Below the pieces are notes generated by a model that saw only the letters and a program-made list of their open reading frames with translations, searched no databases and was not told the DNA's origin. Shown piece after piece: positions 1-64,000 of a stretch of DNA of 64,000 nt. Position numbers and translations under genes: made by a program. The stretch lies in contig BAAIJX010000007.1 of the NCBI GenBank assembly GCA_054600435.1, positions 434,001 through 498,000 of the forward strand, in the 5' to 3' direction. This DNA comes from Neophaeotheca triangularis (Eukaryota). How positions within the stretch are numbered: position 1 is the stretch's first letter; every line of letters starts with the position of its first letter.

Positions 1-31
1 ACCAACGCCGCCCAACTCAAACCATGAAAAC

Positions 32-1090
32 CTACCTCTCGCTCCCGACAAACCCCCCCATCAACCTCCTAGGCTCCTCGCCACCGCCCTCAAAAGCGTC
101 AGCAAAAGCCTCGACCCCAGCCTCAATTCCCTCCTCAACCGAGCAATTCTCCCACTTCAGCATAAGCCTCTTCTGCGCAGCAACAGCCCCGGGCCCCATG
201 CCCGCAATCCTCCGCACCCACTCCGTCACCACCGCATCCAACCCCGCCTCGGCATCCTCAACAACCCTCTCCACCAAGCCCCAACGCTCGGCTTCCACGC
301 CCCCGACCTTCTCGCCCAGCAACAGCAACCGCCGCGTCCGCCCCATGCCGATCAACCCCGGCAACAGCGCCGCTTCAACCACGCTAGGGATCCCGACCGC
401 GACCTCGGGCATCCCGAAGACGGACCGCGAAGTCGCGATGCGGAGGTCGCAGGAAGCGGCGATTTCGAGCCCGGCGCCGAGGCAGTAGCCGTCGATGCGC
501 GCGAGCACGGGGATGGGAAGGTCGCGCAGCGCTTGGCAGGCCGTGTGGATTGTGGTTATGAAGGTGCGGGCGGAGGCGGGGGTGGACAGGGCGTGCATTT
601 CGTGGATGGAGGCGCCGGCTGTGAAGGAGGGGGATTTGGGGTTTGGAGGGGCTGGGGCGGCGCCGGTGAGGATTGCGGCGCGTAGGGTTGGGTGCTGGGA
701 GAGGGAGCGGAGGGTAGTAATTAGTTGGTGCAGGAGGGGGGTGGTGAGGATGTTGAGTTTGGTGGGGTTGGAGATTGTTATTGTGGCTGTGGTGCCCCAT
801 TCGAGCTCTGTGAGGGTATGGGAAACGTGTGGCTCGGGGTTTGTAAGGGGTGTGGTTGCGAGTCGTCTGATGGCTGTGCAGCTTGGGGTGTGCCATTGCA
901 CGACAGGAGCTGGCATCGGCCTGGGGACTGCATTGATCGCGGCTGAGAGAGGGTGCAGCACGGTCGAGAACGTCCTGCTTGAGAGCCAGCTTCTCCTAGA
1001 TTTCAAGAGAAGCCAGTCCTGCCTCTCCCTTGAGGAGCGAGCTAGTATCCTGGCGGGTGAAGCAATCCTGCTTGGTCGAGACCATGCCAT
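32..1090 (-). CDS. Enoyl-CoA hydratase/isomerase (crotonase) family protein, probably mitochondrial
   Basis: 352-aa intronless ORF with crotonase motifs (FTAGASIHEM, ARIDGYCLGAGLEIAASCDLRIA, FGMPEVAVGIP). R/S-rich N-terminus resembles a presequence; start could be a later Met. Confidence 0.88.
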   Translation of the reverse strand: MAWSRPSRIASPARILARSSRERQDWLLLKSRRSWLSSRTFSTVLHPLSAAINAVPRPMPAPVVQWHTPSCTAIRRLATTPLTNPEPHVSHTLTELEWGTTATITISNPTKLNILTTPLLHQLITTLRSLSQHPTLRAAILTGAAPAPPNPKSPSFTAGASIHEMHALSTPASARTFITTIHTACQALRDLPIPVLARIDGYCLGAGLEIAASCDLRIATSRSVFGMPEVAVGIPSVVEAALLPGLIGMGRTRRLLLLGEKVGGVEAERWGLVERVVEDAEAGLDAVVTEWVRRIAGMGPGAVAAQKRLMLKWENCSVEEGIEAGVEAFADAFEGGGEEPRRLMGGFVGSER

Positions 1091-1538
1091 GTTTCTCGCT
1101 ACGAGTACGTTAGGCCTCCTTCAAGCGATATTGGCCATCGAGCTGACCTCGTAGCTTGCAGCTCTTCATACCCGGATGGGCAATAGTAGAGCGAGCTCAG
1201 TGCTCGGCGAGTCTTGAGTATGTCTGGGAGATGGTAGATACCGATGGATCAGCCGTGTTTGTCAGTTTTGTGGGCGTTTCGAAGCATTTGCCCCGCCATT
1301 CGATGGACCAGAAGTGGACGCGGGCCAGCTTGCGACCCCGCATGGCGTCAGCTGCAGGCATTAAATGTAAAGAATAAGGTATGCCGCGAAACGAGCTCAA
1401 ATATTAAAGAGAAGGCTAATACTAGTAGTTCAACACTCTCTCCACATACCCTACTTGCCTATACTCACCTTGTCGAGAACCGATTGCTGTCTACTTAGTG
1501 CCAGAACAGATCGACTTACCCATCACCAGAAGCCCAAA

Positions 1539-2972
1539 ATGTCCCAAACGTCGACCATGAAAGCGCTGCATTACGACGGGCCATTCAAGGTCTCTGTCAA
1601 AGACACTCCACTGCCTAAGCTCGAGCATCCAGACGATGTGATCATCAAAGTCACCACAGCGGCAATCTGTGGCTCGGATTTGTGAGATATTCTTCAGTTT
1701 TCCTATAGGAATCAGGCTAAGAAAATCGCCGCAGGCATATGTACCAAGGGAGAACAGCTGCTGAAGGTGGAACCGGCCTGGTCTTCGGGCACGAGGTAAG
1801 GAAAGCGGTCCATGAGGATGAATTTCTCTGACATTCGCCACAAATTAGAACATGGGGATCGTAGAAGAATTGGGAACTGGAGTCACACTTTTGAAGAAGG
1901 GCGATCGCATAGTCTTGCCTTTCAACGTGGCAGATGGTCGGTGCAGAAACTGCGAAGAGGGCAAGACTGCTTTTTGCACAGGTATGGCTCCTATCCCAAC
2001 ACATCCGTTGTTACCGATCGCTGACGGGTAACAGGTGTCAACCCCGGTTTCGCCGGTGGTGCTTACGGATATGTGTGAGTCTCGCATGATTTTTTAGATC
2101 GAAGCGCGAATGTTCACTGACACAAACCAGAGCCATGGGGCCCTACCAGGTCAGTAATTCGAACTTTTCCCTAGAAAAGATTCGCTAATGCAACGTAGGG
2201 GGGCCAAGCCCAGTATCTGAGGATTCCATTCGCCGACTTCAACGCCTTGAAGTTGCCATCGGGAACTGAGCATGAAGCCGATTTTGCACTACTTGCCGAC
2301 ATCTTCCCCACAGGCTGGCATGGACTGGAGCTCGCTGGCTTCCAATCTGGCGAAAGTGTAGCAGTGTTTGGCGCGGGCCCAGTCGGCCTCATGGCTGCGT
2401 ACAGCGGTGTTCTGCGAGGAGCAAGCAACGTGTATGTCGTTGACCAGGTCAAAGAAAGGCTGGATGCCGCAAAGAAGATTGGCTGCATCCCTGTCAACTT
2501 CACGGAGAGTGACCCAGTTGCCAAGATCATCGAGCTCAATGGGGGGATGGTGGACCGAGCGGTAGACGCCGTCGGATACCAAGCCGTCGACAAGTCTGGC
2601 AGCAAGGAAAAGCCAAACGTTGTCTTGGATCAACTCATCATGGTCACTCGACCCACCGGCGGTTTGGGCATTCCTGGTCTATACGTTCCGGCAGACCCTG
2701 GTGCGCCAGATGAGCAAAGCGGAAAAGGCCAGATTTTGATATCTTTCGGCAAACTGTTCGAGAAGGGCCTCAAGCTGGGGACCGGCCAGTGCAATGTTAA
2801 GGCATACAATCGCTATCTGCGCGACATGATCATCGCTGGAAAGGCCAAGCCTTCCTTTGTGGTTTCGCACGAGGTGGACATTGACGATGCACCGAGCGCC
2901 TATGAGAAGTTTGACAAGAGGATTGAGGGGTACACCAAGGTGCTGCTTCATCCAAATGGCCCTCTGTCGTAA
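1539..2972 (+). CDS. Zn-dependent medium-chain dehydrogenase, glutathione-independent formaldehyde dehydrogenase-like
   Basis: Six exons; introns 1682-1734, 1796-1848, 1982-2034, 2075-2130 and 2150-2198 (all GT-AG). Motifs ICGSDLHMY, GHE, NVADGRCRNC..C, LADIFPTGWH and GAGPVG. Confidence 0.9.
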
Positions 2973-3085
2973 TGGCGAGCTCCCGGAGAGATTCAAGCAA
3001 TGCTAGGTGCGGCGTTAGCAGAGTAGCTCCTTAGGAAAAGTAGTCAATCCAATGCTTTTGAAACGGACGATGTCTAGACGCGTGT

Positions 3086-3574
3086 TTAGGCTTCCTCTCC
3101 ATCCGGCACAACGCTTGCCCGAATGATTTTGACCTCCTCTGTAGGCCTGTCGTTTTCGCCAGTCTTGACCAAGCCCATACGCTGCACCACTCTCATGCCG
3201 CTCTTGACGCGGCCGAAGATGGTGTGTTTCCCGTCCAACCAAGGCGTCGGCGCAAGCGTGATGAAGAACTGGCTGCCATTGGTGTTTGGTCCCGAGTTCG
3301 CCATGGAAAGTATTCCCGCCCCAGTATGCCTGAGTGATTTGTGAATCTCGTCCTCGAACTGTCCCCCGTAAATGCTCTCGCCTCCGCTTCCTGTGCCGGT
3401 AGGATCTCCTCCCTGAATCATGAAGTTGGGAATCACGCGGTGGAAGATCAGGTCGTTGTAGTAGTTACGCGACGCGAGGGTTGCGAAATTGTTGCAGGTC
3501 TTGGGTGCGTGCTCGGTGTATAGCTCAACGACGATAGACCCCATGGTGGTCTCCAGCAGAACGTTTTGGGCCAT
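3086..3574 (-). CDS. Cyclophilin-type peptidyl-prolyl isomerase (PPIL1/Cyp1-like)
   Basis: [38 protein letters not shown] and [15 protein letters not shown] at 3574 ([10 protein letters not shown]). Confidence 0.93.
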
Positions 3575-4025
3575 TTTCGCGTTGCTGAATGACCTGGAAG
3601 TGGGAGTGAGGTTGCTGGGTGGGAGGGGTGGGTGATTCAATGACAACCTGGGCAACTATCAAGGTTGAATTTCGTTGCACGATTGTCACGTCTTTGTTCT
3701 TCCACATTTGAGGGTCCGTGCACTGAGCAATTCACCGCAGAGAGCCAGCAAAGCCGCCGCCAATCCATGCCCTTGTGTTTTCGCAGCATCTGCCGACATT
3801 AACCACGCATTGGAAGGATTGAGTTGATTGACTGCACTCGACGGGTTTGAGAACCACCGGAAATGATCCTCAAGTAGACTTGTCACGCAACCACTGACCG
3901 GGGCTGCCTTGGCTACGTTCTAACGCTCACCATCTCGGGACAATGTTGGAGTACTACACATACTTCAACCTTGTGCACTTTCATCGATCCAGCATACCCT
4001 GAACAACCGGAATTTTCAAACGAGA

Positions 4026-5692
4026 ATGATTATGGAACTGTGCTTGCCATTACTAGTCATAGCAGCGGGAAGCTCCTGGCTACTCTACCGATGGACTCGC
4101 TCAGGATGGCTCCTTGGCCTAGTTATTTTCATGCTATCAACTCTCTTCCTGCTTCCTCGCGAATCAGATTGGCGGGCGATCCAACCTCTGTTCCACCTAC
4201 GCTTCCCAGAGGTTGACTTTGACTCTACCTGGAATATCCTGTATCATCTGGGTGGCAATAGCCCTTGGATCCGCAAGATAGATGGTGTGGTAGAGGCGGG
4301 CATCGAGCCTCCAGCTGGGTGCTCAGTGGACCAAGTTGTGATGATGTCGAGACATGCGGAGCGATACCCGACACTCAAAGTGGGCATAAGTACGCCCAAC
4401 TACAAACAGCATAAATTTGTCCGGGAACACGCGGCTAACAAATGATAGGAATGCTGCAACTCTACAACCATATTCAGACCAGCAATGTTACACTGACTGG
4501 GGATCTCGCTTTCGCGAATGACTGGGAGTTTCTGACAGCTAACCCAGCAGAGCATCTCGAAAGCCTAGTGGCTACTGGGCCATACGCAGGGACACTTGAT
4601 GCATTCTCAACCGGTGTAAAGCTGAAGACTAGATACAATGACCTGATCACGGCCGCAGTGGAGCGCAATCAGACCACATTTTGGGCTAGTGACTCGGAAC
4701 GTGTGATCGATACCGCCAAGTACTTCGCGGCTGGATTCTTCGGTATTGACTGGCAAGACATGTCACGTCTGCAAGTAATCCCGGAGACTTCAGACAGGGG
4801 AGCGGACACATTGACACCAGGCGATACCTGCTTCAAGTACGCCAAGGACGTCGACGATAGAGGACATGACTATGGTCGCAAGATGCTTCTCAAGTTTCGC
4901 AAAACTTATCTCCCAAAGATTGCTACTCGGCTACACGAGCATAACCCGAACATCACGTTTACTCATGATGAGATTTATGCAATGCAAGAGCTTTGCGGTT
5001 TCGACACGATTGCCAAAGGTAGCAGTCCCTGGTGCGATGTCTTTACGCGAGATGAGTGGGAAGCCTTCGAGTATGCAAGAGATGTGATACATTACTATCG
5101 CGCTGGACCCGGAAACCCATACTCGGGTACTATGGGGTGGCTGTGGCTGAATGCAACTGCAGAGATATTACGCCAGGGGCCGCAAGCAGGTCCATTGTTC
5201 TTGAGCTTGTAAGTTTGCACCACCTATACTGACGATCTTGTGAAGTCAAAGCTAACCACTCACGACAGTGCTCACGATGGAGATATCGTGCCTATGATTG
5301 CAGCACTCAACTTGTTCCCCCAAAAGCCAGATCTTCCGGCTACTCACGTGCTCCAAAACCGGGCTTGGCGAACATCTTCCGTGGTGCCAATGGGTGGCAG
5401 GATCATACTCGAGAGACTTTCACGGCCAATGCCACGAAACTGCTGGTATGAAAGCCCGATGTACCCCAACCATGTGCACTGTGACCCGCAAGTGTACCAA
5501 TACTTTGTACGGGTCAATGTCAACGACGGGATAGTAACGATACCTGGCTGCGATGATGGCCCTGGCGGTAGCTGTCCGCTTGATGCTTACATTGAACGGA
5601 TCAAGGAAAGGGGAGCAGACGCTGGGGATTTTCGGAAGGTTTGCGGCCTGAAGGAGGACGCGCCAAAGAGCATCAGTTTCTTGCACCAGTAG
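4026..5692 (+). CDS. Histidine acid phosphatase / 3-phytase family, N-terminally membrane-anchored
   Basis: RHAERYP catalytic motif and HD motif (FAHDGDI) after removing introns 4390-4448 and 5209-5268; hydrophobic N-terminus. Confidence 0.88.
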
Positions 5693-6082
5693 ATACGCTT
5701 CGAAATTCGCACATCACACAAAGCTTCCTCCGCTGCGAGGCTCCCCTCCTGTATTGCACTTGGCAGTATGCTGAGAGGGCGATGTTCATTATCCGCCAAG
5801 AAAACAGTCGCCCAAGCTTATCGATAACGTTGCTGGGGAAGGAGGGAATCTAGTGTTGTGTTGTCGGCGGGCTGGCTTCCGCGCGTTTCATCCAACGTCA
5901 CACACTACTGCAGTTCATCTGCGTCCAGCATCCACTTCTCACTACCTTACCGCTTTCGCTTCTACCTCCCTGCTGCACGTCACTCCCTGCACGACATTGA
6001 CGAGCCAGATTGTTACCAAACAGTCAGCAGCTGAACCAAGGTCCCATTCCAGCACGCTCTGCAGCAGGTCTCCCACTCGCAA

Positions 6083-8160
6083 ATGGCGTCTAGCACGCCG
6101 CTGGGCAAGGGTGAACAGCAACACGAGTTTGCCCTCCCTGTCCCGCCGCCCCTCCTCCATACCCGTTCCAACAACGATGTCAACAACAGTGGTCCTGGAA
6201 CCCCCCATCGCGATCAAGATGCCTTCATTTCTCCCTCTCAAACGCCGCAAGGCAGCCCCAGCAAGAACAGAATGCCGCCGGGTGCTTTCGATCTACCAGA
6301 CGTCTTCAGCAATGCCATGACCCTCCTTCCTACCCAAGGACAGCCGAGTAGGCCTCTTCAATCTAGACAACAAGGCTCAGGATCACCGAACAAGAACCTG
6401 CAAGAAGATCCGTTTGCGGGAGACACCAGGGCCGGGGCTCCTGGCAGTCCGACGAGGAAGCAAGGAAAAGAGAACACCCCTCCGCCAGCACAAAGACCCC
6501 CAGTTGCCAAAGATAGCAGCTTCGTCAACCAGGCCGCTGCTAGTAGGAGGGAGCCATACCAATCACGCGATCAGTCACCGACTAGGCAGAGGCAGCAGAT
6601 CGGCGGCGGGTTGACTCCTGAGGAGATTGAGAAGCTTAACAAGCCCAATGTCAAAAGGCTAGCCAACGTCACGCAGCTGTACTTCCTCGACTACTACTAC
6701 GACCTGCTCAAGTACGTGCACGGCCGGCAAACCCGTCTCGCTGCCTTCAAAGCTCACAACCCTCCCCCACCTGCAACACCGCCAGAGCAGTACGAAGAAA
6801 CGCGCAGGCACTATCTGGGAAGCGAACGTGCCAATCTCCGCCAGCGTCGGGTGAAACTCCATCACGGAGATTTCCAAATGCTGACGCAAGTGGGTCAAGG
6901 TGGGTACGGTCAGGTGTACCTTGCGCAGAAACGTGATACGCGCGAAGTATGCGCCCTCAAGATCATGAGCAAGAAGTTGCTCTACAAGCTCGACGAGATC
7001 CGACATGTCTTGACCGAGAGAGACATTCTCACAACAGCTAAGAGCGACTGGCTCGTCCGCCTTTTGTACGCATTCCAAGATGAGAGTTCCATCTACCTCG
7101 CCATGGAATACGTACCCGGAGGCGACTTCCGAACCCTTCTCAACAACACCGGCGTATTACACAACCGCCACGCCCGTTTTTACATCTCTGAGATGTTCCT
7201 GTGCGTCGACGCTCTGCACCAGCTTGGCTACATCCACCGCGACCTCAAGCCCGAGAATTTCCTTATCGATGGCACTGGTCACGTGAAACTCACAGACTTT
7301 GGTCTTGCAGCCGGCTTCCTTGCCCCAGCCAAGATCGAAAGTATGCGCATCAAGCTGGAGTCTGTCGGTAATCTACCACCATCATCGAACCCGTTCTCCG
7401 CTGGCCGGCCAATGGAGGAACGCTCCCTCAAAGAACGCAGAGACGGCTACCGCAGCCTACGTGAGCGAGACGTCAACTACGCAAAGTCCATTGTTGGAAG
7501 CCCCGACTACATGGCGCCGGAAGTGCTCAAGGGTGACGAGTACGATTTCACCGTCGATTACTGGTCCCTTGGCTGCATGCTGTTCGAGGCACTGGCAGGG
7601 TATCCACCTTTCGCTGGCGCCACTGTCGACGAGACCTGGCAAAACCTCAAGCGCTGGCAATCAGTGCTACGCAAGCCTGAGTACGAGGACCCAAACTACT
7701 TCCTGTCCCGTCGTACTTGGGACCTCATCACCCGCCTCATCACGGTGAAGCAAAACCGGCTGCGGGGCATCAAGCAGGTCCAGATGCACGATTACTTCCG
7801 TGAAGTGGCCTGGGACCGCTTGAGGTCTGAGCGCGCTCCGTTCGTGCCTGAGCTCGACTCGGAGACAGACGCCGGGTATTTTGACGACTTTGGAAGCGAG
7901 AAGGACATGGCGAAATACAAGGAGGTGCTGGATAAGCAGGAAGCGCTGGAGCGTATGGCAGAGAGAGAGGGCAAGATGGACCGCAGCCTGTTTGTTGGGT
8001 TTACCTTCAGGTTTGTTTCAGCCGTCACGATGCCAATCACAAAGATATGCTAACGATTCTCGACAGACATCGCAAGCCTACGACGGATGCCGATGGCAAG
8101 CCGTCATCCCCACGCAAGCCATTGAGCGAGGTGAACGAGAATTTTGGCACCATGCTGTAG
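6083..8160 (+). CDS. DBF2: NDR-family Ser/Thr kinase Dbf2/Sid2 (mitotic exit/septation network)
   Basis: LANVTQLYFLDYYYD, VGQGGYGQVYLA, HRDLKPEN, DFG, SIVGSPDYMAPE and C-terminal FVGFTFRH; intron 8011-8066; stop TAG at 8158-8160. Confidence 0.93.
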
Positions 8161-8832
8161 GTGCGGTCAGGGATTGGTTTGTGACGTGGGGTGGCTACCT
8201 TCGACTTCTTTTTGCACTGGTTGCAGCTCTCTCTAGGGTTAGCGATCAGAAGGCAAAAGACGAGCATGGGTATGGGAATGTCTGTGGAGTCGTCTGGCGC
8301 TCTTTCGGTATGCGTGCATAATGATAGGCTGGGGGCACACGTATATCACGATGGGCAAGAATTGAGGTGGCGTTTACGGGACTTGCATTGATGGCCGACA
8401 TGGGTTGCAAGGGTTTATGGTTTGGCGTGGTGCTCATCCGATTATGGTTCGTATGTGGTGCAAGGGAGCAATTGGCAGCGTCTCTCATACTTCGTAGGAA
8501 TTAAGCCATTCGTAGCAGCGTGTATTAGTTCACTCGATCGTTTCACTCTACTGCTTCGTCTTGGCATATCGTCTGTCCCAGGCTAACCGGAAATGGCAGC
8601 GAGCCAGACGAGCTTGAAGTCCGCACAATGAGGTGGTCCGTGCGTCTGGAAGTTCGACCGGCAGCACCTCGCAAAGCTTCACCCATTTCACGAGAAAGGT
8701 CACTTGTTGCCGCCCACCACCGCACCCGACCCTTCACACTCCCACCGACACCACCACTCATCTCCGCCCGCTCGTCAACTTGACTCCATACCTTTCACCC
8801 TCAAAGCAAAAGGAAGCCGTCCAACCACAAAG

Positions 8833-9679
8833 ATGGATCACGAGAAGCTGGCCCGTATGCAAAATGCTGTGCGCATCGGTATGTCAGCTACAAACGCCGT
8901 ACCGCTGCTCAATTGTTCCGCAGTATGGCCCCACGAAAATATTGAGATGCTAACAATGCTGCAGGGTAAGCCTTCACCGTCCCCCATGACCCCCTTCCAG
9001 TCGTTCCGGCACCGACCGCCATGAAACATACAATTACACTCCGAGCGGCGCGCACACCTGCCGAATGCGCCAAGTGGAGTTAAGGCAGCGGTAAATAATG
9101 ACGGAACTGACAAAATACGATACAGCGGCAAGGGTACTCCCCGCAGAAAGGTGAAGAAGGTCAACAGGAACTCGGGCGCCGACGACAAGAAGCTCCAGGC
9201 TACGCTCAAGAAGATGAACGTGCAGCCCATCCAGGCCATTGAGGAGGTCAACATGTTCAAGTCGGACGGCAACGTCATCCACTTCAGCGCGCCCAAGGGT
9301 AGGTTTCCACACATCCTTTGAAGGAGGAAGTCGGCGGCTGTCTGCACTCGCAGCGCGCAACTCTCCTGCCAAGCAAGAAGAGAGAACGGTCAGCTAACCG
9401 AGGCGCCCGTTTGCTTACTGTACAGTCCACGCCTCGGTCCCCTCCAACACTTTCGCCCTCTACGGCAACGGTGAGGACAAGGAGCTCACCGAGCTCGTCC
9501 CCGGCATCCTCAACCAGCTCGGCCCCGACTCGCTCGCCAGCCTGCGCAAGCTGGCCGAATCCTACCAGAGCCTGCAGAAGGGCGGCGAGGGCGAGGAGGG
9601 TAAGAAGGACGACGATGACGACGAGATACCCGACTTGGTCGAGGGCGAGAACTTCGAGAGCAAGGGCGACGTCGAGTAA
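8833..9679 (+). CDS. EGD1: Nascent polypeptide-associated complex subunit beta (BTF3)
   Basis: Exons 8833-8878, 8965 (1 nt), 9126-9298 and 9426-9679 give [27 protein letters not shown]...[27 protein letters not shown]...[19 protein letters not shown]. Confidence 0.93.
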
Positions 9680-10332
9680 GAATGTTCCCACATCTTCTCT
9701 CTCGACACACCACACAGACTTCGAAGCAAAAGGGGGAATGAGACTTTGTTGAATGGCGGGTGCGTCATGACAGAGGCGCATGTGCTTACGGATCGGCTGT
9801 TTTTTCTCGCTGCGGCTTTCTCTGCGCTGCGCTTGAAAGTTGCAAAGGCACTTGCGTGAGCCGGTTCATTCGGATGGGCGTTTTGCGAGCTGTCGTGGGC
9901 AGGCTATCACTTTCTGTGCATAGGGCTCGAGCGTTGTATACTAGATACTCCGCAAAAATGCAAACACGTTACTCACGACCTAGCAATGATATGACGTGAT
10001 CAAGGGGTAGTCTTGTGGTGGAGTAGGGAACGGTGTAATGGCAGATGTTCTCAAGTGAGCGAAATAAATAAACGACTTGGCGGATGGAGTGGACTTTGAG
10101 GAACTGGCAACATATGACAGCCATGAAAAAGCGGGTATCTCAAAAAGCAAACGAAGAAGAGCAAACCGTCCATCTAGCCACCCACACCATCCACCACTCT
10201 CGAAAAGGCAAGGAAAGCAACTGCTGTAAGCAAAACCATCATGAAACCCACCACACAGCCATCAACATCGCCACCACTGGCAAGCATTCAGCCAGCAGAC
10301 CACACCGGCCACACCTCTGGCTCAGTCGCACA

Positions 10333-12585
10333 TCACGCACCACCAGCACCAGCACCAGCAACCCTCAACCCAATCGCCCCAAAATCCTCCCGCTGCTCCA
10401 CAGCAACCAACCCCCTCGTCCCCAGCGCCAGCACATGCAACAGCGCCTGCGCGGCCACGACGGCCGAATTGCTCTTCGGGGGCAACAGCGCCTCGAATTC
10501 GATACTGCCCCGCAAAGCCTCGTCTTCGTCGTCCGCAGCCCCAGCGTCCGCTTCCGCAATCGCCGCTTGGACGAAAGTGAAAAAGTTCGCGCTCTCGCCG
10601 TCGAGGATTGCGCTTTGCCATTGCGTCTGTGCTGCTGTTTGCGTGTCTACTGCTGCGGCCGGGCCGTGCAATTCGTAGGCTTCGGCTTCGGCTTCGGCAT
10701 CGGCGTCGTAGTGGGTCGGCGAGAGCTGGAGTTCGTCGGTTTCGCTGCCGCCATGTGTTGCTGCGGGGCCTGGTCCTCGGCCGTGCAGGGGTGAAGCGGA
10801 GACGAGACGGCTGCCGCGGCGGCTGAGAGGGTTGAAGGGCGGGAATTGGTTGCTCATGCCTGCGGAAGTGGGGAAGCCTCCGCCACCGCCTGCGCTGCCG
10901 AAGAGTGCGGTTGGTCGCCGTGAGCCGGTGCTCTGGTTCCAGGGGAACGTGTTTGAGAGGTGGCGGTCGTCTGCCAATGGGGTCGGGGCGTCGCGGCCTT
11001 GTTCTATGCTGTCGTCGTTGGGGAGGATGTAGCCGTCTTCGTCGTACATAGGGTCTACACCGCCGCGGCCGAGTTCGTCGGAAGGAGGTTGGTCGCTGCG
11101 GGAGCGCACGCGGCGGGTTTGAACTTCGGGCTCGTCCTCTCGAGCGCGTTTCTTCGCGTCTTTGGAGCCGAGTTTGCTGCCCAAGAGCGTCTCAAGTAGT
11201 TTGGTGCCGGTGAAGATGCTCAGGGGCCCTTGGTCGGAGACACCAAGGCTGTCGATACCGAGGACCCAGTATTCTGCGTTCTTCTTTGCTAGAGCGGCGG
11301 CTTTGGCAGTGTTCTTGTGCTTGAGGTTGTTGCTCATATTCTCGAGGTAGTCTCGCTGCCATTGTGCTAGCACGCGGTTTCCAATCTCGATGGTTGGATC
11401 GTGAGGAACCGTGGCCACCGGCTTGGCACGACGCCTTTGTGGAGCCTCTGCGGTTTCGGTGCTGGTCTCTTGCTGCTCGCGAACATCGTGCGCAGTCGTT
11501 GATGGGTCTTGGTCGTTCTGCGGTAGGGCAGCAACCTCGTAGTCGTCGTCTTGTATTGGCATGTAGTTGTCGTCGTCCGCTTGAGGTTGACGAATTGCAG
11601 AGCCTGCAGCGTCACTGCCGTACACTGTACCACGTGCAGACGGGGCGGCATAATGCCGAGTTGTCTGGTCTCTCATCGCAACGTCGCCATCATCGTCAAT
11701 TGCCAACCCGAGGTCATCTTCGTATAGAGGCGCCGGCTCTTGCGTGGCACGCCCAAGCCTCGAGCCTACTCCTGATTCTGCGCCGAGACTAAGACCTCGA
11801 AAGTCACCTCCACCGAACGAGCTCGCCGAAGGTGGAATGATGAGACCGCCGATGCTTTGCTGTGAGCCCATATCAGTCATTTGCGACCCGTGGGGCGATA
11901 GGGTCGTACGCTGAGAGTCGCCTGCGGTGGTAAGGTCGAGATCGAGCATGTCGAGATCCATTGGCATGTCGAAATCTGGAAGGAAGTTCGGGTCGTCTTG
12001 GAGAACGATTTGATCGGCTCTGAAAGATCCGTTAGCTTTGAAGAAGAAGTTAGCAGGGTGTTTACCTACTTCGCTTTGTGTCCACCTTCAGAGATCAGCG
12101 CGCTGGTGCGCATAGCCTTGATGATCATCCGCATGTTGTTCTTCGCGTTCTCGGCGTCGTTGAGCACGTAGCCACACTGCTGCGCGTAGACGCGTGTGAC
12201 ACCAAAGCTGGGTTACGTGTTAGCAGCTTCGAATTGTATGGATCAGGAGGGAGCAGGATAGCAACGTACAGCAGATTGCTCTGGAGCCGCAGCGCCATGG
12301 GCGCCTCGGGCGCGACGATTGTCTCGCAAGCCTTTGCGACATCGACATCGAGAATCGCTTTGCGCGAGACTTTCTTGAGTGTTGACTTTGAGCCGAGGGT
12401 CGCGACCAGCCTGTGAGGGAAGATGTTAGTGGCGGCATGGCGCAGGATCCGGTTGATAGACTTACCAGACCGTGGCTACGCCATATTTGCGCGATGTGAG
12501 CACTGCGGGCATTGTTAGAGACGCGTCCTCGGCGTGTAGTAGAGCTCTTGCAAGCACTCGACGTACCTTCATGGGAGTAGAACAT
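10333..12585 (-). CDS. REC8: Meiotic cohesin kleisin Rec8 (Rad21/Rec8 family)
   Basis: Spliced N-terminus MFYSHEVLTSRKYGVATVWLVATLG...MALRLQSNLLFGVTRVY (four short GT-AG introns between ~12020 and 12566) and C-terminal winged-helix region FEALLPP..VAAQALLHVLALGTRG. Confidence 0.88.
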
Positions 12586-12978
12586 GGTCGTGAGGTATGG
12601 AGGAGGTGTGGTGAGTGATAGGGTTTAATATGGGCACCTCCAGGACGACCTATGGAAGTATCAGGGCTGTGGGGAATGTAGGTCAGACGACGAGACGGAG
12701 TATGAGGGATTAATCGAAGCAATGAGAGTATGGATGGTCGAGATGTGTAGTGAGGTTGGAACCTAACTTTTGCCTTGGCAGAAGCCGGGCACACATTGGG
12801 CGCTGAAGCATGACTTTCGTGTTGCACTCGTGCAAGAATGCCATTACTTATGATGCGCTATGCTTTTTACTGCGCCTCGCTCTATCCTACCTAGCAGTGC
12901 AAGTGAGCGAACTTCAATCGAGATTAGGGCATGCAGCCTACGACTGGCAGATCAAATCTCTTGCGGTTTGCTTCAGCA

Positions 12979-14757
12979 TTATGCCGCCTTCTCCTCCTCC
13001 GGGGTAAGTGTCGGCAGCTCAACAGCGCGATAGAGCAAAATAAGCGCACTGTGGCTTTCGCCTCCGCCAGCAAGCGTCTCAATCTTCTCACTCTCCACCT
13101 CCTGGACCTTCTCATCGTTGAACCACCACCACTTGCCATCCTCGACCTTTCCATCAGTGGCAGCCTTCTTCACATACGCAGTGTAATGTCCACTGTCTGC
13201 CGATGCACCCTGATGAGTGACCACCCCACGCAGTTCGTACAAGCCAGTCTGGTTTGCGTTCTTGTCTTGGGCAAGGTCAGGAGCGACAAGCGAAAGCAAC
13301 TCTTTCTTCGAGGCGGCAATGCCAGCCCTTCTTTCCGCTTCAATCTCATCGTCTGTCTTGAATTTCTCGCCTTCGGTACCTCCCATAGTAGTGTCCTGGT
13401 CGGCTCTCGCATCAGCCTTTTCCTCCTTCAGCTCTCCCTCGCTGGCAGGCCCTTTTGCCTTGAGCTCGCGCTCCTTCTCCTTCTCCTTGCGCTTCTGCAA
13501 GGGCTCGTTAGATAAGACCTTGTCGTCGCCATTTTGCTCGGCCTCAACCCGCATCCGTTTTTGCCTCTTCTTCTGACGTTCGACGTCCTCTTGCTCCTTG
13601 CGAATTTCCCTCAAACGGTCACGAATAGGGATGAGTTTCTTCCGGAGGTCCTCGGTACAGAACTCGGTGACGTCGATTTCGTGCTGGAACGTGACCTTGC
13701 GCATAATCTTCGCTTTCTTGCCCGTATCTTTTCTCCAGAAGAACCTGAGCAGGTGAATGGGCATGTACTTGGGCAGTCTCGAGATACGTGACGTCTCCTT
13801 GTACACAGCGTTCCGGCCAAGGCTAGGAGAATTTTTCTCCAGCTCTCCGTTCAGAGCGATGCTGATTCCTTCCCGCAAGTGATTCGTGTCGACCTTGATG
13901 TTGCATGGAAGTGCCAAAAACTGACTCTTAGTGGTAGTAGGTTCTTCCTCGGGGGCTTCTTCGCTCTTTGTAGTAACCTCGAACTGTCCACCCATGAAGT
14001 CGTCCACCCAGCCCTTCTTGTCACTGTCCGTTGCATCTTGCATCTTGAGCCTTTGCTGCAGCGTCTGCATGATCGACGTCCACACCTCTTCGGCATCTTG
14101 TTGGGCGTATCCATGTCCGCTCTTCGCCTTTTCCGCAAATTGGGGGAATTGTTGGCGAAGGGTAGTGAGAAACATGATCGGGGGGAAGCCTTCTTGAGTC
14201 TGGCCCATTTGGTCGTAGAGATCGCGGAGAGCAGTCGCAAGATCGTTGCCGCCGCCCAAGCCGCCTAGTCCGAACTGCGCCAGCTGATCGGGAGAGAAAA
14301 GGGAAGAGTTGGAAGGGCCAGCCGCAGGAGCAGCACCGGGGTTGTAGGACTTCAGCTCCTGCTGTAGCTCGGGTATGGCACGAAGGGTCTGGAGTGTGGC
14401 GTTGGCATAGCAAGTGTTTCCGGTGTTCTGCAGGCCTGCAGGTGTAGCTCCCTCTTGCTGAGCGAGTTCCGCCTCCGTCATGTCCTCTGCAAACTTCATT
14501 CTCTCCGTTGGCATGTCAAACTTGACCTCGGCGGAAGGCTTGCCCAACAGCATGATTTGAGCGCCGGGCTTGAGGTTCAGGGACTCGATGGTGGTGTCGT
14601 CCTTGACCAGCTTCTTCGCCATGACCTTCTGGTTCTCCGGCTCGACGTTGGTCAAGCTGTATAGCTGCATTTTGAGCACTTCACCAGTAGTTTCCGGCTC
14701 CACCTCGATATCGTACACCTTTCCGGCATGCTTCACTTTGAGCGGAATTACCGCCAT
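12979..14757 (-). CDS. UBP6: Proteasome-associated ubiquitin C-terminal hydrolase (Ubp6/USP14)
   Basis: N-terminal ubiquitin-like domain (LKVKHAGK), Cys box GLQNTGNTCYANATLQ, His box THQGASADSGHY and WWWFND; intronless. Confidence 0.93.
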   Translation of the reverse strand: MAVIPLKVKHAGKVYDIEVEPETTGEVLKMQLYSLTNVEPENQKVMAKKLVKDDTTIESLNLKPGAQIMLLGKPSAEVKFDMPTERMKFAEDMTEAELAQQEGATPAGLQNTGNTCYANATLQTLRAIPELQQELKSYNPGAAPAAGPSNSSLFSPDQLAQFGLGGLGGGNDLATALRDLYDQMGQTQEGFPPIMFLTTLRQQFPQFAEKAKSGHGYAQQDAEEVWTSIMQTLQQRLKMQDATDSDKKGWVDDFMGGQFEVTTKSEEAPEEEPTTTKSQFLALPCNIKVDTNHLREGISIALNGELEKNSPSLGRNAVYKETSRISRLPKYMPIHLLRFFWRKDTGKKAKIMRKVTFQHEIDVTEFCTEDLRKKLIPIRDRLREIRKEQEDVERQKKRQKRMRVEAEQNGDDKVLSNEPLQKRKEKEKERELKAKGPASEGELKEEKADARADQDTTMGGTEGEKFKTDDEIEAERRAGIAASKKELLSLVAPDLAQDKNANQTGLYELRGVVTHQGASADSGHYTAYVKKAATDGKVEDGKWWWFNDEKVQEVESEKIETLAGGGESHSALILLYRAVELPTLTPEEEKAA

Positions 14758-15524
14758 CTTGGTCACTGCACTGCTGCTGCGAGGAAGGTTGATTAATGTA
14801 GACGCGGTAGAGATGGAAATCGGACTTGATGGACGGGTCGTCGAGATTCACGTGCCAGTGGCAACTTGAAGCTTCGTTGGTATGCGGTCGGTATGCGAGC
14901 TATCTGTAGAAGGTCATGGATGAACAACAACAGAAAGGCGCCATCAATAGATGATCAGATAAGGGGAAATTCCGGGGATCTGCCGACCAACAGCACCGCC
15001 CACCACGCCCACGAATGATGCATGGATGCTACCAGTAGTAGTAGTACTTTTATGAAGTGCATTTTGTGATCAGTATACATACATACTGTACCTAGATATA
15101 GTAAATTACACATGTATAATTGGTTTAGTTGAGTACTTGTCAGTCTCTCATCGACCCTAGACCCTAGAGAGCTAGCTAATTGAAACAGTCTATTATCCGT
15201 TACCTTAGTTGTGAAAGTAGGTCGCAACCTACCTTTCCCTTAGATGATGTCAACTTCACTTTCTATATCAAGGTTAGATATCGGAGAATCACCTACTCCA
15301 GACTGCCAGGTGCTATCAGACAATTATTACTACTATTACTATTTTGATTGTCCCTTCTCGATTGTTCCATCTTCTAGAAGCAGAAAAAAAAGCTACGCCG
15401 TGGTAGGCCCGCACGCCCGTCAGCCAAAGGCCCAAACTCAAGTCGCCCAAGGCAAGTCGCTTTGTCCACAGTACTACTGTGTCCATGTCGATGCTATCGT
15501 GGTTAGTAATGAATTAAGAACTGT

Positions 15525-15582
15525 ATTGGTATTGGTCTTGGTTTTGGTTTTGGTTTTGGTTTTGGTTTTGATCTTGATCTGG
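15525..15582. repeat. (GGTTTT)n hexamer microsatellite with degenerate flanks
   Basis: attggtattggtcttggttttggttttggttttggttttggttttgatcttgatctg. Confidence 0.85.
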
Positions 15583-16251
15583 TGACAAAAAAGACCTGGC
15601 AGGCATTGAAAAGCACGGGGCCCAGACGCATCTTCAGAGCGCCCCACTCTGCATAGCTAAAGGCGAAGCTTGAAGTAAAAGAAGAAGCGTAGGTTGGCGT
15701 AACGTTCACGGTACCTAGGTAGGCAGCCCAGAGTCGCAGACTGCATGCCGAGCTATCACCCACCACTATAACTTAACTAACTAGCTGCTAAGGTACTTCT
15801 TATATACACGACTACTCACCTGATCCACCCGCCCAGTCCGACTCGGCCTTGCTTGCCCACCATTTCCTCTTTCAACCTGGACAACACCACTCGACACCAC
15901 CGCTCCCAATCCCTCCCGACCCTTCCCTCACGCAGCTCCTCTTATCTACAAGACCGCAACGACCGCGAGCTCCCATTCCTCAAGGAGTTACGAGGAAGCC
16001 AGTCTTTCTTCTCGCTGCAACTTCCATCTCCATTCAAACTTGGATCTCTCCTCGCCCTCCTCGTCCTCTTTTGCGGCGTCTTGACCTTTCAAATCTTCTC
16101 CAAAAGCTACCTCTTCCATTCCTATCCCTCTCCTCCACCGCCGGCGTCTTGCCCCACCCCGACCTACAACCCTTTTCTCGAGAACCTCTACTGCCACGCC
16201 AACACCCAGCATCACGACCCGGGTAGTCTTTACAACACCAGTCCGCGCAGC

Positions 16252-17823
16252 ATGGCCCTCGCAGCAGCAGCACAGCGCGTAGCCGCCGAGTTCGAGTACA
16301 CGTCCGGCAATGTACAGACCGGTGTGAAGGAGTTTATCAGGCAGATGGACGAGGGACTGGAGACAGCGGGCACGACAATGAGCCAGATTCCTACATATGT
16401 GGCGGCCGTGCCCAACGGAACAGAAAAGGGTCTCTACATGGCCGTCGATCTTGGCGGAACAAACTTCCGCGTCTGCTCGATTGAACTGCACGGAAACAGC
16501 ACTTTCAGCCTGACGCAGAGCAAGGTCGCTATACCCAAGGAGCTCATGGTGGCCAAGACGAGCTCCGATCTCTTCAGCTTCCTCGCCAAGCAGATCGAGT
16601 CCTTCCTCAAAGAGCACCATGGCGACCACTACCACTCGCATATCCGCAGGCGCGCAAACCCCGGCGAAAAGAGCGGGTTCCAGGAAGAGGAAATATTCAG
16701 TTTGGGCTTTACATTCTCGTTCCCTGTTCAGCAGGTTGGCATCAACAAGGGTTTCCTCATGCGCTGGACAAAGGGCTTCGACATTCACGACACGGTCGGG
16801 CAAGACGTTTGCGCGCTGCTACAGAAGGAGATTGATATCCTCGGCCTACCTGTCCGCGTTGCAGCGCTCGTCAACGACACGGTCGGTACCCTAATGGCGA
16901 GGTCATACACTTCTCCCGGCAAGACTGGAACGCTCTTGGGAGCCATTTTCGGCACAGGTACGAACGGGGCTTACGTTGAGAAGCTCGACAAGATCACCAA
17001 GTTGGACGCAATGAAGAAGGAGGGCGCGGCAGAGGTCGACGATTCTACCGGCGAAATGATCGTAAACACTGAATGGGGCAGCTTCGACAACCACTTGTCT
17101 GTCCTCCCCAACACGCCTTACGACAGCTCCCTCGACAAGGAGTCCGTCAACCCGGGCGTCCAAATGTTCGAAAAGCGCGTGTCCGGCATGTTCTTGGGTG
17201 AGATCCTGCGCCGAGCTCTCCTCTCCCTCGTCAAGGATCCGAAAGTGCCTCTTTTCAGCGATGAGAACAGCAGCCAAAACGACGCCCACAGCACGACAAA
17301 CATTTCCCCCGACTCCGGACTCTACAAGCAATGGGGTTTTGACACATCCCTGCTCTCAATCACCGCCGGCGACAACTCGGCAGGCCTGAAAGTCACGCGC
17401 CAGACCCTGGACAAAGACTACGGCATCACAGCCGCCAGCGCCGAAGACGCCGAAGCCGTGCGCCTCATCGCTTTGGCCATTGGTAAGCGGGCCGCCAGAC
17501 TGTCAGCCGTGGCCATGGCGGCGGTTGTGCTCGCGACCGACAAGCTCAAGCAGCCCACCGAAATTGCCACCGACAACAACGCTAAGCTCGAAATCAACGA
17601 AGACGACATTGTCGATATCGGTGTCGACGGCAGTCTAGTGGAATTCTACCCAGATTTCGAAATGTACATCCGTGAAGCTTTCAGGGAGCTGCCGCAGATT
17701 GGCGCCGTTGGCGAAAAGAAGATTAGAATTGGCATTGCCAAGGATGGAAGCGGTGTTGGTGCTGCTTTGATCGCCCTGGTTGCTGATAGGGCTTTGAAGG
17801 GTAGGCTCCCTCCTTTCCCTTAA
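16252..17823 (+). CDS. GLK1: Glucokinase (hexokinase family); possible CUG-initiated longer isoform from 15877
   Basis: AVDLGGTNFRV, LGFTFSFP, WTKGF, VNDTVGTL, IFGTGTNGAY, NTEWGSFD and DGSGVGAALIA; first ATG at 16252 (MALAAAAQRVAAEF). Confidence 0.92.
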   Translation: MALAAAAQRVAAEFEYTSGNVQTGVKEFIRQMDEGLETAGTTMSQIPTYVAAVPNGTEKGLYMAVDLGGTNFRVCSIELHGNSTFSLTQSKVAIPKELMVAKTSSDLFSFLAKQIESFLKEHHGDHYHSHIRRRANPGEKSGFQEEEIFSLGFTFSFPVQQVGINKGFLMRWTKGFDIHDTVGQDVCALLQKEIDILGLPVRVAALVNDTVGTLMARSYTSPGKTGTLLGAIFGTGTNGAYVEKLDKITKLDAMKKEGAAEVDDSTGEMIVNTEWGSFDNHLSVLPNTPYDSSLDKESVNPGVQMFEKRVSGMFLGEILRRALLSLVKDPKVPLFSDENSSQNDAHSTTNISPDSGLYKQWGFDTSLLSITAGDNSAGLKVTRQTLDKDYGITAASAEDAEAVRLIALAIGKRAARLSAVAMAAVVLATDKLKQPTEIATDNNAKLEINEDDIVDIGVDGSLVEFYPDFEMYIREAFRELPQIGAVGEKKIRIGIAKDGSGVGAALIALVADRALKGRLPPFP

Positions 17824-18441
17824 TCTTGTCATTTGGGTTACTGACTCCGATTATCAGGTCTCCCCGATGCTCCGGCGCGCAAGGGGGGAGTTATGGGTAT
17901 GCTGCAGCAGGTCGTGGACAACGTCAACCGCAGCGTCCGGACGAGAGTGTAAGATGGACGCACGGACTTTGTAGCTAAGATCCTCTGCTCGGGTTGGGTC
18001 GTTCGCGTTGGGGGGTGTAATGATTTTGGCCATGTCTTTCCACTGTGTACGGGTTTTGCGCAGGCGTTTCGTCTGGTATGTACACACGAAAGCCGCTGGT
18101 ATAGTGCCATTCTGTATTGACCCTCATAGACTTTTGAGGCTGTTTTGCTGTGGTCGGTTGGCGTGATCTGGGCGCTCGATCGAGTCTTAAAGCACTGCTT
18201 CGTCGGTCTTTGACGTACTGCGTTCGCCGAACCCCCTGGCATTGAGGCAGAGTAGCTTGTGTGCGATCGAAGAGTTCAGCCATGAGGTCTCATGCCTCTC
18301 GAAGCTAGCTTCCAGCGTAGTTCTCTGTCTTAGCGATGATCGCAAGCAAGTCGCAAGTCGCCCAAGCCTTTCTCCAACCCATACGTTCCGTTGTTGCAAA
18401 GCGACATCCCATCCCATCACCCCATCATCAATGGAACCCCC

Positions 18442-19257
18442 TCACCCCGCACCCCCAAGCAAATCCCTCACCCCCACAACCCTCCTAACAACCACCGCGC
18501 CCTGCGGCCTCAATTTCCGATAGTACCCCTCCTCTCTCCGCACCTCCGCAAACCCACGCTTCGCATACCACTCCAGCCCCTCCTCATTCGCTTCCCACAC
18601 GTGCGCCCCGACGCTGCTGACACCGTGCTCCCTCACCGCTCTCGCGGTCACTATGGACAGCAAGTGCGTCGCGATGCCGTGGCGTCGGTAGGGGGATAAG
18701 AGCACCAGGGTGGAGAGGTAGAGCATTCTCTCTTCCTTTTCCTTGGCAGTGGCAGTGGTGGTGGCGTTTGGTTGTTGTTGGAGGTGGGAGGGCAGGATGC
18801 GGCAGCGGATTGCGCCTATCAGGCGGCCTTTTTGGGTTTCTTTTTCTGTTGGTTGGGAGGGGGGGCTGTCGTGCCAGAAGGCTAGTAAAGTTATGTTGGC
18901 GGTCAGAGCGTCGGTGACGGTTTCACGGTAGAAGGTTTCGGGGTAGGGGATTGGGAGGAGTAGGCTGTTGAGGCGTTTGAAGAGGGGTACGTCTGCGGTG
19001 GTGCAGGGGCGGAGTTGGACATTTGGGGGGAGCTCGGGGAGCAGACGGAAGAAGGCGGCGGGGGTGGTTTGTGAGATTGTTGGGTTGGATTCGTTGTTGG
19101 CGGGCTCATCATTGCTGCTGTCGTCGGGTGGGGGTGTTGGTAGGGTGGTGGGATTGGGTGTTTTACTGTCGTCGATGAGAGGTTCTACTCGTTGTGGTAG
19201 TGGATCTGTGACGGCGGAGGGTTTCTTGAACCATGTCATTAAGCTTGACTGTGGCAT
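18442..19257 (-). CDS. GNAT N-acetyltransferase, NAA50/Nat5-like
   Basis: FKRLNSLLLPIPYPETFY, LYLSTLVLLSPYRRHGIATHLL, AHVWEANEEGLEWYAKRGF and GYYRKL. Confidence 0.87.
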   Translation of the reverse strand: MPQSSLMTWFKKPSAVTDPLPQRVEPLIDDSKTPNPTTLPTPPPDDSSNDEPANNESNPTISQTTPAAFFRLLPELPPNVQLRPCTTADVPLFKRLNSLLLPIPYPETFYRETVTDALTANITLLAFWHDSPPSQPTEKETQKGRLIGAIRCRILPSHLQQQPNATTTATAKEKEERMLYLSTLVLLSPYRRHGIATHLLSIVTARAVREHGVSSVGAHVWEANEEGLEWYAKRGFAEVRREEGYYRKLRPQGAVVVRRVVGVRDLLGGAG

Positions 19258-19503
19258 ATTGGCGTACGGTCATCCCTGGATGTTTGTACTCTATCGACTT
19301 CTCTACCTAAATAGTTAAAACTATTTGGCTCGTCTGGGCAGTCGCGTCGACGCGAGCTCGAGCGACTTCCGCTTAGGTACTTGAAAGTTGCCTCGGGAAA
19401 ACTCCGGAAGATTTTCTAAAGCTTGCAACTCGGGCAGAGGGACGGACCTCACCTTTGCTATGCCTCTGTCGATGTTACTGCTAGAGACCTAACAGACAAC
19501 GCA

Positions 19504-20255
19504 ATGGGACAGGGGACCTCACAGCCGGAACGACATCTTTTCCAGCCGTATGCACCAGCCTCTACCCTACATTAATTGCCCCCAGGCGTTGCCATTGGCT
19601 TCCCCAACTAACAACCATACCGTAGAGAAACACCCGTCCGCTTCAGCCAGGCAGTCCTCGACGGTCTGCAAGCAAGTCCAGAGGTACGCTAATGCCTACA
19701 ACGTTTGTCGTCCTCACCCAACTAACCCCCTCCCAGTCAGACTCCACTCGCGCGCAAATTAAGGAGCTCCACCAACAAGAGCGCCGCAACGCCGAGCTCA
19801 AGCAGCAGCGCGACAACCAAGCCAAGCGCCTCGAGCAACTCACCTCTTCCCTGACCACCGACGCCCCGGCCGAGGAAACCACTTCCTCCACCCCCTCAGT
19901 CGCGATCGAAAGCGTACCATCCGCCGGCCGAGGCCTCGCCTACCACCTCTCCAGCCCCTTCTATCAAGACCACAGCTCCCCCTCAACCCCGGCCGCGGCC
20001 ACCACCCCCATCCCCGAGCCCTCAAACCGCAGCCACGACTCCGTCATGTCCGAGGTCCAGGCTCTGAGGCAGAAGCTGGAAGCGCGCAAGGGCGTGCAGA
20101 AGATGAGTCCCGAAGTGGAAAAGGCCAAGGAAGGGCTGGTGCAATGTTTACGGACCAATGACAGGCGTCCGCTGGATTGCTGGCAGGAGGTTGAGGATTT
20201 TAAGCGTGAGGTTGGTAGACTGGAGAAGGCTTTTGTTGACCGGGCTGGGAGGTGA
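19504..20255 (+). CDS. MIC19: MICOS subunit Mic19 (DUF1690/AIM13-like)
   Basis: Exons 19504-19547, 19626-19683 and 19737-20255 give MGQGTS (myristoylation-like), PVRFSQ, ESDSTR, a coiled coil and C-terminal CLRTNDRRPLDCWQEVEDFK. Confidence 0.85.
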
Positions 20256-20559
20256 ATAGACGTTGCAGGGTGGGGAGAGTGTGTTTGATGTAGACGCTAC
20301 AGGGCTTGCGTGGTTGTGTGTACTATACTGGCCGTTGATACGGATCGACATACCTAGGAGCATCCACCAGCGTTCGAATTGACAACATGCTTCAGCTCCC
20401 TGACTACAATTAAAACCAGCCAGATGGTCGCCATGTATTTTCTGCTACCAAGCAGCCAGCACCACCACATGAACGCATTCACCTTGGTAGAACAGGGTTT
20501 TGCAATTCAAGTGCTATTAGTATTGCCGACATGTCCGAAACCATGCTAATTATCAAACA

Positions 20560-20880
20560 TCCCAGCCCAAACGCTTGCCAGCCAACACTTGTTCTGTTCT
20601 CACAGAAAACCGCAGTTTCATAAAAGTCACGTCAGAATAGACAATCTCAACCTTCAATATTGTCTCGCTCCACCAATGCGTCGAATCCACAACGGCCAGT
20701 GTAATTTGTACCACAGGAGGTAATGAAATTTTTTCTTGTCCTGGGCAGGGCATTGAGGGACGATGTTTGGAACAGGAGTCGCCGTACAGGATGGGGCAGA
20801 CGAGCTTGCCAGTGCAGAGCTAGCTGTCGAGGTCGTCGCTGCGGTAGTGGGTTTCTTTGCCGTTGCCGTGGTAGGGGTAT
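20560..20880 (-). pseudogene. Possible decayed S/T-rich, Cys-containing extracellular protein fragment
   Basis: Reads TTATAKKPTTAATTSTASSALASSSAPSCTATPVPNIVPQCPAQDKK, then shifts frame in an A-run to ITSCGTNYTGRCGFD; no intact ORF. Confidence 0.3.
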
Positions 20881-21620
20881 TTACCTTTTAGGGGTGGTTA
20901 CTGTAGTAGGGATAAGTACATTTCCATAGTAGGGGTAAGGTAGTTGCGCCCGAAGTCATCAGTGTTGGATTTTGTGCGTTAGCTACTTGTGACAAAGTCA
21001 GGTTGAGCAGGATAGCTGCCGAAAAACGAAAGCAGCTTCATTGTGCGCTGCTGTAACGAGAGACTGTAGCACTCCCACTTCCCCAAAAGTAATAGAACTG
21101 AGCTGTGGTAGAGAATTGGGGAGTATTGGAAGGGATATTGCACAGATGCCTCCAGTATCATACAAACAACACACCTACCTGTAGCTTTCCACGGTCCGCT
21201 GCAATCCTGACTTACATCTGGGCACGGCCTGGTAACTGGCATACCTTGTTCGTATTTGATGCTTTGACTCTTTTCTTCCTTGGAGCGACTCGTCATGCAG
21301 CTACAGGCTTCACGACCATACTTGCCAATACCTCGGATGCGAGGACTACCTTACAGAAGGAGTCCAGTGTTGATGGATGTTCTACAACTGGCAGATGGCG
21401 GAAGTCGGACTCGCTCAGTTATCGGTTTTTCTGGCGGAAATGGAGTTGTCTCTTCGGGTATTTGCAGGTGCTCCTGGAGCTGAAACGGTTGAGGAGCCGT
21501 GGCCGGAGACGAGGAAGCCCCATGGAGTCGACACCATATATTTTATTATTGCTCGTAGCCATGGTCTCTTGACCTTCTCACACCCAGCTATTCAGCAATC
21601 CAGCAATCCAGACAGACATT

Positions 21621-22691
21621 ATGACACGGCCATCCTCGTCCTTGTTCTCGGTCCAAGATATTCAAGGTGCCGGGAGAGGTGTCGTCGCGCGCTGCACAAT
21701 CCGACCCGATTCGCCGATCCTCTCCACCTCCGAGCGCGGACCCCTCGCCGACGTCGTCTTTCGACAGTACAGGAAAGAAGTCTGCGCCTGGTGCTTCTAC
21801 TACGACCGCGGGAGAACATTGCCGGTGCGCGACAACGATTCGGGCAAATTTTTCTGCTCGTCTGAATGCAACGACGCTTGGGTGAATGAGGGGGATGGAC
21901 GCCTCAAGGTTGAGGCTTGGCATGAGGTCGAAACGTTTGTAAAGACGAGGAGCAAAGCCATTACCAATGTTCATGGTCTGGCGGCCACGGGGGACAAGCC
22001 GGGCAAGGAAGCAATAGATGGTACTTGGGAAGAGGCGGAGAACATTGCGGCATTGCAGAGACTCGGTAGGACGTCTAGCGGCGCAAACTCTGGGCCCGGT
22101 ATCAAAGCAGAGAAGCCGTATCGACAAGCTCTACACCACACCTGGACGCAACCGGTAGACCCGGACATACTGGCATTTTTCCTCTCCGGCCTGCTGAGAA
22201 AAAAGACGGCGCCTCAGCAATGGGAGGACGAGGTTAGCGGTCTCGCGCAAGATCCACAACCTTACCGTAGCAACGCTGAGCTGGAAGCGCATTGCAACGC
22301 CTTCCTGCAGCTCACGGCGATCGTACCAACTTCGCTGCTTGGAATCCTGACCCCTCGGCTCTGTCATCGGTTGATTGCCGCTACCAGCCATAACAGCTTT
22401 GGTCTGCACTCCGGGGGTGAGGACGGAGAAGAGTACCTGGGCTATGCTCTCTTCCCCGAAGCCAGCTTTTTCAACCATAGCTGTAGTCCCAATCTGCAGA
22501 AGCTGCGTACGGGTCGGAGATGGGCATTCAGGACAGCATTTGAAGTACCTGCTGGGGAACAACTGTGTATCACCTATCTCGGCGGCGAGGAGAAGCATCT
22601 GAGCGTGGCCGAGAGACGGAACAGGCTGATGACTACATGGGGTTTTGAATGCCAATGCACGCGATGTTGCGAGGAGAGTGCTGTTAACTGA
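21621..22691 (+). CDS. SET-MYND domain lysine methyltransferase (Set6-like)
   Basis: GAGRGVVA, CAWC...FCSSEC, FNHSCSPN, LCITYL and post-SET WGFECQCTRC. Confidence 0.87.
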   Translation: MTRPSSSLFSVQDIQGAGRGVVARCTIRPDSPILSTSERGPLADVVFRQYRKEVCAWCFYYDRGRTLPVRDNDSGKFFCSSECNDAWVNEGDGRLKVEAWHEVETFVKTRSKAITNVHGLAATGDKPGKEAIDGTWEEAENIAALQRLGRTSSGANSGPGIKAEKPYRQALHHTWTQPVDPDILAFFLSGLLRKKTAPQQWEDEVSGLAQDPQPYRSNAELEAHCNAFLQLTAIVPTSLLGILTPRLCHRLIAATSHNSFGLHSGGEDGEEYLGYALFPEASFFNHSCSPNLQKLRTGRRWAFRTAFEVPAGEQLCITYLGGEEKHLSVAERRNRLMTTWGFECQCTRCCEESAVN

Positions 22692-25600
22692 GGGGGCTTA
22701 CTCAGCCTTACTGTCGTCGTTGCGTGCCTGCTGGGTGCTACTAGCACTCGCAAGAACCACGGGCGGAGCTGGTCTCATTGTATGTATGCCAGAGAGCACT
22801 TGGACTGTATTTTTAACCCACCTCGTGTGGCTGTAAAGTCCGCGAAATCGACTCCAACAGGGCTGGCTATAGTGCACATCATGCCTGGCGCTATATAGTA
22901 TGTACAGCTCAGTTATCCCTTACACTCCAGTCATCAGTTGCGCCCCCGCCGGCAACCAAATTCTATCCTTGCCATCTCTATTTCCGAGAGGTGCTCCCGC
23001 TACCTCTTAGATAACCCCTACTACAATAGGAGGGCACATCTTCTAAAACCCTGGAGAGACATGCCTACTATACCCCTCGAGATTCACTTTAAGATGTTCC
23101 TCCCGGAAAAACAGATTGGTTCCAGCCTCTCCGGAATCCAAGCAACGCACGTATGTATACACAGCCGTCCACGTTCCCTCGCAAGGACAGCTATTTCCGG
23201 ACTGAATTAAGATACTCAGCCAGCGGCAAACGACCGAATGCGAGAAGATCAGCCAACTACATGGCGAGGCTGAGAGCAGAAATGGCTGTGGGGGCAGCAG
23301 ACATCAAGCTGCTTGCCTGCTTTTGATGGGGCCGAGGCTGGGGATACTACATACTGCTGGCGAGGGTCATGGTGTTGGGGGAACGGAAGATTGGGTCATG
23401 AGGGAGGAAGATGGTAGCGAGAGTGGTTGGGAAGGGATTTCTGGGCCGTGGAGCGGCTCAAGAAGGACTTGGAAGACGGGTTCGAGAGGGAGTCGTGATG
23501 GGGTAGAATGGGAAGACTAGGATAAGGTAAGGCAATGCACAAGATGACAAGAGTGACTAGACAAAGCCGGGGGATGCTGCTTCTTTCGCGGTGAGCGGGT
23601 TCGGCTTCGGCGTGCGTTGCTAGAGAAAGCCCGGCCGGGCTGCTCGAACAGCAGTGGGATGTTGAGGCATCTATTTCTAACCGCAGTTGTTGTTCCTTGT
23701 CAATAATAGAGTAAGACAAATTTAATCACCATGCGCCAGATCTGAAAACTTGCAGCAACCCGCCACGGTATATATGGATAGCGCTTGAGTAGACTGGGTA
23801 CCTCCTACATAATAAAAGGTAGGTAGGTGGTAGGGACCCAAGGCGCGGAAGGGGCTTGACCGCGTGCGACGCCTACCAGACCACTCGGGTCATGAGGCGT
23901 TGCGGACCTATTGCCGGCTTTTTTGACTGGGCTTCGGTATTGCGACGGACATCACCACGATTGAGTTTGAGGCGCTCGATCGGGGCTGTCTTTCAGCTCG
24001 GCCAAGTTGCGTGTTGCGATAACGTGAGTATGATCTAATGGGCGAGTTTGACCGGTCAAATCTCCTGCGGGGAGAGGAGGAAGAGCCCAGATCGAAACGA
24101 TATTGCTCGCTTACATGGACAGCTGATTGGTGTTTCTCGAAAAGCCGCTAATGCATTGCCTCCCCCCCCCCCTGCCTCACGGGAAAATCGCCAGATGTGG
24201 GTGTCAGCAATTGCGCGGAGTCAGCCTGATCGAGTAATGGGGTGCGGAGTGTAGAAGGAAAGGCATCGAATGGTCAGGTCAGCCTTTTGATATGCGGATG
24301 CGGATGGAAACGTGTGTGAGCCAAACGAAGCCTGCGACAGATCGATCGAGGACGACCCAGGGGCCAGGCAGGGCAACAACAACCTTGGAACCGGATGGAT
24401 ACGCCCGTCCGATGGCGCTCGTTTCCGGGCGCCCAACCGATGGATGGGAGGCCTGCCTGCTGTGTCAAGAGTCAAGACGTCACCCAGGCGTGCGGTAGAC
24501 AGACACAGACGGATGGGGCTACTTGCAGCTCGGTACGACCAAAAGGTCGTTCTTGATCGGACGTCAACGCGCCGTTTCACGTGCTGCAAAGGTTGTGGTG
24601 GTACACTGGGTAGGTACTGTATGTGCTACACTCACACCACTGGTGGTCTCTTTTTAAGCTTGACTGCAGAGTGTTTTGTTTCCGCGTCCAGAGGTCCACG
24701 TAATCTCGATTTGTCTCTTCCAGACTTATTAAGGTAGAACGTGGAAATTGTCAAGTCAGAACATTGCTGCAGTCGCCGTGTAGAAACCAGTCTCATGGCT
24801 CGTGAGCTTAGGCTACCTACCTATCAGGTACTGGTATTACCAAGTCAATAATACAACCACTCGAAGGGCACCTCAGGAGGGCAGTGGAGATCGACTCGTC
24901 CAGGCCCACGACTCCACGAGAGTCTAGACGGCTGGCCGAGGTCCTCACTCAGCGTGCTGCGTGCTGCCCACGTGGCTCATGCAAGAACAAAAACTTTCCG
25001 CTGCCTCGGCGTGCTGCATTTCGTCGATCCGGTTGAGACCTCCCGAGACGCTACTCGCCTTACACAGGCGGTTTGGTTGGAACGAATGCATTCATGCATG
25101 CATGCATGCATGTTTGTGGTATTTGGGCAATTCAGCTTGATAAGGTATTGCTATGCTAGTATTGCAGTGGCTTGTTTTCTGCAAGACTGCAGAAGTTCAA
25201 TCCGTTCGAACAACGCATATCACATTGGGTGCAAGGATTGCGCGTACGCAACTAACTGCCCGCAATTGTCCGGTACCGTGGGAATTCGCTTGAGACAAGG
25301 TATATATATAAATGAGACTTGACGGTCTATGATTGTTGCAGCCGCAAGTTTACCAAACAGGATGAGGAAAGAAACCAAATAGTCTCCCAATTAAAAAAAA
25401 ACTGCAAATTTCCCGACGCGGTATGTTACAGCTGTAGCCGGTAACAATTTTGGCATCACGCGCTCGACGAATTCGCTGTTGTCAAGTATTACATTTTGTT
25501 GTCGATGGTCAGGGAGCCTTGTATTGATAGTCCCATGGATGATATGGTATAATCGGCCTCCCTAGATTTGCCTTGCTAACATGGCCCGACTTTCCACATG

Positions 25601-27341
25601 CATCTTTGAGAAGCTACCTAGAAGCCTTGCATGCAAGCAGCGAGCTGCGCACCACAAGGTTGAGCACTTGAGACCAAAAAGCAAATAGCCTTGCCCCGAA
25701 TCCCTGGTCCGCAGGCTCGGGGTCTAGGACGCATGGCGACTAGGTAGGCGAAGCACTGAAACGAGAGTTTTGCAGCCGAGCGAGTCAATCAGGCGCTGAT
25801 GACAAGGGCCAGATTAACTTTGTTTTTGCTGCAGCCGCCGGCGGTACGCGCACTCGGGAGGGAGTACTGAGTGCTTAGGTAGTACAGTTAGAAGGATCAC
25901 TCGCGGGGTGTGAGTTCGCCATGCATGCATGCTAGAGAGGTTTGCCTACTCGGTCGCTCGCTCGCTTACAGGATAAAACTTGAGCGGTTAATTAGTAATT
26001 CCCTCAACCGAAGGGAATGGGAGACGGACGGTTTGCTTTTGCTTGCTTTGTTGGTAGAAACGGGAGCGTGTTAATCTTCCCGATGACGGCTTCAGAGCCC
26101 TAGATGTGTTGAACGGTTCCATTGACGTAGCGAGACATTGGGTTTTGGCGGAACACACCTAGGAGAGCAAGATTTGGGGTTTCTGGAGAGCTGCCGACGG
26201 AGGAATTATTAGCAGCCGTGGGCGCTCGGTATCTCATTTGGTTCCCGGCGGCCGCTACAAGTATACGACATGGCTAATAACCCGGAATGACAATGCGACA
26301 AGATTTAAGCAACAATGCTGGCTTTCCCATCATCGTGTGATCGTGTGATGGTGATGGCTGCCAAGGTTCAGCGGTTGCTTGACACTGGATGCCTCGAATA
26401 AGCTATCAATGTAGGCAGCAGGCGAAGTTAGTTGCAAGTATCTATTTATTTGACGTTGGAGGCATGATGGAAGATAAGTTGCCGTGATGTGCGAAGACAC
26501 ATTATCAAGACAAAGGGTGGTAGACTCGTAGGGCGGATACATACCGTACCTACTACGTTCTCTACCTAGGTTAGGCGACTGGAAAGAGTGGTCTGGGCAA
26601 CAAAGCAATGTTTCTTGTTAGGCGTGTACAATGGATGTACATACAGATGTATAGGGATCATTCTAGGCAGATCTGGAACGGGCGCTCAAGCTTCCTAATG
26701 GTCCCGACTGGCACGCTAGAGTTAATTAGACGGGTCCATGTTGCCTGTTGCCTGTCTACTAGTACGGCTGTCTTGGCCGCCCCTTGTTCTGCTCTGGGTA
26801 TAGCCCGCCTGATGAGTGAGTGAGTACCTAGGTACCTATTCCCATGCCCCCCTCCATCCCGTCCCCTGCCCTCCCCTCCCCTCCCCTCCCTCCTTCAGCA
26901 TGCGCCATCACGGCCCCCGGGCCCCCCTCCCATGTTGCTGCTGGCTCGTCGACGCCCGTGCCGCCGTGCGGTGTCTTCCTTTGAATCTTGATGAATTTTA
27001 AGCTATGGCGAGAGCTCGCTCATGCCCGCAGGGAGGGGCCAGAAGCCGCCGCGCCTCGACCGCCATCCCCAGCGCCAGTGGGCCAGGCACCTGAGCTTAA
27101 ACAAAGGATCGCCGCCGAGTCAAAGAAACCCAACCCAACCTAACCTTGACGCCCTCCTCCACACCCACGCACGCACCCACGCACCCACGCACCCACGCAC
27201 GCATACCTAGGTAGGCGACGCGACCTTCGAGACCTTCGACACCGAGCCCTGACTTCTTCGAGTAATAACTCACAACTACAGGTATCGACTCGTCGCCTGC
27301 TGCCTAGATACTCCTTCCTCGACCGACCGATCGACCGACGC

Positions 27342-27409
27342 CAACAACAACAACGACGACGACAAACAACTCCTCCTCCTCCTCCTCCTCCTCCTCCTCC
27401 TCCTCCTCC
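27342..27409. repeat. Compound trinucleotide microsatellite (CAA)n(CGA)n...(CTC)n in the putative leader of the C2H2 gene
   Basis: caacaacaacaacgacgacgacaaacaactcctcctcctcctcctcctcctcctcctcctcctcctccc. Confidence 0.85.
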
Positions 27410-28255
27410 CACCCTGTCGCTGCGCATTAGGTACTCAACGCCGACCAAACGAACCCTCCTATTCCGCCAGCAGCACCAACGTCGCCGTCGCTGTTCCTTC
27501 CATTTCGTTCCAAGCCGTATCCACGCCCTCCCCTCGCAAGCCACATCGCCGTTTCAGGCTTTCTGCCTAACGCCCCCGGCACCCGTGCCATCGAGCCTGC
27601 TCGTCTATCCTCGACAACAAAGAAAGCGCGTAACTAACTGCACCGTCCGCGCTTTCCTCGTGAGACTCTTGTACGACACGGTGCCTGCACGACCGCGCTT
27701 CTGGGTTACCAGATCTCGCAGCCCCATCTCGAGGCTCGCCATAATCCCTCCGATCTAACGCTTGTGCCTCCCCGGCCAATTTCCCCGTTCGCCGGTCCTG
27801 GAACTGCCTGCCTTTGACCACCGCTCTCGCGAAGCCGCCTTGTGACTGCTTGGGGCGTCGCGCATAACGTCGCGTCACTTCGACACCGAATCGGTATTCG
27901 CGCAGCCAGCATCCCGACAGCCATCTTCTTCCACTTCGGCGCGAGCATCCAGCGACTCGGTTCCTGGCTGGAGGTACAAAGGCTTTCGCCATCCAGGGCG
28001 TCGGAATCCTGCAATTCTTTCCCAGCGTCACGATTCTTCACTTCGAATTCCAACAGGAACCATCGTTTTAATTCAGCCGGGAGTCTGTCCCTGCTTGACG
28101 ACCGCCTTTTGTGGCGTCCATCATCTTAAACCCGGGTCACTGGGTCAACGATCATAAACCAGATCCGCCATTTGATCGTACCAATCCCTCGTCCGCTTAC
28201 ACCACCAGTCGATCCTCGTCAGCCTCTGAGCTCACATCTCCCCTAATCGGTCAAC

Positions 28256-29694
28256 GTGGCTGCCGCGGTAGCGTTACTTCCCTCGATGCAGTCTGGTCCG
28301 GAGTTTATGGGTGCGCCATCCAGCTTCACTGCTAGAAGACCCAATGCGTCGACGCTGCCAACATTTGAACTGCCACCTCCCCATCTATCGACGCTTCACC
28401 AAAAGTATCAATCGTTCCCCAACCACCATCCCAACGGACAGACTTCGACAACGTTGACGAGTGTCGGCCAGCTCTTGACCCCACCGAGTAACAACTCCCA
28501 AGACGGCCTGAGCCCGAGCGGATCCGCCTTGAACACGAGCACCTCGTCGATCACCCAGCAAGGCGCCGTGCCACCCTTCACGCCCAACGGTGGTGGAATG
28601 TGGCCACCACCAACCGGGACAACGCCTTATGGGTACCAGTCGGGAGGCAACAACAACAACAACAACGCAAGAACATACAATTCACAACAGCCCATATTCT
28701 CACCTTCGCTGAATTCATTGGTTGGGCAACGCAACAATAATATGCCTGGATCAGCCGAACTACCGCCTCCACCGTTCGAGTACCCTCAATATTCTTCATC
28801 CATGCCAGCGCCCTCGAACCTGCCGACATTGCACACACAGCATCAGTCACAGCAGCAGTCTTCTCAGTCGCAGTCACAATCGCATCAACACCACCAGATG
28901 CTGAGCAACAGTATGATGGGCGCCCAAGCGACAGCTTCATCGGCTGGGACGCAGCCATCAGCGGTAGCTACACAAGGAGCCTTCGAAAGGCCACTACCGA
29001 CTCCGAGCTATTACCATGGTTCTCAATCTTCCTCCACTCCACAACAGTCGAATTTCCCTTACTCTGCCGGTGCCTCGATACAACAATCTCCACTCAGCGC
29101 TGGTGGATCATTGTCGAGAATGTCGCCACACGAAAACCATGGTCAAATACCTCCTGTGCAGACGCAGCCCCCGCAATACCCACAGCATCGACCGTACTCG
29201 TATCCACTGTCTGGACCGGTGTACTCAAATATCAACAATCCACATGGGCAGCTTGCGCTTGTGGGAGGTATGGGACACGGTGTGATGCCGCCATACAACA
29301 GCGGTCACACTGCCCATATGCAAATGTATGGACATCACCCGCCGCAGCCTAGCCAGCAAAACGATCGTCCATTTCGCTGTGATCAATGCCCACAGAGTTT
29401 CAACCGGAATCACGACCTGAAGAGACACAAACGGATACATCTGGCTGTGAAGCCCTTCCCTTGTGGACATTGCGACAAGAGCTTTTCGCGGAAAGACGCA
29501 CTAAAGGTAAGCATTCCGGTCCGTAGCCTTCCAGCTAGAAAGCCCCTACTAACGCTATGCAGCGCCACGTACTAGTAAAAGGGTGTGGCAAGGCGCACGC
29601 TTCCGCTTCCATCCGGGAGCTCGACGGCTCCATCTCCCCAGAGACCAAGACAGAGAGCATAGACACGAGCCCAGTGGTGTCCGCTTCTGCTTGA
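28256..29694 (+). CDS. C2H2 zinc-finger transcription factor (two C-terminal fingers)
   Basis: P/S/Q/N-rich body, then RPFRCDQCPQSFNRNHDLKRHKRIH-LAVKPFPCGHCDKSFSRKDALK|RHVLVKGC; intron 29507-29562. Start is either GTG 28256 or ATG 28286. Confidence 0.88.
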
Positions 29695-30874
29695 GATTCT
29701 CTACACGGCGTTTCGATGCCCTTTTATGTGTGCATGACCACCATCTATACCCTTTTTCTTCCTGCATTGTATCTACCACATGGGATTTATCGCGTTCAAA
29801 GGGGCGAGACGGGACCAGACCGCTCGTGGGCTACGGCGGAACATCTGGCGCATTCACACCCGATGATATGGGAGGCGAGGGCGTTTTGTGGTTCGCAATT
29901 GGACGGTTTGGATACCCAATTTCTAGGCGTCTTAGTTGTCTGAATGGACCAAGGGCTTTGTCCCAATCGATCTGTGTTTTGTTCGATCTTTCCAGTAACC
30001 CTTTCAAGCTTGTATGGGCTTTTGGTGCAGGTTCGCATGAGCAACCGAGTTATGAATACATGTACTACTTCTTATGTATCTACCAGTCTACTGATGTATG
30101 CTATAGTGTTTAAACTGCCTGGCGCCCATGAACATGTAGATTCGCTCCTCCTCGGCGTCTCCGGCAGGGCAATTCGTTTTCTCTGGGTAGTGTCCTTTTG
30201 AGGGGTACTGGTGACTTGATAAGCAGTTCAAGTAGTAGTTCCAAAGTTACACCATCATATGAAAAGTATGATGGGAAGTGAATGGAAACGAGCGAGGAGG
30301 GGATGAACGATTAGTCTACTAGGAAATTGCCTATCAGCACCGTTATATGATTCCCTAGCTCCCCTTGTAAGATTCTCTTCTCTCCAATCCAACACTTCCT
30401 CTCTCTTAGTATCTCTGGAAGTTAACAAAAGTGATAGATTTACATACCAGTCTTAGAAAATATGCATCTCCAATTCGCACCCTAAGCCAGAGCAACCATC
30501 TTATCTTATCACTTATGTCTCTGTTTTATGGCCGTCATCATTGCGTGTGATAGGTACCTGGCAATTGGATCGCATCTTGGGTCGCACGCATCTCCCTGAC
30601 ATGGATGGCAGTTGATATGGAGATCAATGTGAGATGTAGACGTCACATAGATCCGCCGTTGTGCTGGTAGGTATAGCCCAGACAATTATGACCACTACAT
30701 GTCCTTCGGGGGTAACGTGTCTCCCTCGAGGCAACTTGAAAGAAGCTCTCCTTTCTTCTCTCCCGTCTCCTTGATCTAAGTTACTCATCTCTCCTCACTC
30801 ACCTTAGCAAGCCGAAAGTAGCCAACAAAAGCCTCACTTCCGATTATTTCAGACCAAATCACCACCACATCATC

Positions 30875-31640
30875 ATGTCTTCCTCCGCACCAGGCGAGCA
30901 GCATGAAGTGCGCCAGGTCAACGAGACAGAGGACTACACACCCGATCCCTCGAAGTCGCTCCCGCTTTCCCCACAGCGTCAAGCACTCGTGGACGATATC
31001 ATCGCCCTGTACAGCTGCGAACCGACCATCAAGCGCGTAGAGCGCTACACCCCCGACTGCGTCTACGACGACCAGTTTGTTTACGCCAATGACAGATATA
31101 AAATGTAGGCCGTTGACTCCCATGCACCGCCAAAGACCAAAACAAGGACCGTAACTGACCCCACATCACCAGGGCCGGCCAATGGCATGTGAAGCCCATT
31201 CCTAGCCTTTGGAAAGTTGATCTAATTTTGAAAACAGGTTCGCGTTGCCCAAGCTGTTCAAAGAGAGCAAAAACGAACGCTACGAGATCATCAAAAACGA
31301 GGACAACCTGATCCAGTTCAAAAACGAGCAATCATGGACGTTCAAGCTCATCCCCAAGACGGCGACGATCAATGCCCTCGTGTCGTTGAGTTTGGATCCG
31401 GCGACGGTTGATTCGGATTTCATCCAAGTAAAGTACCACAAGGATCAGGCGAACGACAAGGACTATTCGCACGAGGGCGCGGGATTTAGCTTCAAGAAGT
31501 GGCAGGCGGATACTGTGGTGAAGCACATGGATTCCAAGGAGACGCAGTACTTTGAGAAGGACAAGAATGCTGCCAAGGAGGAGGTGAAGAAGTATGGCGC
31601 GGGTGACACTTCCGGGGACGCGCCCAAGACCAGCTACTGA
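30875..31640 (+). CDS. Conserved fungal hypothetical protein, SnoaL/NTF2-like fold suspected
   Basis: Exons 30875-31104, 31173-31184 and 31238-31640 give ...RYTPDCVYDDQFVYANDRYKMAGQWFALPKLF...; the second intron has a GC donor. Confidence 0.75.
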
Positions 31641-31841
31641 GCAGCGGTCGACGACGAGACGGCCGGGGAATGGATGGAACCTGACGAATCAACGACGTAA
31701 CTTGAACAGGGCAAAGCTACAAAGCTACAGCCCGCCCCGATGCATTGAGGTATCATAATACAAAGGGTGCCGAAGTCCCACTCGGCCTCCAGAACCCAGC
31801 TCTCCAACCACGACCACCACAGTCCGTCCGCCCTTGCCATC

Positions 31842-32305
31842 AACGCTTATGCTTCATCTCGTCCACCTTCTGTCCAACCTTCCCAACGCCCGCGGCAAAT
31901 TTCTCGCCCGCGACATCCGCATCTTTGTGAAAGCCAGATCCCCCATGTTCCCTATTCCCCCCCAGCATGTTATCGGCGTACGAGTTGATGCTCTTTCGGA
32001 TATCTTCGCCGGCTTGCTATTGGTACATTTCTTCGTCAGCTCCTCCCGCTACCATTTTTATCGTGCGTGTTGCTTCTTGCTCTCCCTTACCCCTATCTGC
32101 CCAATGCTCGACTTGCTCTTCTCCGCCCCTTTCTGGCCTTCAAGTTCGGACATGGCGGCTGATTCGAGCTACTCGAGCCTGAAGTTGCGAGGGATTTTCT
32201 TCTTTTTCTTTGAATTTACCAAAAGGGGGACCAGTTTGAGCAGGCGGATCTGGGTTTTTGACTGGATGATGCGTGCGAGATCACTTTGGAAGTAGATTCT
32301 ATGCC
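31842..32305 (-). pseudogene. Decayed coding remnant
   Basis: Protein-like minus-strand reading (YFQSDLARIIQSKTQIRLLKL...RLE*LESAAMSELEG; then, in another frame, DEEMYQ*QAGEDIRKSINSYADNML...KVDEMKHKR*) interrupted by TAG stops and a frameshift. Confidence 0.35.
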
Positions 32306-32769
32306 ATTAACCCCAGATTGGAGGCAGGGTCTCTCTCGCTGACAATTTTTGGTTAACGCGACTCAATCGCACTCAGCAGCCCTCGCGCTTGACGTAAAGT
32401 GCTTGTGACGTCATGTTTATTCAATGTATATGGATCCATATATCTTCCAGGTTACCTATGATAAGGTAGGTTAAAGAGAACCGACCGGAAGCGACTTGCC
32501 AATTGACTGCCAGCGATTTGTCTCGAGTCAGTCTCGGCGGCGCTAAGCTCGTTCTTCTCGATATCCCATCGTCGTCGTGAATTCATAAAGGCCGCTCCTG
32601 GCACTGGCAGTGAGCGCCGCTAGGTACTCTCGGCAAAGTCAGGCAGCAGTAAAGCAAGCCTAAGCTAGTAATGAGCCCGCCCAGTCGCTCGCACTGAAGA
32701 TCAATAGCTCGCAAGTAAAACCAAATCAAAATCACACCAGAAAGTCCATGAACCCCCTTCCCGGCCCCC

Positions 32770-35055
32770 TCATCGCCCAGAAGCAATCCCAAACCGATTC
32801 TTCGGCCCCATCAACACCTCGGCCTTGATCAACAGCCTCACCTCCTCCTGCCCCTCCCCAGCCTCCCCCAGCCCAAAAGCAACCTCCCTCCACCCCGCCT
32901 TGGTCGTCGACAGCGCCACCGAAGCAAACGCCCTCAAATCAAACCTCGCAACATCCACCGTCGGATTCCTGTACACCATAACGGCCGGCTCAATGTCCAC
33001 GCCCAGCCGATAAGTAAAAGGCTCGAACCGCGTCGGCGTCTCCTCCAGCCGGACTTTGAGCCGGAGGTAGCCTTTGACTAGGCGCAGCAGCTCGCTGCGG
33101 AAGTAGTCGCCGCGGTTTTGCGTCTCCGTGACGGGCGCGAAGATGCGTTCGAGCTCTTCGGCCCGCGATTGCGAGAGCATGTCTAGCCAGTTCCAGAAAC
33201 CGGGGCTGGTTTTTATGCGTTCCGCGAGGTGGGCGCGGGTTTGGGCGCTTTCGCTGCGCGCGCGGGGGGTGCTAGTGGGGGTCAGTCGGGTGGTTATCTC
33301 GGCTTCGCGGGCGGCGGCGAAGGCGTGGCTGTGCGGCGAGGAGAAGTCTTCCAGTAGCGGTTTCTCCAGGATGTTGGTTAGGATTTGCCGGTTTAGCGTG
33401 CCCAGGACGACTACCCGCTGGTATGCGGGGCTGTGGTTGATTATCTCGTCCGAGTGTTGGCTGCTCCCGATGTGGCTTTGCATCAGGTGGATGAGGTAGA
33501 GTGTCGGCTGGGCTTTGGAGGTGCGGTCGATGGCTTTGACGAAGAAGCGAGTTGCTAGCTTCTCGGTCATGTCGTTCTGCAGGATCATCGCGTCTTTGAT
33601 GCTCTTTTGCTGGTTGGGAGGCTGGCCACTGGCGCCCGGGCTACCACCGTGCTGGGTGAATTGAGGGCCTTCACGCTGGGAGACCGACGAAGCACCGCCT
33701 CTGGGTGCGCGAGATGGGGTCTGGGCGTATCCTGGGGGCCCTGACGGTGCAGCCGCCCCGGTGGAGATGCGGAGGGGAGTGCGTTGTGGGAGATTGTGGC
33801 TACCCCGACGAGCACCGTACGAGGGGTTGGGAGCGCCCGAGGCCCATCCACTCCCCCCTTGCTCGGGAGGGGAGGTTTGAAAACCCTGTGCTTGCGAGGC
33901 ACCGTAGCCCCTGTATTCTGGCGATGGCAATGGCACACCACCAGTAGGCGAGTTGACAGGGTAGCTTTGGCTGCCCGGGGATTGTGCGTAGGCGGGCTGA
34001 GGACCCCTCATACCAGCCCCCTGGCCGGGGATACCACTCCCAGGGAGGCGCAACTGCGGGTGCTGGGAGAATGCAGGGCTACCCAGCACCTCATCGTGGT
34101 ATCTCAGCCTCGCGTTGTCTTGCCCGAGGATCTGGACATTCTGCTCGGCGATCCTTTCCAACCTTTGAGATCGCTCATCCATGATGGTCAGACGGTTGTC
34201 TGTGATCTCCTGTCTCCTGGCGAGATCGGCCGTGCTGACGTTGTGGGCGCTGTTGTCCCTTTCCAGCCTCCTGAAGCGGTCGGTGGCCTCGGACTGCTGC
34301 CTGCTTTGCTCACGCGAGAGGGTAGCCTGGCCGAGTTCGAGATTCTCAATGCGCCTCGCGAGATCGTGCTCGCTCATGCGCGTGGGGGTAGAGAATTGAT
34401 GGGCTCTAGGCTGGCGCGATACTGTCGACGGCGCTGCGGAGTGCCCAGGCGTATTGCCGCGTCTTCTGCTGGTGTGTTCGGGTCCGGTGATACTCCCAGC
34501 ATTCAACACGGCGCTGCCCAGTGACAAACCAGCGTCGCCAGCGCCAGAGCCGCCACTGGGAAGGCGACGGCTCTCTGGACGCTCAGCCCCTGGTGTGCGG
34601 CGACCGGCTGGAGCGAGCTGCATGGCATTGGACGGAGCACCGTAGGCTGGGTCCTGACCATAAGGGCCATGGCCAGTTGGTGTTCCTTCTCGACCAGCAG
34701 ACGACCGGAGAGCCACCGAGGTTGCACGGCTGTGACTGGCTTGACTCCCCTGGCGAGAGACAACCATCTGTTGCGATGGCGTGCGTGTGGATTGGTGGGG
34801 AGGAGGTGGTGTGCTCTGGTACGCCTGTGAGACCCTGCGGCTAGACGAACCCGAAGCTCTATCACCCGAGGTGGGCGTGGTATTAGGGTTTGAAGCACCA
34901 GCATTGGTGCCACGGCGAGAAAGCACCATGTGCTGTGAAGGCGCATTGGCCTGATCGGAGGGACGAGAAGGGGTGCTGGATGATGCCTGAGAGACTCTAC
35001 GGGAGTCAGGGGCAGACGCATCCCGGCCGGAGGACTTGCGGGAAGGAGTAGACAT
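32770..35055 (-). CDS. Hypothetical protein: S/P/G/R-rich disordered N-terminus, central coiled coil, helical C-terminal domain
   Basis: Uninterrupted ~760-codon ORF from ATG 35055 (MSTPSRK); no family recognised. Confidence 0.75.
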   Translation of the reverse strand: MSTPSRKSSGRDASAPDSRRVSQASSSTPSRPSDQANAPSQHMVLSRRGTNAGASNPNTTPTSGDRASGSSSRRVSQAYQSTPPPPHQSTRTPSQQMVVSRQGSQASHSRATSVALRSSAGREGTPTGHGPYGQDPAYGAPSNAMQLAPAGRRTPGAERPESRRLPSGGSGAGDAGLSLGSAVLNAGSITGPEHTSRRRGNTPGHSAAPSTVSRQPRAHQFSTPTRMSEHDLARRIENLELGQATLSREQSRQQSEATDRFRRLERDNSAHNVSTADLARRQEITDNRLTIMDERSQRLERIAEQNVQILGQDNARLRYHDEVLGSPAFSQHPQLRLPGSGIPGQGAGMRGPQPAYAQSPGSQSYPVNSPTGGVPLPSPEYRGYGASQAQGFQTSPPEQGGSGWASGAPNPSYGARRGSHNLPQRTPLRISTGAAAPSGPPGYAQTPSRAPRGGASSVSQREGPQFTQHGGSPGASGQPPNQQKSIKDAMILQNDMTEKLATRFFVKAIDRTSKAQPTLYLIHLMQSHIGSSQHSDEIINHSPAYQRVVVLGTLNRQILTNILEKPLLEDFSSPHSHAFAAAREAEITTRLTPTSTPRARSESAQTRAHLAERIKTSPGFWNWLDMLSQSRAEELERIFAPVTETQNRGDYFRSELLRLVKGYLRLKVRLEETPTRFEPFTYRLGVDIEPAVMVYRNPTVDVARFDLRAFASVALSTTKAGWREVAFGLGEAGEGQEEVRLLIKAEVLMGPKNRFGIASGR

Positions 35056-35273
35056 CTTGGATGTTTCTCGAAAACTCCTTAGTATTCGGGAGATAGTAGG
35101 ATGCTTATTGGTCACTGTAGTCTTCACTTGTCGTTACTCTTCGCTTTCACCCGTCGTTGTTAGAGTATATCTAAGTTTTGTTAGTAATATGCTCTATCGT
35201 TAAAACCGAACTGCACTACACTATACCTCTTTCAAAATAGTATCCGAGAGTAAAGGGGTTTCGGAAGAGAAGA

Positions 35274-35351
35274 TCGTAGATGTATATCGTAGATATGTAT
35301 CGTAGATATGTGTCGTAAATGTGTATCGTCGATGTATGTCGTAGGTGTGTA
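35274..35351. repeat. 13-bp minisatellite, six degenerate copies (consensus about TCGTAGATRTRTR)
   Basis: tcgtagatgtata/tcgtagatatgta/tcgtagatatgtg/tcgtaaatgtgta/tcgtcgatgtatg/tcgtaggtgtgta. Confidence 0.8.
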
Positions 35352-35779
35352 TTATCGAAGTAAGGTTGTATGTTCGAGGAGAGGAAAGGAGAGGAGATAG
35401 ACAAGGAGGAACAGAAGAGGCGCCGGAATAGCTTCGCGGGAGTACGCGCTAGTGTTTCCGCTTTTGGATCGATAGTAGCCGAAAAGAGAAGGATGAAGTC
35501 CTTTCTAAGCAAAGTGATTTAGCAGCATACTCCAGCAGATGTCTGATATGTAGGTCGAGCAAAAGCGTAGAGTGGGTATGAGAATATCGCCTCCCCGAGA
35601 GGAGCCTTGTAGAGCTGTGCTCAGGGGAAGGATATCAGGGTACTGTGATATGGCTTACCTTGGTAGAGTTGTTGCTTGATCTGCCTTGTTGGTCGAGTGT
35701 GTTGTGTAGAAGAGAAAGGGTGTTATGTAGAAAGGAGAGGGTCGAGGGAAGCCTCCAGGCCGGAAGTGTTTCTCGCTAG

Positions 35780-37200
35780 CGTGGGCCTGTGCTACGTAGT
35801 GCCGAAAGGGGTAATACCAGATCGTCTACTTCACTCGAAGTTGAAGCCGTGCTAGCAGTGCCGGTACTGGGTCCTCGGAAAGTTCGCGCAAGAAGATCCT
35901 TGGTCGAAAACGAAGGTGAGGCAGGTGTTGCAGATACGGTCAGGACTTGAAGCACAGTACCCTTAGTGTAGTCGTCGAAGGCTAGTGGATGATGTAGAGA
36001 GTATGTGCTGTTTGTAGTAGTGTAGGCTTTAAGGTTGTCAAAGGGTGGAAGCGGAAATCCAGGGGAAGCTGAAGGAATCTCACGTGTCGCCAAGACATTC
36101 GACCGATGTCGACCACCCAAGGCCCACCACATGCTGTCGCAATGGTGAAGCTTGAGAGGGCGCCATTATTGAGCATCCCGTCCTCCTGGAACATCTGGTG
36201 GGCCTTGTCGGGCTTCCGAATCCTATCGTCGTCGATCTGGACCCCGTTTGGGATGACAGGGGTAAATCTAGAATCAGAGCACAGCTAGAGCGCTTCGACC
36301 CCAGCCAGAAAGCTGGCAAAAGATCACAAGTCGGCGATAGCAACTCTCGTAAAGTCGCTCGTACCGAGCGCCGTGTCATGCACTATTGCAGAGTCGGCGT
36401 TGCTGGACGCCGCGGCAAGACACGGAAAAATCCTGGAATAGCGAATCGTCTGGCGAAGACTGGCTCTCTGCTGCCATCCACTTTGAAGAGCTTATTCGGC
36501 GTATCGACCCTTTCTCGGACACCGCAAACTTCCTCCAGAAGTCTGCTTCTTTTCGTTTTCTGCGGCCGGAGGACGTTCCGGCCGCAAAGGCAAAGGTCGG
36601 GGGTTTCATTTGCGTCTTACTGTACCGTTTCTGCGCGCCGCCCGGCTCTGTTGTTTCCCAAGGAGTGCTCTTATACTTCTTCATATCGATGGCTCACTGA
36701 GATCTTCTCAGCTGCCGTATAGTATGCTTTGTCATGTAGTGCGCTGAACGTGATGATGCTGACCGCTGAGATGGATTGCTGCCACGAACGATGCGGTAGC
36801 AATGGCAGGACATCCGAGGCTGGTGTCTCTTGGAGCGATCGGCAACAGCGAAGGTCATGGTTGATGCTGTTGATTGCCTCGCTGAAGGTCCACCGCCACC
36901 GCGACACTCTCCAGTGCTTTTCGAGAGGGCGAGGTAAAGATCGAAGCGGAATGCAGAGTTGGGTAGTGTATGCATAGACTGCCGGCCGGGGCCCTTGTAG
37001 CTTCAAGAGCGAGAGGTAGGGGAGGAATTTGCCGCTAGACAAGCCGACAAGAAATGAATTCGAGCCAAACTGCCATCCAAAGGCGGTAGTGTCCTCGTTG
37101 TCGGTTAAAGTCGACACCAAGAGAAGCGAGGGCGCACTGCCAGCTAGGGGTAAATGTTAGACAGGAAGGGAAGGTAGCCAGAGGTAGGAAAGAGGATGTT
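35780..37200 (-). pseudogene. Possible decayed F-box/LRR-like gene
   Basis: F-box-like WLPSLPV*HLPL...LLVSTLTDNEDTTAF near 37170-37080 and LRR-like FLAGVEAL*L, WRHVRFLQL and TTLRVLCF downstream, broken by stops and frameshifts. Confidence 0.3.
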
Positions 37201-39060
37201 CGTGAAGAAGCTGAATGTGAAGCCGCTAAGCGTGTCAGTACTTTAAACCAATGCCGCTTCACGAGAAGCTCCCGCTGTATCGCTTAAGCTCTTTCGAACG
37301 AACGGAGATTGCCTTTCCTATTACGCTGCCGCCCACACCGTTCTATAGGTTGACGCTATGGGTTGGCTCATTCTAGTAATAGCGACAAAGATCATCCATA
37401 TTCAGGCAATTGATGACGGCTACGATCCCTTGTTAGGTGCCCCAGTCAAAAGCCGCGCGTAGACAAAGCAATCAACGAACGGGAGAGGACAAGACTGGAA
37501 TACACGGGAGGCGGCTAGGACGACCGCAGTTGCTGGGCAAGGCACAAAGAATAAGTGACTTCCTTCGAGCAGCGTTGCAGCTCCTGCAAGGCGGCACGAG
37601 AGGCCTCGCAACGAGATGGGCGCTGCTGCGTTGGCCGCTGAAGCGATGGTCGCGACGAGACGGAGCGGATCGGAGGACCAGCGAGATGGCTCGGTGATGA
37701 TCTGGACGTAATCAGGCCGCATGTAACCAGGCAGGAGTAGGATCGAGCTTGAGAATCGATGAGAGCGTTACAACAACCAGGCTGACCATAGCAGCCAGGA
37801 CGGACCAGCGATATCCGTTCGATGGAGAGACGACCAGAACGGGACCATAGGGAGGATAGCGAACCGCGACGCTGACTAGGTTGATGGTCGGAAACATGGA
37901 CAACGCTATACGTAGCAAGCGACTTTGCTGAAAAGAGCACGCATGCGAGAACGATCGATGCCAGCATGGACACTACGCTGGGCTAGGGCGGGCAAACCGG
38001 AGCTTCATCAAGAAGCCTACAGGACACTGATCGGGCGAGAGCAAAACTCTTTCGAAGGCCGACTGAACATCTACGCTACGCCGCCGTGCGGAATCTTCGG
38101 GCTATTTGGGAGAGCGGGATTTCAAAATGCAAGCGAAGGTTAGCACGGATGCATTACACCAGCTGGGAGAAAACGTACCCTAGGACGAATTTGCTTTTAA
38201 GCATCTTTTAACGTACTGCCGAATTAACGGGCCGTGATCCGGATGGAAGAGCTGAGGTGGACATCAGGTGGCTCTAACGGTAGAGCGCAGGCATAGTTTC
38301 CTCTCCGTGGTAGGAGGCAATGGCTAGTAGGAGTGATCAGGCTACAGGTATAGTCATGTTCAATGGCCTCTTGAGGACTCACTCCCAAGACTGCGAAAAA
38401 GCCCATGGCGCAAGAGAGCACGACACCCTGGTCGATTGCCTAACGGGATTGGGTAGAAACTAGGAAGAGGCTCAATCAGGAACCGGGAACGGAGCAAACG
38501 CCTTGAAAAGAAGTAGCGCCGACAGGCCCGGAAAAGTAATCAACAGACACGGTAGAAGATAAGTAGACCGAGAGACAGCAGATCAGATAGGAAAGACATA
38601 TCTACCTACGCCAACGGGAAGGAGCTCGCGAGCGGCAAAGAACAGTACTACCTTACGAAGACCAAATAGATGATCTTGATTTCATCTGAGAAGTAAAGAG
38701 CCTACATTGAAAAAGGAACGTTTACGCGTACGCGGAGCGCAGCAAAGCCTACAGGAAAGGGGCGTATTACTTGTACCTCGCAACAAGCGGCTGGACGACT
38801 GTGGTTTCAACCAAATGGAAATGGCGCTGCATCAGTGTCAACGAGCATTCGAAACCCACGAGCACGGCATCACGAACAAATTACAGCGTCTTTCTCTACA
38901 AAGAAAAGGGGTGAAAAGAGAGAGGGGCCATACCGAGAGCCGGGACCCCCAAGAGAGAGGGTTTTTGGTTGCAAAAGCATTAATTGGTTTTCTGCTAACG
39001 CCAGACGCATCGCAAAGCGTCGTAGAAACAAGACCTTTTGAAATTCCCGCAGTTTGCATG

Positions 39061-39089
39061 TTCCCATTTCCCATTTCCCATTTCCCAAT
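39061..39089. repeat. (TTCCCAT)4 heptamer tandem repeat
   Basis: ttcccatttcccatttcccatttcccaat. Confidence 0.8.
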
Positions 39090-39559
39090 CTCGGTTAGCC
39101 GCCGGAGTTCCCATTCCATTTAACGCCCAAAAAGTATTAACACCCCCAACGCTGCGTATCCGGCGGCTGCCGGGTAACAACGTTTTGAGTGAAGAAAGAA
39201 AGGAAGACAAGAAGCATTCGCAATTACTGTCGGCCACGCCGGCTGTTTGAAAATATGAGTGAGGCAAGCTAGAGCTCGCAGCTTCCATGTGCACAGTGAA
39301 GTGATCAAGTGCCGTGATGCTGAAGCGCCTTTTCTAGTTCCTTCCGCCAAGGTGTGGGTCGATGTCCATTCTATGGGAGCGGTGAGTTTCGTTGCGTCGG
39401 GAGAGCGACGAGCCGTTACGTGCGGTATCGTAAGCGTGGCTGAGGGGCAAACGAAATAAGGATGTGTATTGCGAAAAGGTCGCACGCGTTGCAGATGTAG
39501 GTGGAGATGATGAGGCGATCCCTGGGGTTCAAGCTGTCATCGTGTGGTAGGTGAGGCGC

Positions 39560-41487
39560 TCACTTCGGGGCGTTGGGAAAGTTCATGTTGTAGATGGTCT
39601 CCGAGATGTAGTCGGCAGACAGCATCTTTCCGTCGAAGAAGCGACCGTTGAGGTTGCGGTAGGCCTTGGTGGCGCCGGCGACAACCTGGAACTTGAGGTA
39701 GACCTCACCCTGGGAGATGTCCCCGCCAATGCCGCTGTGGAGGAGGGTGCCAAAGTTGTTTTCGGCCTCGCCCTTGAAATCGGCCTCGATATCGTCGCGG
39801 CCTTCCTTCGTGGCCACACTAAAGTAAGAGTGTTTAGCATGGTATGTCAGAGGGGTATGTGAGGTAACTTACTCTGATTCCTTGAAGCAGTTCTTGACGA
39901 GGAGGCAGCGGGTGGGGTCTGGGGCGGCGACGACCTCCTTCTTGCGCTCCGGCTTAGGAGCAGTCTTCTCCTCACGGTTGGTGCGGGAAAGCTTGCTCAT
40001 GAGGTCGTGGCGGTCATACTTGGCGTAGTTCATACCTTCGCCATTAAGATCCGCGTCGTCCAGAGCAGAGGCGTTGGATGCATGCTTATCCTTCTCGCGA
40101 TTGCCGCCGCCACCACCCATGCCGCCGTTGTAGGGTCGACCACCAAGACCGGAGAAAGAGGAGCCCTGAGCTGCTGGCTGACGTTGGGATTGTTCGTGGG
40201 CTTCGGCTTGAGCATCGAAGCGCTGAAGGAGGCTTTCGGTGCTCTCGTTAGTGAACTTGTCGCTGCCAAGTCCAACACGGATGGGGCGACCGGCGATGTC
40301 GAATCCATTGAGATCGTTGAGAGCGGATTTGGCGCTGGAGTAGAGCTTGTATCTGGAGGGGAATGTTTAGCAGCTGTTGGTTAGTTGAGGGTTAGAGGCG
40401 GACCTACTGGACGAAGCCGTAGCCCTTGCTGCGCTTGTTGTCGTCCTTTTGGATGACCAAGTTCTCAATGTCCCCGTACGACGCGAAGATTTCTCTAAGC
40501 ATCTGGTCCGTCACGTTGAAGTGAACATTTCCGACGTAGAGACGGTGGAATGGAACGCCGTTCGCGAGCGTGCCAGCACCACCGACGGCACGGCTCTGAC
40601 GGTTCTTTTCCGCCTCGGTGACCTGTACGATGACGGGAATACCGCCAAGCTTCTGCCCTGTCATATTGATAGCATTGGCCACACTTTCCTCTTCGAAGAA
40701 CTCCACGTATCCAACGCTGGTCTTGTTAATACTATGTCAGTGATAACAGTATGACGGAGACTTACCCCTTGCTGCGACCTGACACTCTGTCTTTGACAAT
40801 TTGTGCTTCTTTGACGCGGCCAGCGGCCTCGAAGAACTTTTCTACTTGGCGGCTACGCACGCGGTTCGCGATCTGCTGGACGAAGACGGTGCGGCGATCA
40901 CGGTCGTCTGTGGTCGGAGGAGGTGTGGATTGTCGACGACGTGCGGGGGAGCGCTCACGTGGAGGCCTCGAGCCACCATCGCGACGGGGAGAACGGGAGC
41001 GCGAGCGCGATCGACGACGAGTATCATCACGCCTTCTGTCGTCGCGCCTTGGCTCTCGGACACGGCCATCCTCACGCGGGCGGTACGAATCTAAACCACG
41101 AGTGTCATGTGGGCGAGGCGAGTGCCTTGGGCCAGCCCTTCTGGACGAAGTACGGTTAGCTCTGTCCGCATCGCTGTCATTGCTCAAGTCATCAGAGTGT
41201 CCGCGGGACCGGCGGCTACGTCGTTCGTTGTTCTCTTCGCGCTCTTCACTGTACCTGTGGAGGGGGCGGCGATCGCCAGGTCTGAAGGAGGATGATGAAT
41301 CCGGGGCAGCGCGGCCGCGGTGAGAGTTTGCGCGTGGAGAGGCGGTAGGATTGCGCTCGCCATTGCCATTAGTGCCGTTGGTGTTATCGCGCTTGGTCGC
41401 CTCGGCTGCCTGCTGATCAGTGAACTCCAAAAGCTCCTCCGCTGTCCAAGAGGACTTCCCGTTGTCGCGGTCGGGAGGCTGCGCCAT
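39560..41487 (-). CDS. RBM39/CAPER/Rsd1/Pad-1-like RS-domain splicing factor (2 RRM + UHM)
   Basis: Exons 41487-40766, 40716-40408, 40352-39873 and 39818-39560. RS/RD region, [55 protein letters not shown] and LNGRFFDGK. Confidence 0.87.
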
Positions 41488-42575
41488 GTTGTTGGTAGTG
41501 CACTTCGGGGAGTTGAGCGGCAGACTTGCTGTTGTTCAGTGGTATGCTATGCTTGCGGCTGGTAGTAGCCAAGGTGAAGAAGTCAAAGCAATACGCGGGT
41601 GAACTGCAAGGTGTGTAAGAGGGCGGTCGGTGGAGGATGAGGGGCTACAGGTTTTTGTAGTACCGGGTCCCGCTGTGCGCAGCTGTGCGGCTGGTGACGC
41701 AGTGCGGCTTGGCAGGCGGTGCTGTCGTCGTCGTGTGCGCGTCTGGTTGTTGTGGTGATTCTGCAGGTGATGTGAGGTCGAATGCGGTTTGCAAAGGAAT
41801 GGAAGGTAGGGAAGTAGCTTGCGAACGAGAGAGGAAGGCACGACGTCGTTTGGAGATTTGAACAGCGCTAGAGCGGGGCCCGCTTGGCTTGGCAACTGAT
41901 ATGGGTCCGTGCGTTCTGGCTTCACTGCGCTCCGCAAGAGACCCTATACAGATACGGGTATATCTCAATATTAAACAATGCAAAGTACTGTACGTTGATA
42001 TTAGAGATAGCTGTTGGTGTTCTCTTTCATTTGATTCCACTTTCGTCCAGATCGCCCCGCTGAAACGCGAGTTATGTGGACATATCCAGATCCTCCCTCG
42101 CGGTCGACCAAGTCCCACTGACTGTCGACCAACGGCCGCAAGTTCTCAGAGAGCAATAAACACTGATCTAAAACCTTGCAACAATGCAGTATCCTCAAAA
42201 TACGAGCTGCAGCTTCCTCTCACAAGGTCGAGCTATGACAGTCATGGCGGGGAAACTTTCACACTGAGGGAGGGAGCTCTCAAGGATGATTCGCGGTTCA
42301 TGAATTTAGCTAAACTATACTACTGAATGCTATGCTCAAAGAGTGGAGTTTGTAGTGCCCGTTCCCCAGTGTTCAATGACACGTACTCCTTTCCTAGTCC
42401 CTCGAGACTTCAACGCCGTGAGCCAACAATCGCAACAGCATCCTTTCGAATACGCAAGAAACCATGCTGCTGCTGCGCCCAACGTGAAATTGATGTCCAC
42501 AACCTCTGGAAAGCTTTCCTGAGCTTACTTAGCCCTCTCATGGTATCATTCTCAATCCTCCGACGATGTTCTCAC

Positions 42576-45500
42576 TCAGACTTCCCCCTTCACCATCTCC
42601 AAAAGCTCCAACAAATCCTTTCCCTCCCACTCCGCCCCCTCCAAGCCCGCCTTCTTAACCCAATACCCCTTCTCGCCCTCCCAGCCCATCTCTTGAGTCT
42701 GCACTTTCCACAAAGCCAACACGGCCTTGTCCTGGGCGTTGAGAGTGCTGCCGGGTTTCATGAAACGCGAGAGGTGCTGAAAGCGGGTTGTTCGCTGGCG
42801 AGTGCTACGAGTAGGAGGAATGAAGGCAGCGCGGAGGCGGGATACGGGAGCCGGGGCGGCCATGGTGGGTGTGAATCTTGGTGTCGTGCTCCAGGTGCCA
42901 GCGTATGGGTATGAGGGTCTAGGTGCGAGGGTGTAGGCGGACGCGAACGCGGGCTGAGCGTACGAGGGAGCGAATGCGGGCGGGGCGTATGCGGGATACA
43001 AAGGCTCATAGTTGTGGTATTGCGACGCCAGCTGCGGCTGCGGCTGATACGTCTCGTAGGGCTTGGGGTTCGGGATGAAGGTCTCTGCGTACGCTGATAG
43101 CTCGGAACAACGAGTGCTTTCGGTGATGGGAGCATCTTGAGGAACCGAATCGTCTGGACCATCTAGCTGCTGGAGCGTGCGGGAGATCGGGCGAAGGGTG
43201 GTGCTGCTCTTCTTGACCGGCGATGGCTCATCGAACGCACCATCAAGCTGCATCGTGAAAGGATTGGAGTTGGGCGCGGCAAGCCCATCGTCGCTGGCGA
43301 GGTCTGTGCCGGCGACCACTCCTTCGTCTGCTGGGGACGTACTCTTGCCAAATTCAAGCATGCTGTCCCGCACGGAGCCCTGCTCGTCTCCGCTGCCTAC
43401 CGCAATGACCTCCAACGGTTCATTGAGCTTCTGCTGAGTACCGGTGACTCCTTTGGCACCATCGTTATCCTTGGCCGTCTGCTGCACCGTTTCCGGCTTG
43501 TTGCTATTGCCCTTGACCGATGCCTGCTTAGCAGAGGTTTGCTTACCGTCAGCAGACCAGGATTGCAACAACTGGCTCGGAAGGTACTTGGGGCTGTTCA
43601 GTGGCATATCGAAGGAGGAATCGTTGCGCTTCGGTTGCGTCTGCTGTACAGGCGAGCCTTGCACCTCTTTCTCGGAACCTATCGCCGGCTTGAACCAATC
43701 TGACATAGGCTGATCGAATCCGTAGACGCTCTTGCCAGCATAGGGTGGCTTGAAGATTTCGTCCGCCAAAGCCTTCATAGTTGCTGAAGGGCCGCTTTTC
43801 GTCTTGGTTTCGGGCTTGCAGAGCGAGCAGAGCCACCCCTCTTGCTTGGGATTCTCTTGTTTGACGCAGCTGACATGGTACCAACCACATGTGCATGTCT
43901 CGTTCGAGCATTGCACCATCTCGCCACTGTCGGGCTGGTGGCAACTGCATGAAGATGGCAACAACGGAGACTTCGCGGCTGATTGACGCATGTTTGATGG
44001 AATTTCGCCATATTGCAGCGTTGGGGACATAGTAGAAAGGTTCGAAGGCGGCGGGAATTCTTGAAGGGCGCTCTGGTGGAAGCCAGGCGTGGGAGGCTCC
44101 TCGAGCAGATCGGTATAAGGCACGCCGAACACATCTTTGCTGACATGAGGCCTGAACAAGGTGTTGACGGTCTTGCCAGCGGCGTTGCGCAAATTCTTAA
44201 CAGGCACCTTTTGTCCCGGCTCCAAGCTCTTCAACAACTCGTTGCGCTTAGTATTCATGTTGGAGACCTTGGCTTCTGTCTTGGCGACCTTTGCCGCGTA
44301 GTTGTCTGTCGTGGCTTTCTTCCTGTCAAGCTTTTGCGTTGGATCAATTGCGAGAGGATCAGCGTCTTTGTCAACCTTCGGACTTGCCATTGCGTTGGAC
44401 GATTTGAGACGGATCGAACGGCGAGGCTCTGGATGAGTGGGGGACACTGAAGGCTCGACACGGATTTTTCCACCACCCAGAGGTTGCGCTGAGGTGGATT
44501 GAACGTTCTGGACTCCATTGAAGGCTAGAAGACCTTGTGGCGAAAGACCACCGAGTGGCGCTAGTGCGGACGTAGGGTGAATGGTAGCCTTCCGCTTTGA
44601 CATCCTGGCAATGCTGGATGAATCTGACGATGATGTGTCAGTTAGTGACTCTTTTGCGCGCGATGAAATGTCTGTATCCTGAGATATGCCGGTGTCGGTA
44701 CCTGAGGCTTTGCGGTGTTCACCACACTTTGCAGCAGACGCAAGGACCTCGTCACGGAACCAATAGCCAAGCTCGTCCTTACCATCAGGTCCATCACCGC
44801 CTTCGTCAGACTGCTCTTCTGCCGAATCGGCAGCGCCATCGATGCCAGAAATGGAAGGAATCCCTTCAGTGAGCTTCTCGACTTCACCTGGTATCGCCTG
44901 GTGATCGGTAATCGTAGGAGAAGGCGACGGAACCTCGCCAATCATGCCTTGGCCGTTCCAGATTATCTCAAGGCAGCGCAAGCAGAACATGCGAGCAAAT
45001 TTTGATTGTCCCTCGACCGTGCCGATGGTCACGTAGTAGCATCCCGCGGGAATGCGGTGGGATTTTGAGCGAAAGTCGGGAAAGCCGCAAACAGATCCCT
45101 CGCGCCCAGAGAACTCGAGCACTAAAGGATCGCCTCTTCTGATTCCTTGTTTGATCTCACGCATCACACTGCGCAGACCTTGGTCGTATTTCTCTAGGTG
45201 ATGTTCCTCGTCTTCATCCACGTCGCTCCCAGGGCCTTTAGACCGCTTTGGCTGGCAGCACCATCCGGAGTACTCTGGCGCCGAGGATCCCTGTTCTTCG
45301 CGGAGGCGTATCTTTTGAAGCATCTCTGCGACACAAGCAGGAAGCGGTCCGTCGTCCTCCATAATCTTTGTGTAAGAGCCGGGCCCTGGGTTCTTGAGGT
45401 AGACTTCGTCGTGGTCGGTGTCGACGTGAACACTCCCGTCAACACTGGAGTCTTCTCCGTCCTCTTTGGAAATCTCTCCATCTCCATTTGTGGTATGGTG

Positions 45501-45671
45501 TCCCAGCTGATCATCTATAGGTTTTTGTGAGTCCCATGCCCAGTCAAAGTCATCAAACTCATGCCCTGTGTAGAATGGCGGTGTCGTACTGTCCCTCTTG
45601 GAAGTTCTCTCGTGAGAAGCAAGGTCCGCCAACTCTCGCAGTCGCTGCGTATTTATTGACAAAGGTTCCAT
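42576..45671 (-). CDS. Large hypothetical protein with ING-type PHD finger
   Basis: 1031-aa intronless ORF containing CSCHQPDSGEMVQCSNETCTCGWYHVSCVKQENPKQEGWLCSLC; otherwise low complexity. Confidence 0.78.
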   Translation of the reverse strand: MEPLSINTQRLRELADLASHERTSKRDSTTPPFYTGHEFDDFDWAWDSQKPIDDQLGHHTTNGDGEISKEDGEDSSVDGSVHVDTDHDEVYLKNPGPGSYTKIMEDDGPLPACVAEMLQKIRLREEQGSSAPEYSGWCCQPKRSKGPGSDVDEDEEHHLEKYDQGLRSVMREIKQGIRRGDPLVLEFSGREGSVCGFPDFRSKSHRIPAGCYYVTIGTVEGQSKFARMFCLRCLEIIWNGQGMIGEVPSPSPTITDHQAIPGEVEKLTEGIPSISGIDGAADSAEEQSDEGGDGPDGKDELGYWFRDEVLASAAKCGEHRKASGTDTGISQDTDISSRAKESLTDTSSSDSSSIARMSKRKATIHPTSALAPLGGLSPQGLLAFNGVQNVQSTSAQPLGGGKIRVEPSVSPTHPEPRRSIRLKSSNAMASPKVDKDADPLAIDPTQKLDRKKATTDNYAAKVAKTEAKVSNMNTKRNELLKSLEPGQKVPVKNLRNAAGKTVNTLFRPHVSKDVFGVPYTDLLEEPPTPGFHQSALQEFPPPSNLSTMSPTLQYGEIPSNMRQSAAKSPLLPSSCSCHQPDSGEMVQCSNETCTCGWYHVSCVKQENPKQEGWLCSLCKPETKTKSGPSATMKALADEIFKPPYAGKSVYGFDQPMSDWFKPAIGSEKEVQGSPVQQTQPKRNDSSFDMPLNSPKYLPSQLLQSWSADGKQTSAKQASVKGNSNKPETVQQTAKDNDGAKGVTGTQQKLNEPLEVIAVGSGDEQGSVRDSMLEFGKSTSPADEGVVAGTDLASDDGLAAPNSNPFTMQLDGAFDEPSPVKKSSTTLRPISRTLQQLDGPDDSVPQDAPITESTRCSELSAYAETFIPNPKPYETYQPQPQLASQYHNYEPLYPAYAPPAFAPSYAQPAFASAYTLAPRPSYPYAGTWSTTPRFTPTMAAPAPVSRLRAAFIPPTRSTRQRTTRFQHLSRFMKPGSTLNAQDKAVLALWKVQTQEMGWEGEKGYWVKKAGLEGAEWEGKDLLELLEMVKGEV

Positions 45672-46527
45672 CGTTGGTCGCGATGTCAGTGGTGTGTTGA
45701 TGCGTGCTTGCGGCTTGCGCTGTGGTGCAAAAGGTTGGAAGTCCTAGAGCGTAAGTTGGGGAGGAGGAAAGTAGAGAGGTTACCAAATACACGCGGCGTG
45801 AGGTTGAAGCCACGGACAGTTGTGCACATAAGCTCGTGTGGTCGCAGCAACACATTGTCTTGGCGCTGCAGCTTAGGGAGACCCCCCCCCCCCTCCTTTT
45901 GCTGGAGACTGGCAGCCTGAAACACTTACACGAAAGTTCTAGCACAGCTTTCGGCTAACAAATGACTTCAGCTCTCTTTGGATTGTTGCAGAGCGATGCA
46001 CAAGCATACATTGAAGGATAAGATCGGCAGGTTGAGCTCGAGAAACTTATTCTCTGAGGGCAGTAGAACGGGCAAGTCGGGCTATCAGAACATTAATAGC
46101 GGACATGAGCAGAATCAGAGTTGTGATCGCCTAAAGAGAGCGTCGTTGGTTTATGATATACTGTTGCAGCGTCAGAATGGGATGTTGGAAAGGTCGTTCT
46201 ATGTGGCCAGTACCATGTGGGAGCTGAAAAGACTCACGACAGCTTTAGCCATTTGAGAAAGAATTTAAATGAAAGATTTATAAGAGGCAAGCATCGTATG
46301 CTGGCAAGCCTTGACGGTTATCATCCAGTATGAGCGCAACGAACAAAACAAATCTCGCGATTGTCATTTATGGGGTTGGTGCTGTCGCCGATGTACATGC
46401 AGGAGAATTGAGATGGAACGAAGCGCAGGCATAGTCTATCTTAGTCAAAAGATGTCTCCACGTGATAGCATGAAACTATGCCGAATACATTTGATGTGCT
46501 GTACATAGAGAGCTTAAGAGGTCGGAC

Positions 46528-46562
46528 GAGGTGAGGTGAGGTGAGGTGAAGTGAGGTGAGGT
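46528..46562. repeat. (GAGGT)7 pentamer microsatellite
   Basis: gaggtgaggtgaggtgaggtgaagtgaggtgaggt. Confidence 0.85.
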
Positions 46563-46975
46563 CGGTCGGAGGACCTTTCAGATTAAAGCCGACACGGAGA
46601 TCGGTCGGAGCGTTGCCAAGGCGATGATCTTGTTAAGTGCAGGTGCGTCGTGCCAGGGTGTGATGACTGATGAGTAGTGAGAAGAGAAGTCTCGCCACTT
46701 TGGATTGCAAAAGGCAACAGCGCCGAGGGGGAACAGGAGAGGCCTTTCCTTCGCAGCCACCGCTCAATAATACAAACATACCGCCTCCTTCCTCACCTAG
46801 GTATCTACCTACCTTATCTCCTCTCCTACTTTCGCTGCACTACGCTCCTTTTCACCACCAAAGCAGCTCTACCACCATAACTACTGTTTGCTCCCCGATT
46901 GCACCACGATACCACGAAATTGCGCTACGACCAACCAACAAGCCCTACTTCCTCACTTCCCACTCGTCCAGCATT

Positions 46976-48211
46976 ATGCCTGGCCGCATCCTACCGACTA
47001 TCCCCTCACATGAGGTCGCCGCCCACAAAGACGCAAAGTCATGCTACGTTACTGTCGGCACCAAGGTCTACGACATTACGCCATTCCTCGAGGACCACCC
47101 AGGTGGGGGTGATCTGATTCTTCAATATGCCGGTCAGGACGTCAAGGAATCGATGGAAGATGAAATTTCGCACGCGCACAGCGAAGCCGCGTGGGAGATA
47201 CTGGACGAACATTTGATCGGGTTCGTTGCGACGGAAAAGGTCATGGATGCTGTGAAGGAGGGCGAAGACCCTTTCGCCGTGTTGCCGTTGGAACCCGGTG
47301 AGAAGGGAATGAAGGAGCTGTCTGAGTCTCGAAACGGTGCAGTACATGATGTAGAAGCAAGGAATGAGGTCTCGCATTTTGGAAAGGAGCAATCGGACAA
47401 GGCTGTCTACGCATCGACGGGCATGTCCAGCGAAGAAGACCTCTCCAAAGAGACAGATCCTACAAATGACTATCGCCGGCACAAGTTCCTGGATCTCAAC
47501 CGGCCTTTGCTTATGCAAGTGTGGAACGGCGGCTTCTCGAAGGACTTCTACCTCGAACAAGTCCATCGCCCACGTCATTATCGCGGCGGAGACTCAGCAC
47601 CATTGTTCGGCAACTTCCTCGAGCCTCTCAGCAAGACACCATGGTTCGTTGTACCGATAGTTTGGTTGCCTTGCGTCGCTTACGGCACCTTGCTCGCAGC
47701 GCAGCAACTCCCGGCACTGGCCACGACAGCATACTGGATTCTTGGGCTGGGCATCTGGACGATTGTCGAGTATGGCCTTCATCGTTGCCTTTTCCACATT
47801 GACACCTACCTTCCTGATAACCGTGCAGCCCTTACGGCTCACTTCCTGCTACATGGCATCCACCACTACCTGCCAATGGACCGCCTGCGCCTCGTCATGC
47901 CACCGACGCTCTTCCTAGCCCTTGCCACGCCCTTCTGGAAGCTCGCGCACACCGTCTTCTTCTACAATTGGTACGCCGCCACTGCGGTGTTTTGCGGAGG
48001 CATCTTTGGTTACGTCTGCTACGACCTCACTCACTACTTCCTGCACCACAAGACGCTCCCAGCGTACTGGAGAGAACTCAAGAAGTACCATCTCCAGCAC
48101 CACTTTGCAGACTACGAGAATGGGTTTGGTGTGACCAGCAGGTTCTGGGACCGCATCTTCGGCACTGAGCTGCCCCCACCTCCGCAACCCAAGGTGCTGA
48201 AGTCGCCTTGA
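46976..48211 (+). CDS. SCS7: Sphingolipid fatty acid alpha-hydroxylase (cytochrome b5 + fatty acid hydroxylase domain)
   Basis: Cyt-b5 HPGG, QVHRPRHY, FLEPLSKTPW, His boxes EYGLHR/HGIHHYLPMD/HYFLHH/HLQHHF and GFGVTSRFWD; ATG 46976 (MPGRILP). Confidence 0.94.
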   Translation: MPGRILPTIPSHEVAAHKDAKSCYVTVGTKVYDITPFLEDHPGGGDLILQYAGQDVKESMEDEISHAHSEAAWEILDEHLIGFVATEKVMDAVKEGEDPFAVLPLEPGEKGMKELSESRNGAVHDVEARNEVSHFGKEQSDKAVYASTGMSSEEDLSKETDPTNDYRRHKFLDLNRPLLMQVWNGGFSKDFYLEQVHRPRHYRGGDSAPLFGNFLEPLSKTPWFVVPIVWLPCVAYGTLLAAQQLPALATTAYWILGLGIWTIVEYGLHRCLFHIDTYLPDNRAALTAHFLLHGIHHYLPMDRLRLVMPPTLFLALATPFWKLAHTVFFYNWYAATAVFCGGIFGYVCYDLTHYFLHHKTLPAYWRELKKYHLQHHFADYENGFGVTSRFWDRIFGTELPPPPQPKVLKSP

Positions 48212-49278
48212 GCAATGGGCTGCCGTCGACATAGGGTGTGATGTATGTTTTCAGGTTCAAGAAGCATAGTGTGCGGCGTTGACAAGGGACATACGAGCGG
48301 TCTCCAGTGTACATCAATTGTGGAGCGTAAATACCTTTAAGAACTAATGCATAATGGCAGAGATCTCTACCTATGGCTTTCGAGCATGCTGCAACTTACC
48401 TAGGTGTTCTACCGGATGATGCAACGTCAATTATGACTTCAAGCTCTTTTGCTACCATTCCGCTGTCTCTTGCCAGCCACAAACACTTCAATAAGTGCAA
48501 ATGGTGGCCTTCTCCCGCATTCCCTCTCCCCGTTCTCGCGTACTTAACTTCTCTGACCAAGTCACGGAGTCGCCATTCCATTCCACCCTCTATGTCCCCC
48601 ACCACAGCTTTTCAACTTTTCCATTTTAATAATCCCGGAGCTATACTTGGTAAATCGTTTCCCGTTCCTGATTCTAGACGGCTCAAGCACAGCAACTGGG
48701 GTATTTCCCCTCAAATCAAGACAGCCACAAACCTTGGCTTTCTGTACGTCGCTATTGGAGGAGCACGACAACCTTCAAGTTCCACCAGTGATTTGTGTGC
48801 ATTGAGACCTCACCGAAGCCTCACGGAGGCATACTATGCATTGATGCATGCCACACCATAGATGCATATACAGCGATCGCTCTGGAGCATGCAGGCGGTA
48901 TGGTCTGGGGCCCCGCACAGCCATCGCAGCTTCGTTGTCGACTCCGTCAAGCACACGATGTTCCGTCCGAAACCTACTGTATGCTCGACTTGCATGCGTA
49001 ACGGCGACCTGCACGCAATATGCTTCGTGTGATAGGTACATGGAGTCGATGGCATAGTTCTCCCGTCTTGGTCGGCGGGAGAAACTCACTCACGGTATGC
49101 GTTGCGATCATTGACGAATGTTCCGTGCTTCGGAGCCACGGTTCGATACGAATGGTGCAGCTGGCGTTGGGTCAGACGGCATGAAAAAGAGACACATAAA
49201 TGCAAGATTCCCAACTTCATTGATGTGAGAACGACCTCACTCCCGTTCAACAGACCCATCTTTCCAGTCGCAAGCAAG

Positions 49279-50375
49279 ATGAAGCTCTCCTTCGCTCTTC
49301 TCGGAGCTTTTGCTCTGCAAGCTATTGCTTCTCCTACCATCCCATTTGGTCACCCTAATCTGGGCAAGGCGGACTATCGACTCGTCGGCTACGGCAAAGA
49401 CAACCCCATCGGTCCCACAACCGGCGGTTACGACCGCAAGGGCACCTTCGTCTACGTCTCTACGCCAGAAGCGCTTGCAGCAGAGGTCAGAGGCAACGAT
49501 CCCAAGACCATCTACGTCAAGGGCACGATCGACCTGCCAGCTCGCATCCGCCCGGGCAGCAACAAGTCCATCATCGGAGTAGGGAGAAACGCCAGAATCA
49601 CCAGCAACGGAATCACCGTGATCCACCAGAGCAACGTGATTATTCGGAACATTGCCATCGTCAAAGTAGACGACGACGCCATCACGCTCCAAAACACCAC
49701 ACGTGTCTGGGTCGACCACTGCGAGTTCGAAAGCGAGTTCTCAGTCGAGATCGGCCCGGACTTTTACGATGGCCAACTCGACATCGTCCGCGCGAGCGAC
49801 TGGATCACCGTGTCCTGGAACTACTTCCACGACCACTGGAAGTCCTCTCTTGTCGGCAACTCGGACGCGCTGCGCGAAGTCGACGAGGGCAAATTCCACA
49901 TCACCTACCACCATAACTTCTGGCGCAACGAGGGCACGCGTGGTCCGGCCGGCCGCTTCGGTTTCCAGCACATCTACAACAACTACTACGAGGACTTCCG
50001 CTACCAGGCCATCCACTCCCGCAGTGACAACCAAATGCTCGTCGAGGGCAACGTCTTCCGTGGCGATACTCGTGAAGCGCTTTCCACTTACGGCTTGGTC
50101 ATTCCCGAGGACTCGCCCAACACTAGCCCGGACGGCGATTTCGAGATTGATGGCTTTGTCAATCTTGGTGCTAGTAAGTCACACCGGCGTTTCGAAGTCA
50201 ACGAGGAGTCGTCGCTAACCGCTTCATCACTATAACAGAGAACGACTGGGGCAATGCGGGTGTCAATATCACTCAAATCGGCACATTCACCAAAGTTCCG
50301 TACAAGTACAAGCTTACTCCCCTAAAGCGTGTCCCTCAAGTTGTTAAGAAGGGCGCTGGTGTTGGCAAGATATAG
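49279..50375 (+). CDS. Secreted pectate lyase (PL1)
   Basis: Signal peptide MKLSFALLGAFALQAIA; GSNKSIIG, NVIIRN, DAITL, VWVDH, DGQLDI and RGPAGRFG; intron 50174-50238. Confidence 0.92.
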
Positions 50376-50666
50376 GAGGAAGTGGTATGAAGGCTTCGCG
50401 GATGATCAATGATATTTACTTCGTGTCTGTAGTATTCTTAGCAAAGTCTCGCAAAGTTAAGAAACTTGGTGAATTTGCTGTCCATTGACTGTCCCAACCA
50501 CCCAACCTAGTGCTTTGATATTTCTGCGCACGGACCGCTGAAGCTGGACCCTGATGCATTTGTAGCAGGTCCAACGTCTAGCCGCGGATTACCTCTACGA
50601 GCTCCAGGACAACACCCACGGGACTTATCGACACTGAGGCAGCCTTGAAGCGGCCGTCTTACCAAC

Positions 50667-52104
50667 ATGGCCAACCAAGATCCTTCCGCGCCTCACGGGC
50701 ACCCACCGACCGATCCATATGCGAACTGGCGCGAATCCGTCCTCTCCACCCGATCACTCTCCTACCTTTCCACCATCACCGACCTGCCTGGCTTTGACCG
50801 CTCACGCCAAGGCAGCCTTGCACAATCACATCACCCTACACGCAGAAACACCCTCACCTCAGAGTCCGACTACGATCTCGAAATGCCGGCGAATGAGCCG
50901 AAGCGCAAAGGCAGCGCGCGGGACATGTCAGACATACCAGTTACCCGAGAGTGTAGCAGATTCACCTCTCTTCATCCTACCGCGCGAGATTCGCGACCGT
51001 ATCTACAGCTTCTGCCTCACGGCCGAACCGGACACCAACACCTCGCCCGCCTTCCCACGCATGATCGGTTGGCCGAACCCCTCCTCCGCCATCCTCACTA
51101 ACACGCCAGTAGACAAGCTACCGGCTCCCTTCAGACTCCAACCCCAGCTCCTCCGCACCTGCCATATCATCTACGCCGAAGCCGCCCGCCTGCTCTACAC
51201 CCTCAACTACTTCTCCTTTGACCACCCATCAGATGCCAACATCTTTGCCCGCGCTCTCGCTTCTCCCCACCACACCTCGCACATCACAAAACTAGTCCTG
51301 CAACTCAAAGCAGGCGACCTCAGACTCTGGATGCCCTACATCACGTCCGCAGACCCGGTCCGTAGTCTCAAAGCTGACTTCCCTAGGCTTAAGGAGCTCT
51401 GGGTGCGGCAAAGAAGCAGTCATTGGAGCCAGAACACCCCCATGGAGGTCAGTCTAAGTACCTGGGATGAGGACTGCAAGCTGAATGAGATCATGGACGG
51501 TTTGCGGCACGTATACCTCACGCCGCCAGGTGAAGGGCACGTGGGGCCTGTGGAAGAGCTGGAAGAGTTTGAGCGTTATGTCTCGCGTAACCCTGGTGTG
51601 ATCAGGATCGATTCAGAGGTGGATTTCAAGAAGCAGCTGTTGGAGTTCCAGAAGGCAAAGTATGCGTGGAAGTTGAAGGAGAATCCCGCGCTCGTGCCGC
51701 CCATTGTCAAGGTCATAAGCGTGGCTCGCATTTCGTCGGCTCAGGATAGCGTGTTGACGGGCGTCGATCCGGCAGCAGGCCAGACGCAGGCCCCCAACCA
51801 GCACGCTCAAGCTCACGACCCTTTTCTGCATCATGCCGTCCCGGCCGCTACTACCTTGGGCTCGGCGCAAGAAACTTATCCACGACGCAACGCGCCGGCG
51901 CCGCTTCAAACCCCTCGGCCGCTTCCCGAGGGCTCGAGGTACAGGGGTTTTTCGGCTATTGACTTGGTGCACGGCCACAAGGCGGTCATTGAGGAGGACA
52001 AAGGGCTGACGACGCGGATTTATAGGACGCCTTTTGCCAGTAAGGATGGTATCTTGCTTGCTCTGGAGGTCTATTGCTTTTACGGGCCTAGGACGCGATC
52101 GTAG
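50667..52104 (+). CDS. Fungal hypothetical protein with F-box-like SPLFILPREIRDRIY motif; apparent +1 frameshift near 50950
   Basis: Frame of ORF 50719 carries SPLFILPREIRDRIYSFCL...LQPQLLRTCHIIYAEAARLLYTLNYFSF; the protein-like N-terminus (ATG 50667, strong context AACATGG) is in another frame with no intron between. Confidence 0.65.
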
Positions 52105-52959
52105 ATGAGGATTGGTGGGAATGGGGAAATCGGAGGCATGGTGGGGTTCCTACGGCCGCATTTTTGCTGAGGCTTTATGATTGCTTGCGGAACTAGGCTG
52201 GGGCTGTCTGGCTGGCTGAACGCGTTGCGTGAGGTACCGCGCCCGAGTATGGACAGCAGTGCAACGAGGTCGGGAGAAGGTGTGGTGGTGGTCGGCAATG
52301 AGGTTACTTTTCAATGCTATAGTTCGATACCCCCGTTACGAAATGCATGATCATGGCTTAGCGTCTACGTTTTTGCGGTCTTTTGCTATGAGATAATCAG
52401 AAGGTGTAGCAGGTTGTCCAGGAACATGGCCAATACTTGTCTGTCAAGCACAAAGGACTGTTCACATACGCTTCTACCCGCTTCAGATGCCTTACTCGCA
52501 TCATTCGCCCTAATTATAGCACATAACGCTGTACCCATTGCCATTGCAATTCCCAAGACATCTGCTATGTTGGGAACAGCCTCATCGTCGCCGGCTAGGG
52601 ACACACTTAGGGTCAGAGTTTGCCTGCGATGAGCTCTACGCCGTTTGGCTGGCTGTCTTTGACGCTAGTGGCCGGCTGTGCGACTGCGGGCCAAAGCGCG
52701 ATTGCTATCTGAAGACTTTTTGGGAACGACATTGATCTTTTCAACGTCTTCTTGTTGAACATACTCACTTTGAAGATACGGCATTGACAAAAACTTTGCT
52801 GTCCCGAGAGACCTACCATAGAATTATCAGAACGGTTTATCAATCGACGACGAAGTCCGTCCTTCGAAGTAGAATCGAAGTTTCGCACACAATCCCGCTT
52901 CACTTTTGTCCAGGAACCTCGTACCTTCCTAAAGTGAGAACTTCTGACGTAACCCCACA

Positions 52960-55635
52960 ATGTCCGACACAGAGGAGAACCCGCGCAAACGCCAGCGCCT
53001 CGACACGGCCAACACGACAGCCACCAACACAGGCGAAGACACCAACATGACGGAACCATCAGAGCCAACCGCCACCAAGGCGCAGCCACCCGCACCTCAA
53101 GAACCAGCCATGTCGCAATCCCAGCAGGAACAGGCCGTAGGCATCACCGCCTACGCTTCTCCAGACGCGCCCGGGTTCGGCTGCGTGGTCAAGCAGCGCT
53201 ACACCGACTTCCTGGTCAATGAGATCTTACCTAGTGGCGAGGTCTTGCATTTGGTCGACACTGGCGATACGCGCAAGTTTCAGGGCAAGGATGTCAAGGC
53301 GAAGGATGGGGATGTTCGGGCTGCGAGCAAGGCGGAGTTTAAGAATGAGGGCGCGCAGGCTGGGGCGGCTATGCCTGCTGAGGCGAGTGCTGGGGCTGTG
53401 GTGGATGGGAAGGGAGAGGCGGAGGCGGCGATCCCTCAGCTTGGCGGCGCTGGTGATTCTAAGCCTGTGAAGGAGGCCGAGGTGCCGGTTGTCCAGCAAG
53501 CAACTGCTGCCCCTACAGAGGCGGAATCTTCTGAACCCTCGGCGACAGCCAGCAACGGGCAGATAGACGCTTCTATCGCAGATTCCGGCGTTGCAGAGGA
53601 CACAGCAGCTTCGGCTGCGGCCCCACCTGCCGGTATGCACCCCAGCAGAGCCCAGGCGATCAAGCAAGGAGACTCGGACGCGAAGAAGGCCAGACTGGAA
53701 GCGCTCAAAAGCATCACCAACGAAGATCGCGACGTGCTAATTGGTATCTTTGGTGAGATTACGACGGAGGAGATCATCGGCTTATATGGCACCATCATGG
53801 GTAACCCAGGCAAAAAGCCCAGAGACTACCCTTCGGTCAAATCAGAAGTCATCTCCGACAAAGCAAAGCGCACGGAAGCTCACGTTGCCTGTCGCCGCAT
53901 CTTTAACTCCAAGCTTGAGACTGCCATGGTACAAGACTCACCAGGCACCCTCAACATCAAAGCAGCTCCTGCGAAGGGCAACGACTATCACCGCAGCAGC
54001 CGAGTCAATACTCCCAAGGATGGTCCGGTCAAGAAAGGAAAGCTCGGATGGCAGGATCTCGGCGGAGAATATCTTCACTTCACGCTATACAAGGAAAACA
54101 AAGACACCATGGAGATACTCTACTTCATTGGCTCGCAGCTCAAAGTTCCGGCCAAGAATTTCCAATTTGCTGGCACGAAGGACAGACGTGGTGTCACTGT
54201 GCAAAGGGTGTGCATCTTCCGTGTACACGCTGATCGAATTGCAAGGCTCAACAGGGGCTCTCGCGGTTGGAAGTGTGGAGGATTCGAGTACAAACAGCAC
54301 GGTCTCGACTTGGGTGAGCTTACCGGTAACGAGTTTACCATCACTCTCCGCAACTGCTGCTTCCACGGCGAAGATGATATGAGCCATGACCAGCGTCTTG
54401 ATCTGGCTAAAAGCGCGGTGTCCAAGGCTGCGACTAGCTTCCAAAGCACGGGCTTTTTGAATTACTACGGCCTGCAGCGCTTCGGATCCTTCACAATAGG
54501 CACTCACACCACTGGTTTGAAGATGCTCCAAGGAAAGCTTGAAGCCGCTGTCGACTCCATCCTCACGTACAGCGATGAGTTCCTCCCCGAAAACCAAGAT
54601 CCGACCAATGAGAACAAAGTCCCTGGTGACGATATCAGCCGTGCGGATGCCATTCGGGACTTTAGATCTTCTGGGAAGGCGGGCTATGCTCTTGACCACT
54701 TGCCCAAACGCTTCCAGGCCGAGTCTGCTCTGATCAAATACCTCGGCCACAAGGACCGCAACACCGGCAACAGAACTCAAGCGAGCGACTTCCAGGGTGC
54801 TTTGATGTGTATCAATCGTCCCCTGAGGCTGATGTACGTCCACGCCTACCAGAGTCTCGTCTTCAACACTGTCGCTGCGAAGAGGTGGGACTTATTCGGA
54901 GACAAAGTTGTCGAAGGCGATCTCGTCGTTGTGGGTACGAAAGAGGACAAGTCCGCCGAAGACAAGGCTCCGACTGAAGAAGTCGACGAGAGCGGCGAGC
55001 CCATCGTACGCCCTTCGGAAGAAGACGTCGCAGGGGAGGACAAGTTCACACGTGCCCGCGCTCTCAGCAAAGAGGAGGCCGAGAGCGGTCGCTTCGACAT
55101 CTTCGACATTGTCCTCCCGCTTCCAGGTTGGGACGTTACATACCCCGCCAACGAGCTCGGCAAATTCTATGAGGAGTTCATGGCTTCCGATGCTGGCGGC
55201 GGTCTCGACCCGCACAACATGCGTCGCGCGTGGAAGGATGTCTCCCTAAGCGGCGACTACCGCAAGATGATGGCCAAGCCGGGCAAGGGTTTCAGCTGCG
55301 AGGTCAAGGAGTATGTAGATGACTCCGAGCAGATGGTCGAGACGGATCTCGAGAAGCTACAACGTCCGTGGCAGCAGTGGAAAAACTTCCAGACTACCGA
55401 GAAGGCCGAGTTTGCTGCTGAAGATGCCGCAGCGGAGGCAATCAAGAACGGCGAGGTTGCCGTGCAGGAACCCGGCAAGACTGAGGAATCCAAGGTGAAT
55501 AGTAAGGACAAGAAGATTGGGGTCGTCGTCAAGATGCAGCTCGGCAGCAGCCAGTATGCAACCATGGCGCTGCGCGAGCTGTGCAAGGGAGGTGCTGGTG
55601 CTTACAAACCTGAGTGGTCTGGGAAGCGCAACTAG
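52960..55635 (+). CDS. PUS7: Pseudouridine synthase TruD/Pus7
   Basis: KQRYTDFLVNEI, FTLYKENKDT, FAGTKDRRGVTVQ, LGELTGNEFTITLR, GFLNYYGLQRFG, MYVHAYQS and YATMALRE. Confidence 0.95.
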   Translation: MSDTEENPRKRQRLDTANTTATNTGEDTNMTEPSEPTATKAQPPAPQEPAMSQSQQEQAVGITAYASPDAPGFGCVVKQRYTDFLVNEILPSGEVLHLVDTGDTRKFQGKDVKAKDGDVRAASKAEFKNEGAQAGAAMPAEASAGAVVDGKGEAEAAIPQLGGAGDSKPVKEAEVPVVQQATAAPTEAESSEPSATASNGQIDASIADSGVAEDTAASAAAPPAGMHPSRAQAIKQGDSDAKKARLEALKSITNEDRDVLIGIFGEITTEEIIGLYGTIMGNPGKKPRDYPSVKSEVISDKAKRTEAHVACRRIFNSKLETAMVQDSPGTLNIKAAPAKGNDYHRSSRVNTPKDGPVKKGKLGWQDLGGEYLHFTLYKENKDTMEILYFIGSQLKVPAKNFQFAGTKDRRGVTVQRVCIFRVHADRIARLNRGSRGWKCGGFEYKQHGLDLGELTGNEFTITLRNCCFHGEDDMSHDQRLDLAKSAVSKAATSFQSTGFLNYYGLQRFGSFTIGTHTTGLKMLQGKLEAAVDSILTYSDEFLPENQDPTNENKVPGDDISRADAIRDFRSSGKAGYALDHLPKRFQAESALIKYLGHKDRNTGNRTQASDFQGALMCINRPLRLMYVHAYQSLVFNTVAAKRWDLFGDKVVEGDLVVVGTKEDKSAEDKAPTEEVDESGEPIVRPSEEDVAGEDKFTRARALSKEEAESGRFDIFDIVLPLPGWDVTYPANELGKFYEEFMASDAGGGLDPHNMRRAWKDVSLSGDYRKMMAKPGKGFSCEVKEYVDDSEQMVETDLEKLQRPWQQWKNFQTTEKAEFAAEDAAAEAIKNGEVAVQEPGKTEESKVNSKDKKIGVVVKMQLGSSQYATMALRELCKGGAGAYKPEWSGKRN

Positions 55636-55972
55636 TTTGCGAGCGAGATATCACGAGCAGACTGGACAGTCACCCCTCGCGAGTCTACGTCGCGGCTAGT
55701 CTAGCGTGGATGGCTATGGAGTAGTTAGCTACTGTATCACACGAGTTAACAGCCAAAAGATTCTCAACTTACCATAACGTTTTTGAGGTCGATATAAGCT
55801 CGGCAGTACGAAGCTCCAGTCCAACGACAGACCCACTTTCTCCGCATTTGTGGTACAACCTCACCTCTCCAGATCAAGAGTCTCACTCCATTCCCTCTCT
55901 TCACCGTGACTATTATAATAATTCCCACCTCCCTCCCGAGTTTGATTCGCCACCCCACACGTGCCTCTCACA

Positions 55973-57190
55973 ATGCCGCCCAAAATCCTCAAACTCGCCG
56001 TCTCCCAATCCCGCACGCTTCCCACGCTGCCCGAAACTCTCGCATCTCTGCAAACAACCACCAAACAAGCCGCCGCCCAAAACGTCGACCTCATCCTCTT
56101 CCCGGAAGCCTACCTAGGCGGCTACCCGCGCACCTGCTCCTTCGGTGCCGCCGTTGGCGCTCGCAGCGACGCCGGCCGCGAGCAATTCCTCCACTACTTC
56201 CAATCGTGCGTGGACCTCGGGGACACGCCCGCGGGCGCGGGAGACGCGTGGTTGGAGAAGAAATTACCCGTCGCCAGGGACGCGGAGTTCAGGGGAGATG
56301 GGACGAGGGAGTTTGTCGAGCGCGTGGCGCGGGAGACGGGGGTTTTCGTCGTGACGGGGGTCGTGGAGCGCGCCGGCGGCTCGCTGTATTGCGCCGTGCT
56401 GTATGTGTGTCCGAGGCTGGGGGTGCTGGGCAAGAGGCGCAAAGTCATGCCCACGGGCTCTGAGCGCTTGGTGTGGGCGCAGGGCTCGCCTTCGACGCTC
56501 AAGGCTGTGACTACGACGATCAGGGGCGTGAGGTTGACTATGGCGGCGGCGATTTGTTGGGAGAATTGCATGCCGCTGTTGAGGTATAGTTTGTATTCGC
56601 AGAATGTGAATCTGTACTTGGCCCCGACGGCCGATGCCAGGGATACGTGGCATCCACTCATGAGGACGGTGGGCCAGGAAAGTAGGGCGTTTGTGTTGAG
56701 TGCCAATATGTGTGTGAGGAGGAAGCATTTGCCTGAGTGGATTACGGGGAAGAAGAGTGCGGACAGTGGTAGTACTGGTAGTGCTGGTGCGGTCTCGAGC
56801 TCGTCGAGGGGGAGGCGGAGGTCCAGCATGACTGTCAAGGAGGGTCAGCATGACATTGTGCTCCCTTCTGTTGACGAGAATGGGCGGGCGTCTGAGTCCC
56901 AAGGTTCTGCGGTTGCAGAGGCAGCTCACAGCTCAACGTCTTACGAAGCCAATGTGGACCCTGCTGACGAGGACTATGTATGCCGAGGTGGATCCTGCAT
57001 CGTTGGTCCAATGGGTCAGCCTCTACAAGGTCCACTTTGGGAAGTCGAAGACGGAGGGCTGTTGATCACTGAGGCTGACTTTGAAGACTGCGAACGAGGG
57101 AGGCTGGACCTGGATGTTGCTGGAAGCTACTCAAGAAACGATGCCTTTAAGCTTACTGTAGAGGGATTGGACCTCAACCCCCCGCCTTAA
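55973..57190 (+). CDS. Nitrilase / carbon-nitrogen hydrolase (Nit1-like)
   Basis: Glu-Lys-Cys triad: [24 protein letters not shown] and AICWEN; C-terminal [10 protein letters not shown]. Confidence 0.92.
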
Positions 57191-57544
57191 TTCGGAGAGA
57201 GAGTTACGAAACAATTTAGAGGAACAAAGAAATGATCTTCCATTCGCAATGATACTAGCTGGCCGGGGACAAACACCTTAACACCTCTGCTCGTCCGCTA
57301 GTCCCACGACCGTTCAAAAATTGACCACCAAAGAAAACGCCCATGAATCATTCAGAATGCGGCGAGGTGTTACTAGCGTCGAGAAGAGCTCTTGCTATCG
57401 CCCTGAGGGCAGACCCAAACACCGCTCCACCGTGTGCTCATAGCGAGTGATTGTCCACCTTATCGCATCGAGTGTCCCCTGTGCTTAGGTCTACGAGCCT
57501 TGATAACGGGGCCCTTCTTCGTGTACTTCTCAGTCATTAGCACG

Positions 57545-58576
57545 CTAGGTCTTCTTGCGCAATTTCATGTGGTGTGTAGATTTCCTCACTTTGCTCTCGT
57601 CAACGTCTGGCTCGATGTAGCTGTCGCCCATCTTGCGCTTCTTGCAGCGAGCCTTCTGCTCTTGGGCTGTGTGCAGCTTTTGCCTGCTATCTTTCGCATC
57701 CTGTGATGCCAGAAACTTGAGCCTTGATACATAGGCTTGGTCCCAGGCTCTACCCTCCAAGTTGGCCTTCTCGACGGGATCGCGCTGGGCCGTGCAGAGG
57801 GGGCAGTGGAACTCCACTCCCTCTTTCGTGTAGTGCGTGATATCGACTTCCTGAAGGTTGAGGCAGGTGTCGTGGTATTTCTTGCCGCAGTAATCGCACT
57901 GACGGTACTCGCCGTGCTCTGGCATGCGGCAAATGCAGTGGAGCTCCTCGCGCTCCTCCTCCTCCCCGGCGCCCTGAGGGTCTTCGTCGTCGCCCTCCCC
58001 GTAGTCGTGCTCGCGACCCTCCACATCCACGTCCTCGTCGCCCTGGTCAAGCATGCTGTCGTCCGTGCGATCGCCAGTGTCGATGGCGGCCGGCAAAGCC
58101 TGCTTTTTGTTGCCCATGTTCGCCATGGCTTGCGTCAGGGGCCCGAGGTCAGTCACGTAGGCGCGCACCTCGCCCTTCTCGTCGAACGCCAAGATGGTGT
58201 CCTTGCCTGGCCTCACGGCCCTGAAGAGCTTGTAGTCGATGTGGTCCGCGACCAAGGTGCCGTCCTTCACCCCACCGAGAGGCCTGCTGTGGACCTTTTG
58301 CCCCGGGAATTTGCCACTCTTGGTGGTCTTGTTGTCGTCGTTGTTGCTGGTGGAGGGGTTGTTGGCCCCAGCGCCGCCCATGTTGCTAGTCTCCGTATCA
58401 GCAAGCTTGAGCTTGCTCATACGGGTGGCCGTAGCCGAGACTTGAGCGTCCATGGGGGTCGGTAGAGCGGAGGAAGAGGGTGTGGCGGCGGCGGTGGTGC
58501 TGTTGCTGAGGAAAATGCGTTAGTAGGACTCCACACACACACCGAAGGGGTGCAGAACTTACGGAAGGTCGTTCAT
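57545..58576 (-). CDS. Small PHD-finger protein
   Basis: Short exon 58576-58563 (MNDLP), intron 58562-58506 (GTAAGT..CTAAC..CAG), then an open frame with an acidic tract and LHCICRMPEHGEYRQCDYCGKKYHDTC...FHCPLC; basic C-terminus. Confidence 0.78.
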
Positions 58577-60393
58577 GGCTGCTTTGTTGGTGAGGTTTGT
58601 GGTTGTGAGTGCGAAAATGTGGTCGCGGTGGAAGAGAAAGTCGAAGGTGGGAAGCGACAATTTGGGAAGGTATGAGTCCTAAGTGATGTTTATGCTTGGC
58701 GCCCCCTTATCATTGGCCAGCGCCTCTTGCCTGACGCCATAGCAGAATGCCTCAGGCTCTCGACGGCGGGAGGGGGGTGCTCGCGGCGAAGTTGTTGATG
58801 TCTTGGTCGTCCGCCATGGGCTAAAGTTGGGTAGACGAAGGCTGTATGTCTTTCGATCGAAACTCTTGGAGCTGTATGGCAAAGCCGATTTATACGCCGG
58901 GGAGAAATTAGGAGTACCTCCTTCTAACCCCAAATCTACCCTAACGCCTTTTCGTAGTAGGGATTTGCGTTCCTCAAAAAGGGGCGTAAACAGGTCAGTC
59001 ATAGATCCACAAACTCTTTCGGCCACCGTATCAAATATCTTGGCCGTCCGCCACGGGCTCGAAAGGGGTGGATACAACCTGTCCGGCTGCTGAACAGCTC
59101 TGTAAAAGTCGTGCCATCAGGTAATTTCGTATGCCGGGGAGCAAATACTCAGACACTTTTGGCAGCGTATAAAGTTGTCTGCCGCAGGTTCCCATAGTTG
59201 TTGGTTACTTAGTCCACAGGCATCATGAGCAACTTAACTTTATTGGAGATCTGTATCGGATTCTTTTCAACTGTTGTCAGTTCTCAGAAGGCGGAAAAGG
59301 GGGTTGGAGAGATCAGAAATAAATTCCCAAAAGCTCACGGTATGTTTGAGAGTATCTACCTAAGCTCAACAATGACACATCACGGCAGGCCGAGGGCTTC
59401 TGTCATAGAAACCGATGTAGAATGAGCTCCGTTACTCCACTATGATGGTTGCTGAGAAAGCGAATGTCACCTGGCCGCGGCTACGATCCATTCGCCAATT
59501 GGGCGAGAAAGCCCTGACATCTCCCCTAGCCTGCATCGGTGCACTTCATTGTCTTCCGGCCAAATCTTAGCCTTTTCTGGCTCGGTCGAAATCGAGACAG
59601 GAGGGGGTTGCCAGCGATATCTGTTGTGCCGCAGCATACGAGGTACGAAAAGTTCGGCTACTTCTTGAGGCGCAGGAACCCGGGATGGCAAATATAGCGA
59701 GACATACGCTTTCATTCGTTTTTTTGCCTTGACCCAGTGTCAATGAGCTGGGCCGGTTACCAGTCCAGCCGGTTAGAATGTCTCCAGCACCCTAGCCCAG
59801 CAACCTGGCAGTGTCAAGGTGTCGACATGTCGATTATTGTGGTGCGTCGAGACAAGAAGGAGGGTAGACACAAAGGGAGCGAGGACACAGGCTTCATGGC
59901 CTAGCAGTAGGAAGACACATTAGGAATCTTGTGGATCAGTAACTCACGGTGGGTTCTGATTGCTGAAGATTCGAACACTGGCTGCCGGAATGGCCACCGA
60001 CGCTCCGACGGTGGCAATGATCTAATTACTGTTATTGTATTGTTTCAGCCCAGGTGTAGTGTTTGTGCTGCTTTGCAATGGCATCAGTCTTCGGCTTGAG
60101 GTCGGCGTGTTCTCAGGAGTTGATCAAAGAACAGCCGCATTTTCTTGGTGCTGGCAGCGTCGCCGTGAAGGCGCAAGGAACGGCTCAAAACTTAACGTAG
60201 ATGGCAAAACCCCGCCGAGAGCTCGAAACTCCACGCACTTGGCGCAACAACACTCCAGAGAAAGTCCTCTCCGGCAGGATTTGGCGAAAAAAAAATCCCG
60301 GCGAGTTTTTGCAAAACCGAGCATAGGGCGTGCCCAAAAAACCGAAAAACAGCCACTCGATAGCGCGGTTTGACGCCAGCCAATCAAGGCCTC

Positions 60394-60882
60394 TCAGGGG
60401 TTCTGCTGTCGAAAAACTCGATTCGAAGGACGATGAGGGCTGATAGAAAAGCTCACCAGTCGCCAGCAACTAGACTCATAAGCAGCTGGTGAAAGCTTCA
60501 GCAACAGCCCACCAAGACTCAGGTTCGCGGTGCGGGTATGGCTGATTTCTGCCTCGTCTGGATTTTCTAAAGCGTGGTTGACCATTCTCTCTTAGCTGAT
60601 GAGCAAATATACTCCGGTATAGGCCGATGGCTGTGTTTGGCTGGCCGCTGAAGGGAAAGACGAGTTGTACCAACGTTACGATGACAGTGTGTTGTAAGGC
60701 AAAAAGGTTTGCAGGCCCGCAATGTCGGCGCCGAAAGCAAAGTTGCCGTTACCAACCTCCAAGGGGGTGGCGCTAGAGGATGCATCTCGAGTAGGGTTAG
60801 AGCGGCGAACGAGCTGTTCCCTCTTGAGGTAGGCATGGACTCCCACAGTAAGTAGAACGCATTCTGGCGCAGAAGGGACCAT
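60394..60882 (-). pseudogene. Possible decayed BTB/POZ-like gene
   Basis: One frame reads CVLLTVGVHAYLKREQLVRRS...DIAGLQTFLPY..*...VYLLIS*ERMVNHALEN, with a BTB-like pattern and two in-frame stops. Confidence 0.25.
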
Positions 60883-61483
60883 CTTTTGTCGATGTTTTCA
60901 GACTAAAGGTGTAGGGAAGAAGATTAAGCATGCTCAATGGGCGAGGCAGCCCAACGTGTTATGTTCATCAGGTTCTTGATCGTCGATTGCTTGTGCAGTG
61001 CGGAAGCATGTCTTCCACCCATCAGGAGAAATTCTCAGGTTGGACGATACTCCACTTCCGTCGGGTAAAGAGAGCCCAAAGGCTATTGAGCTCGGGTCTA
61101 TCGGAAAAGCATTACCGCAAGGGGCTTGTCTCGAGAGCTGGGCTGGTTTCTGGCTTGGAACATGGTGGAAGTGGAGGTATATAGTAAGTACAAAAGAATA
61201 CGTAGGGAGAGCTCAAGACACGGATGAAGCTGTGCAAGCTACCGAAGTCTTTGCCTCGAGACGAGGTCGAGCTTGGCGAGAGCATACTCCAACTTCATCC
61301 CAGGGTTGTCCTACTGATTCTATCGAGAAAATAATAACAGCGAGACAGCACGAACGATTGAGAATTATCAAGTGACAGTTAAGTGTTCATGTCATTCTCC
61401 CCTCCATCGAATGCCAATCCAAACTCCAACGCCATGCTATATGCAATTCACCTCAGCACCTTCAAATGCCTTGCACCTGCCCT

Positions 61484-62509
61484 CTACCTCTTCTGCCTCT
61501 TCGCCCTAGGCTCCCCTACTTGAACCCCAAAGTCACGATGAAAATCCGCCACCTGTGTCGACTGAAGCCTGTCCATCCAAAAAGCTCTCTCATCCGGATC
61601 ACTCAACTCACTCTCACTGCTCTCATCACCTTCACCATCGTCCTCGGCCCCCTCGTCCTCATCCTCCTCACCCTCATCCTCGCCCTCCGCGCTAGAGGCA
61701 GGCGCATCGCGTTCTTGCGCATCTTTGATTTCCTTCACCCACGCATACGCACCATCGATAGCCTCCTTGACCTTAATCCTACCAGCGCGGCTCTCCTCAT
61801 AGCTTCTCACCTCCTCAGCCATGCCATAGGCGAAATCCTCAACCAAGTCCAACCGGTCCTCCTCATCATTGTAGATTTCCAGTAAATACGTCTTCTCGCC
61901 GTCCCTAACAAGGCGACACTCGACCTCGCCGCCGGCCTTGAGATCCTGCTCCGTGTACACGTTGCCCCTGCGGGTGGTAATCGTCCTTGGCCGCGTGGAG
62001 CAAGACCTACGCATCGGGCCCAGCGCAGGCTGCTCGATGTTCACGACCTCGTGGATCATGAACAGCGGGATGCAAGTCTCTGCTAGTCGGAGGCCGGGAA
62101 CGTTGTACAGGGCGGGGACGTAACGCTGGGGATCCTGCTCCCGGCGAGCGACGGCGTCGACGACGCGGTAGACGGCGAGCTCGTAGATGCTGCCCGCGAT
62201 GCCGTGCTGTTCCAAGCAGCGCCTTAGCATGTAGGGGACGCAGAAGGACTCGTCGGCCGAGAGGTAGTCGTCGGTGTCGATGTGGGTGACGATTTGGCCC
62301 GTGGCGCTGATGTTGATGTCGTGCTCGCTCTCGCGAGGGTGCTTGCGGTCGTTGTTGACGATTTCTACCTTGCGCGCAAAGGGAAGGGTGCCGAGGATTG
62401 GGTGGTCGCGTTCGATGAGGGTGAAGCCGCGGTGGAAGTACTCGAGCCCCGTGGCTGCTGGGAGGGAGCTGGGGATTGTGGGGGTCGTATTCGTTTGAGG
62501 AGTCGCCAT
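61484..62509 (-). CDS. Hypothetical protein with acidic C-terminal tract and terminal basic (NLS-like) RAKRQKR
   Basis: 341-aa intronless ORF from ATG with protein-like composition; no family recognised. Confidence 0.72.
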   Translation of the reverse strand: MATPQTNTTPTIPSSLPAATGLEYFHRGFTLIERDHPILGTLPFARKVEIVNNDRKHPRESEHDINISATGQIVTHIDTDDYLSADESFCVPYMLRRCLEQHGIAGSIYELAVYRVVDAVARREQDPQRYVPALYNVPGLRLAETCIPLFMIHEVVNIEQPALGPMRRSCSTRPRTITTRRGNVYTEQDLKAGGEVECRLVRDGEKTYLLEIYNDEEDRLDLVEDFAYGMAEEVRSYEESRAGRIKVKEAIDGAYAWVKEIKDAQERDAPASSAEGEDEGEEDEDEGAEDDGEGDESSESELSDPDERAFWMDRLQSTQVADFHRDFGVQVGEPRAKRQKR

Positions 62510-63305
62510 GATGATGGATGTGGTGGACGATTGAATTCTATGTAGACAGTAGTCTTGATTGAGGTGTGGCTGTGGCTGCCTGGTGGGTATCCGACGTCGA
62601 GACGCAATGGTATTCGAATGTATGGTTTTCTAGAAGAGTGCAATTGTCTTGAAAGTATTCGAGCTAGTACGTGAGTGGTCACTTGTGATAGATTGATGGT
62701 TTGCAGAAGCAAGGTCTGATTTACAGCGATAGCAGAAGTTCCTGCTTTATGCTTGTAGCTTGTGAGGACATGAGGTACTACACGCCTCAATACGAAGACA
62801 ATAGACCTAACCTAATCGATTCCTGCAACTTCTATTGTCCTCAAACAATTGCAAGTGCACCGTCGTATTTGTTTTCAGTAGGCTTACTACCACGTACTGT
62901 AATTGGTGAAGTCCGACCCACTTTTCTCCGCGCTAGCGTGAGGACAAGTGAAGGGACTTGCTACTAAGCAAGATCGCCCAAAGCGACAATCACGCCTAGC
63001 TCAAGGCGGAAAGAACGATGGTCAGACTCTGGAAACCAAAACAACCGACGGAAAAGATCAATCGCGAGTATCTGTAGTATACCATGATATAGCGCTTCAA
63101 TTCAAGCGGAGACCGTCCAGAACGACCATGTTTAGCACTACGTGAGAGAGAACGACCAGACTCGAGACATTTGAACAGCGAAACAACACACTTAAACCGA
63201 TTCGAAGATATTAGCAGAATACAAAACCCCGAATCAACCCCAGAAACAAAGCCGCCCAAGGCGAAGAACAAAACCCCAATGCATCACCCCCTTCGCTCCT
63301 CAAGC

Positions 63306-64000
63306 CTAAAAAACCCCCTCTTCATGCCTCAGCCTCTCGCGCCCGCTAGCAAGCTCCTCGGCAATCATCTCGCAAACCAGACTCCCGTCGGCGTAGTCTG
63401 GGCCGAGCTCGCCATCATCATCGCTCTGGCTCTCGCTCTCGCTCTCGCCGTCACCATCGCTATCGCTGTCGCTGTCCACGGAAGTCTCCTCACTGCCAAA
63501 AGACCCTGAGCTGCAAGCTCCGCTCCCATCAACAAGCGTGGCGACCCCACTCCCCCAGCTGCCCAAATCCCCTCCATCGCCCTCATCCTCATCGCCCTCG
63601 TCGACCCCGCGACCACCAACCTCAGCCTCTACCCCCACCTTCCGCCACACCCTCCGCCCCCTCCCAAAGCTCCCGCCCACAGCTTCCAGCCTCGGTGAGA
63701 GAAGCACCCGGTCCGGTTGTTTAGCCGCTCTTTCATGCTGCCGAGGCTCTTCAGGCGAGGGGAACTGAGTTACCAGACGCAGGGGAGCGAGAAGGGTGCG
63801 ACGCGTTGGGAGGACAGGAGAGAGCGGCAGACCGCCAATTTTCTTCACGGTGGTGTCTGCGGCGATGGCGGCGGCGACGTTGGTAGCGACCGCGGTCGCC
63901 CCGCGTCGGCCCTGGATGACCACTTTGGCAGGCAAGGGCGGTGTTTGGGACGACGGGTTTTCTTCCTGCTGGTTTTGGGTTTTGCGCTTGGTTTGTTCGG
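63306..64000 (-). CDS. 3' part of a hypothetical protein (5' end beyond window) with D/E/S-rich tail
   Basis: Frame is open from the window edge to the stop at 63306 and ends DSDSDSDGDGESESESQSDDD...EEGVF. Confidence 0.5.
   Translation of the reverse strand, partial: EQTKRKTQNQQEENPSSQTPPLPAKVVIQGRRGATAVATNVAAAIAADTTVKKIGGLPLSPVLPTRRTLLAPLRLVTQFPSPEEPRQHERAAKQPDRVLLSPRLEAVGGSFGRGRRVWRKVGVEAEVGGRGVDEGDEDEGDGGDLGSWGSGVATLVDGSGACSSGSFGSEETSVDSDSDSDGDGESESESQSDDDGELGPDYADGSLVCEMIAEELASGRERLRHEEGVF

What the first reader, a model, noticed from the sequence alone, without database searches (positions are those of the whole stretch)
8833..9135. Single-nucleotide exon in EGD1 (NAC-beta)
Seen: exon 1 ends ...CGC ATC G|GTATGT (donor 8879). 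A full intron follows with branch GCTAAC and acceptor CAG (8962-8964), then ONE base (G8965), then a canonical donor GTAAG (8966). The next intron ends CTGAC...TACAG| and coding resumes C GGC AAG GGT. Only G+G+C restores the RIGGKG motif, which is conserved in NAC-beta (established). Direct exon1-exon3 joining frameshifts, and I saw no nearby alternative AG that repairs it. Inference: a functional 1-nt exon requiring ordered or sequential splicing. Such exons are very rare and are usually missed by gene predictors. Skipping would give a frameshifted message, a possible autoregulatory switch.
Basis: partly seen in the sequence, partly recalled or inferred. Interest (0 to 1): 0.85.

Follow-up and report, generated by a model that had tools for sequence, protein, structure and literature searches.

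The report
One-base exon in fungal NAC-beta gene
The gene for a common ribosome-associated chaperone subunit (NAC-beta) in this fungus really does contain an exon just one base long, the same layout is kept in many related moulds and lichen fungi, and most public gene models get it wrong.

Summary
The core interpretation holds.

- **Gene layout.** Exon 1 (8833-8878) ends ATC G. Intron 1 (8879-8964) has GTATGT, CTAAC and CAG. G8965 stands alone. Intron 2 (8966-9125) has GTAAGC, CTGAC and CAG. Exon 3 starts at C9126.
- **RNA evidence.** Contigs from three runs of three studies read ATCGG then CGGCAAG. That is the G+G+C glycine codon of RIGGKG.
- **Assembly check.** A second DNA sample of the same organism has no indel and no change at any splice signal.
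- **Orthologues.** All 69 metagenome loci that hold the whole interval keep G|GT...YAG-G-GTRNG...YAG|N, while the rest of the intron sequence is unconserved. Six cDNA-like contigs from other species have exactly one GGN codon at this spot.
- **Taxonomic spread.** The nearest named proteins place these loci in Dothideomycetes, Eurotiomycetes and Leotiomycetes, and probably Lecanoromycetes.
- **Annotation.** Only 18 of 166 NCBI-sourced NAC-beta models read RIGGKG.
- **Not shown.** Splicing order and any regulatory skipping were not demonstrated.

One-base exons are already known in Arabidopsis APC11, Fusarium CYP621A and Coprinopsis. This is therefore a new and unusually widespread member of a known kind.

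The parts
8833..8878 (+). Exon 1 coding part: ATG to ATC G ([15 protein letters not shown] plus the first base of the Gly codon)
   Evidence: Sequence and translation. The X5 RNA contig covers 8715-8879.
8879..8964 (+). Intron 1, 86 nt: donor GTATGT, branch-like CTAAC at 8950-8954 (A8953, 11 nt before the 3' end), acceptor CAG at 8962-8964
   Evidence: Sequence. The same elements occur in 54 of 54 distinct orthologous intervals; median length is 89 nt.
8965..8965 (+). Exon 2: a single G, the middle base of the Gly codon G-G-C
   Evidence: RNA contigs hold exactly one extra G between 8878 and 9126. The base is G in 54 of 54 distinct intervals.
8966..9125 (+). Intron 2, 160 nt: donor GTAAGC, branch-like CTGAC at 9107-9111 (A9110, 15 nt before the 3' end), acceptor CAG at 9123-9125
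   Evidence: Sequence. Donor 2 is GTAAG in 41 of 54 distinct intervals; median length is 142.5 nt.
9126..9298 (+). Exon 3: C, then GGC AAG GGT ... ([11 protein letters not shown]... and the first part of the NAC domain)
   Evidence: Translation, Pfam PF01849 at E 3.5e-16, BTF3 chains in the PDB.
9299..9425 (+). Intron 3, 127 nt, an ordinary GT..AG intron
   Evidence: Joint 9297->9425, GT..AG (cut +1), in X3, X4 and X5.
9426..9679 (+). Exon 4 coding part, to the stop codon TAA at 9677-9679
   Evidence: Translation. RNA contigs cover it.

Best explanation
G8965 is a real, constitutively used exon of one nucleotide in the NAC-beta (EGD1/BTF3) gene of a dothideomycete fungus. Two ordinary U2-type introns, 86 nt and 160 nt long, lie on either side of this single G. 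Each has its own GT donor, CTRAC-type branch site and CAG acceptor. One glycine codon (G-G-C, the first Gly of RIGGKG) is therefore assembled from three exons.

The acceptor of intron 1 and the donor of intron 2 are one base apart. Two spliceosomes cannot plausibly sit there at once, so the introns are most likely removed one after the other. This resembles a recursive-splicing ratchet point that keeps one base. The order is unknown.

The arrangement is old. It is shared by several classes of Pezizomycotina.

Shown here: the gene layout, the mRNA sequence and the conservation. Inferred: sequential removal.
For: 1. **Sequence.** All splice signals are at the stated places.
2. **RNA.**
   - The joint 8878->9125 ('skips 246', one position of slack) appears in X3 (1 contig, depth 6.2) and in X4 (1 contig).
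   - The X4 contig is 295 nt and lies on 8860-8878, 9125-9297 and 9425-9527 with 0 mismatches.
   - The X5 contig covers 8715-8879 and then continues with the first 16 bases of exon 3.
   - These runs belong to three studies. All read ATCGG|CGGCAAG, one base more than a direct 8878-9126 joint.
3. **Database protein.** P0003 (157 aa, from a 931-nt contig) reads ...[12 protein letters not shown].
4. **DNA control.** X2 is a second sample of the same organism, with a 9591-nt contig at depth 116. It covers 8700-9850 with 9 substitutions and no indel. None of the substitutions falls in a donor, branch or acceptor motif or at 8965.
5. **Orthologues.**
   - Of 80 metagenome loci, 68 (by script) plus L065 (by eye) hold the whole interval. 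All 69 show G|GT...YAG-G-GTRNG...YAG|N.
   - Of 54 distinct intervals (53 metagenomic plus the window), 54 have AGGGT. In 53 of them a YTRAY motif lies 5-45 nt before both acceptors.
   - The third codon base varies (C 21, A 18, T 15), while the lone base is always G.
6. **Conservation profile.** Only AGGGTAaGc and the outer splice sites are conserved. The rest of the interval shows no conservation.
7. **cDNA-like contigs.** Six from other species have exactly GGA or GGT between the RI and GKG codons. One of them, L039, matches the genomic loci L064 and L072 at 96-98% in the exons.
Against: - No intermediate with only one of introns 1 and 2 removed was seen, and no lariat or branch-point data were available. 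Only assembled contigs could be laid, not raw reads.
- G8879 and G9125 are also G. The RNA alone therefore cannot distinguish a 1-nt exon from a single intron with non-canonical ends (GT..CA or TA..AG). The aligner in fact reports it as GT..CA.
- X4 is labelled RNA only as a guess.
- The orthologous loci are related to each other, so the 54 sequences are not 54 independent trials.
Confidence: 0.9

Rival explanations
1. A single 246-nt intron is cut out at non-canonical ends: either GT..CA (8879-9124) or TA..AG (8880-9125). On this view the internal AG-G-GT is irrelevant.
For: The RNA joint is reported as 'skips 246, GT..CA', with one position of slack. This reading gives the same mRNA. No intermediates were seen.
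Against: - It leaves unexplained why AGGGT, with a strong donor continuation and its own branch motif upstream, is kept in 54 of 54 distinct intervals. Everything around it has diverged, and the control intron shows AGGGT in 1 of 43.
- The interval is about twice the length of the ordinary intron 3 of the same genes (medians 89+1+142.5 nt against 95 nt).
- GT..CA and TA..AG are not known spliceosomal intron ends (established knowledge, not tested here).
Confidence: 0.04
2. The two-intron layout is real and also acts as a gate. Failure to include G8965 (a direct 8878-9126 joint) gives a frameshifted, early-terminated message. The cell uses this to tune the NAC-beta level.
For: Skipping gives a stop after 24 codons. 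One transcript-like contig of a relative (L011) has intron 3 removed but intron 2 still present. This hints that this region is spliced more slowly.
Against: - No contig with the skipped joint was found in three RNA runs.
- All six cDNA-like contigs of other species include the base.
- No sequence beyond the splice signals is conserved. There is no Rfam match and no unusual fold (z +0.63).
- Contigs drop rare isoforms, so absence is weak evidence.
Confidence: 0.1
3. The main product uses the alternative donor GT at 8883 with the acceptor at 9125, giving RIGIGKG. Several public gene models in other fungi are annotated this way.
For: This junction is in frame and canonical GT..AG in the window. 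Ten NCBI-sourced models of other species read RIGIGKG (8 and 1; P0240 and P0288, of which one may overlap that count).
Against: The RNA contigs of X3, X4 and X5 read ATCGG|CGGC, not the form that is 3 nt longer. P0003 and 27 other non-NCBI proteins, mostly from short transcript-size contigs, read RIGGKG. BTF3 in solved structures aligns from its residue 22 with the GKG of exon 3; that a Gly precedes it in BTF3 is my recollection of the human sequence, not a tool result.
Confidence: 0.02
4. A base is missing from the assembly at an exon boundary, and there is really one ordinary intron.
For: None found.
Against: An independent DNA sample (X2, depth 116) has the same sequence with no indel. All 69 orthologous loci, from many assemblies, share the layout.
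Confidence: 0.01

Closest known systems
Single-nucleotide exon of Fusarium CYP621A P450 genes (Nelson and Syed 2026, PMC12940212; abstract, Results and Discussion read)
   Same: Fungal and spliceosomal. The motif is the same AG-G-GT. The lone G is the middle base of a glycine codon in a conserved motif. A phase-1 boundary meets a phase-2 boundary. It is supported by orthologue alignment and by transcript reads.
   Different: That case is a rarely expressed P450 in one genus (20 orthologues). This one is a housekeeping ribosome-associated chaperone subunit. It is shared by at least three, and probably four or more, classes of Pezizomycotina.
Single-nucleotide exon of Arabidopsis thaliana APC11 (Guo and Liu 2015, PMC4674806; abstract and Discussion read)
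   Same: A constitutive 1-nt exon between two GT-AG introns. The authors also argue for intron definition with one-after-the-other removal.
   Different: It is in a plant. It was proven by reporter constructs and base substitution, which has not been done here.
Thirteen 1-nt exons in the long-read annotation of Coprinopsis cinerea (PMC12230235; passages read; the held supplements carry no gene list)
   Same: They show that 1-nt exons occur repeatedly in fungi and break gene models when missed.
   Different: It is a basidiomycete. The genes are not named in the text I could read, so I cannot tell whether NAC-beta is among them.
Recursive splicing at ratchet points, also called zero-nucleotide exons, in Drosophila and mammals, and in Cryptococcus neoformans BOT1 (bioRxiv 10.1101/224170; passages read)
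   Same: A juxtaposed acceptor and strong donor (YAG|GTAAG) lie inside a long intervening sequence that is removed in two steps.
   Different: A ratchet point leaves no base behind. Here one base stays and is coding.
Spliceosomal twin introns (stwintrons), including the alternative [D1,2]/[A2,3] type whose internal introns overlap by one G (Fekete et al. 2017, PMC5587772; abstract and passages read)
   Same: They occur in Pezizomycotina. Two introns are removed consecutively at one spot, and intron positions lie 1 nt apart.
   Different: In a stwintron, one intron interrupts a splice signal of the other. Here both introns are complete, and they are separated by one G rather than overlapping by one.

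Membership tests
Spliceosomal single-nucleotide exon | The mature RNA holds exactly one base more than a direct joint of the flanking exons | tested here: met
   X3, X4 and X5 read ATCGG|CGGCAAG. P0003 reads RIGGKG.
Spliceosomal single-nucleotide exon | In the genome, that base lies between an AG acceptor and a GT donor, and each flanking intron has a complete set of signals | tested here: met
   (sequence); branch-like motifs lie 11 and 15 nt before the two acceptors.
Spliceosomal single-nucleotide exon | The element is conserved in orthologues while the intron sequence drifts | tested here: met
   69 of 69 loci and 54 of 54 distinct intervals. Control: 1 of 43.
Spliceosomal single-nucleotide exon | It is not an assembly or sequencing error | tested here: met
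   the second DNA sample, X2, has no indel and no change at the signals.
Spliceosomal single-nucleotide exon | The base in the mRNA derives from that genomic base, and two separate splicing events occur (shown by mutation, lariats or intermediates) | not testable with these tools
   Only contigs were served. No contig with just one of introns 1 and 2 removed was seen.
Stwintron (spliceosomal twin intron) | An internal intron interrupts the donor, branch or acceptor of an external intron, which becomes functional only after the first excision | tested here: not met
   both introns have intact GT, branch motif and AG. Definition taken from PMC5587772 and PMC8469720 (abstracts).
Recursive splice site (zero-nucleotide exon) | The acceptor AG is directly followed by the donor GT, so that no base is retained | tested here: not met
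   one G lies between AG and GT, and it is retained in the RNA. It works like a ratchet point but is not one.
NAC-beta / BTF3 / EGD1 | A NAC domain, and an N-terminal basic RRK..KK stretch after RIGGKG | tested here: met
   PF01849 at E 3.5e-16. BTF3 chains at E about 4e-16, aligned from residue 22. [11 protein letters not shown].

The most novel reading that the evidence does not exclude
This may be the oldest and most widespread one-base exon yet seen. On this reading it was fixed before the classes of Pezizomycotina split and has been kept ever since in a highly expressed housekeeping gene. It persists because obligatory two-step splicing at this spot acts as a gate: missing the base gives a frameshifted, decay-prone message. 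That would tie NAC-beta output to spliceosome capacity or to NAC itself.
Probability: 0.1. Interest if true: 0.8.

Novelty: new member of a known kind. Interest (0 to 1): 0.62.

Why it matters
[quoted passage not shown] This one sits in a conserved, well-expressed gene. It is present in Penicillium-like, Aureobasidium-like, Sphaerulina-like and Oidiodendron-like genomes. Broken gene models suggest it is also present in Aspergillus, Botrytis, Sclerotinia and many others. Genetically tractable fungi could therefore be used to ask how a spliceosome handles an acceptor and a donor one base apart, and in which order.
- **Annotation.** Only 18 of 166 NCBI-sourced NAC-beta models examined read the conserved RIGGKG. 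The rest insert, delete or lose residues right next to the ribosome-binding N-terminus, or lose exon 1 altogether. A simple rule would repair them: where a phase-1 boundary meets a phase-2 boundary, look for AG-N-GT.

Tried and rejected
- **Whole genome of the window:** not held.
- **Splicing intermediates:** none with only intron 1 or only intron 2 removed was seen in the laid contigs or among the 80 loci. These are contigs, so this says nothing about the order of removal.
- **Skipped isoform (8878 joined to 9126):** not seen. Again, only contigs were available.
- **snoRNA or other RNA family in the long intron 2:** no Rfam match up to E 1 on 8600-9900.
- **Special RNA fold across 8860-9140:** minimum free energy -73.9 kcal/mol, z +0.63 against shuffles, so nothing unusual.
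- **Stwintron reading:** rejected, because both introns are complete.
- **Earlier notes of this scan:**
  - Nothing on this genome or on this protein.
  - A word search gave unrelated or unverified 1-nt-exon candidates in Naegleria.
- **Coprinopsis supplements:** no list of the 13 genes with 1-nt exons in the files held. One file was too large to read.
- **Sordariomycetes, yeasts and basidiomycetes:** no genomic locus could be reached. Whether they share the element stays open.
- **Literature on a NAC-beta 1-nt exon:** none found in the searches. These cover open-access PMC and bioRxiv only.

Full report
**1. What is in the sequence**

Reading 8500-9900 confirms every coordinate of the finding.

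- The ATG is at 8833. Exon 1 reads [15 protein letters not shown], followed by one G at 8878.
- GTATGT starts at 8879. GCTAAC is at 8949-8954. CAG is at 8962-8964.
- G8965 stands alone.
- GTAAGC starts at 8966. CTGAC is at 9107-9111. CAG is at 9123-9125.
- Exon 3 starts at C9126 and continues GGC AAG GGT, which translates as [11 protein letters not shown]....
- Exon 3 ends at G9298. Intron 3 is 9299-9425. Exon 4 runs from 9426 to the TAA at 9677-9679.
- The coding sequence is 46+1+173+254 nt, which gives 157 codons plus the stop.

**2. The gene**

- The exon 3 peptide matches the Pfam NAC domain PF01849 (E 3.5e-16).
- It aligns end to end with human BTF3 chains of ribosome-NAC structures, starting at BTF3 residue 22.
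- The best database hits are NAC-beta proteins of Dothideomycetes and Eurotiomycetes. Ramularia collo-cygni has an N-terminus identical as far as ...[12 protein letters not shown].
- The window therefore comes from a dothideomycete of the Mycosphaerellales/Capnodiales kind. This placement is inferred from protein similarity only.

**3. Does the RNA hold the extra base?**

I laid the contigs of four runs on 8700-9850.

- X3 (metatranscriptome) and X4 (labelled RNA only as a guess) each have one contig with the joint 8878->9125. The joint is reported as 'skips 246, GT..CA', with one position of slack.
- The X4 contig is 295 nt long. It lies on 8860-8878, 9125-9297 and 9425-9527 without a mismatch.
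- X5 has a 181-nt contig on 8715-8879. It then continues with 16 letters that are the start of exon 3 from 9126.
- All three runs, from three studies, therefore read ATCGG followed by CGGCAAG. This is one base more than a direct 8878-9126 joint and is exactly the predicted Gly-Gly.
- The aligner places the extra G on G9125 or G8879 because those bases are also G.
- The database protein P0003 (157 aa, 100% identical over exon 3, from a 931-nt contig) reads ...[12 protein letters not shown].
- No contig shows the skipped joint.
- No contig shows only one of introns 1 and 2 removed.
- No contig shows the RIGIGKG alternative.

**4. Is it an assembly slip?**

X2 is a second DNA sample of the same coded organism. 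It covers the whole stretch in one 9591-nt contig at depth 116.

- It has nine substitutions and no indel.
- Five substitutions lie in introns 1 and 2 (8940, 8975, 9015, 9055, 9056), one in intron 3, one in exon 4 and one in the 3' untranslated part.
- None touches a splice motif or 8965.

**5. Other ways to keep the frame**

A script listed every single GT..AG intron that keeps the frame into exon 3.

- There are 32 of them.
- None gives RIGGKG.
- The nearest uses the second GT of GTATGT (8883) with the acceptor at 9125 and gives RIGIGKG.
- Direct skipping of G8965 gives a stop after 24 codons.

**6. Orthologues**

One metagenome scan, using an alignment of the exon 3 peptide with homologues, returned 80 loci. 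These were the best 80 of 399 confirmed hits.

- Sixty-eight loci hold the whole interval between the RI codon and the GKG codon in genomic form by script. L065 does so by eye.
- All 69 read G|GT ... YAG-G-GTRNG ... YAG|N.
- There are 54 distinct intervals: 53 metagenomic plus the window.
  - All 54 contain AGGGT. Forty-eight contain it exactly once.
  - In 53 of 54, a YTRAY motif lies 5-45 nt before both acceptors. The exception, L016, has ATAAC there.
- Intron 1 has a median length of 89 nt (range 52-487). Intron 2 has a median of 142.5 nt (range 66-302).
- Donor 2 is GTAAG in 41 of 54 intervals. Donor 1 is GTAAG in only 6 of 54.
- The third base of the codon is C in 21, A in 18 and T in 15. 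The lone base is always G. This is what a GGN codon predicts.
- In a profile anchored on the lone base, only AGGGTAaGc stands out of unconserved sequence.
- As a control, intron 3 of the same genes contains AGGGT in 1 of 43 distinct sequences, 4604 nt in all.
- Six loci are cDNA-like (L026, L039, L044, L046, L068, L071). Each has exactly GGA or GGT between the two codons.
- L039 matches the genomic loci L064 and L072 at 96-98% in the exons. This gives a second genome-and-transcript pair.
- Five loci are cut upstream.
  - L005 and L042 still show the AG-G-GTAAGC element.
  - L011, L041 and L054 break off inside intron 2 and cannot be judged.

**7. How widespread is it?**

Proteins spliced from the loci were compared with named database proteins. 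The comparison was made only against the 43 named proteins that I picked by hand.

| Loci | Nearest named protein | Identity |
|---|---|---|
| L002, L003 | Penicillium atrosanguineum | 99% |
| L020 | Sphaerulina musiva | 100% |
| L051, L059, L064, L072, L074 | Aureobasidium melanogenum | 100% |
| L025, L031, L042 | Epicoccum | 99% |
| L048, L053 | Exserohilum | 99% |
| L043, L057, L069, L076 | Ophiobolus | 99% |
| L063 | Oidiodendron maius | 98.6% |

- The exon 4 peptide of L078 is closest to Stereocaulon and Lepraria, at 90%.
- The element is therefore seen in DNA of Dothideomycetes, Eurotiomycetes and Leotiomycetes, and probably Lecanoromycetes.

Public gene models give indirect evidence for a wider spread. 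I looked at 166 NCBI-sourced cluster representatives, listed by hand (73+36+57).

- Eighteen read RIGGKG.
- One hundred and three keep exon 1 but read something else at exactly this spot. Examples are RIGKG, RIGIGKG, RIGTGKG, RIGEGKG and inserts of up to dozens of residues.
- Forty-two lack exon 1 or have another N-terminus.
- Three lack the core motif.
- The wrong models include Aspergillus, Talaromyces, Exophiala, Botrytis, Sclerotinia, Erysiphe, many lichen fungi, Orbilia, Rhizina and Kalaharituber.
- By contrast, 34 non-NCBI proteins keep exon 1, mostly from short transcript-size contigs. Of these, 28 read RIGGKG (covering the proteins).
- Broken models only suggest the same layout. They do not show it.
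- No Sordariomycete appeared in any list, so that class remains open.

**8. Mechanism**

Shown:
- Two complete intron signal sets abut one G.
- The G is in the mRNA.
- The layout is conserved.

Inferred:
- The acceptor of intron 1 and the donor of intron 2 are one base apart. The two introns are therefore most likely removed one after the other by intron definition. This resembles a recursive-splicing ratchet point that keeps one base.
- Either order yields the same product, and the sequence does not favour one. The strong GTAAG bias of donor 2 recalls ratchet points.
- One transcript-like contig of a relative, L011, has intron 3 removed while intron 2 is still present. This is a weak hint that the region is spliced late.
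- No Rfam family and no unusual fold were found in the interval.

**9. Comparison with what is known**

- *Fusarium CYP621A.* Nelson and Syed 2026 (PMC12940212; abstract, Results and Discussion read) describe a 1-nt exon in Fusarium CYP621A. It has the same AGGGT motif, and its lone G is also the middle base of a Gly codon. They call it the first in a fungal gene.
- *Arabidopsis APC11.* Guo and Liu 2015 (PMC4674806; abstract and Discussion read) proved one in Arabidopsis APC11. They argued for one-after-the-other removal of the flanking introns.
- *Coprinopsis cinerea.* The long-read annotation (PMC12230235; passages read) lists thirteen 1-nt exons without naming the genes in the text or in the supplements I could read.
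- *Cryptococcus neoformans.* Recursive splicing around a zero-nucleotide exon is reported in this fungus (bioRxiv 10.1101/224170; passages read).
- *Stwintrons.* These are defined by one intron interrupting a signal of the other (PMC5587772; abstract and passages read). That is not the case here.
- *NAC-beta itself.* I found no paper describing a 1-nt exon in NAC-beta, in the searches. These cover open-access PMC and bioRxiv only.

**10. Verdict**

- Ordered splicing is plausible but not shown.
- The autoregulatory idea has no support so far (about 0.1).
- This is a new member of a known, very rare kind. It stands out for its breadth across Pezizomycotina, for sitting in a housekeeping gene, and for the scale of misannotation it causes.

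Noticed in passing
L011:1-560: This transcript-like metagenome contig has a protein 99% identical to that of Ramularia collo-cygni. Intron 3 is spliced out, but at least the last 128 nt of intron 2 are still present. It may be a partly spliced pre-mRNA.
   Followed up: partly
L012:170-600: In this relative, whose protein is 96% identical to that of Neohortaea acidophila, exon 1 is split by an extra intron between ...KLAR and MQNAARIG. The Gly-codon region then lies between three introns within about 300 nt.
   Followed up: no
window 8879-8884, and proteins P0012, P0035, P0100, P0140 and others: The recurrent wrong model RIGIGKG is explained by the second GT inside the donor GTATGT, which is in frame with the true last acceptor. 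The model RIGKG is explained, where the third codon base is A, by a second AG two bases downstream (CAG-AG).
   Followed up: partly
proteins P0085, P0093, P0120, P0151, P0176, P0185, P0188-P0190, P0277: Several public models fuse NAC-beta to a neighbouring gene, giving 330-850 aa proteins with extra Pfam domains. This may be a knock-on effect of the unsolvable junction.
   Followed up: no
L030:514-559 and L045:1213-1258: Two loci carry a 4-residue insertion (SRQE or SKQE) in exon 1, just before VRI. They keep the one-base exon.
   Followed up: no
window 8632-9024: The exon 1 reading frame stays open through all of intron 1 and 59 nt into intron 2 (130-aa stop-to-stop ORF). This is probably chance, but it is the kind of read-through that some public models annotate.
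   Followed up: no
L078, L028, L002/L003: In a few lineages one or both of the flanking introns are much longer than usual for these fungi: intron 1 is 487 nt in L078, the two introns are 305 and 302 nt in L028, and 203 and 260 nt in L002.
   Followed up: no

Follow-up and report, generated by a model that had tools for sequence, protein, structure and literature searches.

The Glucokinase Gene and Its Open Leader

Where translation begins is the question raised by a glucokinase gene on the + strand of the window, a 64,000-nt stretch of Neophaeotheca triangularis (Dothideomycetes) DNA. The first-pass annotation, made from this DNA alone, had proposed that the glucokinase frame is stop-free well upstream of its first ATG at 16252, that an in-frame CTG at 15877 opens an extension carrying a membrane helix, and that leaky scanning yields a soluble and a membrane-tethered isoform.

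The identity of the product was assessed on the kinase domain, which fills the remainder of exon 1 (16252..17799, + strand). Both hexokinase Pfam domains exceeded their curated cut-offs, PF00349 at 3.3e-74 and 249.5 bits (cut-off 24.3) and PF03727 at 2.1e-76 and 257 bits (cut-off 24), assigning the gene product to the hexokinase/glucokinase family, with glucose phosphorylation as its putative activity. PDB hexokinases and glucokinases matched the domain at about 1e-100; in the match with yeast Glucokinase-1 (6p4x, E 2.7e-100), chain residues 15-500 aligned with residues 4-511 of the query. The segments DLGGTNFRV, GFTFSFP and VNDTVGT, which presumably bind nucleotide and sugar, aligned with human HK2. 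Exon 1 is followed by a 57-nt GT..AG intron (17800..17856, + strand), whose 17799/17857 joint was found in contigs of RNA runs X1, X2 and X4, and by a last exon (17857..17952, + strand) encoding the C-terminal tail, ..GGVMGMLQQVVDNVNRSVRTRV, and the stop. The tail is kept in Mycosphaerellales-type homologues and missing from Pleosporales.

As had been claimed, the glucokinase frame runs stop-free well ahead of ATG 16252, its open stretch starting at 15781, and a recount agreed that no ATG occurs in any + frame of 15748-16251. The closest upstream ATG, at 15745, opens an in-frame uORF of 8 codons ending at TAA 15769. CTG 15877 lies in the glucokinase frame, 125 codons ahead of ATG 16252, in the strong context TTCAAC CTG G with A at -3 and G at +4. 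The leader (504 nt: C 208, T 122, A 106, G 68) is rich in C and poor in G, with a GC skew of -0.4 to -0.57, and by hand arithmetic this base composition predicts about 3.5 ATG, with P(0) of about 0.03. Since the other two + frames are also open over long stretches (15792-16226 and 15824-16084), openness alone is little proof. In the window by itself the leader pattern exceeds chance only weakly, and the decisive support comes from relatives. The TATATA element noted at 15801 is present in the window (15801-15806) but is not conserved, being carried by 0/12 relatives, and was dropped as evidence for a promoter. An Rfam search of 15300-16400 returned zero matches, and a scan for bacterial promoters and terminators, a type irrelevant to a fungus, found nothing.

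Conservation of the Extension as Protein

The extension was compared across 16 related metagenome loci (L001-L016), which are not fully independent: L001-L008 form one clade, and the members of the pairs L001/L002 and L003/L004 do not differ in translation or codons within the examined region. Long-form homologues showed about 70% identity over 95-100% of the query, and the extension is conserved as protein among many Dothideomycete glucokinases. The dN/dS check suggested by the first-pass annotation gave 0.06-0.15 for the extension in close locus pairs, alongside 0.03-0.10 for the kinase; between lineages dS reached 1-2.3, that is, synonymous sites are saturated. In the pair L001/L005 the substitutions in the extension (378 nt) were distributed over the codon positions as 4/2/34 and all indels were multiples of 3, as against 33/38/46 by phase and indels of 2, 4, 10 and 14 nt in the upstream stretch (274 nt). 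The same held in close pairs for the stretch homologous to 15748..15876, where substitutions favour none of the three phases and indels measure 1, 2, 4, 5, 8, 10 and 14 nt, and the coding signs end immediately 5' of CTG 15877. On this comparative evidence 15877..16251 (+ strand, 125 codons) is a real coding sequence under purifying selection, whose coding signal begins at the CUG. Relatives lack a coding signature in the ATG-free, pyrimidine-rich stretch at 15748..15876 (+ strand), presumably 5' leader or core promoter; positions -100..-1 relative to the CTG are 62-84% pyrimidine.

That 15781-16251 is a mere 5' UTR, open by chance through its C-rich and G-poor composition and preceding a 547-aa enzyme as the only product, would fit the three long-open frames, the leader-like composition and skew and the many relatives annotated from the kinase Met, but is scarcely credible against the low dN/dS, the third-position substitutions and in-frame indels, the protein motifs kept across lineages with saturated synonymous sites, and the hydrophobic helix that 59 homologues carry at a constant spacing.

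Pfam gave no family for the extension, and the ESM Atlas gave no usable match. The taxonomic range was taken from other homologue searches, as a word-based search (4 proteins) and an exhaustive representative search (5) with the extension alone were too insensitive. Judged from these homologues, the gene arrangement is common to Neophaeothecales and several Mycosphaerellales-like lineages. RNA over the extension consisted of one low-depth metatranscriptome contig of run X3 (15901-16159, 259 nt, 3 differences) from a near-identical strain; this contig stops short of the CUG and might stem from DNA in the library.

A Conserved CTG at the Edge of the Coding Signal

The proposed initiation codon (15877..15879, + strand) was then considered across relatives. 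The pattern A-N-N CTG G occurs in the window and in all 15 loci covering the site: in L001-L009 and L011-L015 CTG stands at the aligned codon itself, flanked by A at -3 and G at +4, while L010 has ACG CTG GCT farther upstream. In 12 sequences the A at -3, the CTG and the G at +4 form invariant columns, with no conserved column 5' of -3, and CTG makes up about 16% of the Leu codons of the extension (37/230, hand sum). An in-frame ATG before the kinase Met is absent from 11/14 loci with an upstream in-frame stop and present farther upstream in L001/L002 and L009; the Zasmidium, Zymoseptoria and Meristemomyces gene models, as annotated, also begin at upstream in-frame ATGs. Met is residue 1 at the aligned site in the annotated relatives P0006 and P0013 (Cercospora) and P0089 (Ascochyta), and some relatives, Pleosporales among them, begin the same extension with AUG according to their predicted proteins. 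A maximum-likelihood tree distributed the loci over at least six lineages, with the window outside them, and clustered L011, which has CTG, with P0006, which has ATG, at a weak support of 80/82.

The locus thus combines the marks of a conserved non-AUG N-terminal extension, namely no in-frame AUG, purifying selection and a conserved near-cognate codon. The CUG singled out by the first-pass annotation, whose strong context proved invariant in relatives, is the sole codon kept where the coding signal sets in and, with Met as residue 1 in three relatives, is very probably the start codon of the long form. A hairpin downstream of the CUG was considered as an initiation enhancer and dropped, as none was conserved in nine sequences (z -1.0 to +1.5).

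The public gene model, P0001 (717 aa), offers an AUG instead. It starts at ATG 14829 with a 17-codon first exon (14829..14879, + strand, MDGSSRFTCQWQLEAS..) joined to the open frame across a 914-nt intron (14880-15793), for which a donor (GTATGC, 14880) and, after a CTAAC-like sequence, an AG (15792-15793) are present. This intron contrasts with the 57 nt of the RNA-confirmed intron of the same gene, the exon lies only 70-120 nt from the ATG (about 14757-14759) of a divergent minus-strand UCH gene, in its 5' region, and the peptide MDGSSRFTCQWQLEAS was found in no relative. Moreover, the sequence 5' of the CTG is non-coding in relatives by indel phase and substitution pattern, and no acceptor lies close to the CTG in 8/13 sequences, where the nearest AG is at least 31 nt upstream. 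An AUG-initiated extension of this kind is very improbable, and we judge the exon at 14829 a likely predictor artefact outside the gene. Four RNA runs gave no contig over 14600-15900; as nothing covered this region, the lack of a 14879/15794 joint in the RNA contigs is uninformative. The description of the extension as hidden holds only in part, as P0001 already includes the extension, by way of the implausible upstream exon.

Relatives are annotated in three ways: cut at the kinase Met, begun at upstream in-frame ATGs at varied distances, or fused to neighbouring genes, the last often (1757, 1468, 1350 and 954 aa). Predictors behave in this way when they meet a coding-like region without an ATG, a habit that also bears against the public model of the window. 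An extension started by CUG would account for this systematic annotation error, which affects Zymoseptoria, Cercospora, Pseudocercospora and Hortaea among other genera.

Other near-cognate codons lie in frame 5' of 15877, at ATT 15862, TTG 15853, CTG 15820 and ACG 15808, and the first of them has A at -3. Initiation at one of these is quite unlikely: none is conserved, conservation and coding signature both begin at CTG 15877, and their contexts are weaker, ATT 15862 being without G at +4 and the other three having T or C at -3.

The Internal AUG and Probable Leaky Scanning

The proposed second start is the AUG at 16252..16254 (+ strand, CGCAGC ATG G), that of the canonical soluble glucokinase. 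The kinase Met (M171) is invariant in 69 sequences, and A stands at -3 of its codon in 15/15. This A belongs to a Ser codon of the AGY type in 15/15 sequences, as against 22/186 for the other Ser codons of the extension. At +4 there is G in the window and in eight loci (L009-L015, L016) and T in L001, L003 and L005-L008. All three frames lack ATG from the CTG up to the kinase ATG in 13/13 sequences, where codon shuffling gives expectations summing to 12.2 and where a kinase stretch of the same length has 6-8. Met residues are correspondingly scarce, with 2/6317 in the extension vs 553/25789 in the kinase. The ATG-free extension and the constant A at -3 of the kinase ATG fit leaky scanning with production of two isoforms, the known conditions for which are an absence of AUG in any frame between the starts and a strong context at the downstream AUG.

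According to the model that we propose, with a probability of roughly 0.65, one mRNA would give two glucokinase proteoforms through CUG 15877 and AUG 16252. A fraction of the scanning ribosomes would begin at the near-cognate CUG, by virtue of its strong context, and produce a 672-aa form, in which the 125-residue extension would bring a basic, Ser-rich N-terminus with the R-S-x-S-x-P motif, the ELPFLxEL motif, one transmembrane helix and a Cys/Pro linker. The remaining ribosomes would bypass the CUG, find no AUG in any frame over 372 nt and start at the strong-context AUG 16252, giving the canonical soluble enzyme of 547 aa. The leaky scanning first suggested from the window is in this way favoured by the comparative data, and the 672- and 547-aa isoforms probably arise by it.

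The short isoform might instead come from a second transcription start site within or just 5' of the extension, as some dual-localised fungal proteins, such as ProRS, are made from alternative start sites (PMC7049704). An internal start site would not demand the loss of every ATG in all frames over 372 nt in every lineage, and we regard this origin as rather improbable.

It is likewise unlikely that the CUG form is essentially the sole product and the Met at 16252 an ordinary internal residue. This Met opens a conserved helix, SMALAAAAxRVAAEFEY, and structural reasons alone could keep it; relatives with AUG at the upstream site might also initiate there efficiently. Against this, near-cognate codons are established to be inefficient and their initiation leaky (PMC7049704), glucokinases outside the group begin at the kinase Met, and a sole CUG product is at odds with the total lack of ATG in three frames, with the avoidance of Met in the extension and with an invariant A at -3 drawn from a type of Ser codon otherwise rare there. 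Two proteoforms from CUG 15877 and AUG 16252 remain the reading that we prefer.

Motifs and Predicted Membrane Helix of the Extension

Motif conservation was derived from an alignment of 14 sequences (A1). The first motif, R-S-Q-S-L-P at 15901..15918 (+ strand), follows the pattern R-S-x-S-x-P, in which R9 and S12 never vary and S10 and P14 reach at least 90% conservation. This pattern has the form of a 14-3-3 mode-1 (R-S-x-pS-x-P) or basophilic-kinase site, and by motif and conservation it is a candidate 14-3-3 mode-1 site. The acidic/hydrophobic motif ELPFLKELRG (15967..15996, + strand; ELPFLxEL) has F34 and L38 invariant and L32, P33 and L35 at least 90% conserved. As a compositional hint, left out of the evidence, the first 25 residues are presequence-like (K+R 2-5, D+E 0-2, S+T 5-9).

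The hydrophobic helix and Pro-rich sequence that had been described in the 125-codon extension were both found, the former at 16039..16098 (+ strand; LGSLLALLVLFCGVLTFQIF, long-form residues 55-74) and the latter after it. The helix scored 2.29 on the Kyte-Doolittle scale over 19 residues; a corresponding segment occurs in 59 long-form homologues, with a mean of 2.42, always 45-67 residues ahead of the kinase Met. A conserved Pro follows the helix. By its hydrophobicity the segment is likely to insert in a membrane. The Cys/Pro linker C-P-x-P..N-P-F..L-Y-C (16150..16194, + strand) has C92, P93, N98, F100, L104, Y105 and C106 invariant in the 14 sequences, and across the whole class one linker Cys reaches at least 85% conservation among 57 long forms.

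As to orientation, K+R average 2.9 on the N side of the helix vs 1.6 on the C side, which by the positive-inside rule would make the kinase domain non-cytosolic, an awkward position for a glycolytic enzyme. The long isoform could be a type II (N-in) membrane protein with its R-S-x-S-x-P tail facing the cytosol or the mitochondrial matrix and its whole catalytic domain in the mitochondrial intermembrane space, by a presequence-like N-terminus and a stop-transfer helix, or in the ER/Golgi lumen; we hold this topology to be doubtful. The earlier suggestion that the long form acts in sensing or is organelle-facing is speculation.

Comparison with Known Systems

Mammalian HK1 and HK2 bind the outer mitochondrial membrane, and plant hexokinases carry their anchors at the extreme N-terminus. 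A conserved segment of 54 residues precedes the helix of the N. triangularis enzyme (residues 55-74), which is placed differently from the extreme N-terminal anchor of plant types B and D. The resemblance to these plant hexokinases, reported as membrane-anchored (Nilsson et al. 2011, PMC3045890), lies in a family enzyme with an N-terminal hydrophobic tether. One moss gene is described there as also yielding an anchor-less cytosolic variant, by splicing, as opposed to the start-codon choice proposed here. A diatom glucokinase with a C-terminal helix was set aside as not comparable, being bacterial-like by the account of its paper (PMC2173943).

Among fungal non-AUG proteins, a precedent is Pezizomycotina cpc-1 (Ivanov et al. 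2017, PMC5487733), whose near-cognate starts are conserved in a context of A at -3 and G at +4. As described there, cpc-1 shares with the glucokinase an in-frame extension 5' of the annotated AUG under purifying selection, the context of its near-cognate codons, and automatic annotations that take in the extension and leave the start unresolved. It is, however, a transcription factor under uORF control with several near-cognate codons and a dN/dS of 0.35, whereas the glucokinase, a metabolic enzyme, has one CUG, a predicted transmembrane helix, an extension free of ATG in all frames and a much lower dN/dS (0.06-0.15 between close loci). Fungal 6-phosphogluconate dehydrogenase, which has a non-AUG peroxisomal isoform (Kremp et al. 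2020, PMC7214817), is likewise a fungal sugar-metabolism enzyme whose '5' UTR' hides targeting information behind a non-AUG start and provides dual localisation. By that account its signal is a short PTS2 with an AGG AUU start, experimentally shown in Ustilago, while the glucokinase has 125 residues, a membrane helix and a CUG start, for which the evidence is comparative alone. Dual-localised fungal proteins made by leaky scanning (Wallace et al. 2020, PMC7049704; Monteuuis et al. 2019, PMC6582344) are arranged alike: their first start is weak or near-cognate, a strong AUG follows in frame, and the targeting information lies between the two; the cases described in these papers mostly gain a mitochondrial presequence. 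In our literature search, which covered few subscription journals, no fungal glucokinase was described as membrane-anchored or as started at a non-AUG codon.

The locus would add a deeply conserved and cleanly defined case to the short list of fungal non-AUG proteoforms, and the enzyme concerned is the first of glycolysis. The swap between CTG and ATG at one site among close relatives offers a natural experiment in start-codon turnover. Should the type II topology be true, Dothideomycetes would phosphorylate glucose in a compartment not known to house an active fungal hexokinase, and the stringency of start-codon selection would set the amount of the membrane form. The proposed model implies that in one fungal class some of the glucokinase may be membrane-tethered, like the hexokinases of plants and mammals but by another device.

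The glucokinase gene and its upstream reading frame

The gene was assigned to the glucokinase of Neophaeotheca triangularis (Dothideomycetes, Neophaeothecales) on the basis of a 100%-identical public protein (P0001), and its catalytic domain looks intact. A 57-nt intron on the + strand (17800-17856), whose joints occur in three RNA runs, is followed by the last exon (17857-17952, + strand), which encodes a conserved C-terminal tail, ..GG.xG[FM]...NR.xR.RV, here GGVMGMLQQVVDNVNRSVRTRV. This tail, which may be an amphipathic helix, is common to Mycosphaerellales-type homologues and missing from those of Pleosporales. The gene lies between two minus-strand neighbours, a GNAT acetyltransferase (18442-19269) and a divergent gene with a ubiquitin domain and a UCH hydrolase (12979-14757), presumably of UBP6-like architecture. 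A (TTGGTT)n microsatellite of 7.5 copies (15526-15576) lies in the intergenic DNA that separates the divergent genes.

The first-pass annotation had described a kinase frame free of stops upstream of its ATG at 16252, a region devoid of ATG, an in-frame CTG and a hydrophobic helix, and each of these features was found again. The frame is open from 15781, the + strand has no ATG within 15748-16251, the CTG at 15877 (TTCAAC CTG G) lies 125 codons 5' of ATG 16252, and the hydrophobic segment LGSLLALLVLFCGVLTFQIF is encoded at 16039-16098. A short putative uORF in the glucokinase frame (ATG CCG AGC TAT CAC CCA CCA CTA TAA, 15745-15771, + strand) lies 132 nt 5' of the CTG and would belong to the mRNA if transcription starts far enough upstream. 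The evidence from the window alone is weak, since the stretch is rich in C and poor in G (GC skew -0.4 to -0.57), the remaining two + frames are likewise open over 144 and 86 codons, and base composition predicts about 3.5 ATG over 504 nt.

The extension as conserved coding sequence

When the translated long frame was used as query, many Dothideomycete glucokinases were matched with about 70% identity and 95-100% query cover including the extension, among them those of Zasmidium, Zymoseptoria, Cercospora, Meristemomyces, Hortaea, Oleoguttula and Myriangium. A protein alignment of 14 extensions showed conservation of an R-S-x-S-x-P motif with invariant R and S, which we take to have the form of a putative 14-3-3 mode-1 or basophilic-kinase site, of an ELPFLxEL motif, of the Leu-rich hydrophobic helix, of the linker C-P-x-P..N-P-F..L-Y-C and of the Met that opens the canonical enzyme. 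In homologues from Pleosporales and Mytilinidiales the extension has diverged further, and the helix is present at an unchanged distance.

Scanning metagenome contigs with a pattern returned 16 partly redundant loci with DNA (L001-L016). Between L001 and L005, substitutions at the three codon positions numbered 4/2/34 in the extension (378 nt), 2/0/18 in the kinase (303 nt) and 33/38/46 upstream (274 nt), and the pair L006/L008 gave 3/3/33 for the extension and 19/22/21 for the upstream stretch. Indels between close pairs measured 3, 6, 9, 15, 24 or 27 nt within the extension and 1, 2, 4, 5, 8, 10 or 14 nt upstream of it; a few gaps of odd length that coincide with the boundary (positions 0 to +5) were read as alignment edge effects. 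In close pairs, then, evolution of the extension follows the kinase pattern, unlike that of the sequence directly upstream. Nei-Gojobori dN/dS of unsaturated pairs was 0.06-0.15 for the extension and 0.03-0.10 for the kinase, climbing to 0.23-0.53 in distant pairs including the window, where dS is near saturation. By these comparative measures the extension is coding.

A conserved CTG as the putative start

Among the 14 loci with an upstream in-frame stop, 11 (L003-L008, L010-L014) lack any in-frame ATG 5' of the kinase Met. In the others an in-frame ATG occurs 46 codons (L001 and L002, identical in translation and codons over the examined region) or 89 codons (L009) 5' of the CTG, in sequence without coding conservation. 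The codon aligned to 15877 is CTG in L001-L009 and L011-L015, always with A at -3 (ATC, ACC, AAA or AAG; AAC in the window) and G at +4; L010 shows ACG CTG GCT 22 codons ahead of its motif, and L016 ends before the site. In a DNA alignment of 12 sequences invariance begins with the columns A(-3), C, T, G and G(+4), with none conserved further upstream.

A maximum-likelihood tree of 45 kinase domains spread the loci over at least six lineages, with L010 sister to Zymoseptoria, L012 with Friedmanniomyces, L013 and L014 with Hortaea, L009 identical to the protein P0004, L001-L008 in a separate clade of their own and the window outside the whole group. Because CTG accounts for only some 16% of extension Leu codons (37/230, summed by hand) and synonymous divergence between lineages is saturated, conservation of this codon across so many lineages is unlikely to be due to chance. 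Annotated long forms carry [K/T/I]-L-[A/D] at the site, and in three proteins (P0006, Cercospora berteroae P0013 and Ascochyta P0089) it is occupied by Met as first residue. P0006 groups with the CTG-bearing L011, at a weakly supported fork (80/82) and with L011 filling 26% of the kept columns. The sequence C-A-N-N-CTG-G-C resembles the context that fungi prefer around AUG, in which Ivanov et al. (PMC5487733) name A at -3 and G at +4 as the most important positions.

The public model P0001 starts at ATG 14829 with a 17-codon exon and a 914-nt intron (to 15793), against the confirmed 57-nt intron of the same gene; this exon sits no more than about 120 nt away from where the divergent UCH-domain gene starts, in that neighbour's 5' region, and its peptide occurs in no relative. 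Splicing of an upstream exon does not account for the conserved site: in 8 of 13 sequences the nearest AG lies at least 31 nt 5' of the CTG, and the intervening DNA is non-coding by substitution and indel tests. The models of relatives vary: some are cut at the kinase Met, some start from in-frame ATGs that lie upstream by 20 to about 70 codons, and often a neighbouring gene is fused on (954-1757 aa). We read all these models as predictors hunting for an ATG, and the missing ATG looks like the source of a systematic mis-annotation.

Predicted helix and topology, and RNA contigs

The mean Kyte-Doolittle value of the helix over 19 residues was 2.42 in 59 long-form proteins (2.29 in the window protein), and the helix lies 45-67 residues ahead of the kinase Met. 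K+R in the flanks averaged 2.9 N-terminal to the helix and 1.6 C-terminal to it; under the positive-inside rule for membrane-helix orientation, this excess favours a predicted N-in long form, whose catalytic domain would lie across the membrane. Basic and hydroxylated residues mark the first 25 positions, where acidic ones are few; these positions resemble a mitochondrial presequence, a likeness that is not diagnostic.

Near-identical contigs occurred in four marine metatranscriptome runs; one (run X3) spans 15901-16159 within the extension, and the CUG lies beyond the contig ends in all runs. The X3 contig differs from the window at 16075 and 16083, both inside the predicted helix (Gly67 to Ser and Leu69 to Phe in our reading); these differences are strain variation at low depth.

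Probable leaky scanning and two predicted isoforms

From the CTG to the kinase ATG, all three frames are free of ATG in each of the 13 sequences compared (the window plus 12 loci, with the duplicates L002 and L004 dropped, L010 left out and L016 ending short of the site). Base composition predicts 1.6-3.2 per sequence and codon shuffling, already devoid of Met codons, 0.4-1.5 (12.2 in total); kinase sequence of equal length contains 6-8. The 59 proteins have 2 Met among 6317 residues in the 110 positions before the kinase Met, versus 553 among 25789 kinase residues. In 15/15 sequences AGC or AGT encodes the Ser directly 5' of the kinase ATG, which places A at -3; among the other Ser codons of the extensions AGY makes up only 22/186. 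The kinase Met aligns to the start of yeast Glucokinase-1 and is the annotated start in many relatives.

The ATG-free extension, the retained A at -3 and the avoidance of Met are what leaky scanning requires, short of proof. An internal transcription start site is a possible alternative, as is a single long product alone. At the kinase Met codon usage shifts abruptly (15877-16251 versus 16252-17799), with AGY at 12% of Ser codons in the extension versus 59% in the kinase, and GC skew rises from near -0.5 to near 0. A second role as an unstructured, ATG-free leader seems to have shaped the extension.

Relation to known systems

Conserved near-cognate starts in Pezizomycotina (PMC5487733), a non-AUG peroxisomal isoform of 6-phosphogluconate dehydrogenase (PMC7214817), dual localisation via leaky scanning (PMC7049704, PMC6582344) and anchored plant hexokinases (PMC3045890) have been described. 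The literature searched returned no description of the present glucokinase. The kind of phenomenon is already known. In this case the comparative signature is unusually clean, and the cargo is unusual in being a signal-anchor-like helix instead of a presequence alone. The long form is probably a CUG-initiated, integral-membrane glucokinase made at a low and regulated level, and the soluble enzyme is probably the bulk product.
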